From positions 1 through 52,483 of the forward strand of contig JAVRCJ020000047.1 of the NCBI GenBank assembly GCA_034530875.2: a stretch of DNA of 52,483 bases, in the 5' to 3' direction. Position numbers and translations under genes: made by a program. A model generated the notes under the pieces. The model did not search any database. It saw only the letters and a list, made by a program, of their open reading frames with translations, and was not told where the DNA came from. Within the stretch, counting starts at the first letter, position 1. The number at the start of each line of letters is the position of its first letter. Shown here one piece after another: positions 1 through 52,483 of this stretch. Source of the stretch: Nostoc sp. DedSLP01 (GTDB taxonomy: Bacteria > Cyanobacteriota > Cyanobacteriia > Cyanobacteriales > Nostocaceae).

Positions 1-120
1 TACTGCTTGTGGCTTGGTCAGATGCGGCATCTTTTCTATGACTATCCTCGTCCATTGCCTTAATTCTTCACTCTTTCTCTTGGCATTTTTCTTTCCATAG
101 CCTTGAGCTCTTCGCCGCAT
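1..120 (-). mobile_element. N-terminus of a probable IS (IS4-like DDE) transposase, running off the window edge
   Basis: Hand translation of the minus strand from ATG at 120 gives MRRRAQGYGKKNAKRKSEELRQWTRIVIEKMPHLTKPQAV. The ELRQWT..V...MPHLxKPQA segment resembles the start of cyanobacterial IS4-like transposases. A candidate terminal repeat CTTTCAAGGGTAGG lies at 192-205 (minus), next to a GGGGCAGA-type tandem repeat. Confidence 0.55.
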
Positions 121-267
121 CTGCCTTGCTTATTTTTGCGGTCTGACAACAGTAGTGTATTTTACTGCCTAAACTACCCCTTTCTTAAACCCCTACCCTT
201 GAAAGGGGCAGAGAGGGCAGACGGGGCAGGGGGAGAAAGAACTAATGACCAATACACTTTTCTCCAT

Positions 268-867
268 TTACCAAAACATCGATTCTGTCAGTTGCGAACC
301 TCCTGCTTGACGTCCTAATAGATAGTGAATGACTGCAAATAAGATAACTAACGGTACTGAGGCAAAGTGAACAATTCGTAATGCTTGCCAACTACCAAAC
401 AAATCGACAATCCAATGAAATTGAGCCGGTTTGTACATTCCTATTCCTGTCAATAATGCCAGCAGCAAGATAGGAATAATTGCTGTATAGGCAATACGAT
501 GCCAAGCATAAATGAGACGTTTGGGATTTTTCGTTTTTTGTAATGCTTTGAGGTCGTTAGTTCCGACAAACCGATGTCGCCAACGGCGGGTAATTAAAAT
601 ATAAATTCCGTACCATAAGAGATTCAATGAAAATAGCCACATTGCAGCAAAATGCCAATGTCTACCTCCTGCAAGCCAACCTCCAAAGGTAAATATCGGT
701 GGAATATGCAAGCCTGCACGCCCGCCAAAAACAGGGTTGGCGTTGTAAATTTGTAGTCCGCTAGTGAGCATGAGAAATAGGCTAATGATGTTACACCAAT
801 GGAATATTTTGGCTCCTATTGCTTGGGTGGGTAATTTCCGAACTGGGGAAGAAGAATTTGAAGTCAT
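268..867 (-). CDS. Cytochrome b/b6-domain membrane protein (Ni/Fe-hydrogenase/thiosulfate reductase cytochrome b-like)
   Basis: 199 aa with four hydrophobic helices and heme-ligand His residues (FHW, RHWHF, VHF, IHY); SGLQIYNA and GGWLAGGRHWHFAAMW motifs. Confidence 0.8.
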   Translation of the reverse strand: MTSNSSSPVRKLPTQAIGAKIFHWCNIISLFLMLTSGLQIYNANPVFGGRAGLHIPPIFTFGGWLAGGRHWHFAAMWLFSLNLLWYGIYILITRRWRHRFVGTNDLKALQKTKNPKRLIYAWHRIAYTAIIPILLLALLTGIGMYKPAQFHWIVDLFGSWQALRIVHFASVPLVILFAVIHYLLGRQAGGSQLTESMFW

Positions 868-1048
868 AGGTTTTAATTGAGTAGAATTTATTGTTTATTT
901 GGTTTTCAAATAGGGAGTCGTGAATAAGGGAAGAAACTGAGCTTATTAATTTAGGAAATGCTGCCGAAAAAGCATTATAACAAGCAAAAAAATAAGGAGG
1001 CGATCGCCTTGTTTTAAATTATTTTTTTAGATACTACTGAATTGTTAT

Positions 1049-2068
1049 TTAAAAAAGAATTCTTTGAAGTTTTTTGCTAGATTTTTGAATCAAACGATTC
1101 ATTTGCGACATCACAGTAGGAACTTTTAACTCTTTTGGTTTTCGTTCTGGCTCTTTGAGAAATCGATAATATAAAAACTCATCTCTATAATCAATATTCA
1201 CATCTTCTCCTCGAGATAAACGGGCAAAATCAATAGAAGAATAGCTCATATAATGAATGCGATGAATTGGTTTTAAGCCATCTTGATTGTAAAGAACGTT
1301 ATCGATATTTACAAATTTGTCTGCATTAGCACAGTTACCTGTTCTGTCTTGAGGATTGGGGCTGAGAGTAAAGTTAAATATCTGGCGATCGCCATATAAA
1401 GTTAAATAAACAAACATCCCAGAACTAGACCACCACGAGCTTCCCCGAATCCATTAAAATTCGCGTTTTTCAATCCATCTTTCTTCGATACAATCTAAAT
1501 CTTTGCCGTCAAAAAGTAACCGTTTGGAACCAAAAAAACTATCACAATGAATTTTTGGACGTAAATCAGCTTCAGTTAGCTTTGTTGCTTTTTCAACTAC
1601 ATCAATATTTAATTCTGTTTTATCTCTGGGTTTAGCATGTTCCCAATCATTAAATACCAAATCGTAATTATCCAGCTTGGCAAAAATGTCATCAATTGGT
1701 TTCATGGCTAAACTATCAGCATCATAAAACACAAATCTGTCAAACTCACCATTGAAAGACGCAAACTTCCGGTGTACAAAGCCTTTATACCATGCTGGAC
1801 GATTTAATTTAGAATCATTTGCTCTTGGATGAGTATCCCAAAGCTGATTGATAAAATTATCCCAACGCTGAATTGCTTCCCAATTTTCAAAAAGCGTGAC
1901 ATTCTTTCTAGATTTTATTTCCCGTTTAACCAGTTCTAATTGCTGATTATAAGGAATCACGCAAACAGGAATATCTGCGCCAACATTAACCTCAATACTG
2001 TTTAGCAAAGCAACTAATTGGTCGTATACAGCATCATTGGCTAGCGTATAAATACCAAATGATTTCAT
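1049..2068 (-). pseudogene. Npun_R2821/R2822-like putative GT-A glycosyltransferase interrupted by an in-frame stop
   Basis: ORFs 1454..2068 and 1049..1417 share a frame. Readthrough of TAA at 1454-1456 gives ...KREF*WIRGSSWWSSSGMFVYL..., about 339 codons. N-terminal GIYTLANDxVYDQLVALLNSIE and DxD motif (YDADS). Confidence 0.8.
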
Positions 2069-2239
2069 TTTGCTATATCCTACGTAACTGATATACTAAT
2101 TTCTTTACTCAGCACTTTTTCAGTCGCACTTACATACTGGCTTATACTGAACTGTAAAAATAATAGTAAATCTAGAACTACACAGTAAATTTACCATTGT
2201 CATCTGTTATGGGCAACTAACTTTTCTCACCTCTAATAC

Positions 2240-2304
2240 GTTCTTTTCTGTTCCCTGTTCTTGGTTAGATAAGTAATTTCTCCGAATCAAACCCGATTGC
2301 TATA
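2240..2304. repeat. Partial Nostocales MITE-like dispersed repeat
   Basis: Reverse complement TATAGCAATCGGGTTTGATTCGGAGAAATTACTT...GAACAGGGAACAG aligns with 4531-4600. Confidence 0.6.
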
Positions 2305-2381
2305 TATTAAGGGATACTGATGATGACATACAGCGACGAATCAGGTCATGGTATATATATCACATTTGATGCATTACTGGT

Positions 2382-3596
2382 ATGAACATCTTAATGATAT
2401 CTTGTACGTTTCCCTACCCACCAACAAAGGGGGGAACCCAAGTCAGGACATTTAATTTACTTAAGTATTTAAGACAACATCATAATGTTACCCTCGTTAC
2501 TCAGAGGGAATACGATGTTACTGATGCTGAATTAGTAGCATTACGGGATTTTGTAGATCGTTTGGTAGTTTTCGATCGCCCTGTAGGTTCTGCAACCACA
2601 GCCAAAATTTTGCAGAAAATCCAGCGTTTTGGTGAATTTTTGCTACACGGTACGCCACCCAGCGTACTCAACCATTATTCAGTGGAGATGCAAACTTGGG
2701 TTAACAATTGGGTAGCAGCAGGAAAATGCGATGTAATTACCTGCGAACATAGCGTCAATGAAATTTACGTGCAGCCAGATTTTCAGAAACAGGTAAAAAC
2801 TATAGTTGATATTCATAGTTCTGTTTATGCTACTTGTCGCAAACAACTAGCGATCGGCATTTCTGAAAATCCAATGAGAGATAAAATGAATCTGCCACTT
2901 TTGCGGCGTTACGAACAAAATTACTGCGCTAAATTTTCGGAAATTGTTGTCACAACACAAGAAGATAAACTACAAATACAAGAATTTAATCCTAATACTA
3001 AAATTACAGTTATCCCCAACGGCGTAGATTTAGTTTCTTTTCCCTATCGTAGCAGCGACCCAGGGGGACATCATTTAATTTTTATTGGTGCTATGGATTA
3101 TTTGGCGAATGTTGATACTGTCTGCTTTTTCAGTAATGAAGTATTGCCAGAAATTCAAAAAAAATATCCAGATACAACTTTTGATATTGTCGGTTCTCGC
3201 CCTACCCAAGAAGTTTTAGCGCTTGCTAAAAAACCGGGAATTAATGTGACTGGACGCGTACCTTCAATGGTAGAATATTTACACAAAGCAACTATCTGCG
3301 TTGTACCGATGCGGACTGGGTTTGGTATTAAAAATAAGACTCTAGAAGCAATGGCGGCTGGAGTACCAGTAGTAGGAAGCGATCGCGGTTTAGAAGGATT
3401 AGCCGTAGACGGTACAGGGGAATCGCTACGTGCATTACGAGCCAATGAACCCGGGGAGTACGTCAGTGCAATTAGTAAATTATTCGAGAATCCAGAATTG
3501 CGATCGCAATTATCCCGCAATGGCAGACAACTAGTAGAAACAGAATTTACTTGGGATATCGCTGGTAAAAGCTACGAACAAGTTTGTCTTGCATAA
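2382..3596 (+). CDS. Glycosyltransferase family 4 (GT-B fold)
   Basis: 404 aa; PYPPTKGG N-terminus, VIPNGVD, GFGIKNKTLEAMAAGVPVV. Confidence 0.92.
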   Translation: MNILMISCTFPYPPTKGGTQVRTFNLLKYLRQHHNVTLVTQREYDVTDAELVALRDFVDRLVVFDRPVGSATTAKILQKIQRFGEFLLHGTPPSVLNHYSVEMQTWVNNWVAAGKCDVITCEHSVNEIYVQPDFQKQVKTIVDIHSSVYATCRKQLAIGISENPMRDKMNLPLLRRYEQNYCAKFSEIVVTTQEDKLQIQEFNPNTKITVIPNGVDLVSFPYRSSDPGGHHLIFIGAMDYLANVDTVCFFSNEVLPEIQKKYPDTTFDIVGSRPTQEVLALAKKPGINVTGRVPSMVEYLHKATICVVPMRTGFGIKNKTLEAMAAGVPVVGSDRGLEGLAVDGTGESLRALRANEPGEYVSAISKLFENPELRSQLSRNGRQLVETEFTWDIAGKSYEQVCLA

Positions 3597-3636
3597 TTCA
3601 TCATTATTTTGAATTGAGAATTCAAAACAAATGTAT

Positions 3637-3664
3637 GTAGAGACGTTGCAATGCAACGTCTCTA
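3637..3664. repeat. GTAG-type REP-like palindrome
   Basis: TAGAGACGTTGCA-A-TGCAACGTCTCTA: perfect 13-bp arms starting from GTAG, located between convergent genes. Confidence 0.8.
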
Positions 3665-3845
3665 TAAAAGTCATTAGTTATGCAAATTTTCTTATCTAAA
3701 GCGTATCGGATTATTAGTTATACCAAATCGATTGTGATGGTGGTAGATGCAGGGTTCAACAATCTGCCGCGTAACTTATTCTTTATCAGATGCACTTACG
3801 AACACAATTCAAAATCCAAAAATCTATTACTTGTGAAAATGCGAC

Positions 3846-4124
3846 TTAATTATTTTCAAAATTAACCGCAGGCCGAAAGGCAAGTAATTTTTTAAGCTTA
3901 CGCTTATTATTCTTGAGGATAGCTAAATAATTATCAACATAACGAAAAGCAGATTCACAGTCGTAAGCAGCAATTGACATCGCTTGCAAGAAAATTTTAG
4001 GGGGAATTTCAAACCCTAAAAATTTATCTGTTAAGATTAACAATTCTTTATCTGTGGCAGGAAAAGTAACTTCTTGTGCCTCTTCTGAATCATTAAAGAT
4101 ATCTTCAATTAATGCTCTGGACAT
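3846..4124 (-). CDS. Hypothetical protein (92 aa)
   Basis: ATG at 4124 preceded by a strong Shine-Dalgarno GGGGAGGT (4130-4137); overlaps the end of the upstream ORF. Confidence 0.6.
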   Translation of the reverse strand: MSRALIEDIFNDSEEAQEVTFPATDKELLILTDKFLGFEIPPKIFLQAMSIAAYDCESAFRYVDNYLAILKNNKRKLKKLLAFRPAVNFENN

Positions 4125-4350
4125 TTCGTACCTCCCCAAAAGCATAAGATGCAAAGCCAGTGATGAAATTTAGCTGCTGATCGCGAGTTCGTAAGTTATC
4201 TGGGAGTTCAGTACCAGGACATCCTATTTCCCGCAAAATTTCTAAACAATAAGCGCCGAGTTTGGTGTATGGAGCTTGCTCCAATTCTTGAGCTACCTCT
4301 AGAGCCATCTCCAGGTTGACTTGTATAACCGTCGTTACAGGGCTGGTCAT
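4105..4350 (-). CDS. Hypothetical protein (81 aa)
   Basis: ATG start, protein-like composition, translationally coupled to 3846..4124. Confidence 0.55.
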   Translation of the reverse strand: MTSPVTTVIQVNLEMALEVAQELEQAPYTKLGAYCLEILREIGCPGTELPDNLRTRDQQLNFITGFASYAFGEVRNVQSIN

Positions 4351-4530
4351 AAATAAACCCTAATAAACTGGATGCTCTCAGTTTTGATCGGAAGCATAGG
4401 TTACCGTAACGGTGTTTTTGCGGAATTTATAAAGAAGAGACTTTAAAGTATCAGGGCATTTGCGGTCAAGCATCCAAATTATAAGACTGCAATCTTGTTA
4501 AAGCCTGGTTTTCACTGGATTATAGAATGA

Positions 4531-4631
4531 TATGGCAATCCGGTTTGGTTCAAAGAAATTACTTGCGTAAATGAGGTATAGGGAACAGGGAACAGACAAT
4601 ATCCTCCCAAAAATCAAATATGGGTCTAATA
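4531..4631. repeat. Nostocales MITE-like dispersed repeat
   Basis: Left end TATGGCAATCCGGTTTGGTT, right end AAATCAAATATGGGTCTAATA (degenerate inverted termini), internal GGGAACA repeats; homologous to 2240-2304. Confidence 0.55.
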
Positions 4632-4809
4632 TGATGTCCGCAAAATTGCCCATGATAGATACTTCTGCCGCTACTTTCAGAGAACCTCTCAAAACTTTGG
4701 CGTTCAGAATTTTACTTAGGGAAGACGAAAACCAGGAACGAATTTTTCCTCTGCTCCCTCTGCTCCCTCTGCTCCCTGCTAATTGTATATTTTTTTAGTT
4801 AGAATTCCC

Positions 4810-6255
4810 TTACTGGACGCCACTGCCAGCTTTTTGCTGTTGATAGCGCAGTTTAAACTGCTGTTGTTGGATTTTATGATTGACAATTGGTTCCGGATAG
4901 CCAACAGCATGGCGTTCTAAAGGTGATATTTTACCTGTCACTAAATATTCTGTATCCATAGAACGCAACTCTGACACCCATTGGCGAATATACTCCGCAT
5001 CAGGATCGAATTTTTGTGCTTGACTGGCTGGGTTGAAAATTCGCACGGGTTTGGGATCCATGCCACTAGAAGCACTCCATTGCCAACCGCCATTGTTAGC
5101 TGATAAATCAGCATCAATCAGCTTTTGCATAAAGTATTTTTCTCCGAGTTGGGGATTAATTAGCAAGTCTTTGGTAAGAAAACTAGCAACAATCATCCGA
5201 CAACGGTTGTGCATCCAGCCAATTTCATTCAACTGGCGCATAGCTGCATCCACAATGGGGTAGCCAGTTCTACCCTCGCACCAAGCTTGGAAATGTTCTT
5301 CGTTAGTTTCCCAAGGAAAGTTTTTGAAGGTATCGCGGAAAGCGCCATCAGCCAATTCGGGGAAGTTATACATTGCGTGTTGATAAAACTCGCGCCAAGC
5401 GAGTTCTTGCTGCCATGTGCGGATAGCGGCTGCTGCTTCCTCGCTGCGGCTATTTTCTTGTGCTTGTGTAGTGGCTTGCCAAACAGTACGAATGCCAATG
5501 ACGCCAAATTTCAAAGCTGCACTCAGTTGCGAAGTTCCATCAACTGCCGGAAAATTACGCTGTTCTTGGTATTCAGTAATCGCTTTAGTAGTAAATTCCT
5601 CTAGTCGTTCTTGCGCCGCCGCCTCTCCTGGTGAAAGAATCAATCCTCCATCCCAAATAAATCCTAAATCTTTTGCTGAAGGTAAAGCTAATGCTCCTGC
5701 TTGTTTTGCAATTTCCCCTTCGGCTTGTGTTAACCCCTCAACATTTTGCAGAGATTCTACTGGCTGACTCTTGGGTTTGGCAATCCAATTTTTCCAAAAG
5801 GGAGTATAAACAGTGTAAGGTTGATTGCTGCCAGATCGGATCTCTTCTGGAGAGTGGAGAATTTGATCCCAGTTTTGGGTAAGGAACTCAATACCTTTTT
5901 CTTTAAGGGCATTTATAATATTGCGATCGCGTTCTTGAGAATAAGGTTCTACATCCCAATTCCAAAAAACAGCTTTCGCTGATAACGCCTGGGCTAAAGC
6001 TGGTATACCTTGCACGGGATCGGTATGCAGTATTAACAACTCGCTGCCAACTTCGGCATATCGCTGCTGTAATTTCTGCAAACAGCCAATCATATAAGTT
6101 ACCCTCACCGGGGCAACATCATCTCGTTCCAGAATATTGGGATCCAGGCAAAACACACCCACTACCTTCGGACTCTGCCGCCGTGCCGCAGTCAATCCCG
6201 TATTATCAGAAATGCGTAAATCCCGACGATGCCAAAACAGAATTAAGTCAGACAT
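4810..6255 (-). CDS. phrA: DNA photolyase (class I CPD photolyase)
   Basis: [62 protein letters not shown]; start placed at ATG 6255 (MSDLILFW). Confidence 0.93.
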
Positions 6256-6339
6256 TCCATACTCAAGATAGTTCACCCGTACTAGCTTAGATGTTAATGG
6301 CACCAATCAGCATCATTCTGTTGATAAATTTATTCTGTA

Positions 6340-6420
6340 TTAGTCGTTAGTCATTAGTCATTAGTTATTGGTCATTAGTCTTCCCCTGCCCCTCTGCCCC
6401 CTCTGCCCCCTCTGCCTCCC
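6340..6420. repeat. STRR tandem repeats (TTAGTCA)n and (CCCCTCTGC)n
   Basis: About six heptamers followed by about three to four nonamers in the divergent intergenic region. Confidence 0.85.
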
Positions 6421-6512
6421 ATGCCCGATTCCCCGGTTTGTCAATCGGTAATAGTGGCTTTTTGGTGAAAAATTGAGTATACTCTTCTTAACAGTTAATT
6501 AGTCTTTTTGTC

Positions 6513-7055
6513 ATGGCTAACCTCCTACTTGATGACGGTACAATTGAGAGCGATTTAGGCGAAATAGTTAGCGAACTTGCGCCCCTTGGCATTCAACTTA
6601 GACACTACGACCCAGGAACATCGCTCCTTTTCCCAGACCTAGTAGACCAAGAGGTTTTAAGCGAATCGGAAAAAGCTTATATTATCGAACTCCATAACAG
6701 CGTCTTTGAATTTATCCAGCAAGAAAATGAGGCTCTCTGGTGTGACTTGCTAAATCTACATGCAGGTTCGCCCAATCTTCACCAGCTGATAACAGCCTAC
6801 AGTCGTTACCACACTCACACTGCTGCTGAACCCCTCTACGTCTTGGCAGGAGAAATGATTTATGGCTTCGTGCGACCTGATGGCAGCCAAATACAGCTTT
6901 TAATTCAGGCACAAGACTATCTTTGTATCCCCGCCGGTGTTGAACATTGGTGCAGCCCAAATGCTTCGTTGAATTTTAAAGCGATACGCTATTTTGCAAA
7001 TGCAGAAGGATGGGTTCCTAAGTATACAGGCACTCAAATAGTTACTAATTCGTAA
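6513..7055 (+). CDS. Acireductone dioxygenase-like cupin
   Basis: 180 aa; HTHxxxE and IPAGVEHW metal-binding cupin motifs; AIRYF...GWVPKYTG C-terminus typical of ARD. Confidence 0.8.
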   Translation: MANLLLDDGTIESDLGEIVSELAPLGIQLRHYDPGTSLLFPDLVDQEVLSESEKAYIIELHNSVFEFIQQENEALWCDLLNLHAGSPNLHQLITAYSRYHTHTAAEPLYVLAGEMIYGFVRPDGSQIQLLIQAQDYLCIPAGVEHWCSPNASLNFKAIRYFANAEGWVPKYTGTQIVTNS

Positions 7056-7082
7056 TACTCGCCTCCGGCGAGAAGCAAGCTA
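7056..7082. repeat. Small dispersed repeat inserted in a (TTCGTAA)n STRR
   Basis: TACTCGCCTCCGGCGAGAAGCAAGCTA with CTCGCC/GGCGAG hairpin, flanked by TTCGTAA units. Confidence 0.65.
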
Positions 7083-7228
7083 CGTAATTCGTAGTTAAGA
7101 GCAGATTTGTAAAGAAAATCTTAAGGATACGCAATTCATTACTGGGCATGACAAAACAATTCAAATTGTTCTGTCCATTAATTACGAATTACGAATGATT
7201 AAACTGGTTGCAAAACCATCAATAAACT

Positions 7229-8029
7229 TTACTCAACTTCCTCACAGCGAATTAAGAGCATTTCCATCGCCTCTGCTAGAGAAATCAATTCTGTCCAAGA
7301 AGAACCAGTGACTAAATTTTGGGCATGAGCTAATCGGTTTCGTAACTGTTCGGCAGACTTGAGGAAGCGTTCGCCAAATCGCTTGGATTTGAGTCCCAAT
7401 TGTTCTAGAAGTTCTGGTTGATTTAAAACTAACTCTCGTTTATCGCAGAATTGCAGATAATCTAACAAATCGGTAGCTTCGTTTCTTTCCTGGCTTTCTC
7501 GCCATAGCCGTTTCGCAACTTCTAATCGCTCTTTTTTGAGGACTTGTTGCCAAGAATCTTGAGGATAATAAAGGCGCACTAACCGCAGCAGATTCATTTC
7601 CAGCAGTGTTACCAAGCCAAACAGTAGCATTCGTGCGGGTGCTTTTTGCAAGTCTCCACAGGTAACAATTCCACTCACTTGGTTGCAGTCAAGGACAAAC
7701 AATCGGGGAGTTTGTTGCAAAATCGGTAGCAACTTCATCAGTGGAGTAGAAATTGCAATTAGTTCTTTGGGATGAAATACCCGTTGATAATCGCTACATT
7801 TGCCAGCTTTACCTTGAATCAAACTAGAGCGTTCTACATAACCAGTAATGGTATCTCCGGTTTCAACGCCGATGACATCAAAATTTTGTGCGTCCATCCA
7901 ATGCAGCACTTCTGTCACTTCTGCATCAGCTGGCATCGCTTTGAGGGGTTCTGCAACGTATTCAATGGTGATATTGTTCTCAAACAAACTCCGCAGGTCT
8001 TGAGAACGGGATTTTAGGTGTTTCATCAC
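7229..8029 (-). CDS. CBS-pair plus Swt1-like HEPN domain protein (putative ligand-regulated RNase)
   Basis: N-terminal CBS-like motifs (FDVIGV...GYV; LFVL...GIVTCGDL); helical C-terminus with an upstream Glu (LLEMNL) and RNRLAH (Rx4H). Confidence 0.7.
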   Translation of the reverse strand: MMKHLKSRSQDLRSLFENNITIEYVAEPLKAMPADAEVTEVLHWMDAQNFDVIGVETGDTITGYVERSSLIQGKAGKCSDYQRVFHPKELIAISTPLMKLLPILQQTPRLFVLDCNQVSGIVTCGDLQKAPARMLLFGLVTLLEMNLLRLVRLYYPQDSWQQVLKKERLEVAKRLWRESQERNEATDLLDYLQFCDKRELVLNQPELLEQLGLKSKRFGERFLKSAEQLRNRLAHAQNLVTGSSWTELISLAEAMEMLLIRCEEVE

Positions 8030-8141
8030 CCTTTTGTAAACTCATATCAAATAATCCTATGGTAATCGTAGGAGCGATCGCCTAGTTTCCTGCCAGATTC
8101 GGGTTCAGCCGGGATAGGGATACCGGATACCGTTGACGAGT

Positions 8142-8251
8142 CAATACGGTTCGGATAAGCATTTTGAACTAACGATTGGTTTGGGGAAAAGGTTAAAGGG
8201 TAAGGGTTAAAGGTTTTTTATTCCCTTTTCCCCTTTAACCGAACCGTATTG
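8142..8251. mobile_element. 110-bp MITE (Nezha-like) with 18-bp TIRs and 10-bp target-site duplication
   Basis: TIRs CAATACGGTTCGGATAAG (8142-8159) and TTTAACCGAACCGTATTG (8234-8251), 16/18 match; flanks GTTGACGAGT (8132-8141) and GTTGGCGAGT (8252-8261). Confidence 0.88.
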
Positions 8252-8286
8252 GTTGGCGAGTCCCCCATAGGACTTGGTAGGCCTCT

Positions 8287-9027
8287 TCACCAGGGAAGCA
8301 CGCCATTCTCGTCAAAAAACCCTCCTGTAGAACCATCTTCGGGGAGGGTAGCAAGTCTGACTGCTGCTGTGGCTCCTTGTTGAACGGTGCGGTGACCTTG
8401 ATTTTGATTAATGTCGGTGGCTGTGTAACCAGGGTCGGCAGCATTGACTTTTATCGGAGTATCTTTCAGTTCAGCAGCAAACAAAACTGTGAGTGCGTTT
8501 ACTGCTGTCTTTGATGAGTTATAAGCAACGAGCTTAAAATTGGCAAACTCATAATTTGGGTCTAAGTTTAGAGTTAGAGAACCTAAACCACTTGATATAT
8601 TTACTATTCGCCCTGCTGCCGATTTCTTCAAAAGTGGCAATAGGGCTTTTGTGACTGCAAATACTCCAAAGACGTTTGTTTCATAAGTGTCCCGCAGTGT
8701 TTGAATATCAACTTGACTGGGTGGAAGGCGATCGCCTTGACTCAGTATTCCTGCATTGTTGACCAGAATATCAAGCTTTCCGAATTCGCTCTCGATTTGT
8801 CGAGCTGTAGAGTCGATGGTTTTTTGGTCTACTACATTTAGTTGAATCGCTTTGGCATCAATTTTATTTAAACGCAGTTGATTTGCTGCTTCTTCACCAC
8901 GTCCGATATCTCTGGCACCAACAAGCACGGTAGCACCTCTAGAACCTAGTTGACGTGCGATTTCATAACCAATACCTTTATTTGCACCTGTAATCAGTGC
9001 AACTTTGCCTTTTAAATCTTCTGCCAT
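8287..9027 (-). CDS. Short-chain dehydrogenase/reductase (carbonyl reductase-like)
   Basis: TGANKGIG, LVNNAG, YNSSK catalytic motif, DPGYTATD. Confidence 0.93.
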   Translation of the reverse strand: MAEDLKGKVALITGANKGIGYEIARQLGSRGATVLVGARDIGRGEEAANQLRLNKIDAKAIQLNVVDQKTIDSTARQIESEFGKLDILVNNAGILSQGDRLPPSQVDIQTLRDTYETNVFGVFAVTKALLPLLKKSAAGRIVNISSGLGSLTLNLDPNYEFANFKLVAYNSSKTAVNALTVLFAAELKDTPIKVNAADPGYTATDINQNQGHRTVQQGATAAVRLATLPEDGSTGGFFDENGVLPW

Positions 9028-9248
9028 ATCAATTTGCTCGACTTAACTGGGAATTGCTAATATTTTCAAGCCACTCTAGTGTATATGTAGTGTGTTATCA
9101 ACACAATATTTAGAATTTACTTGTGCTACACAAGTGCGATCGACTGTGGTGTTAATACCTGTAGTCATTCACACCTGAGATAGCGGTTGAGACAATATTT
9201 GCAGCCTAGACTACTAATTGACTCAAAAATTCTTGGAGAGAAGCAGAT

Positions 9249-10205
9249 ATGCAAACCAAACAGCTTGGGAATTCGGAGCTTCACATTACCCCCATTGGCT
9301 TTGGTGCTTGGGCTATTGGTGGAGGTGACTGGACTTACGGCTGGGGAGCGCAGGATGACCAAGACTCGATCGCAGCCATCAATCGCGCTCTCGACCTCGG
9401 CGTGAATTGGATTGATACCGCAGCTGTTTATGGTTTGGGACATTCGGAGGAGGTTGTTGCTAATGCCCTCAAAGGTCGATCCGATCGCCCCTACATTTTT
9501 ACTAAATGTTCGCTAATCTGGGATGAAAACGGCAAAATTGGCAACAGCCTCAAAGCTGATTCTATACGTCGGGAAGTTGAAGCTAGTTTGCGACGGCTGA
9601 ATATTGAAACTATTGACCTTTATCAAATCCACTGGCCGAACCCAAATTCAGAAATTGAAGAAGGCTGGACAACTTTGGCCAAGCTAAAAGATGAGGGTAA
9701 GGTTCGTTATATCGGGGTTTCAAACTTCAATGTCGAACAGTTGCAACGCGCCCAGAAGATTGCACCGGTAACTTCCTTGCAACCGCCTTATTCGCTAGTT
9801 AAGCGCGATGTCGAAAAGGAAATTTTGCCTTTCTGCAAAGAAAATAACATCGGCGTAATAGTTTATTCACCGATGCAATCTGGTTTGCTTACAGGAAAGA
9901 TGACACCCGAGAGAGTTGCCAATTTCCCTGATGATGATTGGCGCAAGACCAGCAGTGAATTTCAAGAGCCACGTTTATCTCGGAATTTGAAACTGGTGGA
10001 AGTCTTGCAAAAGGTTGGCGAACAACACGGCCGTTCGCCTGGTGAAGTAGCGATCGCTTGGACTTTAAACAATCCTGCAGTCACAGCTGCGATCGTTGGC
10101 GGACGCAATCCTCAGCAAGTCGAAGGAATCATCGGTGCTGGGGAATTTCGCCTCAATCAGCAGGAACTAGATGAAATTGAGGCTTTCATCAAGGAGAATC
10201 CGTAA
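9249..10205 (+). CDS. Aldo/keto reductase
   Basis: IGFGAWAIGG, IDTAAVYG, IDLYQIHWP, GKVRYIGVSNF. Confidence 0.94.
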   Translation: MQTKQLGNSELHITPIGFGAWAIGGGDWTYGWGAQDDQDSIAAINRALDLGVNWIDTAAVYGLGHSEEVVANALKGRSDRPYIFTKCSLIWDENGKIGNSLKADSIRREVEASLRRLNIETIDLYQIHWPNPNSEIEEGWTTLAKLKDEGKVRYIGVSNFNVEQLQRAQKIAPVTSLQPPYSLVKRDVEKEILPFCKENNIGVIVYSPMQSGLLTGKMTPERVANFPDDDWRKTSSEFQEPRLSRNLKLVEVLQKVGEQHGRSPGEVAIAWTLNNPAVTAAIVGGRNPQQVEGIIGAGEFRLNQQELDEIEAFIKENP

Positions 10206-10211
10206 AACTAA

Positions 10212-10322
10212 TGGGGAATAGGGAGTAGTGAGTAGGGAGTAGGGAAGATTATCGAAAAGCTTCCCACTCCTTCAACACCTCCTACACTCCCCACTCCCCA
10301 TTCCCTACTCCCTACTCCCCAC
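10212..10322. repeat. Inverted STRR pair (GGGAGTA)n / (CCCTACT)n between convergent genes
   Basis: G-rich heptamers at about 10213-10245 are complementary to C-rich heptamers at about 10285-10321. Confidence 0.8.
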
Positions 10323-11486
10323 AGCTACAAAAGCGGAATTACGCAAACTTTGAATGGTAGCGATCGCATGTTTGGCTGCAATATCGATTTGCTCTTGTGT
10401 ATTAAATCTGCCAATACCAAAGCGTATCGATGCATAAGCAAGCTTGTGGCAATGTCCCAGCGCTGTGAGAACGTGGGAGGGTGTGGTGGTTGCTGAAGAG
10501 CAAGCAGAACCAGAAGAAATTGCCATTACTGGCTGCAATCCTAGTAAAAGTGCAGATCCATCTACTCCCTCAACGCTGATATTTAAGTTTCCTGGCAACC
10601 GTGCTTGCGGATGTCCGTTGAGATGAATTCCTGAAAGTTGGGAAAGTGCTTCCCATAATCTTTGTCTGAGTTGCGTGATACGTTGCGTTTCTGTGGCTTG
10701 TTCTGCCAAAGCGATTTCTACAGCTTTGCCGAAGCCGACAATTTGCGGTGTATACAATGTGCCAGAACGCATTCCTCGTTCGTGTCCCCCTCCGTGTTGC
10801 TGTGGAGCCAGTTGTACTCTGGGGTTGCGCCTGCGGACATATAGCGCTCCGATACCTTTTGGGCCGTATATTTTATGTGCAGTGAGCGACATTAAGTCAA
10901 TTTTCATCGCTTCGACATCCAAGGGAATTTTACCTATAGCTTGGGCAGCATCGGTGTGAAAAATGATTTGGCGAGCGCGGCACATTTCCCCAATTTCTGC
11001 TAATGGTTGCAATACACCAACTTCATTATTTGCAGCCATCACCGATACCAAAATCGTCTCCGGACGGAAAGCTTTTTCTAATTCAACTAAATCAATTAAT
11101 CCATCTTTTTGAACAGGTAAAATAGTAATTTCAAAACCAAGAATTTTTAGATAATTACAAGGGTCAAGAACAGCATTATGTTCGGTAGCGACAGTAATAA
11201 TATGCTGACCTTTTGTAAAATAGGCTTCGGCAACACCTTTAATAGCCAAATTATTGGCTTCTGTTGCACCGCTGGTAAAAACAATTTCTTCAGGAGTAGC
11301 ATTAATTGCTGCTGCTAATATTTCTCGCGTTTGCTTAACAGCAGCTTCCGCCTCCCAACCGTAAACATGACTAATACTGGCTGGGTTGCCAAAGTGTTCT
11401 GTAAAGTAAGGGAGCATCGCTGCTAATACCCGTTCATCTACAGGTGTGGTAGCGTGGCAATCAAGATATATAGGGCGAATAGACAT
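10305..11486 (-). CDS. iscS: Cysteine desulfurase (IscS/NifS family)
   Basis: IYLDCHATTP, FTSGATEANN, HTDAAQ, TAHKIYGPKG (PLP Lys), SSGSACSS (catalytic Cys). Confidence 0.92.
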   Translation of the reverse strand: MSIRPIYLDCHATTPVDERVLAAMLPYFTEHFGNPASISHVYGWEAEAAVKQTREILAAAINATPEEIVFTSGATEANNLAIKGVAEAYFTKGQHIITVATEHNAVLDPCNYLKILGFEITILPVQKDGLIDLVELEKAFRPETILVSVMAANNEVGVLQPLAEIGEMCRARQIIFHTDAAQAIGKIPLDVEAMKIDLMSLTAHKIYGPKGIGALYVRRRNPRVQLAPQQHGGGHERGMRSGTLYTPQIVGFGKAVEIALAEQATETQRITQLRQRLWEALSQLSGIHLNGHPQARLPGNLNISVEGVDGSALLLGLQPVMAISSGSACSSATTTPSHVLTALGHCHKLAYASIRFGIGRFNTQEQIDIAAKHAIATIQSLRNSAFVAVGSRE

Positions 11487-11489
11487 AAA

Positions 11490-12116
11490 TTATCTCAAAA
11501 TCTGACTCAATTTTTTTAATATACTTAGAACTTTATACGATTCATTTTCCCGCCTAGACAAAGTAAATTTATCAGACAAACTATACTCAGATTTATCTTG
11601 TTTTATCAGCTTGATAAATTGAAAATCTTCTCCACTAGTTACTAATCCAAACACAGGTTTATCAGAATTAGGATTCGCCAGCATATAAACAAGTGCTTGA
11701 GGTATAGCTTCTAAAAGAGAAAAACTCGACCTTTTAGATTCAATTACTAACAACCACAGTTTTTCTTGAATAACTAAAATATCAATCCTACCTCTGATAA
11801 TTTCTCCTTCATCTTCAACAGAAATTTTGATTGATTGCTCGCTTCTCATATAAAAAGGCTCATCATAAAATCCAGCTAAATTGAGTAAAGGAGATAAAAC
11901 TACTAATTTTACTGTGTCTTCTGACAAAGGAGGACGCTTGGCTAAACGGAGGAAATTAAGTTTTACTTTGTCTAAATCTTGCTTTTCTAAATCTGTAATT
12001 TCCGGTAATTTTTCAAACCATTCTGTAAAGAATGCCTCATCTTCAGCTAGCTGAAGACTAAATTTTTCCTCTAAATAGGCAAGCCCGACATTTTGTGATT
12101 GGATAAATTGAACCAT
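11490..12116 (-). CDS. Cyanobacterial PD-(D/E)XK nuclease-like protein (type I restriction R-subunit N-terminal-like)
   Basis: SE..VK...LSPLL..AGFY, GRIDILV, VIESK, AIPQALVYM motifs; start at ATG 12116. Confidence 0.75.
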   Translation of the reverse strand: MVQFIQSQNVGLAYLEEKFSLQLAEDEAFFTEWFEKLPEITDLEKQDLDKVKLNFLRLAKRPPLSEDTVKLVVLSPLLNLAGFYDEPFYMRSEQSIKISVEDEGEIIRGRIDILVIQEKLWLLVIESKRSSFSLLEAIPQALVYMLANPNSDKPVFGLVTSGEDFQFIKLIKQDKSEYSLSDKFTLSRRENESYKVLSILKKLSQILR

Positions 12117-12224
12117 AGTTCCTGGAACTGGATATACCACTATTTAAACAAAACTTGTTTCTGTTTGGCATAATCCGGGCATAGCGCATTCTGGCTTCGT
12201 AACTATACCCGCATCCAGTTGTGT

Positions 12225-12704
12225 TTATTTGCATACTAATTCTCGTAATTTGGTAAAAACTGCCTGAGCATGACCTTTGGTTTTCACATTTGGCCAAGTA
12301 TAGGCAATAATGCGATCGGGTGAAATTAAAAAAGTTGAGCGAACCACACCCATATATTCTTTGCCCATAAACTTCTTTAAGCGCCAAGCACCATAAGCTT
12401 CTATAAGAGTATGTTCGGGGTCGCTTAAGAGGGTAATTGACAAGTTATGTTTGCTGATAAATTTACAATGAGATTTACCAGAATCTAGACTCACACCTAA
12501 GATTATGGCTCCTAGTTCGTTGAAATCTTGATTCAATTCGGTAAAATCTTTTGCTTCAGTAGTACAACCAGGGGTATCATCTTTGGGGTAGAAATAAAGC
12601 ACAACCCATTTATCGCTAAAGTTAGAGAGAGTTATTGGATTGTCATTTTGGTCAGGTGTAGAGAAATCTGGCGCTGGTTGTCCGATTTGGGGAATATCGC
12701 TCAT
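12225..12704 (-). CDS. bcp: Peroxiredoxin Q / Bcp
   Basis: APDF...LYFYPKDDTPGCTTEAKDF, RSTFLI. Confidence 0.93.
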   Translation of the reverse strand: MSDIPQIGQPAPDFSTPDQNDNPITLSNFSDKWVVLYFYPKDDTPGCTTEAKDFTELNQDFNELGAIILGVSLDSGKSHCKFISKHNLSITLLSDPEHTLIEAYGAWRLKKFMGKEYMGVVRSTFLISPDRIIAYTWPNVKTKGHAQAVFTKLRELVCK

Positions 12705-12725
12705 GATTGCACTGGGAGAATTATC

Positions 12726-12751
12726 TAGGCGTTGCCCATTATAGACATCGC
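12726..12751 (-). repeat. SDR5-like 21-nt element at a HIP1 half-site
   Basis: Minus strand GCGAT-GTCTATAATGGGCAACGCCTA. Confidence 0.65.
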
Positions 12752-12868
12752 TTTAGAATTGTACATAGATTAGGCGATCGCATTTAACCACCAATTACGA
12801 ATGATATTAGTTTTGCTTGAACAACAGCAAAACCCAAATAACTAGAAGCAATTTTTATTTACAAGCTA

Positions 12869-14656
12869 CTACTTAACTGAAAAGGTACGAATACTGGCTT
12901 CAAAAATTGGCAACCGTTGTTCAAATTCATCTACCCCAGTAGAAAAAATTACATTCCAAATAGTTTTACCATCTTTAATGACATAATATACCTGTTTTCC
13001 GCTTCTACCTATTGATGTTTCAGTGATTATCTGTCCTACCTGATAACCTTCAGCTAATCCTGTTTTAATATCAACTATACGAATTTGAGTAGGAAGCTGT
13101 TTGCTGACCTCTTGCAAGTAAGTTTCTAAATTAATAGTAGAATTTACTTGTTCATTTGTAACAATTACATTAGTTAGGAAGCCTGAATCACCTTTGATCG
13201 AGTCGAAAGCCCAGATTGAAAATGCTGAAGGGTTTTGTTTAATTTGTTGAGCTACTTGTTCCCATTCTGAACCAAGGGTTTTTAGCCGTCTAATTATTGT
13301 ATCTAGATTTTTGCTGGCGTTACCACCTTCATAGCTTTCTGGTAACCATAATTCTGCACCTCCTCCCTCAAACTTTTTCCATCCATCTGGAATATCTGGA
13401 GAAGCATTTTCATTTGAAATAGGAGGCGCTTGACTTGTTGAATTAGTATTGAGTGGCTCAGAACTGTTTGCAGATTCCTCTGAATTACTCGCTTGTAGCT
13501 GAGTTGGTGTTGAAGTTACAACTGGCTGACTCGGATGAGAATCAAATAACTTATAAATCTCTCGACTACTGAATTTAAGTACGAAAAGTATAGCAAATGC
13601 AATTACTCCACCTGTGAATTGGGCAGTCTTACTAGAGAATATATTGGCTTCAGTTTTTGAAGATTGAATTTGAGTATTCGCCGAGGTTTGAACTTGCTTA
13701 GTTTGTTTAGGCTTTTCTATTTCTGTAGGCGGTAGTTGTGATGCTGAAAAAGGGGGGGAATATGACTGTAAAGTTGAATTAATTTCCGATATACATCGCA
13801 AAATCATTTGAGCATTTTGAGGACGCTTGCCAGGAAAAGCTTCCATTAAGTAATCAACCAAACCAGCTACCTGCTTAGAAATTTGTGAAGCGCTGTCTCG
13901 CCACATTAACTTACCAGTTCGTGGATCTTCAGAAAATTGATCTGGAGATTTACCAGTCAATAAATAAACAAATGTGCGACCAAGGGCGAAGAAGTCTGAT
14001 TGTGGTACGGCTTTACCATTGGCTTGTTCTAGTGGTGTATAACCTGGTGAAATAATCCCTGTTACATTCTGTCCTGCTGCTTTTTGATGATAGGTTTGTG
14101 TAACTTCTCTTGCTGTACCAAAGTCAATCAAAGCGAGATTTCCATCTGCTTTGAGCATAATATTTGGCGGTTTTATATCTCGATGGAAAAAATTTTGCTG
14201 ATGCACTTCATGCAAAATATTTGACAGTTGAGTTAGCCATAAAAGTGCTAACTTTTCATCAATTGGACGATTACCCCGTTGTTCCATATATTGGTGTAAA
14301 TCAAGTCCTTCTATTTTCTCCATTACCAAACAATGCAGTGGCGTTTGGCTATTTTTAGGGGAGAAAGTAAAGTACTCATCTCCTTTGGGAATTCCTGGAT
14401 GATTCAAGTGTCTTAATACTTGTGCTTCTTGCTGAAAAAGCGATACTGCTTTGGTATCATTCAGCATAAGAACTTTTAAGACTTTGAGGGTGTTACCGTG
14501 ATTGACTTCAAATGTCTTGGCAAAACCACCAGTCCCTAACTGGCGAGTAACTCGATACCGTCCTTCCAAGAGCAATTCTGAGCCGCAGGCTTGACAAAAC
14601 AGTATATTTTCAGAATTTTGGGGTCTTGGACATTTAGGATTTATGCAGAGGGTCAT
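12869..14656 (-). CDS. Membrane-anchored Ser/Thr protein kinase with 4-Cys prefix and extracytoplasmic PsbP/DcrB-like domain
   Basis: CINPKC..CQACG prefix, GTGGFAKT, HRDIKPPN, IDFG, GYTPLEQ; one TM segment (GGVIAFAILFVL); C-terminal alpha/beta domain. Confidence 0.9.
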   Translation of the reverse strand: MTLCINPKCPRPQNSENILFCQACGSELLLEGRYRVTRQLGTGGFAKTFEVNHGNTLKVLKVLMLNDTKAVSLFQQEAQVLRHLNHPGIPKGDEYFTFSPKNSQTPLHCLVMEKIEGLDLHQYMEQRGNRPIDEKLALLWLTQLSNILHEVHQQNFFHRDIKPPNIMLKADGNLALIDFGTAREVTQTYHQKAAGQNVTGIISPGYTPLEQANGKAVPQSDFFALGRTFVYLLTGKSPDQFSEDPRTGKLMWRDSASQISKQVAGLVDYLMEAFPGKRPQNAQMILRCISEINSTLQSYSPPFSASQLPPTEIEKPKQTKQVQTSANTQIQSSKTEANIFSSKTAQFTGGVIAFAILFVLKFSSREIYKLFDSHPSQPVVTSTPTQLQASNSEESANSSEPLNTNSTSQAPPISNENASPDIPDGWKKFEGGGAELWLPESYEGGNASKNLDTIIRRLKTLGSEWEQVAQQIKQNPSAFSIWAFDSIKGDSGFLTNVIVTNEQVNSTINLETYLQEVSKQLPTQIRIVDIKTGLAEGYQVGQIITETSIGRSGKQVYYVIKDGKTIWNVIFSTGVDEFEQRLPIFEASIRTFSVK

Positions 14657-14894
14657 AGTGTTTTTTGCAACACAGTTTGTCTTGATAGTCTAGCCTCATT
14701 GGCATATTTACGTCACCAGTAAAAATTAGGGTAATCAGCAATGCCCGGTTGAGTTATGTTTACGCACTCATTTATCTTTATTATGAAAAAACTTCTCTCA
14801 TTAGGTTGAGAACAATTACTTGTATTTATCCGCCATAATAATGATTTAGCTGACTGGTATTTTTGTTTATCTACCCCTACTCTTCAAAATCCAA

Positions 14895-15728
14895 ATGTCT
14901 AAAGATATGCAACGCGAATTTGCCAACCGCGATGAGTTGGTAGCTTACCTGTGCGAACAATTTCCAAATGCAGCACAACGGGATGAGCGCATCAGCGAAA
15001 CTGTGGGAGGACGAAAAGCAGCACAAAAAGCACTGCAAAAAATCGACCCAGTACGCTATGCACAAACACGCAATTTCTTCTCAGGTGCAGTCACCCGACT
15101 TTCGCCTTACATCCGCTATGGGGTTTTGAGTTTGCGAGAAATTCGAGATTTTGTCCTTGACCGGGTACAGCAGCGAGAAGATGCTACCAAATTAATTAAC
15201 GAGTTGGGCTGGCGCGATTATTGGCAGCGATTATATGTAAAGTTGGGGGATGGAATCTGGAAAGACCAAGAAGAATACAAAACTGGTTACACTGCGGCTG
15301 AATATGCACCTGAATTGCCGCAAGATATCAAACAAGGAACTACAGACAGAGTTTGCATCGACAGCTTTAGCTGCGATTTAAAAGAAACTGGCTATTTACA
15401 TAACCACGCACGGATGTGGATAGCTGCATACATTGTCCATTGGCGGCGTATCCGTTGGCAAACTGGAGCTAAATGGTTTCTCGAACACCTTTTAGATGGC
15501 GATCCTGCTAGTAATAATATGTCTTGGCAATGGGTAGCCAGCACTTTTAGTCATAAACCGTATTTTTTTAATCGCGAAAATTTAGAACGCTATACCAAAG
15601 GCATTTATTGTCAGAAATGTCCGCTTTACGGTCATTGTGATTTTGAAGGTAGTTATGAAGAATTAGAACAACGACTTTTTCCCAAGGGAAAATTTAGCAA
15701 ACAACCCAATAGTAAAAGTTGGCGGTAG
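14895..15728 (+). CDS. Short photolyase-like protein (FAD-binding domain only)
   Basis: 277 aa; TRLSPYIRYG, ELGWRDYW, GYLHNHARMW, LDGDPASNNMSWQW; no N-terminal antenna domain; C-terminal CQKCPLYGHC. Confidence 0.85.
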   Translation: MSKDMQREFANRDELVAYLCEQFPNAAQRDERISETVGGRKAAQKALQKIDPVRYAQTRNFFSGAVTRLSPYIRYGVLSLREIRDFVLDRVQQREDATKLINELGWRDYWQRLYVKLGDGIWKDQEEYKTGYTAAEYAPELPQDIKQGTTDRVCIDSFSCDLKETGYLHNHARMWIAAYIVHWRRIRWQTGAKWFLEHLLDGDPASNNMSWQWVASTFSHKPYFFNRENLERYTKGIYCQKCPLYGHCDFEGSYEELEQRLFPKGKFSKQPNSKSWR

Positions 15729-15743
15729 GTTTATCTAAACCTA

Positions 15744-16097
15744 TTAAATTTCCAATTTTTCCCGAACTAGTACCTCATCTTTAAAACCTACTAGCACGGC
15801 TGTTCCATCTTGGATAAAAAGCGGACGTTTAAGCAGCATTGCATCTTTAGCAAATGCGTCAATCCACTGTTGGTCAGTCCAAGTTTTCTTTTCGTCCCCT
15901 AAAGCGCGGTAGGATTGGCCAGAAGTATTTCGCATGGAAGCAGAACCCAGAGACTTCACCCAGTTTTGAATCATTTCACGGGTCGGTGGAGACTCTTTGA
16001 TGTTAATAAACTCATAGGTAATGCTGTTAGCTTGAAGCCAGCTAAAAGCCTTTTTGCAAGTGCCGCAGTTGGGAATTCCATAGACTTGAATAGACAT
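15744..16097 (-). CDS. ArsC/Spx/MgsR-family thioredoxin-fold protein
   Basis: YGIPNCGTCKKA (CxxC), LLKRP, LVGF. Confidence 0.9.
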   Translation of the reverse strand: MSIQVYGIPNCGTCKKAFSWLQANSITYEFINIKESPPTREMIQNWVKSLGSASMRNTSGQSYRALGDEKKTWTDQQWIDAFAKDAMLLKRPLFIQDGTAVLVGFKDEVLVREKLEI

Positions 16098-16228
16098 AAA
16101 CTAGTTAATCAACCATCTAAATATATAACATTGGCTAGTGTAACTTCTGCCACTAATAGGTCTATACAGAGACTTCAACCAGGCAAAATGCTTTAATGGC
16201 TTTAGTTTATACTAAAGTTTATTGATTG

Positions 16229-16990
16229 ATGCTGTTTGTAAAAACTTCAGTAATCCTCCTCTCTCTCTTAACTCTATCAATCCCCGGCGTTTTAGCCTTT
16301 TCTGACACCCAAAGCTATTAGGCAAAAAATTGTGTTCAGCAACTAGGAGAGCGTAAACTTCTTACAGGCTACCCTGATGGTAGTTTTCGCCCAGAAGCAA
16401 CAGTTACACGTGCCGAAGCAGCAGTGTTAATGTTAAATGCTTTTCCTGATTCAGCAGTGAAACGCACTGCTATCCCATTTAAAGATGTACCTGCTAATTA
16501 TTGGGCAAATAAAGCAATTTCTACTGCTTACCAAAAAGAATTTTTTTCTGGTTATCCTGGTGGGGTTTTTCAGCCTAACCAACTAATTCCTGGCGCCCAA
16601 ATTATTGGTGTGATAGCCGGAGGGAAAAATTACAGCCCTTTATCTAACCCAATGCAGACATTGCAACAATACTTTAATGATGCGGGACAAATTCCGAACT
16701 ATACTCAAAGTGCGATATCTTCGATGGGCTTCGCCTACGCATCTGCCACGATTAATAGTATTGTTGTCAATTATCCCAATGTCAAATAGCTAAAACCACT
16801 ACAAAGTGCCACTAGAGGCGAAGTTGCTGCTTTGATGTGTCGGGCGTTAAATATCTACACGGTTCCGCCACAATATATTGCTGGAGTCGAAGTAGATCCG
16901 CAAGAGGTACGCCCTTTACCAGGAAAACTCGATACTATTCCTACCTTTAACAGCAATAGTCCGGAATTAGTCACAACTGAAGGAATGTAG
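16229..16990 (+). pseudogene. Degraded S-layer homology (SLH) plus DUF3370-like secreted protein
   Basis: One frame from ATG 16229 (signal peptide MLFVKTSVILLSLTLSIPGVLA) with in-frame TAG at 16319-16321 and 16787-16789. SLH motifs GYPDGSFRPEATVTRAE and ATRGEVAA, then QEVRPLPGKLDTIPTFNSNSPE, truncated at 16990. Confidence 0.85.
16712..16740 (+). repeat. SDR5-like 21-nt insertion in HIP1
   Basis: GCGAT-ATCTTCGATGGGCTTCGCCTA-CGC; removing 16717-16737 restores GCGATCGC. Confidence 0.85.
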
Positions 16991-17537
16991 GTATTGCTAA
17001 TTTGAAGTAAAAGTTCAGCCTTTTATCTTCTACAAAATTATGCGTTTGTGTTTGTATTTCTAGCCAGTTGCCCTCGCCTGACAAGCGTGCTGTTTGAATA
17101 ATGTAGCGACTACAGCACTCTCGCAACTGGCCGACGCCAGAACAGTAGAAGTAGGGGTTTTAATTGTGTCTGCCACACAATCTTCTCGCTGTTCTGATGT
17201 GTTGTTATCCCTATTAAAGCTGCAATTAAAATAGTGTGGATGCCAAATTGCCAAATTGCTCTAGAGTCTGTCTCGCCATCATATTCATATTCTAGAAAAC
17301 TTAAGAATTTTTCTTCTACAACTGTTAAATAAGGCTGCTTTAAATTTATTAATTGCTTCAATACTGCATCAAAAGATAATTCTCATTTTCCCTGTGTTTC
17401 AATCTACCAATACGATCGCAGTTGCCGTAAGGCATAGCTTGTATTTAAATTTACAATCAATTAGATTTACTACTTATTTCTGGGAACTATAAATCTAATA
17501 CATTTGCCATCAGCCGACCTTGTTGAGGCTAAATCCC

Positions 17538-19949
17538 ATGAAGTGGAAATTTCAATTGCTGCCAAAGCCGACAATACTTATAGCTTCTTTGGTTATTCCC
17601 GTAGTTCACTTCTACCTTTGCAAGATATCCGTATCAATGTCCTTTGAAAATGGCTCGGCAGCTATTTGGCCTTCAGCAGGTCTTTTTTTAGCTAGCTTTC
17701 TCCTACTGGGATATCGCATTTGGCCTGTACTGTTGTTGGGCGACATCATTGCCGAGTATGTACACTTATATCCTAACGATCTTCTGGCAAGCAGCCTCAT
17801 CTCTGTTTGGGATACCATTGACCCCTTAGTAGCAAGCTTTTTGATTTATCGCTTCATTGGACGCCGCAATATACTAGGACGATCTGAGGATGCTTTCAGA
17901 TTTTTGGTATTGTTAGTGCCTACTCCGGTTATAGGCACTACCCTTGCTGTAACCACACTTTGTCTGCGTCACATTAGTCCTTGGACTGCTTATGGAGAAG
18001 TTTGGCGAAGTTGGTTTACAGCACTTATTGGCGGCGCGCTGGTTGTCACACCAGCACTATTAACATGGTTGACAAAAGTAGAGAAACAACGGCTCAACAA
18101 AGAAAAAATTATTGAGTTAACGCTGCTGCTGTTATTTTTAATTGCCATCAATCGGATCGTTTTTTGGCAAGGGTATCCTGTAGAGTACGCGATAGTTCCA
18201 CTATTAATTTGGGCGGCATTTCGATTTGGGCAAAGGGAATCAACTTTACTTGTAGTTGTGGTATCGGCGATCGCAGTTTTTGCAACAGCTCGTGGTTTTG
18301 GGGCATTTGCAAAACTCGGATCGGTGAATAAGTCACTGATACTACTACAATCTTTTATTGCCGTTGTCGCCATCACGACCTTTATTCTTTGCGCTGTCAT
18401 CAATGAAAACCGCAAAGGACAAACAATGCTCAAAAAGACCAATGATGAGCTAGAACAACGGGTACAAGAACGCACCCAACAGCTCAGACAAGCTTTAGAA
18501 ACTGCCGATGCAGCTAAAGTTGCTGCCGACAGCGCCAATAAAGCCAAAAGCGAATTCCTTGCTAACATGAGTCATGAGTTAAGAACTCCACTCAACGGCA
18601 TCCTTGGCTACGCCCAAATTCTACGTCGTTCGGAAACCTTGACTGAGCCAGGACTTCACGGAATCGATATTATCTACCAGTGCGGTTCCCACCTCTTAAC
18701 CCTGATCGAAGATGTCTTGGATCTCTCCAAAATTGAAGCCCGCAAAATGGAACTCCATACCGTTGATTTTCATTTGCCATCGTTTCTGGAAGGCGTTACT
18801 GAAATTTGTCGCATCCGTGCCGAACAGAAAGGTATTTCATTCATTTACCAAAGAGATAATTTACTACCTGTGGGCATTCGGGCTGATGAAAAGCGCCTGC
18901 GGCAGGTTTTAATCAATCTGCTTGGCAATGCCATTAAGTTTACCGATAAAGGCAGCGTAGTCTTTCGCATCACATCCCAAGCAGTTGGAAACCAAACCCA
19001 ACAACAATCCTCAATTTACAAAATTCGCTTTGAGGTGGAAGACACGGGGGTGGGGATGGCAAAACAACAACTAGAGAAAATTTTCTTGCCTTTTGAGCAA
19101 GTAGGAGACATTAACAAACAAGTCGAAGGTACAGGTTTAGGGTTGGCAATTAGCTCAAAAATTGTCTCGCTAATGGGCAGCCAAATTGAGGTAGAAAGCG
19201 AACTAGGTAAAGGTACTAGCTTCTGGTTTGAGGTGGAGTTACCTGCTGTTCCTGACTGGGTAGAAGCTTCAAGGGTAGCAAAGCAAGGCATGATTTCGGG
19301 ATATCAAGGCAAAAAGCAAAAAATCCTAGTGGTGGATGACAAATGGGAGAATCGCTGTGTAATTGTGGATTTATTAGCATCGATTGGCTTTGAAGTTGCC
19401 CAAGCAAGTAACGGTCAAGAAGGGTTAGAGCAAGCAATTCAATGGCAGCCCGACTTAATTATTACCGACCTGATAATGCCTGTAATGAGCGGCTTTGAAT
19501 TCATGAAGCATCTGCGACAGTCGCCCCCACTCAAGAACACAGTCGTTATTGCCTCTTCTGCAAGTGTGTTTGAAACAGACCAATACAAAAGTTTGGATGT
19601 GGGAGCGAATGCTTTTTTGCCAAAACCCGTACAAATGGAAAAGCTGTTAGATTTGCTTTGCAAACATCTACAACTCGAGTGGGTATATGAGGAAATCTTA
19701 CAAGGGAATCAAATTGTATCAAATGCGATATTATCAGAAGCGATCGCTCCCCCATCATTAGAAGTTTTAAAAGATATTTATCAGTTGGTAAAGAAAGGCG
19801 ATGTTTACGCAATTCTAGATTTAGCCAATCAAATGAAACACCAAGACAGTATTTTGATTCCTTTTGCTCAAAAATTGATTCACTTTGGGGAGAACTTTCA
19901 ACTCGATCCATTACAAGGTTTTATCGAGGGGTATTTGGATAATCCTTAA
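17538..19949 (+). CDS. Hybrid sensor histidine kinase (MASE1-HisKA-HATPase-REC)
   Basis: Multi-TM N-terminus with AIWPSAG; FLANMSHELRTPL, NLLGNAIKFT, GTGLGL; receiver ILVVDD...ITDLIMP. Confidence 0.93.
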   Translation: MKWKFQLLPKPTILIASLVIPVVHFYLCKISVSMSFENGSAAIWPSAGLFLASFLLLGYRIWPVLLLGDIIAEYVHLYPNDLLASSLISVWDTIDPLVASFLIYRFIGRRNILGRSEDAFRFLVLLVPTPVIGTTLAVTTLCLRHISPWTAYGEVWRSWFTALIGGALVVTPALLTWLTKVEKQRLNKEKIIELTLLLLFLIAINRIVFWQGYPVEYAIVPLLIWAAFRFGQRESTLLVVVVSAIAVFATARGFGAFAKLGSVNKSLILLQSFIAVVAITTFILCAVINENRKGQTMLKKTNDELEQRVQERTQQLRQALETADAAKVAADSANKAKSEFLANMSHELRTPLNGILGYAQILRRSETLTEPGLHGIDIIYQCGSHLLTLIEDVLDLSKIEARKMELHTVDFHLPSFLEGVTEICRIRAEQKGISFIYQRDNLLPVGIRADEKRLRQVLINLLGNAIKFTDKGSVVFRITSQAVGNQTQQQSSIYKIRFEVEDTGVGMAKQQLEKIFLPFEQVGDINKQVEGTGLGLAISSKIVSLMGSQIEVESELGKGTSFWFEVELPAVPDWVEASRVAKQGMISGYQGKKQKILVVDDKWENRCVIVDLLASIGFEVAQASNGQEGLEQAIQWQPDLIITDLIMPVMSGFEFMKHLRQSPPLKNTVVIASSASVFETDQYKSLDVGANAFLPKPVQMEKLLDLLCKHLQLEWVYEEILQGNQIVSNAILSEAIAPPSLEVLKDIYQLVKKGDVYAILDLANQMKHQDSILIPFAQKLIHFGENFQLDPLQGFIEGYLDNP

Positions 19950-20002
19950 ATGTTCCTCACTTTTCAAATTATTAGCAATACTTTATTTCAAGTTATCAAC
20001 CC

Positions 20003-21274
20003 ATGCTCACTTCCAATCTCAAAACTGGCTTTATTTTGATTGTCGATGATAATCCAACTAATTTATCAGTATTAGCTCAAACTCTCAAAACAGCAGGTTT
20101 ATCTATCCGCGTTGCCACAAATGGCGAAAGTGCGATCGAGCAAATTACAGAAAATAGCGATCGCCCCGAACTGATTCTCCTGGACGTGCAGATGCCAGGA
20201 ATTCATGGATTTGAAACCTGCCGCCGACTCAAAGCAAACCCCACAACGCAAGATATTCCAATTATTTTTATGACTGCTTTGACAGATACACAAAGCAAAG
20301 TCAAAGGACTGTCTCTTGGTGCTGTAGACTACATTACTAAACCTTTTGAAGGAGAAGAAGTCTTAGCCAGAGTGCGAGTTCATTTGCAAATGCGCCTTCT
20401 TAGCAAAACCCTCCAGCAATGGAACGAGCAATTAGAACAACGAGTCACAGAGCGCACCATCGCACTGCAAAAAGCCCAAGTACAATTGGTACAGCAGGAA
20501 AAGCTTGCTACACTAGGCCAACTAGTGGCGGGGGTAGCGCACGAAATTAATAATCCAATGGGCTGTATTTATAGTAATATCCCCATCGCCCACGAATACC
20601 TGACAGAAATATCTACAGCCCTTCGGGTATATCAAAAATATTCCACTTCATTGACACCAGAAATTGAACAACAATTAAAGCATATTGACATCGATTTTGT
20701 TTTAGAAGACTTTTTTAAACTGATTCATACAGTTGAATTAAGTATTCAGCGCATTCAAGAAATCTCAGTTTCATTACGAAACTTCTCGCGCTCAGATGCT
20801 CATATTAAAGTGCCAGCAAATTTACATGATGGACTTGAAAGCACTTTAATAATCTTAGGACATCGCCTCAAGTCTGTAGGTAACCGTCCGGCAATTGAAG
20901 TCATTAAAAAATATGGCAATATACCAGAAGTCGAATGTTATCCAAGCCTGCTCAATCAAGTATTTATGAATTTGTTAGCCAATGCTATTGATGCTGTGGA
21001 AGAACAACCTAGTGCCAAAATTTGCATTTATACAGAAATGCTTCATACAGAATTGGTAGCAATTCGGATTTTAGATAATGGCGCGGGAATGAGTGAGGAA
21101 GTTAAACAAAGATTGTTTGAGCCGTTATTTACCACTAAGCCTCCTGAGAAAGGTACAGGATTAGGCTTATCAATTGCTCGCCAGATTGTCGAAGAAAAGC
21201 ATGGAGGACGGCTAAGTGTGCTATCGGAATTAGGCAAGGGATGTGAGTTTATTATAGAAATTCCAGCTGGCTGA
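20003..21274 (+). CDS. Hybrid response regulator/histidine kinase (REC-HisKA-HATPase)
   Basis: ILIVDD, ILLDVQMP, AGVAHEINNP, NLLANAIDA, GTGLGL. Confidence 0.93.
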   Translation: MLTSNLKTGFILIVDDNPTNLSVLAQTLKTAGLSIRVATNGESAIEQITENSDRPELILLDVQMPGIHGFETCRRLKANPTTQDIPIIFMTALTDTQSKVKGLSLGAVDYITKPFEGEEVLARVRVHLQMRLLSKTLQQWNEQLEQRVTERTIALQKAQVQLVQQEKLATLGQLVAGVAHEINNPMGCIYSNIPIAHEYLTEISTALRVYQKYSTSLTPEIEQQLKHIDIDFVLEDFFKLIHTVELSIQRIQEISVSLRNFSRSDAHIKVPANLHDGLESTLIILGHRLKSVGNRPAIEVIKKYGNIPEVECYPSLLNQVFMNLLANAIDAVEEQPSAKICIYTEMLHTELVAIRILDNGAGMSEEVKQRLFEPLFTTKPPEKGTGLGLSIARQIVEEKHGGRLSVLSELGKGCEFIIEIPAG

Positions 21275-21371
21275 TAACAGAGACATCGCTAACCTGCTAT
21301 CAGCCTATCGAAAAATAGTTTGTGCTGAGAATGTGCAATTTTATTTCTCATCAATAATTACAATTCTTCAG

Positions 21372-21566
21372 CTATGACATCTGACTCCAGGCAGAAATTC
21401 CATCTTCCAACACTTCTAATTTTTTAGCAGAATTGGCAGTTTCAGCTATTAAAACTTTTAGTGTTGTGGTATACACATTGTTGATGATTTCATGTCCGTA
21501 GCCAATAACTCTTCCCACCTGTCCAGTTCGGGAGTTTAGTACATACTCATCAATGTTGAATTTCAT
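21372..21566 (-). CDS. Small hypothetical protein (beta-rich, SH3-like)
   Basis: 64 aa from ATG 21566: MKFNIDEYVLNSRTGQVGRVIGYGH... Confidence 0.6.
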   Translation of the reverse strand: MKFNIDEYVLNSRTGQVGRVIGYGHEIINNVYTTTLKVLIAETANSAKKLEVLEDGISAWSQMS

Positions 21567-21826
21567 AGTAATTTTTTCCTTTTTCAATCAGATAAATCAT
21601 AATTCTTTAAAATATATTTAATAACTAAATTTTATCTGTACCAAATGGTATAGAATATATAAAAATAATTCTTAGGGAATAGAGAATTTATCCAAAAGTA
21701 ATATTAAGAAAATAAATAATAAATTATTGAAATCAAAAGTTATATTCCTGGAGGCATAGGTTTACGCTATTTCAGCCCAAAAGTTTATTTTCCTTACAAG
21801 TCAGTAGTATCTTTGATAAACATCAT

Positions 21827-23422
21827 TTACCAAGCTACAGCCAAACCATCTGCACGAGACTCAGAGGCAGCAATTAAAACTCCATCTTGCTTGTAAATAA
21901 TTTGACCGCGACCGAAAAAATCATCGGGATTTTGCAGTACATGATGGCCGCGTTTGGCTAGTTCTTGAGTTATATCCTTGGATGCAGTTTGCTCTAGTAA
22001 TACTGTAGAACCAGAGACAAATTGCCATCTGGGAGCATCTAAAGCAGCTTGGGGATTTAAGCCATAATCAGCCAAATTTACCACTAGTTGCAGATGTCCT
22101 TGTGGTTGCATAGCTCCTCCCATGACGCCAAATGCTCCAATTGGGCGATCGCCTTGAGTCAAAAAGCCAGGAATAATCGTATGGAAAGGGCGCTTATTGG
22201 GGGCGAAGTGGTTAGGATGTTGCAAATCAAGGCCAAATCCGTAACCCCGATTTTGTAAAGCTATGCCGGTACCTGCGGGGAGAATGCCACTACCAAAACC
22301 TGTAAAATTAGATTGAATCAAAGATACTATTAATTCCCCATCGGCGGCGGCTAAATAGACTGTTCCACCTTTTGGTAATCCAGGTTCAGCTAAAGCGATC
22401 GCTTGTTCTGTGATTAAAGCACGGCGCTTGGCAGCATAATCTAAGGAGAGAAGATCCTTTGTAGCTACTTTTAAAAAAAGTTCGTCAGCGATGTACTTAT
22501 GCACGTCAGCAAAAGCTAGTTTCATCGCCTCGATTTGTAAATGGTAGCTTTGTGCGGATTCTCGCGGATAACGAGCCAATTCACAGCCGGATAGGATATT
22601 TAAGGCGATTAAAGTTGCAATCCCTTGGGTGTTAGGTGGAATTTCCCAAACTGTCAAATCCCGATAGTTAGTAGATATGGGTTGCACCCATTGGGCTTGA
22701 TGAGCTGCCAAATCATCTTTAGTTAAGTAACCACCAGTATCGGCGGCAAAGTCAGCGATACGTTGAGCGATATTGCCACGGTAAAAACTTTCACCACCAG
22801 TTGCGGCAATTTCTCGCAGGGTTTGGGCGTGTGCGGGGGAATGCCAAATTTCTCCTGCTTCCGGCGCTCTATTATTGGGAAAAAATACTTGTTTAAAAAA
22901 GTCAAATTCTTGACCTACAAGCGAGAGATAATTTTGTTCCAACCGTTTCCAAGCTAGGGAAACCATAGGCGATACAGGGAAGCCTTCTTCGGCATAGCGA
23001 ATTGCCGGAGCAAATAACTTTTCAAAAGGTAAACGTCCCCAACGTTCCCATAAGGTTCGCCACGCACTAACAGCACCCGGTACAGTAACAGCACGCCAAT
23101 CATATTTGGGTACGGCATTGAGTCCAGCAAAATTTTGTAGAGTTAGTTTCTGCGGACTTTTTCCAGAACCATTTAAACCATGCAGTTTGCCATCCCAAAC
23201 TAAAGCAAAAGCATCCGCACCAATGCCATTTGCAGTAGGTTCCACTACAGTCAGGGCAATGGCCACAGCTATAGCAGCATCAACCGCGCTACCACCCGCC
23301 AATAACATTTCCATACCCGCTATAGTCGCCAACGGTTGACTAGCTGCCACAGCTCCCTGGCTACCCATAATTACTTTTCGGGTACTAGGATAGGGATAAT
23401 TGGTGAGGTTTGCCAAACTCAT
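21827..23422 (-). CDS. ggt: Gamma-glutamyltransferase family protein
   Basis: GGSAVDAAIA, TVPGAVSAW, PPNTQG, GGTVYL (nucleophile Thr), KRPFHTIIPG, GVMGGAMQPQG. Confidence 0.92.
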   Translation of the reverse strand: MSLANLTNYPYPSTRKVIMGSQGAVAASQPLATIAGMEMLLAGGSAVDAAIAVAIALTVVEPTANGIGADAFALVWDGKLHGLNGSGKSPQKLTLQNFAGLNAVPKYDWRAVTVPGAVSAWRTLWERWGRLPFEKLFAPAIRYAEEGFPVSPMVSLAWKRLEQNYLSLVGQEFDFFKQVFFPNNRAPEAGEIWHSPAHAQTLREIAATGGESFYRGNIAQRIADFAADTGGYLTKDDLAAHQAQWVQPISTNYRDLTVWEIPPNTQGIATLIALNILSGCELARYPRESAQSYHLQIEAMKLAFADVHKYIADELFLKVATKDLLSLDYAAKRRALITEQAIALAEPGLPKGGTVYLAAADGELIVSLIQSNFTGFGSGILPAGTGIALQNRGYGFGLDLQHPNHFAPNKRPFHTIIPGFLTQGDRPIGAFGVMGGAMQPQGHLQLVVNLADYGLNPQAALDAPRWQFVSGSTVLLEQTASKDITQELAKRGHHVLQNPDDFFGRGQIIYKQDGVLIAASESRADGLAVAW

Positions 23423-23572
23423 TTTTTGGTGGAAAATATTGGACAGAATATTGCATTTGTGTAAGAGAATACAATATTTTCACAAATATTGTTTGTGTTC
23501 GCCAACACATAGACTGAGCATATTTTATTGTTTGGAAGCCTCTGAAACCGCTGCATATTTAGGGATATCTGT

Positions 23573-24643
23573 TTAGTATTCAGCAGGCTTAGATCGAACT
23601 ACTACGCCGCCGTGAACCATGCCTTGAATTTCTGGGCCAAAAAAGCTGTAGGGAAATTGCGGTTCGGGACGGCTGATAGCTTCCAAACGATTGGCGAGTT
23701 CGCTGGGAATCTCAAAAGCAAGGGCTTGCAAATTATCCTCAAGTTGCGATTGCTTGGTGGCTCCGATAATTACCGAGGCAATTCCAGGGCGATTGGCTGT
23801 CCAATTGACGGCAACTTGAGCCATACTGCGCCCCAATTCTTGGGCGACTGTTTCTAGTTCTGCGACAATTTTCCAGTTGCGATCGCTAAACTTTTGAAAT
23901 GCTGGATTTTGAGTACCACTCACCTTCTCCAGCCGTCCAACTCCTGTGAAACCGCCCTCGCTAGGCTTGTACTTACCACTGAGAAGACCACTCGCCAACG
24001 GACTCCACACCATCGTACCCATTCCCAGTTCCAGACCAAGGGGAATAAATTCTCGCTCAATGTTACGCTCAATCAACGAGTACTCTAGCTGGAGAGTGCA
24101 AAGCGGTTCGTAATTGCGCCACTCGGCAATAGTTTGCGCCCGTGCTGCATACCAACTTGGTGTATTACTCAATCCTATGTGCCTTACTTTACCAGAACTT
24201 ACTAAATCGTTGAGCGTCCGCATTACTTCATCTGCTGGGGTAATCGTATCCCAGGTATGAAGAATGTAGAGGTCGATGTAGTCAGTTCCTAACCGTTGCA
24301 GCGAACCTTCCACAGCCCGCAGAATATTTTTGCGCCCGTTACCGCCCGTATTTGGGTTTCCGGGTTCGGCATTGTAGCTAAACTTAGTTGCCACTACAAT
24401 GCGATCGCGCAGATTACCCTCGGCAATAAATTTACCCAACCAAGTTTCGCTAGTACCATTTGTATATAAATCTGCGGTGTCAATAAAGTTACCTCCCGCA
24501 TCAACGTAGGTATTAAACATTTGGCGTGCCGTAGCTTCATCGCTTCCCCAACCCCATTCAGTCCCGAAGGTCATTGCACCAAATGCTAGACGGCTGACAC
24601 GCAGCCCAGAACGTCCGAGAGTGTAGTAAGTTTTGAGAGACAT
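23573..24643 (-). CDS. Aldo/keto reductase
   Basis: LGRSGLRVSRLAFGAMTFG, IDTADLY, IDLYILH, GKVRHIGLSN. Confidence 0.94.
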   Translation of the reverse strand: MSLKTYYTLGRSGLRVSRLAFGAMTFGTEWGWGSDEATARQMFNTYVDAGGNFIDTADLYTNGTSETWLGKFIAEGNLRDRIVVATKFSYNAEPGNPNTGGNGRKNILRAVEGSLQRLGTDYIDLYILHTWDTITPADEVMRTLNDLVSSGKVRHIGLSNTPSWYAARAQTIAEWRNYEPLCTLQLEYSLIERNIEREFIPLGLELGMGTMVWSPLASGLLSGKYKPSEGGFTGVGRLEKVSGTQNPAFQKFSDRNWKIVAELETVAQELGRSMAQVAVNWTANRPGIASVIIGATKQSQLEDNLQALAFEIPSELANRLEAISRPEPQFPYSFFGPEIQGMVHGGVVVRSKPAEY

Positions 24644-24753
24644 ATTGCTAACTCCGAAATGAGTATAAAATTCGAGAGTGTTTCAATAAATACTGAGAGT
24701 AGATTTTTGAGCGCTATTCACTTGTGCAAATCTTTGCTCAACTGCAAGCAATG

Positions 24754-24883
24754 ATTGACATCACACAACAGTTGTAGTTAAAAGTTTAGGAGCGATCGCC
24801 CCTTCATAACCAAAGTACAGTAAAAAATAGAGCATAGGCGTAGCCCGTCGCAGATATCGCTTACTTATTTCAAGTTCCAAACA
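24754..24883. repeat. Left copy of ~130-bp HIP1-containing direct repeat (includes an SDR5-like insert at 24835-24855)
   Basis: Aligns with 27916-28047: 36/46 identical in the left arm, 28/28 in the right arm, middle segment inverted. Confidence 0.85.
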
Positions 24884-25004
24884 GCAAACTTCAAGTTCAA
24901 AGGCTCAAAAGCTGAATTTACAGGCAATACTTCGGTCTTGCTGCAATTGAAATCGTAGGTTAACAGCAAAAGTCAGTTAAAACTAACTCAAATTAACTAA
25001 AATT

Positions 25005-25062
25005 TAGTCCGTTTCAACGGACTTAGGCTATTAGCCTCGGAATTGATTCCGAGGCTAATAGC
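25005..25062. repeat. Tandem hairpins (REP/MITE-like)
   Basis: AGTCCGTT-TC-AACGGACT hairpin, then perfect 17-bp arms GCTATTAGCCTCGGAAT-TG-ATTCCGAGGCTAATAGC (25027-25062), downstream of the small minus-strand gene. Confidence 0.75.
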
Positions 25063-25099
25063 AACAAAACAAAGAATTTGCCTTTCTTTACCAGTACCT

Positions 25100-25348
25100 C
25101 TACTTGGTTTTTTCGCTTGTTGGACGCACTAAAGTTTTAACTAAACCCGTAATTGCAACAATCACAGAGGCAACTCCGGCGATGGATACTGAAGTCAAAA
25201 TTGCCACTGCAAGGATGATTTCACCCGGACTATCCCCATTCCGCATCCAAGTAGATGGATTTTCTACTAATGTTGGCGAGGCGGGGATTAATTGCGAAGT
25301 TTGGGTGGTTTGATTAGCGTTGATTGGATTTGTTAAAGCAGTTTTCAT
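25100..25348 (-). CDS. Small membrane protein (82 aa), divergent from the STAND gene
   Basis: ATG 25348 with AGAGG SD; polar N-terminus, then a long hydrophobic stretch SPGEIILAVAILTSVSIAGVASVIVAITGLV and a basic tail. Confidence 0.65.
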   Translation of the reverse strand: MKTALTNPINANQTTQTSQLIPASPTLVENPSTWMRNGDSPGEIILAVAILTSVSIAGVASVIVAITGLVKTLVRPTSEKTK

Positions 25349-25426
25349 GGCTGAACCTCTTCTAAATCTTTCTATGCAAATCGTATTTCTGACCAAAGAA
25401 GAGGAGATTACTAAGAAATTGAGACA

Positions 25427-25456
25427 AAGTGGAAAGAAAGTAGAAATTAAGTAGAA
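25427..25456. promoter_or_regulatory. Three direct repeats AAGT(G/A)GAA at 11-bp period
   Basis: Copies at 25427-25434, 25438-25445 and 25449-25456 in the divergent intergenic region. Confidence 0.5.
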
Positions 25457-25482
25457 TCGAAAATAAATCTCACAAGCTGTCT

Positions 25483-27867
25483 ATGGAATGGGCTGATTTT
25501 CTAGCCAAAGAAGCTGCTATTAATAGCTTATCGCCAGAGCAAACGGCAGCTTTTGTAGAGCGTTTAAAAACCGAAAACTCAGGGAAGAGTGAGGCAAAAC
25601 TTGCCAGCGAATTAAACATTGGTGCGGCTGCTTTCAAAAAGCGGATGGCTGAAGTGTATGAAAAATTCGCCAAGAGTTATCCTGAATTAGCCACTTCTAA
25701 CAGTCGCGGTAAGCTGGAAAAGTTACGGGCTTGCCTGACAGCGAAATATAATGGCGGGCAAGATGCCCAACCAACAATTAAAGAGATTCATCACAATATT
25801 CCGCCTGCTGTTCCATTTGAAAAATTTGTGGGACGTGAGACGGAACTAGAAGAACTGCACCAGAAATTACAAACATCTCGGCAAGTTGCAATTGTAGCTG
25901 TGGCGGGTATGGGTGGAGTTGGCAAAACAGAACTAGCTACCCAATACGCCAAACAGCATTTGCAGAATTATCAAGGTGGGGTTTGCTGGTTATCAGCACA
26001 GGGAATTGATATCGAAATTCAAATTCTCAGATTTGCCGAATTAAAATTTAAACTCATTGCACCGGATGATTGGGAATTAGCAGATAGGCTGAGATACTGC
26101 TGGCAGAATTGGCAACAAGGTGAAGTGCTGCTTGTGTTTGATGATGTCACCGACTACAAAAAACAGGTTCAGCCTTATCTACCACCAGAATCATCCCGGT
26201 TTAAAGTGTTGCTAACAACCCGCTTGGGGTTTGATAGAACTTTGCCGCAATTACCTTTAGGTGTTCTCAAACCATTGGCGGCGATGAAGTTATTAAAATC
26301 ACTGGTTGGTAGAGAACGGCTGAAAACCGAACCTTGGATAGCGAGAAAAATTTGTAAATTCTTGGGATATTTGCCTTTGGCGTTAGAGTTGGTGGGGCGA
26401 TATCTGGATACAATGCCAGATTTGTCTTTAGAAAAACTGCTGAAGCGGCTAGAGAAAAAGCGACTGGAACACGAAGCAATAGCTAAGGCTAACCCATTGA
26501 TGCGTTATGAATACGGCGTTGCTGAAGCTATTGCATTGAGTTGGGAACAGTTAGATGAAAATGCACAAGGTGTCGGCTGTTGGCTGAGTTTGTATGCTTT
26601 AGCTGATATTCCTTTTTCTGTTGAGGCGATAGAAGATGACGATGCACAAGAATTCTGGGAGAAAGCTATAGCTGAGTTGCGAAAACTGCATTTAATACAA
26701 TGGCAAAGTAAAGGAATTTATCGTTTACATCCACTGATTCGGCAATTTCTCCAAATGAAGTTGGATGAGTCAAGTAAGGCGGATGAGGTGAAAACTGCTT
26801 TTGTAGCGCAGATGGTAAAGGTGGCAAAGAAAATTCCTCAACAGCCTAACCGTGAAGATATTTTCAACCTCAATCCCTTTATCCCACACCTTGCAGAAGT
26901 TGCAACCCACCTATCCCAATATCTCAGGGACGAGGATTTAATTTGGTCTTTAACAGGCTTAGGTTGGTTTTATCAAGGTCAAGGACTTTATCAGCAAGCA
27001 GAACCTTGGTTACAGCAGTGTGAAAAAGTTACTAAAAATCGTCTTGGTTTAAAACATCCCTATGTCGCCACTAGCCTGAACAATCTCGCAGCACTTTACG
27101 ATTCCCAAGGACGCTACAGCGAAGCCGAATCCCTGTATCTGCAAGCTTTGGAACTGAGTAAACGCTTACTGGGAGACAACCATCCCGATGTCGCCATTAG
27201 CCTGAACAATCTCGCAGCACTCTACTCTTTTACAGGACGCTACAGCAAAGCCGAACCCCTGTTTCAGCAAGCTTTGGAACTGAGTAAACGCTTACTGGGA
27301 GACAACCATCCCTATGTTGCCACTAGCCTGAACAATCTCGCAGCACTCTACTCTTCTACAGAACGTTACAGCGAAGCCGAACCCCTGTTTCAGCAAGCTT
27401 TGGAACTGAGAAAACGCTTACTGGGAGACAACCATCCCGATGTTGCCACTAGCCTGGACTATCTCGCAACACTCTACTCTTCTACAGGACGCTACAGCCA
27501 AGCCGAACCCCTGTTTCAGCAAGCTTTGGAACTGAGAAAACGCTTACTGGGAGACAACCATTCCGATGTTGCCACTAGCCTGAACAATCTCGCAGCATTC
27601 TACTCTTCTACAGGACGCTACAGCGAAGCCGAACCCCTTTTTCAGCAAGCTTTGGAACTGAGTAAACGCTTACTGGGAGACAACCATCCTGATGTTGCCA
27701 CTAGCCTGAACAATCTCGCAGAAGTCTACCGTTCTACAGGACGCTACAGCGAAGCTGAAACCCTGTTTCAGCAAGCTTTGGCAATTTGTAAGCAGACTTT
27801 AGGTGTAGATCATCCAAATACAATTACGGTTTGGAGAAATTATGCAAGCTTTTTCTTTTTATTTTAA
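25483..27867 (+). CDS. STAND NTPase: N-terminal HTH-like domain, NB-ARC, TPR repeats
   Basis: FVGRETEL, Walker A GMGGVGKT, Walker B LLVFDDV, LLTTR, GYLPLAL, YRLHPL; C-terminal 42-aa TPRs; N-terminal SEAKLASELNIGAAAFKKRMAEVY helix-turn-helix-like segment. Confidence 0.9.
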   Translation: MEWADFLAKEAAINSLSPEQTAAFVERLKTENSGKSEAKLASELNIGAAAFKKRMAEVYEKFAKSYPELATSNSRGKLEKLRACLTAKYNGGQDAQPTIKEIHHNIPPAVPFEKFVGRETELEELHQKLQTSRQVAIVAVAGMGGVGKTELATQYAKQHLQNYQGGVCWLSAQGIDIEIQILRFAELKFKLIAPDDWELADRLRYCWQNWQQGEVLLVFDDVTDYKKQVQPYLPPESSRFKVLLTTRLGFDRTLPQLPLGVLKPLAAMKLLKSLVGRERLKTEPWIARKICKFLGYLPLALELVGRYLDTMPDLSLEKLLKRLEKKRLEHEAIAKANPLMRYEYGVAEAIALSWEQLDENAQGVGCWLSLYALADIPFSVEAIEDDDAQEFWEKAIAELRKLHLIQWQSKGIYRLHPLIRQFLQMKLDESSKADEVKTAFVAQMVKVAKKIPQQPNREDIFNLNPFIPHLAEVATHLSQYLRDEDLIWSLTGLGWFYQGQGLYQQAEPWLQQCEKVTKNRLGLKHPYVATSLNNLAALYDSQGRYSEAESLYLQALELSKRLLGDNHPDVAISLNNLAALYSFTGRYSKAEPLFQQALELSKRLLGDNHPYVATSLNNLAALYSSTERYSEAEPLFQQALELRKRLLGDNHPDVATSLDYLATLYSSTGRYSQAEPLFQQALELRKRLLGDNHSDVATSLNNLAAFYSSTGRYSEAEPLFQQALELSKRLLGDNHPDVATSLNNLAEVYRSTGRYSEAETLFQQALAICKQTLGVDHPNTITVWRNYASFFFLF
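27055..27810 (+). repeat. Six near-identical 126-bp coding tandem repeats (TPR units)
   Basis: Units begin CAT(C/T)CC at 27055 + n x 126; protein unit HPDVATSLNNLAALY...KRLLGDN. Confidence 0.92.
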
Positions 27868-27915
27868 GAGAAGCATATCGCTAACGATCGCCCCCTTTCT
27901 CCCAAACCACACCAA

Positions 27916-28047
27916 ATTGACGCTAGACAACAGTTGTAGCTTCAAGCTTAAAAGCGATCGCCTGTAACTGCAAATGGCTACTGCTCTATTTTTCACTGTA
28001 CTTTAGAGATGAAGGAGCGATCGCTTACTTATTTCAAGTTCCAAACA
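27916..28047. repeat. Right copy of ~130-bp HIP1-containing direct repeat
   Basis: HIP1 at 27954-27961 and 28017-28024; see 24754-24883. Confidence 0.85.
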
Positions 28048-28075
28048 CAAAATTTTAACTTCTGAAAATAAATTT

Positions 28076-28330
28076 ATGCGAACAGTACCAATTCAATTAC
28101 CAGAAACAGTATTTTCAGCACTTCGGAAAAATCCAGAAGAATTTATCCAAGAAATGCGAATTGCCGCAGCAGTTAAATGGTATGAATTAGGCGACATCTC
28201 ACAAGCTAAAGCAGCAGAAATAGCTGGACTAACTCGTGCTGAATTTATTAATGCTTTATCTCGCTACCAAGTAGATTTTATGCAATATACTGCCCAAGAG
28301 TTAGCCGAGGAACTGGCAAATGTCGATTAA
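28076..28330 (+). CDS. UPF0175-family putative antitoxin
   Basis: 84 aa; EMRIAAAVKWYELGDISQAKAAEIAGLTRAEFINAL HTH pattern. Confidence 0.85.
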   Translation: MRTVPIQLPETVFSALRKNPEEFIQEMRIAAAVKWYELGDISQAKAAEIAGLTRAEFINALSRYQVDFMQYTAQELAEELANVD

Positions 28331-28475
28331 TTGTGTAATTGTTAACTCTTCACTTTTGATTGTTCTATTGAAAAGTTCACAAGCAAAATTTGAGGTTTCA
28401 ACCTCAATCTTCAAGCAGAAAGGGGGCAATATTTCCCCCTTATTCTTAGTTATTAAGATGCTACCTGAAAACTAG
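28320..28475 (+). pseudogene. Truncated PIN-domain (DUF3368-like) toxin remnant
   Basis: Overlapping ATG at 28320 reads MSINCVIVNSSLLIVLLKSSQA, similar to the VIxNSSPLIxL start of DUF3368 toxins. Similarity ends after about 22 codons; stop at 28475. Confidence 0.6.
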
Positions 28476-28485
28476 TCTCTTTAAA

Positions 28486-30144
28486 TTACTGCCACACAAA
28501 CACTTTCGCTTCGTATGGCCCTAAATCAGTAATGATGCCATCGTCACCAGCTTCGACATCATAATTTGCCGTCCATTCGTGCCATGTTCCACTACTAGGA
28601 AAGTTAGGAACATGATAGCCACCTAAGAAATTTTCTGAGAAATTGGCTACCACGACTACACGGGAACCTTCCTCATTCCAACGGCTATAAGCTAATACTT
28701 TTGCCTCTGGATTCTCGTGGATGAAATCAATATTTTCTGTGTAGAGAGCATGATTACTCTTACGCAGATTAGTTAAACCTTTGTAATATTCAAACAAACC
28801 ACGATTTAAATCGTTACCCAACAGCGTCCAATCGATTTTAGCTGAGTCGATTTGTTTGGGTTTGTACTCGCCAAATTCTTCTCCCATCCAAATCAAAGGC
28901 ACACCAATAGCAGTCATTAGGATGGCAACTCCTAATTTAATCCGCCTAAAAGCTTCTTCATCAAAAATCTCACGGCTGCCCATTTCTACCATGAGATGAT
29001 TATGGTCGTGGTTGGTGAGATAATTTACCACATTAGTAGCACCCAAAAAGCCTTGACGTTTGCAGTCAATAACATCTTTAAGACGCTCTAAATCAAATGT
29101 ATCGCCGCAGATATGTTCTAAAATGCAGTGATAGAAACTATCATGCCAGCAACCATCCATCGGCCCATCGACATTGGTAATGCTGGTAGTTTCAGGAATG
29201 TGTTCGGCAACGTTATAAAAAGGCTTCGGTCCGGCAGCATTTTTGGCTTCTTGCACAATCCAGTGCATAAAATCATAGTTAGCAATTTGTCGTGCTGCAT
29301 CATAGCGAATACCATCAAGATGATATTCCTGAATCCAATAACGGATTGTATCGCCAATAAATTTCCGTGCTGGAAAAGTATCTAAATTTTCGTCGTAATG
29401 TTCGTAATTAAACTCAGGTCCCCAGTTATTATCAGGGTCGCGGGGAGAATGATGATACCAATAATCGTGATCGATTTGTGTTAAAGGACTAGATGCTTCT
29501 GAGTGGTTATAAATACCATCATTAATTACACGAATGCCTCTAGCATGGCACTCATCAATTAAATTTTTTAATTCAGCGGTAGAACCATAACTAGATTCTG
29601 TTGCAAAGAAATAACGAGGATTATAACCCCAGCTATGATCGCCAGGATATTCTTTGATTGGCATCAACTCAATAGCGTTGATTCCTAATTCGCATAAATA
29701 ATCTAACTTTTCAACTACATGTTTGTATTTACCGCGTGCATAAGGATCGTCTTCACCACCAGAAAAATCACCAACATGCAGTTCATAAATTACTAATTCG
29801 TGGTCAGCAGGTAAAGGTTTATCATCATGCTGCCAAACATAAGTATCAACAATTCTTGCACCATCTTTGATGCGAACAACACCGTTATCTTGTCCGCCCT
29901 TTTCATCTATATCAGTTGCATAAGGGTCTGTAACATCAACCCATTGGTCTGGTTCAAAAAACCATGATTTTGTTTGGACGCGAAATTTATATTGATAATC
30001 GCCATCTTCTAATTCAACACTTGTGCGGAAATAGCCATCCTCACCTTTTTCCATTGGAATTTCTTGCCAATCAGAAAAAGAACCAATTAATGCGGCTCCT
30101 TCGTTGTATGGCGCAAATAAATTAAATTCAATTGGCTTTGCCAT
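28486..30144 (-). CDS. GH13 alpha-amylase family glycoside hydrolase with N-terminal CBM48
   Basis: IYELHVGDF, WGYNPRYFF, DGIRYDAA (nucleophile), VAEH, TNHDH. Confidence 0.92.
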   Translation of the reverse strand: MAKPIEFNLFAPYNEGAALIGSFSDWQEIPMEKGEDGYFRTSVELEDGDYQYKFRVQTKSWFFEPDQWVDVTDPYATDIDEKGGQDNGVVRIKDGARIVDTYVWQHDDKPLPADHELVIYELHVGDFSGGEDDPYARGKYKHVVEKLDYLCELGINAIELMPIKEYPGDHSWGYNPRYFFATESSYGSTAELKNLIDECHARGIRVINDGIYNHSEASSPLTQIDHDYWYHHSPRDPDNNWGPEFNYEHYDENLDTFPARKFIGDTIRYWIQEYHLDGIRYDAARQIANYDFMHWIVQEAKNAAGPKPFYNVAEHIPETTSITNVDGPMDGCWHDSFYHCILEHICGDTFDLERLKDVIDCKRQGFLGATNVVNYLTNHDHNHLMVEMGSREIFDEEAFRRIKLGVAILMTAIGVPLIWMGEEFGEYKPKQIDSAKIDWTLLGNDLNRGLFEYYKGLTNLRKSNHALYTENIDFIHENPEAKVLAYSRWNEEGSRVVVVANFSENFLGGYHVPNFPSSGTWHEWTANYDVEAGDDGIITDLGPYEAKVFVWQ

Positions 30145-30474
30145 AGAAGTGTTTGTAAGAAAAATAATTGATATGGGTATTCTCTAACGATCAATTAAAT
30201 TTGCAAATCGCTCTGGAGAAGGAATTGAATATATAATGCTTCTATCTTCAGGAAGAATTAATAAATATTTTTTAAATTCAGTTATTTTTTAAATTTAAAT
30301 TAGGTTAATGAAATGCTTTTTAAAAGTAAAAACTTATTTTTGCAAGAACAAGTTAAGCTTTATAATTTAAATAAGAATAAAACTAGTATTCAACTAATTA
30401 GTATATAAAAAATATTAAAAGTAAAATCTCCAAAATTTTGGAGATTTACTTTCTATTTGAAATTTTTGATTTAT

Positions 30475-30852
30475 TTAATTAATATTGTCGCTATTTTGTT
30501 GTAAATAGCTTAATAACCAATTTGCTGCTGTAGCTCTGCGAGTTTGCCGGGGACCAAATTCACCAATTTTATAACCTTTGAACCCCAGTTTTTGTTTGAG
30601 TGATTGTTTATTTTCAGCAGGAATAGAACGAGTTAACTTGACTGTTGCGGGGCGAGAGTCGATAAAATCTGGTGGTTGTGGGTACTCATCTTTCCATTCT
30701 GGTGCAACTAGGCTAGTATCCCATTGCCCAATTGATAAATCATAGCGATAACCTAAATAATGCCATAGCAACTGATTAACTGTTGCATCATCTAGTTCAT
30801 CATTGAGAATTGCCCAAATTGTGTCTGTATTGAGTGGTGGTAGATTAGACAT
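30475..30852 (-). CDS. DUF1823-family cyanobacterial protein
   Basis: LWHYLGYRYD, PPDFIDSRPATVKLTRSIP, GFKGYKIGEF.PRQTRRATAANWLL. Confidence 0.8.
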   Translation of the reverse strand: MSNLPPLNTDTIWAILNDELDDATVNQLLWHYLGYRYDLSIGQWDTSLVAPEWKDEYPQPPDFIDSRPATVKLTRSIPAENKQSLKQKLGFKGYKIGEFGPRQTRRATAANWLLSYLQQNSDNIN

Positions 30853-31050
30853 AAGCAAGTAAGAATTGAGAATTCAGAATCCAAAAATCAGAATTTAAGA
30901 AAACCTTTATGATTAGCCTATTACACTTCCAAAGATAGGGGCAATATTATTTTTATCTACGCCTGGTGGAAGATTTATCTCCTACAAGCATTAGACAAAC
31001 TACTAAGGTGACTCTAGATTCGGAGATTTGCTCCCCTCAGGAGGTAAATT

Positions 31051-31311
31051 ATGGGAATAGATGATTTGTTTAGAAATATAGCTGGTGGCAGGCAGAAACG
31101 ACGCGATGAAGAGTGGGATAATCGCGATCGCTCCCAATACAGATATCGCGACAATGACGACGAAGACGAAGACGAAGACCGCGAATACAGATATCGCGAT
31201 AATGACGACGAAGACGAAGACGAAGACCGCGAATACAGATATCGCCGCAATGACGACGAAGGCCGCAGGTACAGATCTCGCCGTGACGACGAAGACGAAG
31301 ACCGCGATTAA
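31051..31311 (+). CDS. Small low-complexity Asp/Glu/Arg-rich repeat protein
   Basis: Strong SD AGGAGGT before ATG; 48-bp tandem unit encoding YRYRDNDDEDEDEDRE. Confidence 0.7.
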   Translation: MGIDDLFRNIAGGRQKRRDEEWDNRDRSQYRYRDNDDEDEDEDREYRYRDNDDEDEDEDREYRYRRNDDEGRRYRSRRDDEDEDRD

Positions 31312-31387
31312 TGTCCCAACTTTGGGTGAAAGACAAGTTGTGTATACAAAACTCGGTAGACTGGAATCGTAAAGAATAGACCAGTCT

Positions 31388-31690
31388 ATGCATAATCCTA
31401 CACCACTGCCAAAGATTATCCGCGCCCATGTATTTATTTCTGGCCGAGTCCAAGGAGTAGGCTATCGCTATGCCACCGTCGATACAGCCAGCCAGTTAGG
31501 ATTAACTGGTTGGGTGCGGAATCTCCCCGACGAGCGAGTAGAAGCAGTTTTTGAAGGGCCGCGAGAGGTTGTAGATCAGATGGTTCGCTGGTGTCACTCC
31601 GGGCCGCCTGCTGCTGTAGTCAAAGAGGTTTTGGTTGAGTACGAAGAACCAGAAGGGTTGCGGGGATTTGAAGTTAAGCGCGGTAAATAG
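31388..31690 (+). CDS. acyP: Acylphosphatase
   Basis: GRVQGVGYR, GWVRNLPD. Confidence 0.93.
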   Translation: MHNPTPLPKIIRAHVFISGRVQGVGYRYATVDTASQLGLTGWVRNLPDERVEAVFEGPREVVDQMVRWCHSGPPAAVVKEVLVEYEEPEGLRGFEVKRGK

Positions 31691-32052
31691 TTGAGAATGG
31701 AGGGTGGGGAGAATAAGGGACTTCCAATTAAAAAAATATCCCATTGCTTTGTAGCCAAAGAGAAGGTAGCAGGGGGAGCAATAATCGTGTTAAGTCTAGG
31801 AATTGGGATAATTTATTTTTTGGAGTTCCCTAAATCCTAACTCTTCAGTTAACATTCAACATACCTGTAAACCCGTGAGTTTTTCGTGTTCGCCGCTTAA
31901 ACGTATCGTGAAAGACACTCCGATTCAGAAAAACCCAGAAAAAAGCTACATCATGTATTGGAATATATGTTTTTTTAGATGCTTTAGTGCTAAATCTTTA
32001 CGTCTTGGTTAGGCTGGAATTGATTTTACTTCCGTCAAATTAAAATTAAAAA

Positions 32053-32280
32053 TTAATCTCGGTTGAAACCACAACCTAAACAACGCATACAAACAAAGAA
32101 AGCTGCTAAAACTGAGATAATCTCAAATCCTAATTGAAAGGATAAGGGAGCTAGAGAAAACCCCCAAATTAGAGAAATTGTCCCAGTTACCATAGTTGCA
32201 ATCCGATGAATTTCATCTTTAGCTCTCCAAGCCAAAAATAAAATTCCTAAGCCAACTAATAATAATACTAAACTACTCAT
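32053..32280 (-). CDS. Small hypothetical membrane protein
   Basis: 75 aa with two to three hydrophobic helices, DEIHRI loop, C-terminal CMRCLGC. Confidence 0.65.
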   Translation of the reverse strand: MSSLVLLLVGLGILFLAWRAKDEIHRIATMVTGTISLIWGFSLAPLSFQLGFEIISVLAAFFVCMRCLGCGFNRD

Positions 32281-32382
32281 AAAGATATTCACTAGTTAGA
32301 ATCTAAAAGTCGATCGTCCAAAGTTGCAAAACTAATTTCACAGATTGTTTAGGGTTGGTATAATAACAACCTCTGTACGACT

Positions 32383-32532
32383 ATGCGTTTACGTCGGCTC
32401 CTAATATTTACTTTGAGAGTTGTTACTTCTATCTTGCTTGTTTGGGTCTTTACTCCCGCAGTAATTATACCTCCTCCAGATCCAAAGCAGGCGATCGCCT
32501 TTTTACTTTGGATTGCTCGTGCATTGGAATGA
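32383..32532 (+). CDS. Putative 49-aa membrane peptide (below ORF-track cutoff)
   Basis: MRLRRLLIFTLRVVTSILLVWVFTPAVIIPPPDPKQAIAFLLWIARALE; extended -10 TGGTATAAT about 20 bp upstream. Confidence 0.45.
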   Translation: MRLRRLLIFTLRVVTSILLVWVFTPAVIIPPPDPKQAIAFLLWIARALE

Positions 32533-32620
32533 CTAATTCCTGATGTACAAAACCAAAATCGCCAGGTTGAAACGTTAAAGAAGTAAGAGGTTGTTGGAAA
32601 AGTTTAAATTATTACTCACC

Positions 32621-32821
32621 GGGCGATTGGAAATCGCACGCCAGTTGCTACCTGCGGGAACGCTTACCCTTCGGGAACGGCTTCGCCGAACAGCGAACAA
32701 GTCGGGAAACCCGCCCAACACACTGGCTCGGCTACACAGACGAAACCCACGGAGGTGGGTTTCAAACCCTTAATTTTTCATGCTTTCCGCGCAGGCGGAC
32801 GAAAGCCTGTGTAGTAGCGAA
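32621..32821. mobile_element. Nested cluster of MITE/small dispersed repeats
   Basis: Outer GGGCGATTGGAAATCGC...GGCTACACAG...CTGTGTAGTAGCG element contains ACGCCAGTTGCTA...CACTGGCT (32638-32729), which contains two nested CC(C)T(G/T)CGGGAACG...CGAA units. Confidence 0.75.
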
Positions 32822-32940
32822 TTATCGAAACAATAGGGTCTAAAACCGTACTTCGTCCAAAGTTTTTGTCACGGGGTATAAATCCTCGTTACAAAAACGG
32901 TCTCCAGCAAGAACTGCCCTCTGCCTCCTGCCTTCGTTAA
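32822..32940. mobile_element. ~120-bp MITE-like repeat, copy A
   Basis: Begins TTATCGAAACAAT and ends CCTTCGTTAA; homologous to 40880-41006 and 52204-52263. Confidence 0.8.
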
Positions 32941-33319
32941 ATGAGACTCTTCGCCGATCGCCCTTTTTTAAATCTTCATTAAACTCCAATCTATTACTAT
33001 TAGTAATAGATTTACCTAATAAGTAGTTATAACCAATTTTATAGCTAATTAGCTTTTTTATAAAGATGGAAACAAACTATGTTAATTTGCTGAAAAGTAA
33101 TGTCAATATATGACAGCAAGATATCAAACAGAGCAATCTGACATACATAGCACATCGTCAGTAAATTTGCAGCAAGGCATAGATAGAAATAGAGTTCAAG
33201 ATTGTAATTCAATTGTGAGCAACTCATGAGAACTAAACGCCGATTGATGTGTAGTCGTTAAATTACTGAAGATTTTAGTAGTAAAGCATTTCCTGACTCT
33301 CAACTGTGAACTAACATTT

Positions 33320-35032
33320 ATGCAGATCGATCAAAAACTTTCTCTATACTCTTCTCTAGCTCAATTTGCATTACTCAAAAAAAGCTATACTGCCAAAATT
33401 ATGGTAGTGGCATTTTTGGGAACTCATATACCACTTCTGAGTTTAATCTTCAATTTTGTGATTTCCAATTCCTATTCTTGGGAAATTACAATTCGAGTCC
33501 TGCTCAATGCTCTTGTGGCTACATTAGTAGGTACAGCTGCTACTCTTTATGCACTGCGCTACTTACTCGCTCCTGTAATTTTGACATCGGTAGCATTGCA
33601 AGACTATTTGCAAAGCAAAAAATTACCAGAACTGCCTACAGAATTTGCTGATGAAGCAGGCACACTCATGGCAGATACTTCGCAAACTCTTCATAAATTA
33701 GATGAGTTGATTCACCATATTAGTAACTATGACAATTTAACTGGACTACCAAATCGAGATTTATTTGGCGATCGCCTTTACGAAAATGTGTCACAATCTC
33801 AAAATCCCCAGCAATTAATTGCTGTTCTCTGTGTGGGGATTGATGATTTTACTGGTATCAGTCATGGGTTGGAGCATGAAACAACTAATCAGCTATTAAG
33901 AGCAGTTGCCCAACGTTTGACAAGCTGTATTGCTAAAAAAGATATTTTGGCACGTTTAAGTCAAGATGAGTTTGCGATCGCTCATATAAGTATCTTTTCA
34001 TTAGAAGATGTAGCTAATACAACAAACATTTTACAGACTACACTAGCCAAACCCTTCTTTATAGATGGTCAGCAGATTCACATCACAGCGAGCATAGGTA
34101 TTACAGTTAGCGACTTAGGCGATCGTAATAGTGTAGAGCAACTATTGCAACAGGCTCACATAGCTCTGTATCAAGCAAAACAGCAAGGGTCTAGTCAATA
34201 CCAGTTCTATTCACCAGAAATTAACGCTCAGTTGCAGGAGCGACTAGCATTGGAAAATGAATTGCGTGGAGCAGTGGAACGCGGCGAAATGATAGTTTAC
34301 TACCAACCGCTGATTGATTTGCGTACCAGAGAAGTCACAGCAATGGAAGCACTATTGCGCTGGCAGCATCCCACCAGAGGTTTAGTTTCTCCTGCAAAGT
34401 TTATTCCCATTGCCGAACATAACGGTTCAATCGTATCTATCGGTGAATGGGTGTTGCGAACGGCTTGCGCTCAAAATCGGGAATGGCAACTTGCTGGACT
34501 GCCGCCAATTCGTATGTCAGTTAACCTCTCGGCTCGACAATTTGAACAAGTAAATTTAGTCGAGATTGTCAAACAAATCCTAGAGGAGACACAATTGCAA
34601 CCTTCTTATCTAGAATTGGAAGTCACTGAAAGTTCCTTGATGGTTGATATTCAGCACTCTGTGAAAACTCTCAAAGAATTACGAGAACTAGGAGTTTGGC
34701 TAGCTTTGGATGACTTCGGTACAGGTTATTCTTCTCTTAACTATTTGAAGCGTTTTCCTGTGAATATGCTGAAAATCGACCGTTCATTTGTCCAAGATGT
34801 AACATCCAATTCTGATAGTGCCACCGTCACCGATGCGATTATTGCATTAGCTAAAAGCCTGCAATTGAAAATTACAGCAGAAGGAGTGGAAACTCAAGAA
34901 CAGCTTGACTATTTACATGAGCGTGGGTGCCAAGAAGGACAGGGTTACTATTTTGGTATTCCGGCTCCTGCCGATAAAATCACCAAGATACTCAAGGAAA
35001 ATTCTCAGCAATTACAGGAAATAGCTGCATAA
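33320..35032 (+). CDS. Membrane-anchored GGDEF-EAL protein (likely c-di-GMP phosphodiesterase)
   Basis: Two TM helices; DNLTGLPNR; degenerate SQDEF; intact EAL and DDFGTGYSSL. Confidence 0.92.
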   Translation: MQIDQKLSLYSSLAQFALLKKSYTAKIMVVAFLGTHIPLLSLIFNFVISNSYSWEITIRVLLNALVATLVGTAATLYALRYLLAPVILTSVALQDYLQSKKLPELPTEFADEAGTLMADTSQTLHKLDELIHHISNYDNLTGLPNRDLFGDRLYENVSQSQNPQQLIAVLCVGIDDFTGISHGLEHETTNQLLRAVAQRLTSCIAKKDILARLSQDEFAIAHISIFSLEDVANTTNILQTTLAKPFFIDGQQIHITASIGITVSDLGDRNSVEQLLQQAHIALYQAKQQGSSQYQFYSPEINAQLQERLALENELRGAVERGEMIVYYQPLIDLRTREVTAMEALLRWQHPTRGLVSPAKFIPIAEHNGSIVSIGEWVLRTACAQNREWQLAGLPPIRMSVNLSARQFEQVNLVEIVKQILEETQLQPSYLELEVTESSLMVDIQHSVKTLKELRELGVWLALDDFGTGYSSLNYLKRFPVNMLKIDRSFVQDVTSNSDSATVTDAIIALAKSLQLKITAEGVETQEQLDYLHERGCQEGQGYYFGIPAPADKITKILKENSQQLQEIAA

Positions 35033-35036
35033 TGAA

Positions 35037-36182
35037 TTAGCGATCGCATGTAAGTAAGCCATCTGGGCCAATATACAACACTCGTCCGCGCCAATTAACA
35101 CTTTGGCCGAAACACCCTCCCACCCAGATGGCAAAGTTAAGCAACTCACGCATAGGCAGTAGCCAAAGCCAATGTAAGAGTTTTGGGCAGTCCAAGCGTC
35201 GGATAGCTATTAGTATCTGAATCATTCTGGTTGTGAAAGTAGCAAAGCAAAGAATGACTGCCCAGCTTTCAAACCCGCACAGCAAAAGTAAAGGAATCGA
35301 GTAAACTGTGCCGTAACTTAAGCCGATAGTGTAATACTTCCATCCATAGTTAAGACGTATGGTTTTAGCCCAGCGCAATTCTCGCAGGAATACCTTTTCA
35401 AGGGTTTCACGCCCGCAGTTATTTTGTAAGATATATTCTGAGAGTTTAACCTCATAGCCAGCATCAGCTACCATTTTGCCGATATGATAATCTATACCAA
35501 TACGGTTGAGTAAGCTTTGCAATCCACCGATATCTGCTAGCACTGATTTACGAGTGGCAATAGTCGGGCCGATAGCAAATCGCAGACTTCCATCTAAGCT
35601 ACGAGCTACTAGCACGCTAGGAATGAAATCAATACATCGTCCCAAAGATGCTAAAGCTGCCCCAAATCCTTTAGGAGCGCGGTCTAGGTAACCACAGGTG
35701 ACGATACCTACAGAAGCATCGCCAAGAGGTTCTGTTACAGTACTGAGGTAATTGGGAGTGACGCAGATATCACTATCAGCAAAAATGACAGTTTCATGCT
35801 GTGCAAACTCTAGAAGATGCATGAGATTGCTGATTTTATGGTTGATACCGCGCACTTCCAGGCAAAAGTGGAGCTGTGCGCGATCGCCAAATTCTGCTAC
35901 CAGTTCTTCTAAAATAGGGACAGCAGGATCTTGTGGGTTCATCACCCCAAACAGCACCTCGTAGTTTTTATAGTCTTGCTTGCAAAAAGAAGCCCAGTTT
36001 TCACGAGCATCTTCGTCTACTCCGCAAACCGGAACCAATAGCGATACTGGTGGCTTGTCCACGCTCATTTTTCCTTTGATAGTGGTTCTAAATCTAATAA
36101 GACAGATTCCACACCAAATATAAAATGCCACTGATACAGCGATCGCAATCAGTAATACTATCTCTAAAGCAACAATTATCAT
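35037..36182 (-). CDS. hpnI: GT21 glycosyltransferase (HpnI / ceramide glucosyltransferase-like)
   Basis: PVSLLVPVCG, GINHKISNL, FADSDI, RELRWAKTIR. Confidence 0.8.
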   Translation of the reverse strand: MIIVALEIVLLIAIAVSVAFYIWCGICLIRFRTTIKGKMSVDKPPVSLLVPVCGVDEDARENWASFCKQDYKNYEVLFGVMNPQDPAVPILEELVAEFGDRAQLHFCLEVRGINHKISNLMHLLEFAQHETVIFADSDICVTPNYLSTVTEPLGDASVGIVTCGYLDRAPKGFGAALASLGRCIDFIPSVLVARSLDGSLRFAIGPTIATRKSVLADIGGLQSLLNRIGIDYHIGKMVADAGYEVKLSEYILQNNCGRETLEKVFLRELRWAKTIRLNYGWKYYTIGLSYGTVYSIPLLLLCGFESWAVILCFATFTTRMIQILIAIRRLDCPKLLHWLWLLPMRELLNFAIWVGGCFGQSVNWRGRVLYIGPDGLLTCDR

Positions 36183-37322
36183 TGGTAAATAAACAAGATA
36201 AAAAATTGCACTTTTAATTTAACGAAAAGTCATCCAGAGGGCAATTACTCCTTTGACATAACTTTGTTGGCTCCACTGGTACTATGTTTTGTTAGCTTTT
36301 GAAATTCTATTTTTAAGAATACATTTATTAAATTATTTAAGCAATCATTTTTCAATAATTAAGATAAGTTTGCAGCTAATCAGTTGATTGTATGTATTTT
36401 TAAGTTTTGATTCACAATCTTAGCAGTTGAGACATCAACTCAATTTTTGAGTTTTTTTTGGATTCTGCATCAGAAAATTTATATATTCTTTATCTCATAA
36501 ACACTTCTTAAATTAGTTTTAACATTTGTTCGACCAAAATCAGCGAGAAAATAATACGATTTGGAATTTTAGATTTTGTGGAAAGTTAGCAGTTCAGCTT
36601 TGGGCGTAATAGCAAAGCTAGTACAAATTTGCAATTAAGAAACTTAGATTTAGCAAGACTTTCCCGATTTACATCTGTTGCCTCATTTTGGATAATTGTT
36701 ATAAGCGGGGCATACAGGTATCTTCTTATCCCTAAGAGTACTGAATTATTCGAGAAGATTTTGCAGATTTTTATGCTGTTTATTATTCAGGAGAAATAAA
36801 TTATATGTAACAGATAGAACATTTAAAAATATTCATTTTTTACTAAATTCTATCTTAAGCAAACAAGTCAAAATAAATAAAAATATTCGCTAACCTTAAA
36901 TTTTAATTATATTTTTTAAGTTTTACGTACAACATTATTGTATAATAAATATAAATACTTATTATTTAACAGTTTTTTCATTTAATGAAATAGATTTTTC
37001 AAAATTTTTATTAAACAGAATATTTGAAAAGCTCGATATTCATGAATCATGAATAAATTAATTTAAGTAATAAGCTAATTTTGTGATTTTTATTTATAAA
37101 TTATTCATACTTCAGCAATTTTTTATCGTTATATTATATCAAACGCTGAAGATTTATGTGGAATTTCACTTCATATCAAAAGAAGGGAAGACCCGAAAAT
37201 CTGTTTGGGATTTTAGGGCCTTACTTATAGGCTTTCATGCTTCCCATTATCTTCTTTGACAAGTTTGGCAGCATGAGTGAATTCGTCTATACTGTCTGTT
37301 GACAAAACCTCAAAACTTTAAC

Positions 37323-38150
37323 TTACCGTGCATCGTTCACACCAATGAGTGGTTCGAGAAGTGCAAATACATCACTGCGGCTAAGTTTTTCTTTACCATT
37401 AGCAAGGGCTTCAAGAGTGCCGTTAGCTAAAGTTAAGGGAATTTGGCAAAAGTCTAAGGCTGGGCCGTGAGGAAGGGCTTTGGTATAACTTTCTGCCAGC
37501 ATTAAATTGCGCCGTGCATACTCATGCATATTAGCTGCACTCCAACCCTGGGGGAAGAAGTCCACCCCACGCCGCAAATCTTCAGTGTGGTTACGCAGGA
37601 TGTTAACTGCTTGTAAGCCCCGACCAAATCCAATTGCTTGAGTGCGGTTAGTTTGCGTTCCATCGTACCAAGTCCATAAGTCCGAGAGCAATAATCCGAC
37701 CGCCCCTGCAACCCCAAACGTATAACGATCTAAATCCGATTCTGTGTAGATTTTCCAGTTTCTTTCTGCCCAGTAACCCATTCGGTCTGCCATTGCAGCT
37801 GTTGCATCCCAAATTCGAGGTGCAATAGTCTCGGGCGCCAGTAGCGACCATTCTCTAATCCTGAGAGTAACTTCTTCTAATGAATTTTCATATCCACTAA
37901 ATCCTGCAAAGAAAGCATCTACAGGGAAGCCATCAACGCCTGCCTGTAATGTCAGGCTAATTGTGCGTAACAGCTTCCTTTTAGTAAGATTATCTAATTC
38001 TGGATGATCTTCAATTTCATCAATCGCACGCATACACAAATATGCTGATGCTACTGCTTCTTGCAATCCTGGTGGTAAAAGGCTAATTGGAATATAAAAA
38101 GTTCGGCTAGTTTCTTTGAGGATTTGCAGTGCATCTGTACGTAAATTCAT
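37323..38150 (-). CDS. Phytoene/squalene synthase family protein (squalene synthase-like)
   Basis: TSRTFYIPI, MRAIDEIEDH, DLDRYTFGVAGAVG, GLQAVNILRN; ATG 38150 with GGGAG SD. Confidence 0.88.
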   Translation of the reverse strand: MNLRTDALQILKETSRTFYIPISLLPPGLQEAVASAYLCMRAIDEIEDHPELDNLTKRKLLRTISLTLQAGVDGFPVDAFFAGFSGYENSLEEVTLRIREWSLLAPETIAPRIWDATAAMADRMGYWAERNWKIYTESDLDRYTFGVAGAVGLLLSDLWTWYDGTQTNRTQAIGFGRGLQAVNILRNHTEDLRRGVDFFPQGWSAANMHEYARRNLMLAESYTKALPHGPALDFCQIPLTLANGTLEALANGKEKLSRSDVFALLEPLIGVNDAR

Positions 38151-38781
38151 GTTATCACTCCCCGCTTGATTGTTACACCACATGAAGTTTGCAGTTTTTT
38201 GATGATACTGGATATAGTTTTGACTAAACCTTAAAAACTATAGACTATAAGATACGCTAGTATTTGATCTACAAATTAATAGTTTTTGGTGTTGCAATTA
38301 ACAAACCCTCAAATTTATTAAAGTTTAGTCTAGTATATAGGTTTTCCGATGCAAAAAAGTGTGCAGTATAGCTGGATTTAGCTACCATAAATTTTTGGCG
38401 CAAATATTATCAATTATGTTAATATTTAATAGCTTTTGGTCGAATTTATCCAATAGCTAAGATTCATTATCAGTTTTTGAAACTGTTCTCGGTCTGCGTT
38501 AATACTACTAATTATTGAGAATTTTTGTATCTATAGAGACAAGTGAGTAAAAATTCAGAAGAGATAATACTAACTGTATACATCGCAAGATGTGAAGGGT
38601 AGCTGGCCGAAAATTAGTGTTACTGAGTTTTGGAAACATACGGCAGCGATCGCTGATTGGGGAGAAAGATCGGTGACTGTAATCTAGAACAACAAGTTCC
38701 CGTATATTCACTTGGTTGATAATAAAAAAGTGGGCAAATAGCCCACTCAACAAAACATCGGTGAATGTGCAATATAATTTT

Positions 38782-40311
38782 TTACTTGTTTTCGGCTGGT
38801 GCTAGCCCATTAATTGCCGGGCCGTTGATTACTTTTCCTTGAGTATCAAACCGCGAACCGTGACAGGGACAATCCCAAGTCTTTTCTGAGGAATTCCAAG
38901 CAACGATACAGTTGAGGTGAGTACAAGTTGCCGAATGTTCGTGGAGTTTGCCGTTTTCGTCTCGGTAAGCTGCGACTTTTGTCAAACCACGCCGCACCAC
39001 TGCACCTGTACCGGGAGTGAGTTGTTCCACAGAATCAACATCACCCGGTGTCAACCAATCTAAATACTGGGTAGCAACATTCAAATTCTCAGAAATAAAA
39101 TCGCCTACTCCCCCCATCCCCAAACGCGATGGGTCGTATAGTTTTGCCCAACTATTTTCTCGTCCCAAAATCAAATCAGTTAAGAGTATACCTGCGATCG
39201 TGCCGTGAGTCATGCCTATGCCTGTATCGCCAGTGGCAATGTAGACGTTTTCTTCGTCAAAGGGATTTTTACCGATGTAAGCAATACCGTCATCAGAATT
39301 CATTACCTGACCCGACCAGCGAAATAAAACTTCCTTTGCCATTGGGAAACGTTCTCGCGTCCATGTTTCGAGTCTGGCATACCGCGCATTGGCATCATCA
39401 GCTTGTCCGGTTTTGTGGTCTTCACCGCCAACAATTAATACATCATGCTCGTCATCAAGTTTCTGTAATCTAATGTAGTGATAAGGGTCGAGGGTATCCC
39501 AATAAAGCGCTTTGTAAACGGCATTATGAGGCACTTTCACACCGATGACAAAAGTCATGTATGCAGCTTGCTTAAAGTGCATGGTAGCCAGGTTACTGAT
39601 GGGTGAGTTGGTTGCTACCACCACAGCATCGGCTGTAACAACTTGACCGCCGCTTGTTTCAACGCTGGCGGGTAAACCACCTTTGATTTTTTCGACATGC
39701 GTTCGCGTATAAATTTCACCACCGCGATTTTGAATCGCTTGTGCCAGTCCTGCAAGATACTTGAGTGGGTCGAATTGCCCTTGTTGGGGAAAGCGCAGAC
39801 ACACTCCCGTGTCAAAACCAGTGAATGGTGCTTTTTTCACTATTTCCACATCAGTGAGTCCGATGCGGTGTGTAGCTTCTAACTCGTGCTGAATTTCATC
39901 GAGGGATTTCAGGTCTCGCGGAAATAGATAACCATCAAGCCGTTCAAAGTCGCAGTTAATATTTTCTTTGGTAGCGATCGCCTCTATAGTATTAATCGCT
40001 GTTGTATGGCTTTGAGCAATCAATTTTGCGCCTTGTTTGCCGTGCATTTGCTCTAGTTCGTAGTAGCGATAACTGAGCACATTCGATATGTGCGCCGTTG
40101 TCCGTGCAGTTTGGCCGCCACCGATGGCGCCATCATCCAGCACGACTACAGACTTACCTTGGCGGGTTAAAAAATAGGCTGTTGACATCCCCGCAATCCC
40201 AGCACCAATAACGCACACATCTGCATGAAGATTTTTTGTAAGCGCAGATTGTTCTGGAACTTTTGCGGTTGTCATCCAAATAGAAGTAGTTTTACCAGAG
40301 TCGTTTTGCAT
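38782..40311 (-). CDS. FAD-dependent oxidoreductase with C-terminal Rieske domain (YhfW-like)
   Basis: [23 protein letters not shown] and CPCHGSRF; start at ATG 40311. Confidence 0.92.
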
Positions 40312-40879
40312 ATTTTTGTAGAGTCTCAAATTTAATTTATCTGCTGGAAATAGCTTTATAAAACTAAGGGTTATAAATAGATTAGATGTAATCAAAAAGG
40401 AAAGTATTTCCTTTGATTATCGCGGTATATACATCTTTAACCCATGCCTAAACTAAGTTAAGTTTAGATTCCAGCCTCTTCTTTTGTCAGTTTAGACTAA
40501 AATTTATAATTTTTGCCTCTACAGAATGATAGAAATAAAAATATACTTTATTCAAGATGCAATTTTTAAAAGATATATTTCAAATTTTGAAATTACGCAA
40601 TTAGCAAATGAGCGCAATCAAATCAGACTAGATAAATAGATGACCGTCGGGCACACATCTTTGTACCTTAAAATGATTTAATTTGCAAACAAGTGTATTC
40701 AATTAAATTGATAAAGTTTATAAGTTTACGACAATTATTGGACTTTCCAGCGAGAATTAATATCGCTCAGTCAAAAGCAGGAAAATCAACCAATAAAATT
40801 GGAAAAATTTTTCTGAGTATTGTTACTAGCATTGGCAGCTTTTTGGATGATGCTATACTTTAGCTATTGTCTTTAAAAT

Positions 40880-41006
40880 TTATCGAAACAATTGGATCTC
40901 AAACTTCGCCTTAAAAGGCGAAAAGTTTTTAGAATGGGGTATAAATCCTCGTTACAACAAAAATGACCTCCAGCAAGAACTGCCCCCTGCCTCCTGCCTT
41001 CGTTAA
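40880..41006. mobile_element. ~125-bp MITE-like repeat, copy B
   Basis: TTATCGAAACAAT...GGGGTATAAATCCTCGTTACAA...CTCCAGCAAGAACTGCCC...CCTTCGTTAA. Confidence 0.8.
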
Positions 41007-41317
41007 ACAGAACTGCAAATTGTAGTGCAAGATAGGTTTTTGGAATCTCTACCCCTAAAGCGATCGCCAACTTTGTAGTGTTAGGTAGCGCTGCCAAGAG
41101 TATAGCAGATAACATCCTCTGCAATTGACGAACCCTTACAAAAGTCAATTTTTGAATTACCATTATTTATTACTTTAAATTTTGCCAGAAAAAATATGCA
41201 TTGGGGTAGATGAACAGTCACTCAAGGGGTAGCTTAAAATACGATGGATATAAAAAATTAAGCCGTCAGAAATACGGTAGTTTAGAACGCTAGATAGATG
41301 CGGTTAGAGAACCCTCC

Positions 41318-44300
41318 ATGTTAAAAATTAACCGCTTGCGACCGCAAGATATATTTAAAATTCCTGCAAATTCATTTGTGGCAAAAATCGCAAGTGCGAG
41401 CTCTATTTTGGTTGGTAGCTTAGTACTAGTTGGTTGGTGGCTGAACATTGAAGTTCTTAAACAGGGCTTTGTTGGTAGTCCTGCCACAATGAAGTTTAAT
41501 ACAGCACTATGCTTTGTGCTGTCTGGCGTGTCGCTGTTGGTGTTTTTAACATTCCAAGAAAATAACAACAGGGAGAGGGGGGAAAGAACAATTCAAAATT
41601 ACAGCTACTCCTTGACTCTTCTAATTTCCAGGGTTTGTGGAATAGTCGTTATCACAATTGCTGCACTCACACTCTGTCAATATCTGTTCGGCTGGAATTT
41701 TGGTATTGATGAGTTAGTATTTCGTGATTCATCGGGTAGTTTGGCGACATCGCATCCGGGACGAATGGGGGCGAACACGGCACTAAACTTTGTCCTGGTT
41801 AACGTCGCCTTACAGTTTCTGATTCATCCAAAAACCCAACGCAGTTATTGGTATGCCCAAATTCTCGCTTTGATAAGTAGTTTGATTTCTTTTCAGGCGC
41901 TTATGGGTTATGCCTACAAAGTGAAAATTCTTTATGGTATTGCTCCTTATACAACATCAATGGCGTTCCATACAGCGGTGTTGTTCAGTTTACTAAGTGT
42001 AGGCATTCTCTGGGCGCAGCCAGAACAGGGATTAATGAGAGTAGTTACAAGCGATAGCTACGGTGGTTTACTTGCACGCCGTTTATTAATTGCAGCGATC
42101 GCAGTACCTTTTATATTAGGGTGGGTAATTGTTGAAGGTCAACGAGCAGGACAATACGACCCAGCTTTTGCAGTCTCAGTGTTTGCCATCGTCCTGATTG
42201 TAATTTTTACTATTTTAATTTGGCAAAGTGCGAGAATTATCGAACGTCTCAGCCATGAGCGCGATATCTCCGATGGGCTACGGCGGCGGGCGCAAGAAGC
42301 ACTTAGAGCCTACGAAGATAAACTAGCAAGTTTTGTAGATGCTAACGTTATCGGCATTGCCTTTGCTGACATCTACGGTGGTATTCACCAAGTGAATGAC
42401 GAATATTTGAGGATAATTGGTTACACGCGCCAAGAGTTCTTAGCAGCTGGGTTAAGTTGGCAAGAGATTACACCTCCAGAGTATCGACACTTAGACCAAC
42501 AAGGTATTGCTGAAGCCAAAGCAAACGCCAAAGGCGCTTGTACGCCCTACCAGAAAGAATACATTCGCAAAGATGGTAGTCGAATTCCGGTTTTAGTTGG
42601 TTACGTGCTGTTAGGAGAAAAACGGGAAGAGTCAGTAGCGTTTATCCTCGATTTGAGCGAACGCAAGCAGGCAGAAGAAGTACTCCGCAATCAGCACAAA
42701 TGGCTAGAAGATGTGTTAAATCTGATGCCAAGACCGCTGCTGTTTATCGAACCAGGAACCGCGCGGGTAATTTTTGCCAATCGCTCTGCTGACGAGTTAG
42801 CTGGAGGCGAATTTCCTAAAGGTGTACCAGCGGCAGAATATCATACAGTTTATCACTATACAGATGCGGCAGGAAATCCCATTCCCAACGAAAAAACGCC
42901 AGGAGTGCGGGTGGCTCTTGGCGAACGTCTGGATGGGGTGGAGGTTGACTGGCATACTAGCTCTGGCGTGCGCTCTCTATTGATATTTGCCGATACTTTG
43001 CCAGCTATGCACGGGCATCCGGCTATCTGTATTTTAGTGTTCCAAGATATTAGCAAACTCAAGCAAGCAGAAAAAGCGCTTTCCTTGGGCTATCAAAGGC
43101 TAAAGCTACTTTTTGAGACAGCTAATGCCCTGCTATCAAGCCAGCAACCAGTGGAACTTATCGATAGTGTTTTCCGAAAACTCTCCGAGCAAATTGGTTT
43201 AGATGTTTACTTCAATTATTTGGTTGAGGATAACTCGGAGATTATGCGGTTGGAGTCTTACAGTGGTATTTCTCCAGAGCTAGCAAAGGAAATTCAATGG
43301 TTAGCATTTGGAGAAGCGGTTTGTGGTACTGTAGCCCAGCAACGCCGCCCAATACCTGTAGAGAACGTGCAACAATCAACTGACCGGAAAACAGAATTGA
43401 TTCGTTCTTTAGGCATTAGTGCTTATTATTGTTACCCGTTAATGGCACAGGGACGGCTGTTAGGTACTCTTTCCTTTGGCAGTCGGACTCGGCTGAGTTT
43501 CACCGAGAATCAAAAGGGAATGATGCAGGCTGTCTGCGACCAAATTGCGATCGCAATGGAACGAGCGAGTTTAATTGCATCTTTACAGCAGCAAACCGAG
43601 CAGCTGCAACAAGCTAATCGCATTAAAGACGAGTTTCTAGGCATATTATCCCACGAATTGCGATCGCCCCTCAATGCCATCCTTGGCTGGGCGCAAGTAT
43701 TGCAACGCAGCAAGCTCAACGAAACCCAAATTGCAAAAGCTATGGAGACAATTGAGCGCAATGCTAAGGCGCAAACCCAGCTAATTGAAGACTTGCTGGA
43801 TATATCGCGGATGAATAGAGGCAAATTACGCCTCAACGTCCGGACTTGCGATTTAGTGGCGATAATTGAGTCGAGCCTAGAAACTGTTCGCCTAGCTGCT
43901 CAATCAAAGGGAATCGATTTGAGATTTTCCCTACTTTCTTCGCTAGAAACCGAAAACAAACATCCACACGATAGCTACAAACCCGAAGATTCAATATTTT
44001 TAGTGTCGGGTGATTGCGAGCGCTTGCAGCAGATTGTTTGGAATTTGCTATCCAATGCCATCAAATTCACACCTCCAGGAGGAAAAGTAGAGGTGCAATT
44101 GTCTGTAGTGAGTGACATCAGCGCCTCAACCTCCAGCTTAGGACAACAGACAATCGAAAAATACGCTCAAATTCAAGTCATTGACACAGGTATTGGCGTC
44201 AGTAGTGATTTTCTGCCATTCGTTTTCGAGCGTTTTCGTCAAGCTGATAGTTCTAGCACGAGAACTTATGGTGGCTTAGGACTGGGATTAGCAATCGTGC

Positions 44301-44830
44301 GTCATTTAGTAGAGTTACATGGCGGCACTATCCACGCAGATAGTCCTGGCAAACAACAAGGCGCGACATTTACAGTCAAGTTACCAATTTTAAAAAGTCT
44401 TCCCCTTCCCTCTCCTGCTCTTGTTTCCTCTCCCCCTTTCTCCCCTTCCCTCGCTGGCGTGCGGATATTGGTTGTAGACAATCAAGTTGATAGCCGTGAG
44501 TTGATAATCACAGTACTCGAACAGTGCCAAGCTGAAGTTCGAGCAGTAGCATCAGTTCCAGAAGCATTGGAGATAATTCGAGACTGGAAACCACATGTAT
44601 TAGTTAGCGACATCGGTATGCCTGAAGAGAATGGTTACTCTTTAATTCGCAAATTGCGATCGCAACCACCAGAACTAGGAGGAAATATTCCCGCAGCAGC
44701 ACTGACAGCTTATGCAAAAGCTGAGGAACGGGTACGAGCGATACAAGAAGGTTATCAGCTACATTTGCCCAAACCCGTTGAACCAGCTGAGTTAGCGACA
44801 GTAGTTGCTAGCCTTGTTGGACGTAGTTGA
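41318..44830 (+). CDS. Hybrid sensor histidine kinase (multi-TM, PAS, PAS-like, GAF, HisKA, HATPase, REC)
   Basis: About seven TM segments, KEYIRKDGSRIPV PAS, GEAVCGTVA GAF, LSHELRSPL, NLLSNAIKFT, GLGLGL, LVSDIGMP. Confidence 0.93.
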   Translation: MLKINRLRPQDIFKIPANSFVAKIASASSILVGSLVLVGWWLNIEVLKQGFVGSPATMKFNTALCFVLSGVSLLVFLTFQENNNRERGERTIQNYSYSLTLLISRVCGIVVITIAALTLCQYLFGWNFGIDELVFRDSSGSLATSHPGRMGANTALNFVLVNVALQFLIHPKTQRSYWYAQILALISSLISFQALMGYAYKVKILYGIAPYTTSMAFHTAVLFSLLSVGILWAQPEQGLMRVVTSDSYGGLLARRLLIAAIAVPFILGWVIVEGQRAGQYDPAFAVSVFAIVLIVIFTILIWQSARIIERLSHERDISDGLRRRAQEALRAYEDKLASFVDANVIGIAFADIYGGIHQVNDEYLRIIGYTRQEFLAAGLSWQEITPPEYRHLDQQGIAEAKANAKGACTPYQKEYIRKDGSRIPVLVGYVLLGEKREESVAFILDLSERKQAEEVLRNQHKWLEDVLNLMPRPLLFIEPGTARVIFANRSADELAGGEFPKGVPAAEYHTVYHYTDAAGNPIPNEKTPGVRVALGERLDGVEVDWHTSSGVRSLLIFADTLPAMHGHPAICILVFQDISKLKQAEKALSLGYQRLKLLFETANALLSSQQPVELIDSVFRKLSEQIGLDVYFNYLVEDNSEIMRLESYSGISPELAKEIQWLAFGEAVCGTVAQQRRPIPVENVQQSTDRKTELIRSLGISAYYCYPLMAQGRLLGTLSFGSRTRLSFTENQKGMMQAVCDQIAIAMERASLIASLQQQTEQLQQANRIKDEFLGILSHELRSPLNAILGWAQVLQRSKLNETQIAKAMETIERNAKAQTQLIEDLLDISRMNRGKLRLNVRTCDLVAIIESSLETVRLAAQSKGIDLRFSLLSSLETENKHPHDSYKPEDSIFLVSGDCERLQQIVWNLLSNAIKFTPPGGKVEVQLSVVSDISASTSSLGQQTIEKYAQIQVIDTGIGVSSDFLPFVFERFRQADSSSTRTYGGLGLGLAIVRHLVELHGGTIHADSPGKQQGATFTVKLPILKSLPLPSPALVSSPPFSPSLAGVRILVVDNQVDSRELIITVLEQCQAEVRAVASVPEALEIIRDWKPHVLVSDIGMPEENGYSLIRKLRSQPPELGGNIPAAALTAYAKAEERVRAIQEGYQLHLPKPVEPAELATVVASLVGRS
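42261..42289 (+). repeat. In-frame SDR5-like 21-nt insertion within the kinase CDS
   Basis: GCGAT-ATCTCCGATGGGCTACGGCGG-CGG encodes ISDGLRR. Confidence 0.7.
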
Positions 44831-44832
44831 AA

Positions 44833-44975
44833 AGGAGGTGGGGAGATGGGGAGGTGGGGAGATGGGGAAGTGGGGGAGGAGAGGGAGGAGAGGGAGGTGT
44901 GGGAGCAGGAAGCATAAATTCTCTTTCTCCCCACACCCCCCACACTCCCCATTCCCTATTCCCTGTTCCCTATTA
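44833..44975. repeat. G-rich then C-rich STRR tracts between convergent genes
   Basis: (GGGGAGAT/GGT)n-like 9-mers followed by CCCCACA/TTCCCT heptamers. Confidence 0.8.
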
Positions 44976-44982
44976 CCTTTAT

Positions 44983-45678
44983 TTAAATCGGCAAACGATT
45001 AATATCTTTATTACAGCCAATAACTACCATTGCCGAACCACGTTCTAAACGCTTGGTGGGGTCAGGATTAATTTGAAATTTACCATCTTGACTTACCGCC
45101 AGCAAATTCAAACCGAAGCGGTTGCGGAGTTGAAGTTCGCTAATGGTTCTGCCGTGAAATTCATCAGGCACAATCAACTCTACAATACTGTTATCTGGGT
45201 CGAGGTCAAACCGATCTAAAATAGATGGTTTGGTTAAAGTACGCGCTAGAGCACAACCCGCTTCATATTCAGGAAAAATAACGTGATCTGCTCCCACTCG
45301 CCGTAACAGTTTACAGTGAACTTCACTAGAAGCTTTAGCAACTACATGGGGTACACCAGCCTCCTTCACGTTTAAAGTGGTGATGATGCTTTCCTGAACG
45401 TAGTTACCGATCGCTACAATTACCGTATCAAATTCAAAAATTCCAGCTTCTTTAAGTGCAGCAGGTTCGGTAGAGTCTAGTTGCAAAGCGTGGCCAACTA
45501 TTTGCTCAGTTAATGCTTGGGCAACTCGTTTTTCATCAATATCTGTTGCCAGCACTTGATAGCCGAAATTGTGCAAAGTCGAACAAACAGATCTACCAAA
45601 ACGACCTAACCCAATTACGGCAAATTGGTGGTTATCTTTACGTAAACTGCGAAAAAAACCTAATGATGACAGATTCAC
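44983..45678 (-). CDS. ktrA: KtrA/TrkA potassium uptake NAD-binding subunit
   Basis: VIGLGRFG, DTVIVAIG, GADHVIFPE, TrkA-C domain. Confidence 0.93.
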   Translation of the reverse strand: MNLSSLGFFRSLRKDNHQFAVIGLGRFGRSVCSTLHNFGYQVLATDIDEKRVAQALTEQIVGHALQLDSTEPAALKEAGIFEFDTVIVAIGNYVQESIITTLNVKEAGVPHVVAKASSEVHCKLLRRVGADHVIFPEYEAGCALARTLTKPSILDRFDLDPDNSIVELIVPDEFHGRTISELQLRNRFGLNLLAVSQDGKFQINPDPTKRLERGSAMVVIGCNKDINRLPI

Positions 45679-45780
45679 AGTTGTTATCCTTATTATGGCT
45701 CCCTGTATTTAGGGCAAAAAACGTTTATACCGATTGAATTAAAAGTTTTATTTTTTGCCTTAAACTGTAATTTTATCAGT

Positions 45781-45905
45781 TTAGTCATTGGTCATTAGTC
45801 ATTAGTCATTAGTCATTGGTCATTAGTTTTTTCTTCCCCTGCCCCCTCTGCCTCCTCTGCCTCCCCTGCCTCCCCTGCCTCCCCTGCTCCCCCTGCCTCC
45901 ATCTC
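45781..45905. repeat. STRR tandem repeats (TT(A/G)GTCA)n and (CTCCCCTGC)n between ktrB and ktrA
   Basis: About seven heptamers and about seven nonamers. Confidence 0.85.
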
Positions 45906-45909
45906 CTAC

Positions 45910-47244
45910 CTAGCCCACAAGTAAATTTTCTTCAGGATAATGAATTCTAGTAGGCCGTGGGTCTCCTAGTATAGCGGACATCAGCAGTAAAACACCTACT
46001 CGCCCAACATACATAGTGGTAATTAAGACAAGCTTTGCTGCTGTAGAGACAGTTGCCGTAATGCCTGTAGAAAGCCCTACAGTGGCGAAGGCTGATACGA
46101 CTTCAAACAAAATTTGAATAAAATCTAATTCTGGATCTGTGAGACTAATTAAAACAGTGGCTAAAATAACGGTCGCAACTGAACCAACTAACACACCCAC
46201 AGCTTTCAAAATTAAAGATATAGCTATCTTGCGTTCGTATAATAAAACTTCTTCTTTACCCTGAAGAATTGTTTGGGTGCAACTTGTTAAGACTCTTAGG
46301 GTTGTTGTTTTCATGCCCCCTCCCGTACCACCTGGACTTGCACCAATAAACATCAGTGCGATTGTTATAAATAAACCAGCGGTAGTCATTTTGCCAATAT
46401 CAATCGTGTTAAAGCCAGCAGTTCTGGGTGTGACTGATTGAAACCAAGCGACTAAAATCTGGTCGTATAAATTTAACGAACCAAATGTAGCAGGATTTCT
46501 GATTTCTATACAGAAAAAGGCAATTGTTCCTAGAATTAGCAAGATAATTGTGGTGCTGGTGGCAACTTTAAAGTCTAGAGAAAATATTTGACAAGTAGTT
46601 TTTTTAGAAATGCGGTCGCGCAACCATAGATACATCTCCAAAATTACTTGATAGCCGATTCCTCCGAAAATAATCAACATTGTGACAGTAAAGACAACTA
46701 ACAAAGATGATTGATAGCCAATCAAGTTATCTTTAAACAAACTAAAGCCAGCATTATTCCAAGAATTAACACTATGAAAAATCGCTAACCACAGTCCATT
46801 TTGCCATCCATGACTGGGAATAAAAGCTGGTAGAAGTAAAAATACACCAGTAATTTCAAAAATCAATGTTGTCGCAATAATTGAACGGATAACTTGAGCG
46901 CTACCACTCATCCCAGGTCGGTCTAGAGCTTGTTGAATTGCGATTTTTTGTCGCATATCAAACTTACGTCCTATTAGCAAAATCAGAAATGTGGTGGTTG
47001 TCATGTAACCCAATCCGCCAATTTGAACTAATAGAGCAATAAACAATTGACCCCAAAAAGAAAAATAAGTACCAGGATCGACTACTGATAAACCTGTAAC
47101 GCAAACTGCGGATGTAGAAGTGAATAGTGCCACAATCAAGTCATTCCACGTTCCACTGCTAGTTGAAAAAGGCATCATCAACAAGATAGTTCCTATTGCG
47201 ATGACGGCCACGAATCCTAAACAAATTGTCCGAGCAACAGTCAT
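45910..47244 (-). CDS. ktrB: KtrB/TrkH potassium uptake membrane subunit
   Basis: SAVCVTGL, NNAGFS, PRTAGF, GASPGGTGGGMK, SAFATVGLSTG. Confidence 0.94.
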   Translation of the reverse strand: MTVARTICLGFVAVIAIGTILLMMPFSTSSGTWNDLIVALFTSTSAVCVTGLSVVDPGTYFSFWGQLFIALLVQIGGLGYMTTTTFLILLIGRKFDMRQKIAIQQALDRPGMSGSAQVIRSIIATTLIFEITGVFLLLPAFIPSHGWQNGLWLAIFHSVNSWNNAGFSLFKDNLIGYQSSLLVVFTVTMLIIFGGIGYQVILEMYLWLRDRISKKTTCQIFSLDFKVATSTTIILLILGTIAFFCIEIRNPATFGSLNLYDQILVAWFQSVTPRTAGFNTIDIGKMTTAGLFITIALMFIGASPGGTGGGMKTTTLRVLTSCTQTILQGKEEVLLYERKIAISLILKAVGVLVGSVATVILATVLISLTDPELDFIQILFEVVSAFATVGLSTGITATVSTAAKLVLITTMYVGRVGVLLLMSAILGDPRPTRIHYPEENLLVG

Positions 47245-47246
47245 AA

Positions 47247-47601
47247 TTAATTCGTAATTCGTAATTCGTAATTCGTAATTTTTGAAAGAATAGATTTAAT
47301 CTGGGCTACTACCTCTTATATATATGTAGTTTTTTTAGAAAATTGGTATAAAGTCACATCAGAACAGTTAATTGAGGTAAAACTGCAAAGTTTTTTCCAG
47401 GAGCATAGATCGCTGTTTACCTTCCCTGGGACAAAAATACCCTTATTTAATTAAAAACATACATCGTAGCCTACGAATGGTTTTTTTTGACCAATTCCAG
47501 AGGTTCAAATCCCCCGCTTCTAACAGCAGCAAGTTTTGTGGCTCCTTCTAAATTTCCGTTACAAAACTTAATTACGAATTACGAATTACGAATTACGAAT
47601 T
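47247..47601. repeat. (TTCGTAA)4 and (AATTACG)4 STRRs in inverted orientation flanking the ktrB/vte4 divergent promoter region
   Basis: Arrays at about 47250-47280 and about 47570-47601. Confidence 0.8.
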
Positions 47602-47637
47602 ATTTTAAACTATGCTTTGTCTTGAGACTGCTTTTTC

Positions 47638-48480
47638 ATGAGTGCAACACTTTACCAGCGAATTCAACAATTTTACGATGCTTCCTCTGGTCTGTGGGAA
47701 CAGATTTGGGGCGAACACATGCACCACGGCTATTACGGGACTGATGGTAGCGAGCAAAAAGACCGCCGCCAAGCGCAAATTGATTTGATTGAAGAATTAC
47801 TGACTTGGGCGGGGGTAGAGGCCGCGTCAAATATTCTAGATGTGGGTTGTGGCATTGGCGGCAGTTCTTTATACTTGGCACAAAAGTTTAATGCTCAAGC
47901 TACGGGAATTACATTGAGTCCCGTGCAAGCCGCTAGAGCAAAGGAACGGGCTTTAGAGGCGAATTTGGGTGAAAGAACGCAGTTTCAAGTGGCGGATGCT
48001 CAAGCGATGCCTTTTGCCGATAATTCTTTTGACTTGGTTTGGTCGTTGGAAAGTGGCGAACACATGCCAGATAAAACCAAGTTTATGCAGGAGTGTTATC
48101 GGGTGTTGAAACCTGGCGGTACTTTTATTATGGTGACTTGGTGTCATCGACCAACTGATGAGTCACCGCTGACGGCGGATGAGGAAAAGCATTTGCAGGA
48201 TATTTATCGGGTGTATTGTTTACCTTATGTGATTTCTTTGCCAGAGTATGAAGACATAGCCCGTCAACTTCCATTAAAGAATATTCGTACTGCTGATTGG
48301 TCGCAGGCTGTTGCGCCATTTTGGAATGTGGTGATTGATTCAGCGTTCACCCCGCAGGCGCTTTGGGGTTTATTAAATGCGGGTTGGAGTACTATTCAAG
48401 GGGCGTTATCTCTGGGGTTGATGCGTCGGGGTTATCAGCGCGGGTTGATTCGGTTCGGGTTGTTGTGTGGGAATAAGTAG
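47638..48480 (+). CDS. vte4: Gamma-tocopherol methyltransferase (SAM-dependent)
   Basis: FYDASSGLWEQIWGEHMHHGYY, LDVGCGIGGS, WSLESGEHMPDK, VTWCHR. Confidence 0.88.
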   Translation: MSATLYQRIQQFYDASSGLWEQIWGEHMHHGYYGTDGSEQKDRRQAQIDLIEELLTWAGVEAASNILDVGCGIGGSSLYLAQKFNAQATGITLSPVQAARAKERALEANLGERTQFQVADAQAMPFADNSFDLVWSLESGEHMPDKTKFMQECYRVLKPGGTFIMVTWCHRPTDESPLTADEEKHLQDIYRVYCLPYVISLPEYEDIARQLPLKNIRTADWSQAVAPFWNVVIDSAFTPQALWGLLNAGWSTIQGALSLGLMRRGYQRGLIRFGLLCGNK

Positions 48481-48613
48481 GGGAAAGTTCGTAATTCGTA
48501 ATTCGTAATTTTCAGGAGTAGGAGCGTGGCAAGGCTAATATTTGTGCATTAGTAAAATTGGATAATATTTTTAAACTTGCCACGATACTACATAAATATT
48601 TCACTCTCACAAT

Positions 48614-49021
48614 TTAAGACCTCTGGACGCCCAATCTTGCCAATAGTACACCGATTTGGATACCAATCATTCCGGCGATCGCACTACCAACCAAATAAAC
48701 CAAAAGCGTTGTGATATCTCCGTTATCTAAAAAGTTTTTTGATTCCAAGCCGTATGTAGAAAAAGTAGTATATGCGCCACAGAAACCTGTTGTAGTCATC
48801 AGACGCAGTTCCGGCGAAATGATGCGAATATTCTCGACTGCTAAAGTCAAAATATAAGCAATCAATAGACAGCCACTTACGTTAATAAAAAATGTACCGT
48901 AAAAGCCAAAATCTTTGCCAAAAAAAGCTTTGGCAAATTCGGTGATATAAAAACGACTCAATGCTCCAAAAATTGACCCAATCGCCACAGCTAGAGTATA
49001 ACGTCGTTTCAAAATATTCAT
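48614..49021 (-). CDS. crcB: Fluoride channel CrcB/Fluc
   Basis: GALSRF, GTFFINVSGC, GFCGAYTTFSTY. Confidence 0.93.
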   Translation of the reverse strand: MNILKRRYTLAVAIGSIFGALSRFYITEFAKAFFGKDFGFYGTFFINVSGCLLIAYILTLAVENIRIISPELRLMTTTGFCGAYTTFSTYGLESKNFLDNGDITTLLVYLVGSAIAGMIGIQIGVLLARLGVQRS

Positions 49022-49081
49022 TGTTTTTTCCCTAAAAATGTATGTGATTTTCTGTAAATACCTTTTTATTATTTGAGGAAA

Positions 49082-49471
49082 TTACTTCACGAAAAATTTG
49101 GCGATCGCTACTCCTAAAATCACCGCTACCACACCTAGAATTGCACTCCCAGCCCAATAGAAAAACGTTGCACCCTTTTGTTTGCTACGCCATAGAGTCA
49201 GAGTATCAAAACCATAGGTTGAAAATGTGGTGTAAGAACCTAAAAATCCAGTCCTAATTAGTAAATCTAATTCTGATGGATAGCCCGTGATTCCTTTTGA
49301 AATTGTGAAAAAGAAACCCATTGCTAAACATCCAGTCAGATTAATGATAAATGTTCCAATGGGAAATTTTGCTCCAAATTTAGCTTTTGTCCATTCTGTA
49401 ATGTAAAACCGAGATAAGGCTCCTGGAACGGCACCTACAGCAATTGAGAGAACATTAGTTAAATCTGCCAT
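49082..49471 (-). CDS. crcB: Fluoride channel CrcB/Fluc
   Basis: GALSRF, FPIGTFIINLTGC, GFLGSYTTFSTY. Confidence 0.93.
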   Translation of the reverse strand: MADLTNVLSIAVGAVPGALSRFYITEWTKAKFGAKFPIGTFIINLTGCLAMGFFFTISKGITGYPSELDLLIRTGFLGSYTTFSTYGFDTLTLWRSKQKGATFFYWAGSAILGVVAVILGVAIAKFFVK

Positions 49472-49623
49472 TCTTTTCGTAAGTCTCCACCATAAATTTT
49501 TGAGTTGTTTCTATCTCATTTAATTAGTTTAGTTTTTTATAGTGTTACTACATTTTCAGGTTTGTTTAATTCTTTTTTCTATTTATCTACTTTGTATAAC
49601 AATTCAACTACTAAAGCGTGTTT

Positions 49624-49756
49624 GGTGACTAACCCCGTTGGGTGGGTGTGGGGTGTGGATTGTAGGGAACAGACAGCCCAACCGCCTTCGTTACAAGCCC
49701 CGTCTCTTCAAGACGAAGGCATTGGCGAGAGTTTCAAGCTCCTTCCAATGCCGTCT
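49624..49756. other. GC-rich structured element upstream of crcB-crcB (cis-regulatory RNA or IS200/IS605-end remnant)
   Basis: Stems GCCTTCGT/ACGAAGGC (49684-49691/49713-49720), CGTCT/AGACG and GGCATTGG/CCAATGCC (49718-49725/49745-49752) in an otherwise AT-rich spacer. Confidence 0.5.
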
Positions 49757-49841
49757 TCACTACACCCTATTTTTGACGAATGATTCTTCTTCAACAAGTT
49801 TGCCACGTTTGTTGAAGTTGATTCAAATTTCTCTGGTCAAT

Positions 49842-51413
49842 TCAAAGCCAGTTTTGCAATGACTCAAACCGAGCAAATTCTGACTCTAGCTGCCATTGAA
49901 TCCGTGCGCGATCGCTCTTTTCCAAAAAAGCACTGCATCCAGCAGAAATAGAGGTTCCCCCAGGAGTATCGCTTGCACAAGCTCCAATCATTGCCTTAAA
50001 CTCAGGCGACTTCCACAGACTATTTCCCGGAGCAAAACTATATTCTAAGCCATTGCGAGCCAGTCGCTTGAGGTCTTTGTATCCCAGACTATATCTGGTT
50101 GCTGCTAACAGATACTCATGACTCAAATCGATGCGGGAAATGCCTTCATCATCGGAAGCAAGGGTCATTGGTACTCCAGCCTTCCAATACTCCTTAAAAG
50201 GATGATTGTCTCCCTCGACATTCAAAATCACCTCATTGCTGGTTAGGCAGATTTCAACCAACACGCCGCGTTGCTGCATTTGCTTCATCAACTCGAAAGG
50301 ACGATCCTCAAAAAGAATATCTACCCCATGTCCGATACGGGATGCCTGTGCTACTTCTACAGCTTGGCGAATATGAAAACGTAAATCATCGGTCGGAACC
50401 AACCCCAAAGTTAACTCTCCGGCATGAAGTGCGACCTTAACATTGGGATATTGACGTTTCAAAAATTGCAGCATCTGCATTTGCAGGGTGTAGTCACGCA
50501 GTGCGATCGGGTTATCCTCTGGAGCAACGAGATTGATACCCACTACACGCTTTTCGGATGAAGATAGTGCAAAGGCATAAGCTAACTGAGCAAACACTTC
50601 GACAGGAGACTTTGTTCTTGTAGTTTGTTGCAAATAGCGCACCGTTACGGTACATCCAGGCTGTGCTGATGGAGTGCCACAACCGAGGGTTTTCGAGACT
50701 TCACGTTCCAACTGTGTTAATTGCTCAGTGCCGAGTGTCACTAGCTTGGTTAATCCTCGCTTGAGCAATTCACTGTGCATCAAAGCAAAGTCTTGATTCC
50801 AACCAACTTCACGCCCTAGCTGTCGAACCTCACTGCCCTGAACGGTAAGCATTAACTCTAGATAGCTAATATGTTGTGAAGCTGCCCGATTTGCCACTTC
50901 TGCGACCATATCATCCCGACGGCTTGGAGAATCTGATATTGCTCCAAATCCAGCAAAAGCTTCAAAAAATTGGTCGTGTCCTGATTTTCCAGCAAATGGG
51001 AGGTTACGAGTAGACCAACGATTGATGAGAAAATCATAAACAGACGTTCGGTTAAACAATTCTGAGGCGGGAAAATAGCTACTGTCCTGTCCGCAAGCCT
51101 TGGGTTCAACTACAGTCCCTGCTTTTGGATCCACACAGTACCCATCAGTGGCAGCCCACTCTAGATAATGTTCTGCATACACAGCCCCGCTGAGATGAGT
51201 GTGAATATCTCCGCCCTTCGGCATTCGCTGTACAAATGCTCGTAAAGCAGCAGGTTGAGTGCGATGGGCTTCAAACCAATTAGCAGCTTGAGCTTCACTG
51301 CCAATTGAGGACTGCTGCAAAGTAGATGGGACTTGAGCTGCTCCTCTGAAGATAAAACAGCTAGAAGTCGTTAATATTCCTAGAAATAAAGATAAAGCTG
51401 TTCGTCTACGCAT
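49842..51413 (-). CDS. Adenosine deaminase family protein (ADGF/ADA2-like), probably exported
   Basis: MPKGGDIHTHLSG, LHAGE, RIGHG, SDDEG; N-terminal MRRRTALSLFLG signal-like peptide from ATG 51413. Confidence 0.88.
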   Translation of the reverse strand: MRRRTALSLFLGILTTSSCFIFRGAAQVPSTLQQSSIGSEAQAANWFEAHRTQPAALRAFVQRMPKGGDIHTHLSGAVYAEHYLEWAATDGYCVDPKAGTVVEPKACGQDSSYFPASELFNRTSVYDFLINRWSTRNLPFAGKSGHDQFFEAFAGFGAISDSPSRRDDMVAEVANRAASQHISYLELMLTVQGSEVRQLGREVGWNQDFALMHSELLKRGLTKLVTLGTEQLTQLEREVSKTLGCGTPSAQPGCTVTVRYLQQTTRTKSPVEVFAQLAYAFALSSSEKRVVGINLVAPEDNPIALRDYTLQMQMLQFLKRQYPNVKVALHAGELTLGLVPTDDLRFHIRQAVEVAQASRIGHGVDILFEDRPFELMKQMQQRGVLVEICLTSNEVILNVEGDNHPFKEYWKAGVPMTLASDDEGISRIDLSHEYLLAATRYSLGYKDLKRLARNGLEYSFAPGNSLWKSPEFKAMIGACASDTPGGTSISAGCSAFLEKSDRARIQWQLESEFARFESLQNWL

Positions 51414-52203
51414 ATAGATGTATTTTTTGTCAAATATAAGCATAATTATCTGGTTGAATTGCTGTATCTTTGTAGCGTTAATCTGCGTTAATAAGTGCGA
51501 TCGCTGCGATCGGATTTTCAGCAGATGCTGAAAGTATTTTTTGATTTGTTGTTGTCAGAGATAATAGCTTTAATACGAAGCACCCTACCTCTTAATACAC
51601 TTACTCTGGCATAACTCTTGTCAGGTAATTGGCATTCGTACTTTAATGACTAGCCATGTATTGCAATACGGTAATACTAACCCTAGACTTGTCAAAAACT
51701 TTTGTTTGACTGACATTCACTTGATGTAGCCACAATACAAATGATTTTCATATTGTTGCCATCTTTGCAAAAAAGCAAACCGATATCTGCGATATTACCA
51801 AGGTAGCTATACTAGAGCAAATTTTATCCAAACGAATGGATACATACTTATCAATTTGATTTCATCATTTTTAATTTGCGTAATTTATTCCTATAGATTG
51901 ACAAAGATAGTAGTCATTGAGAACCTGATGTTTACACCGCTGAAAACAATCGGTTATCAAGCTGTATGTGAGATAACATATAACTTAAGATAGATATATG
52001 TCAATTGTTTTGAGCAGTAAGTACACTGAACTTAATCAATACTTTTTTTGAGCGATACAGTCTCAATCTACAGCCAGAATGAGGGCTAAATCCACAGCCT
52101 CCCCCCGCAAGCCTGTAGAAACAACTCCACTCAACAAAGCAATTCGCAATTAAGAAACCCAGATGTAGCAAACATAAGTGCGATCGCACTGATATGACAT
52201 TCT

Positions 52204-52483
52204 TTATCGAAACAATCCGATCTAAAACCGTACTTCGTCCAAAGTTTTTGGAACGGGGTATAATATCAAGTTTGCTTAATTACTTATAAATCCTGAAACA
52301 CCCCACCCGCCTTACGGCATCCTCCCCTTACTAAGGCTACGGTGTACACACCAGTTATCGAATCACTACCAGTCCTCGAATTACCCCACCCTAACCCTCC
52401 CCTTGTCAAGGCTACGGTGTACACACAAGTCCAAGTAAAGTAATAAGAGCAAGAGTTGTGGGGAGTAAAAGGTGGTGAAAAAT
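52204..52483. mobile_element. Nested mobile-element ends: truncated copy C of the 120-bp repeat, further MITE fragments and two CTACGGTGTACACAC termini
   Basis: 52204-52263 matches 32822-32881. CTACGGTGTACACAC occurs at 52337-52351 and 52412-52426, each directly after ACCCCACCC...CCTCCCCTTnnnAAGG. Confidence 0.7.

Follow-up and report, generated by a model that had tools for sequence, protein, structure and literature searches.

In the genome of Nostoc sp. DedSLP01, a long STAND gene stands between two copies of a spacer punctuated by the palindromic octamer HIP1, and in the right-hand copy a 32-nt module, M, lies inverted between HIP1 sites. We consider it likely that the two brackets are paralogous spacers of a STAND gene array and that the inversion was one old template switch, since inherited and fixed. 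Positions refer to the window, i.e. the whole 52,483-nt stretch of DNA that was analysed, and the features are the following:

24717..24791, plus strand: left spacer, module A in its long form, with the odd palindrome ACAACAGTTGT; 85-89% to relatives' post-STAND spacers over 24717-24800
24792..24799, no strand: perfect HIP1 of the left spacer, likely the fusion product of a Y + Z deletion
24800..24831, plus strand: module M, forward, the majority orientation
24832..24860, plus strand: degenerate HIP1 (GCA/ATCGC) split by a 21-nt SDR5-type insert (24835-24855)
24861..24920, plus strand: module B (24861-24883, no difference from the right copy), then what is left of a 21-nt tandem-repeat tract
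25100..25396, minus strand: small ORF, 98 aa, with no Pfam, NCBIfam or PADLOC match; head-to-head with the long STAND gene in relatives
25483..27867, plus strand: long STAND gene, 794 aa, NB-ARC (118-331) and TPR repeats
27884..27891, no strand: one-mismatch HIP1 over the ancestral STAND stop codon, at the same position in relatives
27916..27961, plus strand: right spacer, module A (27916-27953) and perfect HIP1 (27954-27961)
27962..27976, plus strand: module Y, forward, outside the inversion; with the next octamer 18/23 to relatives' forward Y+HIP1, reversed at most 14/23
27977..27984, no strand: decayed HIP1 GCTACTGC, three mismatches; probable left inversion breakpoint, from relatives' aligned sites
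27985..28016, minus strand: module M, inverted; it has this orientation in G073, G077 and G103 too
28017..28047, plus strand: perfect HIP1 (28017-28024, right breakpoint) and module B (28025-28047)
28076..28330, plus strand: UPF0175 antitoxin-like gene (PF03683; PDLC05075)
28320..28390, plus strand: start of the PIN/DUF3368 partner, cut off after about 24 codons

The preliminary description of this DNA had reported three matches between the brackets, and all of them hold: 24754-24799 is 36/46 identical to 27916-27961, 24856-24883 is 28/28 identical to 28020-28047, and 24800-24834 is 30/35 identical to the reverse complement of 27982-28016. Since the next-best gapless matches to these segments in the 8.57-Mb genome are only 30/46, 21/28 and 24/35, the three are far above chance and each is single-locus. 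This rules out A, M and B as dispersed repeats in this genome, and with it the suggestion that the modules might recur here around many accessory genes. The palindrome said to be shared by the two A modules is present, but it is of the odd type, a single base between 5-bp arms. What looked like two repeats are paralogous versions of one HIP1-punctuated spacer that adjoins NB-ARC/TPR genes throughout this Nostoc genus, its full-length order being A-HIP1-Y-HIP1-Z-HIP1-M-HIP1-B. Homology of the left copy to relatives' spacers reaches back to 24717; its module A is usually preceded by a STAND gene's 3' end, and this is absent here. We take the HIP1 at 24792-24799 for a Y + Z deletion fusion because the M core begins 13 nt past it, the same distance as from the fourth HIP1 in full-length alleles. 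HIP1 is dense in the spacer, with 5-6 sites in about 250 bp against a median genome gap of 790 bp.

That a core lies flipped between HIP1 sites is correct, but the flipped piece is smaller than had been thought. Only M of the right copy is reversed (27985-28016, 27/32 to the reverse complement of 24800-24831), and on the left it is bounded by the decayed octamer at 27977-27984 rather than by the perfect HIP1 at 27954-27961. Compared with the forward Y+HIP1 of relatives, positions 27962-27984 reach at least 17/23 in 12 of 71 alleles, and with the reversed one in none of the 71; this rules out a flip of all 55 nt between the two perfect HIP1s, since the first 23 nt are forward Y and the decayed HIP1. 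By eye the extent is ambiguous, Y being similar to the reverse complement of B (shuffle p 0.0005-0.18, six alleles). The position aligned to 27977-27984 is a perfect HIP1 in G077, a two-mismatch HIP1 in G073 and an SDR5-split HIP1 in G103, where the insert is reversed together with M; among the four inverted genomes the left recombination site is intact in G077 only. The G077 allele consists of A-HIP1-M(inverted)-HIP1-B and nothing else, a clean HIP1-bounded inversion that bears out the earlier proposal that the breaks lie at HIP1. The inverted arms around M measure 10 bp (GCGATCGCTC..GAGCGATCGC).

Among 80 copies of M from 65 genomes, 76 are forward and four inverted. All four inverted copies carry TCCTT directly after HIP1, a private 5-mer found in 0/76 forward copies, and seven forward alleles have both HIP1 sites within one mismatch. 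M is bounded by inverted repeats and both orientations are found, but between species only. In an rpoB tree built from the best 30 of 127 rpoB hits, the four carriers sit in one 12-genome clade (FastTree support 0.86). They do not form one group within it: G103 pairs with G104, whose M is forward, so that a single event requires later loss, replacement or transfer. The left site carries SDR5 in G103 and not in the other inverted carriers, which fits two events too. Contigs from three runs of one study (depth 177-471), which would drop rare variants, span both spacers unbroken with no other letters; run X10 has the inverted form minus 23 nt at 27960, while the small-share runs X4, X5, X13 and X17 do not usefully cover the inverted segment. 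Metagenome scans found nothing. With four of 80 copies, one clade and a private marker, the comparison of alleles does not appear to support ongoing flipping. On present evidence we regard the inversion as a fossil of mutation rather than a regulatory switch; no such inversion was seen in the other DNA sampled.

The module shuffling proposed earlier is equally real, whole modules having been lost precisely between HIP1 sites. With the allele series parsed by modules (global alignment splintered the long deletions), A is joined to M in 15 of 73 A-anchored alleles, 13 of them at the exact HIP1-fusion offset and two off by one; A is joined to Z in 5/73 and Y to M in 2/73. The longest direct repeats of the full-length allele are HIP1 pairs (10, 9 and 8 nt), followed by a non-HIP1 7-mer at which 17/73 alleles have a deletion, and the observed deletions match these four longest repeats of the spacer. 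Judged from the alleles, this repeat-length order would agree with plain microhomology, as predicted, and use of the 7-mer may be consistent with independence from a sequence-specific enzyme. The inversion and deletion breakpoints fall in short inverted and short direct repeats, respectively, as in template-switch or microhomology rearrangements.

Excerpts of two papers describe how template switching reverses a spacer between short inverted repeats (PMC8604942, PMC5941160), and partial texts of two others treat HIP1-flanked excision as illegitimate recombination, in E. coli also (PMC4390886, PMC13756078). As HIP1 is palindromic, nearby copies can act as both direct and inverted repeats. A HIP1 pair serving as direct repeats would allow slippage to delete the DNA between them, and the same pair serving as inverted repeats with 10-bp arms would allow a template switch to flip the spacer; neither should need a dedicated enzyme. 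Decay of the left site after the flip would then lock the orientation in this genome. Profile searches found no tyrosine recombinase, serine recombinase, IS110 or Y1 transposase on contig C47, which carries the window, and the PF00589, PF00239, PF01548 and PF01797 matches are all on other contigs of the genome. From sequence comparison, template switching cannot be distinguished from homologous recombination or from a HIP1 recombinase acting in trans.

The preliminary description was also right about the insert in the left degenerate HIP1: 21 nt lie between its bases 3 and 4. The genome has 45 copies within four mismatches, nearly all flanked by GCG and ATCGC (G at position -1 in 40/45; ATCGC afterwards in 39-44/45 per base). 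The SDR5 of Nostocaceae is characterised, in the available parts of three papers, as an element of 21 nt that sits in HIP1 after its third base (PMC4390886, PMC5861425, PMC13756078). Our insert, of the same size, in the same place within HIP1 and dispersed, fits that definition by length and position, and its host HIP1 is degenerate here.

A competing explanation, which we judge rather improbable, sees HIP1 itself as a joint for active recombination. Some activity in trans, perhaps dependent on methylation, would cut HIP1 or exchange strands at it, and deletions, inversions, SDR5 insertions and gene swaps would concentrate in this HIP1-dense spacer. Five whole-module classes do end at HIP1 (loss of Y, Z, YZ and YZM, and the inversion), whereas exactly one HIP1 would be left by only about 0.25% of deletions placed arbitrarily. 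Moreover, SDR5 enters HIP1 at a fixed position, a HIP1 directly adjoins the stop codons of STAND and PIN genes with the same modules behind it, and passages in the literature hint at site-specific recombination at HIP1 (parts of PMC4390886) and at HIP1-enhanced integration (parts of bioRxiv 2024.09.10.611283). However, HIP1 pairs are simply the longest repeats of the spacer, and the non-HIP1 7-mer is used as well. Under a loose, automatic classification, joints to foreign DNA fall at HIP1 in 9/24 left classes (7/22 when three classes that are one PIN-end joint are merged) and in 6/31 right ones, against a null of 22-23% (p = 0.07, 0.21 and 0.75, respectively). In 50 tiles compared with two relatives (689,874 aligned columns), 0/97 and 0/101 HIP1 pairs, many of which may be coding, were inverted, and 0/84 clean indels had HIP1 at both ends. 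Three genome-wide screens yielded no HIP1-bounded microinversion (30 reverse hits in one were judged mostly simple tandem or other repeats, and another gave three candidates, none at HIP1); their sensitivity is limited, the positive control, with only two G000 pairs inside alignments, recovering the window inversion in 1/4 forward loci. Still less probable is the stronger proposal that HIP1 is a true recombination joint in Nostoc and this spacer of five to six sites a natural, enzyme-driven shuffler of modules, in which deletion, inversion and SDR5 insertion at HIP1 would retune the expression of the neighbouring STAND genes and of PDC-S70, the candidate anti-phage system of PADLOC that is matched by UPF0175 and its PIN partner. 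If true, HIP1-directed inversion would be on record in nature for the first time, and the spacer would lend itself to a search for the enzyme.

It also seems unlikely, slightly more so, that the two spacers are the boundaries of a mobile cassette, made of the small ORF and the long STAND gene, that is excised and integrated as a unit. Gain and loss of the STAND unit, as surmised before, is plain: 24 of 34 array-spanning loci have one long STAND gene, nine have none and one has two. The unit occurs in at least three genomic settings, and B is identical on both sides. Nevertheless, the empty alleles do not share one joint (they join in the repeat tract, the STAND 3' tail, module Z or module A), the left side in most relatives has just B-like sequence and repeats, without A or M, and the contig lacks an integrase. 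At least two of the nine empty loci retain gene fragments, and the empty allele of G106 joins within the B/21-nt repeat tract. The search for empty sites was thus answered in part: such loci exist, but among 126 genomes of the genus none joins the aldo-keto reductase gene to a single spacer. Nor is HIP1 supported as the cassette boundary, for the foreign joints are not enriched in it and the outer left edge here (24717) is not a HIP1 site. The unit has been gained and lost mostly not at HIP1. As part of our main reading, we suggest that STAND units grow and collapse by ordinary recombination in the longer shared homology of module B and the 21-nt tract, which would leave one spacer on each side of the unit. 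In the window, an 11-nt insertion near 27851 alters the last residues of the long STAND protein, and the rest of the PIN/DUF3368 gene is deleted together with the short STAND gene of relatives.

The switchable promoter once envisaged is very improbable; in this reading M would be a phase-variable element that switches the downstream UPF0175/PIN pair or the STAND gene. M is well conserved, lies 59 nt upstream of the UPF0175 start and precedes UPF0175 in both orientations in different genomes, but TTGACA and TACAGT are 55 nt apart, TTGAC occurs in just 3/73 alleles (two of them in this window), and a sequence search found no sigma-70-like site in either spacer. Furthermore, the left breakpoint is decayed and the PIN partner truncated in this genome, and the run contigs, within the limits given above, show a single form. 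The spacer was also rejected as a small conserved gene (frames from A's ATG stop at 7 to 110 codons, and that ATG is absent from both window copies), and it gave no sign of a structured RNA (no Rfam match near the gathering score; folding z = -1.27 and 0.36). When the G014 and G076 alleles were folded as DNA, no Y-B hairpin enclosing M formed.

Upstream of genes, invertible promoters and shufflons (fimS with FimB-FimE, hix with Hin, the R64 shufflon with Rci) carry a segment that is flanked by inverted repeats and occurs either way round. Our spacer shares that arrangement, but no invertase is linked to it, its arms are just 8-10 bp long and one is decayed, and it shows no sign of mixed orientations and no promoter geometry. 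Integron cassette arrays are runs of variable accessory genes separated by related, co-oriented spacers. Here likewise a variable set of STAND genes, a toxin-antitoxin-like pair and a methyltransferase are separated by such spacers, and both empty and filled alleles exist; however, there is no integrase and no stable attC-like fold, and the cargo ends at heterogeneous joints, not at one conserved recombination site.

The function of HIP1 is a long-open question. Our literature search found no report of a natural HIP1-bounded inversion, and the evidence for HIP1 rearrangements so far, as summarised in the portions of the literature at hand, is a few laboratory deletions and plasmid fusions. The smtB deletion of Synechococcus PCC 6301 (Gupta 1993; Robinson 1997) is presented as a HIP1-flanked excision in extracts of PMC13756078 and PMC4390886. 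Both there and in our spacer, DNA is lost precisely between two octamers, one of which is left, and this is read as illegitimate recombination; what differs is that here the deletions are recurrent natural alleles of one spacer, accompanied by an inversion. Template-switch inversions, as portrayed in sections of PMC8604942 and PMC5941160, likewise reverse a short spacer between short arms, are fixed in a lineage and require no enzyme gene. The arms in our case, in contrast, are a genome-wide palindrome, HIP1, plus 2 bp, and the same sites are therefore also direct repeats for deletion. The spacer offers a series of natural alleles (Y, Z, YZ or YZM lost, M inverted once, SDR5 gained) whose breakpoints lie at HIP1, and on which HIP1-specific mechanisms can be weighed directly against generic microhomology.

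The three matches between the two brackets given in the preliminary description were all recovered (36/46, 28/28 and 30/35, the last in reverse complement), and since the runner-up gapless matches in the whole 8.57-Mb genome reach 30/46, 21/28 and 24/35, they are real and confined to a single locus. This genome has 7,591 copies of the palindromic octamer HIP1. The 21 nt at 24835-24855 that split a degenerate HIP1 in the left copy fit, as had been proposed, the SDR5 definition in PMC4390886 and PMC13756078; there are 45 genome copies at ≤4 mismatches, almost all flanked by GCG and ATCGC. The genes at the brackets are as follows.

Between the brackets, minus strand: small orphan ORF, 98 aa
Between the brackets: NB-ARC/TPR gene (the long STAND gene), 794 aa
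After the right bracket: UPF0175 gene

Genome searches and fetched regions from relatives place both brackets in one spacer family, whose full order is STAND gene end-HIP1-A-HIP1-Y-HIP1-Z-HIP1-M-HIP1-B-21-nt tandem repeats, the HIP1 before B often being split by SDR5. The pattern of the 32-nt module M was matched in 85 of the 389 family genomes (69 in the genus of the window's own genome), some of these being unrelated chance matches, and in five records of the GTDB collection, every title Nostoc. The left copy is a post-STAND spacer that has lost Y and Z, its own upstream STAND gene gone; its homology to the relatives begins at 24717, a position without a HIP1. The right copy has lost Z. The surrounding array is variable: an FHA gene and the small ORF come first, followed by the long STAND gene, in some cases cargo (UPF0175/PIN, a methyltransferase and others), and the short STAND gene; at the far end are a pentapeptide gene and gcvT, instead of which this genome's clade has an amylase gene.

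At 27884-27891, and after PIN in the relatives' stretches L210, L069 and L064, STAND and PIN stop codons overlap or abut a HIP1, with the same spacer modules next. Module A has an odd palindrome (24765-24775 and 27927-27937), exact in 56 of 73 alleles and with 17 genome copies of its pattern; it may serve as an operator, for instance for the STAND protein's N-terminal domain. Module Y (27962-27976) resembles the reverse complement of B (28025-28047), at 12/13 in the relative G014; shuffle p values run from 0.0005 to 0.18 in six alleles, hinting that the spacer interior may once have had longer inverted ends. The 21-nt tract (24884-24920; L064:14416-14919; L072:10255-10617) varies in copy number and flanks STAND units; read on the opposite strand, it gives open heptad repeats, which had no match in Pfam.

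A HIP1-bounded flipped segment had been described, and M is indeed reversed in the right copy (27985-28016); the reversal is limited to M. The preceding 23 nt are forward: in 12/71 other alleles they match Y plus HIP1 in forward orientation at 17/23 or more, against 0/71 in reverse, which puts the left breakpoint at the decayed octamer 27977-27984. Among 80 copies with orienting flanks, from 65 genomes, 76 are forward and four inverted: the window's right copy and those of G073, G077 and G103. The G077 allele is a clean A-HIP1-M(inverted)-HIP1-B, and in G103 the SDR5-split site is reversed and stands at the opposite flank of M. TCCTT directly follows HIP1 in 4/4 inverted versus 0/76 forward copies; seven forward alleles have both HIP1 sites within one mismatch. 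The microinversion is real and precisely HIP1-bounded, inside a HIP1-dense, deletion-prone spacer. In an rpoB tree of the best 30 hits among 127 genus genomes, the four carriers lie within one 12-genome clade (support 0.86) without forming a group inside it; G104, of the same clade, has M forward, and the other fetched members are without intact M at the locus or were recovered only in part. One inversion event followed by loss or replacement is the simplest reading, the alternative being two separate events. The GTDB stretches (L270, L271 and L273 inverted, two forward) were left uncounted because they may duplicate genomes already in the count.

Is HIP1 itself at work here, or generic microhomology? 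In 73 alleles, counts that include shared descent, A is joined to M in 15, of which 13 show the exact HIP1 offset; A is joined to Z in five, Y to M in two, and A to B across a repeat-split HIP1 in two. Whole modules are lost at HIP1; arbitrary deletions would be expected to do likewise in about 0.25%. The HIP1 pairs (10, 9 and 8 nt) are also the longest direct repeats of the full-length allele, and the next longest, a 7-mer overlapping the end of one HIP1 only, marks a deletion in 17/73 alleles; generic microhomology would therefore explain the deletion pattern. At joints to foreign DNA, classed over 121 spacer blocks against a null of 22-23%, HIP1 occurs in 9/24 classes on the left (p 0.07; merged, 7/22, p 0.21) and 6/31 on the right (p 0.75). 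A screen of 50 tiles from the relatives G031 and G071, covering 689,874 columns of alignment with this genome, found 0/97 and 0/101 HIP1 pairs elsewhere inverted. None of 84 clean indels carried HIP1 at each end, and 10 had an SDR5-like match or HIP1 at one. The window's inversion was picked up in 1/4 control loci and coding pairs are pooled in, so this screen bounds inversion frequency only loosely.

Empty-site alleles, sought as evidence of a cassette boundary, do exist: over 34 array-spanning loci the long STAND gene is single in 24, absent in nine (at least two of which keep fragments) and double in one. The joint in G106 falls in the B/21-nt tract, which in G024 flanks the unit left and right; in G025, G103 and G104 it lies elsewhere. 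None of 126 genomes joins the window's own left flank to a single spacer. The joints differ among empty alleles, and a tandem array subject to ordinary recombination and deletion is a better fit than a defined cassette boundary. In this genome the PIN partner and short STAND gene are deleted: about 4 kb of G031 (PIN remainder, short STAND gene) is missing, leaving UPF0175 orphaned. The intact pair matches PADLOC PDC-S70.

Several neighbouring features were observed. The PIN/DUF3368 gene (28320-28419) is cut after about 24 codons. Near the STAND gene 3' end an 11-nt insertion (27851-27867), absent from contigs of the sequencing runs X4, X10 and X13, shifts the last codons. Downstream of the small ORF are two adjoining hairpins (25006-25062; one an inverted repeat of 7 bp, the other a perfect one of 17 bp), with similar sequence dispersed across many genus genomes. 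The aldo-keto reductase gene (23573-24643) beside the left spacer looks recently acquired, given that it has no close genus match (best 73%, G130 and G115). A short ORF at 31051-31311 is built of repeated acidic and Arg/Tyr-rich units.

The suggested switchable promoter is not supported: TTGACA and TACAGT have a spacing of 55 nt in the left copy, TTGAC occurs in 3/73 alleles and neither spacer holds a consensus promoter. Searches for four recombinase/transposase families gave no match on this contig and matches elsewhere in the genome, and one of the inversion's two breakpoints has decayed. A weaker sign is that contigs from three runs of one study, which drop rare variants and may be the source material, cross each spacer without a break or a variant base (depth 177-471). 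M is unlikely to be a switch.

Read as direct repeats, HIP1 copies would permit slippage between them; read as inverted repeats, one template switch. Slippage plus one template switch at HIP1, an enzyme-free step we infer, is the best and quite probably the correct reading. The literature describes template-switch inversion of a spacer (PMC8604942), the template-switch mechanism (PMC5941160), SDR5 together with excision of HIP1-flanked DNA and a possible site-specific recombination (PMC4390886, PMC5861425, PMC13756078), and HIP1-enhanced integration (bioRxiv 2024.09.10.611283). Our literature search, sparse for subscription papers, returned no report of a natural HIP1-bounded inversion or of the present spacer. 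Invertible promoters, shufflons and integrons are the known systems for comparison, and the HIP1-bounded microinversion is most likely a fixed fossil.

Follow-up and report, generated by a model that had tools for sequence, protein, structure and literature searches.

Organization of the Locus

The window, a stretch of 52,483 nucleotides from Nostoc sp. DedSLP01, harbors a two-gene unit in which a gene for a 794-aa STAND protein of NB-ARC-TPR architecture lies back to back with an 82-aa gene (Table 1). The initial annotation had described a STAND NTPase with an N-terminal HTH-like part, a divergent small gene with a long hydrophobic segment, and three AAGT(G/A)GAA repeats 11 bp apart in the 134-bp spacer between them (25349-25482). 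These observations have held up: the NB-ARC module scores 69.6 bits (Pfam cut-off 23.5), TPR_10 and TPR_12 match seven stretches of the protein in Pfam, the head is classed as an HTH by profile similarity and predicted fold, the small ORF and its hydrophobic stretch (residues 41-75) are real, and the repeats have been found in the sequence at exactly that spacing. An alternative TTG start at 25396 would lengthen the small protein to 98 aa. The whole unit is bracketed by direct repeats, whose copies lie 3162-3164 bp apart and are 79% (47-nt block) and 88% (43-nt block) alike.

Table 1. Features of the two-gene unit, with positions in the window.
Feature	Position	Strand	Basis or remark
Bracketing direct repeat, left copy, degenerate	24754..24898	+	47-nt and 43-nt blocks
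Two palindromes directly past the small-gene stop	25006..25062	.	first with terminator-like score, - strand
Small membrane-protein gene, 82 aa from ATG	25100..25348	-	ORF list, coding selection, AlphaFold, relatives
Shine-Dalgarno-like AGAGG of small gene	25356..25360	-	sequence
-10-like hexamer TACGAT of small gene	25380..25385	-	genus alignment, spacing to boxes
Non-consensus -35 slot of small gene, ATCTCC	25403..25408	-	17 nt from -10
Three phased boxes AAGT(G/A)GAA (25427, 25438, 25449); predicted operator of HTH head	25427..25456	+
Sigma-70-like STAND promoter TGGAAA-16-TAGAAT	25430..25457	+	inside boxes 1 and 3
STAND gene, HTH-NB-ARC-TPR, 794 aa	25483..27867	+	ORF list, domain profiles
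N-terminal HTH head, NarL/LuxR- or sigma-4-like, residues 1-92	25483..25758	+	profile, predicted structure (pLDDT 86), fold comparison
NB-ARC module, residues 118-331	25834..26475	+	P-loop, Walker B and LHP motifs intact
TPR array, 126-bp (42-aa) repeats, middle ones about 90% alike	26926..27855	+	Pfam, repeat comparison
Bracketing direct repeat, right copy	27916..28062	+	blocks matching left copy

The STAND Protein and Its HTH Head

Judged by its sequence, the 794-aa protein is a STAND protein of the NB-ARC (AP-ATPase) clade, in which a module with intact motifs is followed by a C-terminal repeat sensor. Sequence comparison indicates that this TPR array diversifies fast, both in copy number and at about six positions: gene lengths among relatives range from 794 to 1174 aa in steps of 42, and positions 3, 6, 13, 16, 28, and 35 of the TPR unit are hypervariable, with pN of 0.33-0.69 vs pS of 0.04-0.41 among 102 units from 21 genes. 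The STAND frame stops before 500 aa in 10 of the 74 loci. High internal repeat conservation, length polymorphism, and few hypervariable positions have likewise been described for fungal immune NLRs (PMC13449251), and the NB-ARC-TPR members among them resemble the array here in all three respects, including the near-identical repeats. Their output, however, consists of cell-death domains or amyloid motifs, whereas a predicted DNA-binding head takes this place in the protein considered here.

The head is predicted to be an all-helical HTH of the NarL/LuxR- or sigma-4-like kind, with residues 48-65 as its recognition helix. Profile searches have matched it to ChrA (E 0.001) and to many LuxR-type chains, the fold comparison has given a VIA Z of 7.1 to NarL (rmsd 2.4, 64 aligned) with Spo0A and sigma-4 tied, and the best Foldseek match is region 4 of SigL (E 0.14). 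The head of the 794-aa protein has no Pfam match at cut-off; one relative (L074) exceeds the cut-off of Sigma70_r4_2. Atlas feature matches to HTH_VMAP-M9 (PF26355) at 0.85-0.86 serve as leads only, and one scan of a viral collection with the close-clade alignment has found no relative of the head. With box classes defined after inspection of the loci, residue 53 is a lysine in 9/9 loci with GTAGA boxes and in 0/23 loci with other boxes, which makes K53 a candidate specificity residue. Relatives with altered residues 47-54 of the recognition helix retain identical boxes, so tight co-change of helix and box is not seen among close relatives; between distant heads, whose relationships have been taken from a tree, the match of head and box may reflect shared descent.

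The Small Membrane Protein

The 82-aa protein combines a P/T/Q-rich N-terminus with the motif W-x3-G-x-S-P-x-E-I-I-L-A, a single long hydrophobic helix, and a basic tail. All 19-residue windows from residue 41 to 75 exceed a hydrophobicity of 1.6 and form one stretch; the AlphaFold model, of low confidence overall (mean pLDDT 63), has a single helix there (41-73). A small ORF that proved untranslated would, by the initial annotation, have told against its reading; an omega of 0.27 overall and of 0.16 in residues 29-75 (29 sequences) indicates purifying, i.e., coding selection. The gene is present in 53 of 90 genus genomes, and its family comprises 43 matches at the 50% cluster level, with G38 and S40 invariant among 30 aligned members. 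Searches of Pfam, NCBIfam, PADLOC, and PHROGs have returned no match for the protein, neither to small membrane toxins nor to type IV pilins, short families being easily missed in such searches. Comparison of the SPxEIILA family with the NPLxW-type partners of L110, L113, L114, and L166 has given an hhalign probability of 5% (E 0.0075). A prepilin-like reading of G-x-S-P-x-E has been set aside: it finds no Pfam support, a helix cap is simpler, and the residue after the conserved G varies widely in the family (Y, D, N, T, Q, S, E), unlike a prepilin processing site. This nameless, conserved family is the candidate cargo of the circuit and a likely effector.

Phased Boxes and Promoters in the Spacer

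Triplets of 8-mers that vary in no more than one column and have a period of 10 or 11 bp arise in 0/5000 dinucleotide shuffles of the spacer and, across the genome, in 3/2816 regions upstream of long ORFs. With the looser core [AG]GT[AG]GA, a phased triple occurs once in the 8.6-Mb genome, at this locus, and a search of the rest of this genome has turned up neither another phased triple nor a strict pair of the box; the target thus seems to be local. Among 40 distinct spacers from the genus, only 9 keep the exact octamer triple at these three places, and the conserved part of the box is the core GT(A/G)GA. Within the genus the boxes (conservation 0.91-0.995) are not more conserved than the remainder of the spacer (0.958), while the spacer as a whole diverges by 0.088 per site vs about 0.2 at synonymous sites.

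Both genes have promoter-like elements in the spacer, with transcription predicted to start near 25373 (-) for the small gene and near 25464 (+) for the STAND gene. The -10-like hexamer of the small gene varies within the genus only at its two middle letters, and distant members hold a similar word at the -35 slot. The sigma-70-like pair of the STAND gene is weak, since one has been found where 1.0 is expected by chance; TATAAT stands at this -10 in one relative (L048). The overlap of this pair with boxes 1 and 3 had gone unnoticed in the initial annotation.

The following patterns have been drawn from box classes, hexamer patterns, and the 30 loci of the array-distance comparison that were picked after inspection and include kin that are not independent: in 6/7 loci of the clade, TAnnnT has its nearest box at a distance of 42-44 nt (shuffle mean 0.57), a -10-like hexamer lies at 10-nt steps (32/42/52/62) from a box in 15/17 loci of a second clade, and among 28 loci the distance from the array to the small-gene ATG (median 74.5, SD 17) scatters less than that to the STAND ATG (median 68, SD 38). 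These patterns do not rest on an earlier sorting of boxes by regular expressions, whose class counts are undercounts, as evident arrays (e.g., L169, L191, L118) were missed. Spacer lengths of close relatives differ mostly by about 10 or 21 bp, and in L075 a 100-bp insertion separates the boxes from the STAND gene while leaving them in place relative to the small gene; insertions of 145 bp behind the STAND -10 in L287 and L290 do not discriminate between the readings. This geometry favors activation of the small gene. In one genome (G071, L196) the small gene has been lost and a perfect box array has expanded to six, so the boxes also appear to matter without the small gene.

Recurrence Across Cyanobacteria

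The initial annotation had suggested a search among homologues for co-occurrence of an SPxEIILA-type partner with phased repeats. This has been borne out, with the small gene facing the HTH gene in 74 of 78 scorable loci recovered with the small protein and phased cores in 73 of these 74. The box word tracks the head clade, and different head clades use different words with the same period. Among 82 non-redundant heads (<70% identity), a periodic 10/11-bp tract lies upstream in 32 at p<=0.05 and in 22 at p<=0.01, and a periodicity score of at least 16 is reached by 21/82 heads vs 50/2806 genome controls. Locus by locus, the tract is weakly associated with a small hydrophobic ORF (15/32 with vs 13/50 without a tract, Fisher p 0.06), and two head clades mostly lack both (1/8 and 4/23 periodic).

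In the reciprocal comparison, 27 of 30 loci of the small-protein family have a gene with an HTH-like head on the other side, spanning five head groups; 24 of the partners have a P-loop or STAND match, and in L306 the partner head is fused to GUN4, without an ATPase. Unrelated small families also face the same head, and in the source genome, where three genes carry this head, each of them is opposite a small hydrophobic gene. In other members, CyanoTRADDas_TM, a DUF559-like nuclease, or a DUF4258-like gene (below cut-off) occupies the same slot. The neighbors are housekeeping genes in 19 of 22 mapped loci (28 large loci, of which six were not anchored and left out), the place of the unit being beside FHA, endonuclease V, and gcv genes. 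No RNA run on record contains the locus, and four presumed RNA runs gave only contigs of relatives along the entire stretch. Open-licence PMC and bioRxiv papers have yielded none on the head, the boxes, or the small family, although tables of Kaur et al. and Kibby et al. may list such architectures. The recurring layout suggests a likely defense route whose output is the switching-on of a gene and not an enzyme fused to the sensor.

Comparison With Known STAND Systems

The only tested cyanobacterial precedent is XssQ (Slr5058) of Synechocystis PCC 6803, likewise a STAND protein with an N-terminal HTH head, which targets polysaccharide genes and not a defense effector. Its HTH has been described to bind single or tandem boxes (AAGTTNNAC) in EMSA and to activate nearby genes, namely those for sulfated polysaccharide (PMC8205485). 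Homologues of its head face the small-protein family of the present locus in 11/30 loci (E 2e-15 to 3e-3 in a 25-sequence search). XssQ is, however, a NACHT-NCH2 protein with an XRE-like head, acts under XssS/XssR on glycosyl- and sulfotransferase genes, and carries no hypervariable TPR, whereas the 794-aa protein is NB-ARC-TPR with a different head. Between the two heads no homology is detectable (hhalign probability 0.3), nor for the full protein, and an XssQ-type assignment has been dropped, as XRE-like head and NACHT-NCH2 are both absent.

AfsR of Streptomyces coelicolor shares the order of parts found here (DNA-binding domain, NOD, arm, TPR), and AfsS, the product of its target, is a very small protein. 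AfsR is described to bind a pair of 11-bp direct repeats in a promoter whose -35 is poor, and to activate afsS (PMC10936776). Its head is of the OmpR type with BTA (SARP) and its box overlaps the -35, whereas the head here is NarL/sigma-4-like with 92 aa and the boxes lie farther upstream; its target is not a divergent membrane cargo, unlike the small gene here. The NCBIfam AfsR model scores 119 bits (cut-off 1430) and matches only the NOD (residues 104-435), which, together with the short, all-helical head, sets the protein apart from the large SARPs. MalT of Escherichia coli is a STAND activator of the kind proposed here, in which ligand-induced oligomerization leads to cooperative binding to several sites (PMC10427625), but its DNA-binding domain is C-terminal and it senses maltotriose. 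Membership among MalT/LAL proteins has been rejected, since the C-terminal LuxR HTH is absent, the protein ends in TPR repeats, and the NCBIfam MalT model scores 29 bits vs 537.

Avs is a bacterial NLR-like defense protein, and the PADLOC 2023 library has given generic TPR and P-loop matches only, so neither Avs nor bNACHT membership has been assigned. The bNACHT proteins have been reported to follow an effector-STAND-repeat plan, to be abundant in cyanobacteria, and to include HTH N-termini as possible transcriptional adaptors (bioRxiv 10.1101/2022.07.19.500537); tested members carry or recruit enzymatic or killing domains, and the passages of that source on them describe no divergent small gene or operator. 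In NLR/Bell amyloid (BASS) pairs, an amyloid motif is described as common to the NLR N-terminus and a neighboring Bell-domain protein (10.1101/2020.01.06.895854), whereas here a head predicted to fold as an HTH stands opposite an 82-aa protein with a single helix.

A Proposed Ligand-Switched Activator of a Small Membrane Gene

We lean, with modest confidence, toward a ligand-switched STAND activator of the divergent small membrane gene, whose product would be a likely effector. By analogy with MalT, AfsR, and XssQ, the TPR array would sense a ligand, probably a foreign one, upon which the nucleotide switch and oligomerization of the STAND protein would allow binding to the three phased boxes; RNA polymerase would be recruited at the small-gene promoter, which has no consensus -35 and for which the boxes lie at about -54 to -83, and the small gene would be switched on. 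That the STAND protein activates the small gene we consider quite probable. Box binding might also mask the STAND -35/-10 and, by covering it, limit STAND expression; from the overlap in the spacer, the protein probably controls its own promoter. At the membrane, the small protein might, more speculatively, slow down the triggered filament cell or kill it.

A defense role of this output is plausible, but we hold it at somewhat short of even. The initial annotation had proposed a two-gene NLR-like circuit, of which the regulatory part is strengthened by the conserved partner and boxes, the HTH head, coding selection on the small gene, and box geometry, and the hypervariable sensor fits biological conflict. 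Its defense part has fared less well: PADLOC has found no defense-system match for the locus (best Avs4, E 0.04, P-loop only), the surroundings are housekeeping genes, and the XssQ precedent concerns polysaccharide genes.

The same wiring could thus serve another purpose, with the STAND protein sensing an envelope, metabolic, or symbiotic cue and the small protein tuning a membrane complex or signaling along the filament. Precedents point this way, as XssQ drives sulfated-polysaccharide genes (PMC8205485) and AfsR drives afsS (PMC10936776) and controls antibiotic genes, as do the stable chromosomal place, the GUN4 fusion in L306, and the lack of a PADLOC match. We nevertheless regard it as rather unlikely, because an arms race would more typically leave a TPR array that is hypervariable and varies in copy number, a gene that occurs in only part of the genomes and is often broken, and, in other members, genes linked to nucleases or conflict in the same slot.

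Less probable still is that the boxes are an autorepression operator of the STAND promoter and that the small gene, separately transcribed, encodes a STAND inhibitor or membrane anchor, in the way that MalY acts as an inhibitor of MalT. The position of the STAND hexamers inside boxes 1 and 3, the six boxes of L196, and the restraint of STAND activators by protein inhibitors described in PMC10427625 agree with it, but box distance and phase are fixed to the small-gene hexamer and not to the STAND start. Moreover, the partners of the small family span five types of head and several kinds of ATPase, one of them lacking an ATPase altogether, and the head in turn is found opposite unrelated small families; a single binding surface could hardly account for this. 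That the repeats are slippage by-products in an AT-rich promoter, in a pair held together by descent or co-transfer without functional link, is very improbable: boxes no more conserved than the remaining genus spacer, the perfect expansion in L196, and the bracketing direct repeats would suit it, but the shuffles and controls, the different box words with one period across head clades, a spacer diverging less than synonymous sites, and the reciprocal pairing across the class speak against it.

Returning to the ligand-switched activator, a wider reading is tentative and in our view doubtful: cyanobacteria, filamentous and others, would possess a widespread NLR immune pathway with transcription as its output, in which hypervariable STAND sensors carry exchangeable HTH heads, each recognizing its own phased operators, and induce a tiny membrane protein that arrests or kills the triggered cell. 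On such a reading, the cell would be free of the effector as long as the receptor has not been triggered.

Many cyanobacterial NLR-like proteins have an N-terminal HTH with no assigned output, and the locus offers a concrete circuit for them, with a predicted operator, target promoter, candidate residue (K53), and small, conserved, nameless cargo family. If the cargo were a death or dormancy effector, the path from receptor through transcription to micro-effector would have few bacterial precedents. Even if the role is not defense, the locus would indicate what many STAND regulators of cyanobacteria, a large class, act on, and would supply orthogonal pairs of heads and boxes in sets.

The Divergent Gene Pair and Its Conservation

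The paired-gene feature is real and family-wide. The STAND ORF, the divergent 82-aa ORF and the three boxes described in the initial annotation have all been recovered at their positions (see table), with 134 bp separating the two ORFs. Dinucleotide shuffling of the spacer, repeated 5000 times, never produced a comparable box triple, and 3 of the 2816 long ORFs scanned in the same genome have one upstream; the looser box core forms a phased triple, genome-wide, at the window's locus alone. The named homologues belong mostly to Nostoc and related heterocystous genera.

Features of the locus in the window
Feature	Position	Strand	Basis
STAND ORF, 794 aa	25483-27867	+	ORF reading
Small ORF, 82 aa	25100-25348	-	ORF reading
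Phased boxes AAGT(G/A)GAA	25427, 25438, 25449	between the two ORFs	sequence
UPF0175 antitoxin-like gene	28076-28330	+	
86-aa ORF	31051-31311	+	

The proposed conservation of divergent partner and phased repeats has held up across relatives. The small protein was used to fetch 79 loci, of which 78 are scorable and one sits at the edge of a contig; the small gene faces an HTH gene in 74 of these at a spacing of 104-279 bp, and phased cores have been found in 73 of the 74. The NB-ARC P-loop is present in 68 of the paired loci, and the STAND frame ends before 500 aa in 10 of the 74. Of the four loci that lack the pair, three carry remnants of a deleted STAND gene. Small frames are whole in 76/79 loci, which were selected by the small gene itself. 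Only 9 spacers out of 40 distinct ones keep the exact octamer triple at the window's positions, and box conservation is no higher than that of the rest of the spacer, which as a whole shows 0.088 differences per site versus about 0.2 at synonymous sites.

Mapping places the unit behind an FHA-domain gene at 19 of 22 loci, with gcv or other housekeeping genes usually further out. The window's copy is not at this FHA-linked place and is flanked on both sides by degenerate direct repeats, which together suggest that it may have been relocated. The UPF0175 gene stands alone, without a toxin partner; in the loci L195, L208 and L210 of relatives, a gene that we take to be PIN-like occupies the same side of the STAND gene, suggesting that this spot takes toxin-antitoxin insertions. 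The 86-aa ORF is built of tandem acidic/arginine-rich repeats.

Head and Sensor of the STAND Protein

Pfam has placed NB-ARC at residues 118-331 together with seven TPR stretches, and the P-loop, Walker B and LHP motifs of the NB-ARC are intact. The head (residues 1-92) has given no family match at cut-off. A profile of 21 diverse heads matches LuxR-type PDB chains (best ChrA, E 0.001). Structural alignment of the head's AlphaFold model (pLDDT 86) gives a Z of about 7 to NarL, Spo0A and sigma region 4, and Foldseek aligns the model with ECF sigma region 4, short of significance. These profile matches and fold likenesses agree with the HTH-like character first noted for the N-terminal segment, and the head is an HTH, probably of the broad NarL/sigma-4 kind. 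It is present in 92/251 genomes of the class and 86/90 of the genus, and in 32 proteins scanned has been found joined to NB-ARC, NACHT, NPHP3_N-like or AAA_35 bodies with TPR, WD40, HEAT or NCH2 C-terminal ends.

Repeats of 126 bp make up the sensor array, and the 21 full-length relatives are between 794 and 1174 aa long, differing by steps of about 42. Six repeat positions show pN of 0.33-0.69 versus pS of 0.04-0.41 (102 repeat units; pooled pairwise counts, distinct from a site model), and omega is 0.20-0.25 in the NB-ARC parts. The same pattern, near-identical, length-variable repeats with a few hypervariable sites, is described for fungal immune NLRs (PMC13449251), and the STAND sensor evolves in the manner of an immune receptor.

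A paralogue of 588-630 aa, in which the head is joined directly to the helical domain without the entire nucleotide-binding domain, follows the STAND gene in tandem at a distance of 3-6 kb in L082, L083, L090, L196, L198, L201, L205, L206, L210, L211 and other loci; it is absent from the window's genome. It has an altered recognition helix, a single box and no small gene, with omega of 0.26 in its helical/winged part (19 copies), and is a candidate decoy, paired sensor or inhibitor.

The Small Protein

The 82-aa protein has given no family match in Pfam, NCBIfam, PADLOC or PHROGs, and its profile has returned 43 matches, mostly of 55-115 aa, from 1.84 billion representatives. Its single hydrophobic helix is long and its tail is basic, and W-x3-G-x-S-P-x-E-I-I-L-A ahead of the hydrophobic stretch is common to 30 aligned sequences. 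Omega of the small gene is 0.27 over 29 sequences (0.16 at residues 29-75). Of the five other frames, four give 1.2-1.6, and the mirror frame, which shares third positions with the gene, gives 0.31; the small gene is under coding selection, in line with its original reading as protein-coding.

The small protein occurs in 53/90 genus genomes, and a wider alignment places its family in 34/401 genomes of the class. In 30 loci (29 fetched and one of the own genome, with near-copies L304/L305 and L312/L313) the family faces an HTH-like-headed gene in 27, with a P-loop or STAND match in 24 of these partners and none in three. Clustering of 25 partner heads has yielded five groups; 11 of the heads are homologues of that of XssQ, the Synechocystis PCC 6803 STAND activator. 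We presume one group of seven to be HTH_VMAP-M9. The cargo stays constant while head, box word and ATPase swap, a pattern that is better explained if the small protein is a transcriptional output than if it is a binding partner. At L306, an XRE-like head fused to GUN4, without an ATPase, lies opposite the same family.

Boxes and the Promoter They Would Serve

The 250 bp upstream of 82 heads under 70% identity have been scanned. A 10/11-bp periodic tract has been found for 32 heads at p<=0.05, of which 22 also reach p<=0.01, with a periodic score of 16 or more in 21/82 versus 50/2806 controls and a small hydrophobic divergent ORF in 28/82 versus 149/2766 controls. Tract and small ORF occur in 14 and 12 of 30 and 13 and 13 of 21 heads in the richer clades, and in 1 and 1 of 8 and 4 and 2 of 23 in the poorer ones; locus by locus their association is weak (p 0.06). 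The box word is GTAGA, GTATA or CCCTAG in the window's clade and CTGAC(A/T)T, with a 10-bp period, in a second. Residue 53 is K in 9/9 GTAGA loci and 0/23 others, a match that may be due to shared descent, and close relatives have changed neighbouring helix residues with the same boxes.

Partner genes comprise several unrelated small families, CyanoTRADDas_TM included, and at a few loci a DUF559-like nuclease or DUF4258-like gene. All three head-bearing genes of the window's genome (contigs C47, C3, C13) face a small hydrophobic gene. On C3 (G000:C3:173445-173711; L001 3054-6237), a paralogous head of 40% identity on a 483-aa ATPase, with a separate WD40 gene next, has a CyanoTRADDas_TM gene opposite and phased GTAGA/GTATA-like boxes in between. 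On C13 (G000:C13:135395-136216), the family's third head, on a 1215-aa STAND, faces a distant member of the 82-aa protein's family 231 bp away, with a periodic score of 13, below significance. L111 and L156 have a head with CCCTAG boxes opposite a gene whose likeness to DUF4258 falls below cut-off; in L111 a PLD-like gene comes next.

Thirty loci have been chosen for evident arrays, and in the 28 used for distance comparison the array-to-ATG distance has an SD of 17 for the small gene versus 38 for the STAND gene. On the small-gene strand, 6/7 GTAGA loci have TAnnnT at a distance of 42-44 nt from the closest box (shuffle mean 0.57), where the -35 slot holds a non-consensus word, and the CTGAC clade has an extended -10-like word 32, 42, 52 or 62 nt from the boxes in 15/17 loci; both patterns have been defined post inspection. 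Hexamer, poor -35 and boxes form the predicted geometry of an activator-dependent promoter for the small gene, and its activation by the STAND protein is a well-supported prediction from this geometry. Self-control of the STAND gene via the boxes is plausible as well: its -35/-10-like pair, on the opposite strand, falls within boxes 1 and 3, at chance level, and L196 (G071:C85), which has lost the small gene and expanded the boxes to six perfect 11-bp units, fits such a role. In L196 the small gene has given way, 1 kb ahead of the STAND gene, to an insert with a hairpin and, as read by eye, a different hydrophobic ORF, about 58 aa long and on the same strand.

Relation to Known Systems

XssQ recognises tandem boxes and switches on polysaccharide genes (PMC8205485 and two later papers), multi-site binding by Escherichia coli MalT depends on oligomerisation (PMC10427625), HTH heads are listed among NACHT adaptors (Kibby et al., bioRxiv 10.1101/2022.07.19.500537), and a sigma-factor survey (PMC11119718) has r4_2-NB-ARC-TPR proteins among its entries. 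XssQ differs in its NACHT body and a head unrelated to the window's, whereas Streptomyces coelicolor AfsR shares the domain order and 11-bp repeats but has a SARP head (PMC10936776). The operator and small partner are not described in the accessible parts of that survey, of Kaur et al. 2020 and 2021 or of the BASS preprint (10.1101/2020.01.06.895854), and a literature search of open-licence PMC and bioRxiv texts has found no paper on the STAND-small gene unit. The unit's mode of action most probably resembles that of AfsR or XssQ, though it belongs to neither; support for the effector and defence steps of the proposed circuit is indirect.
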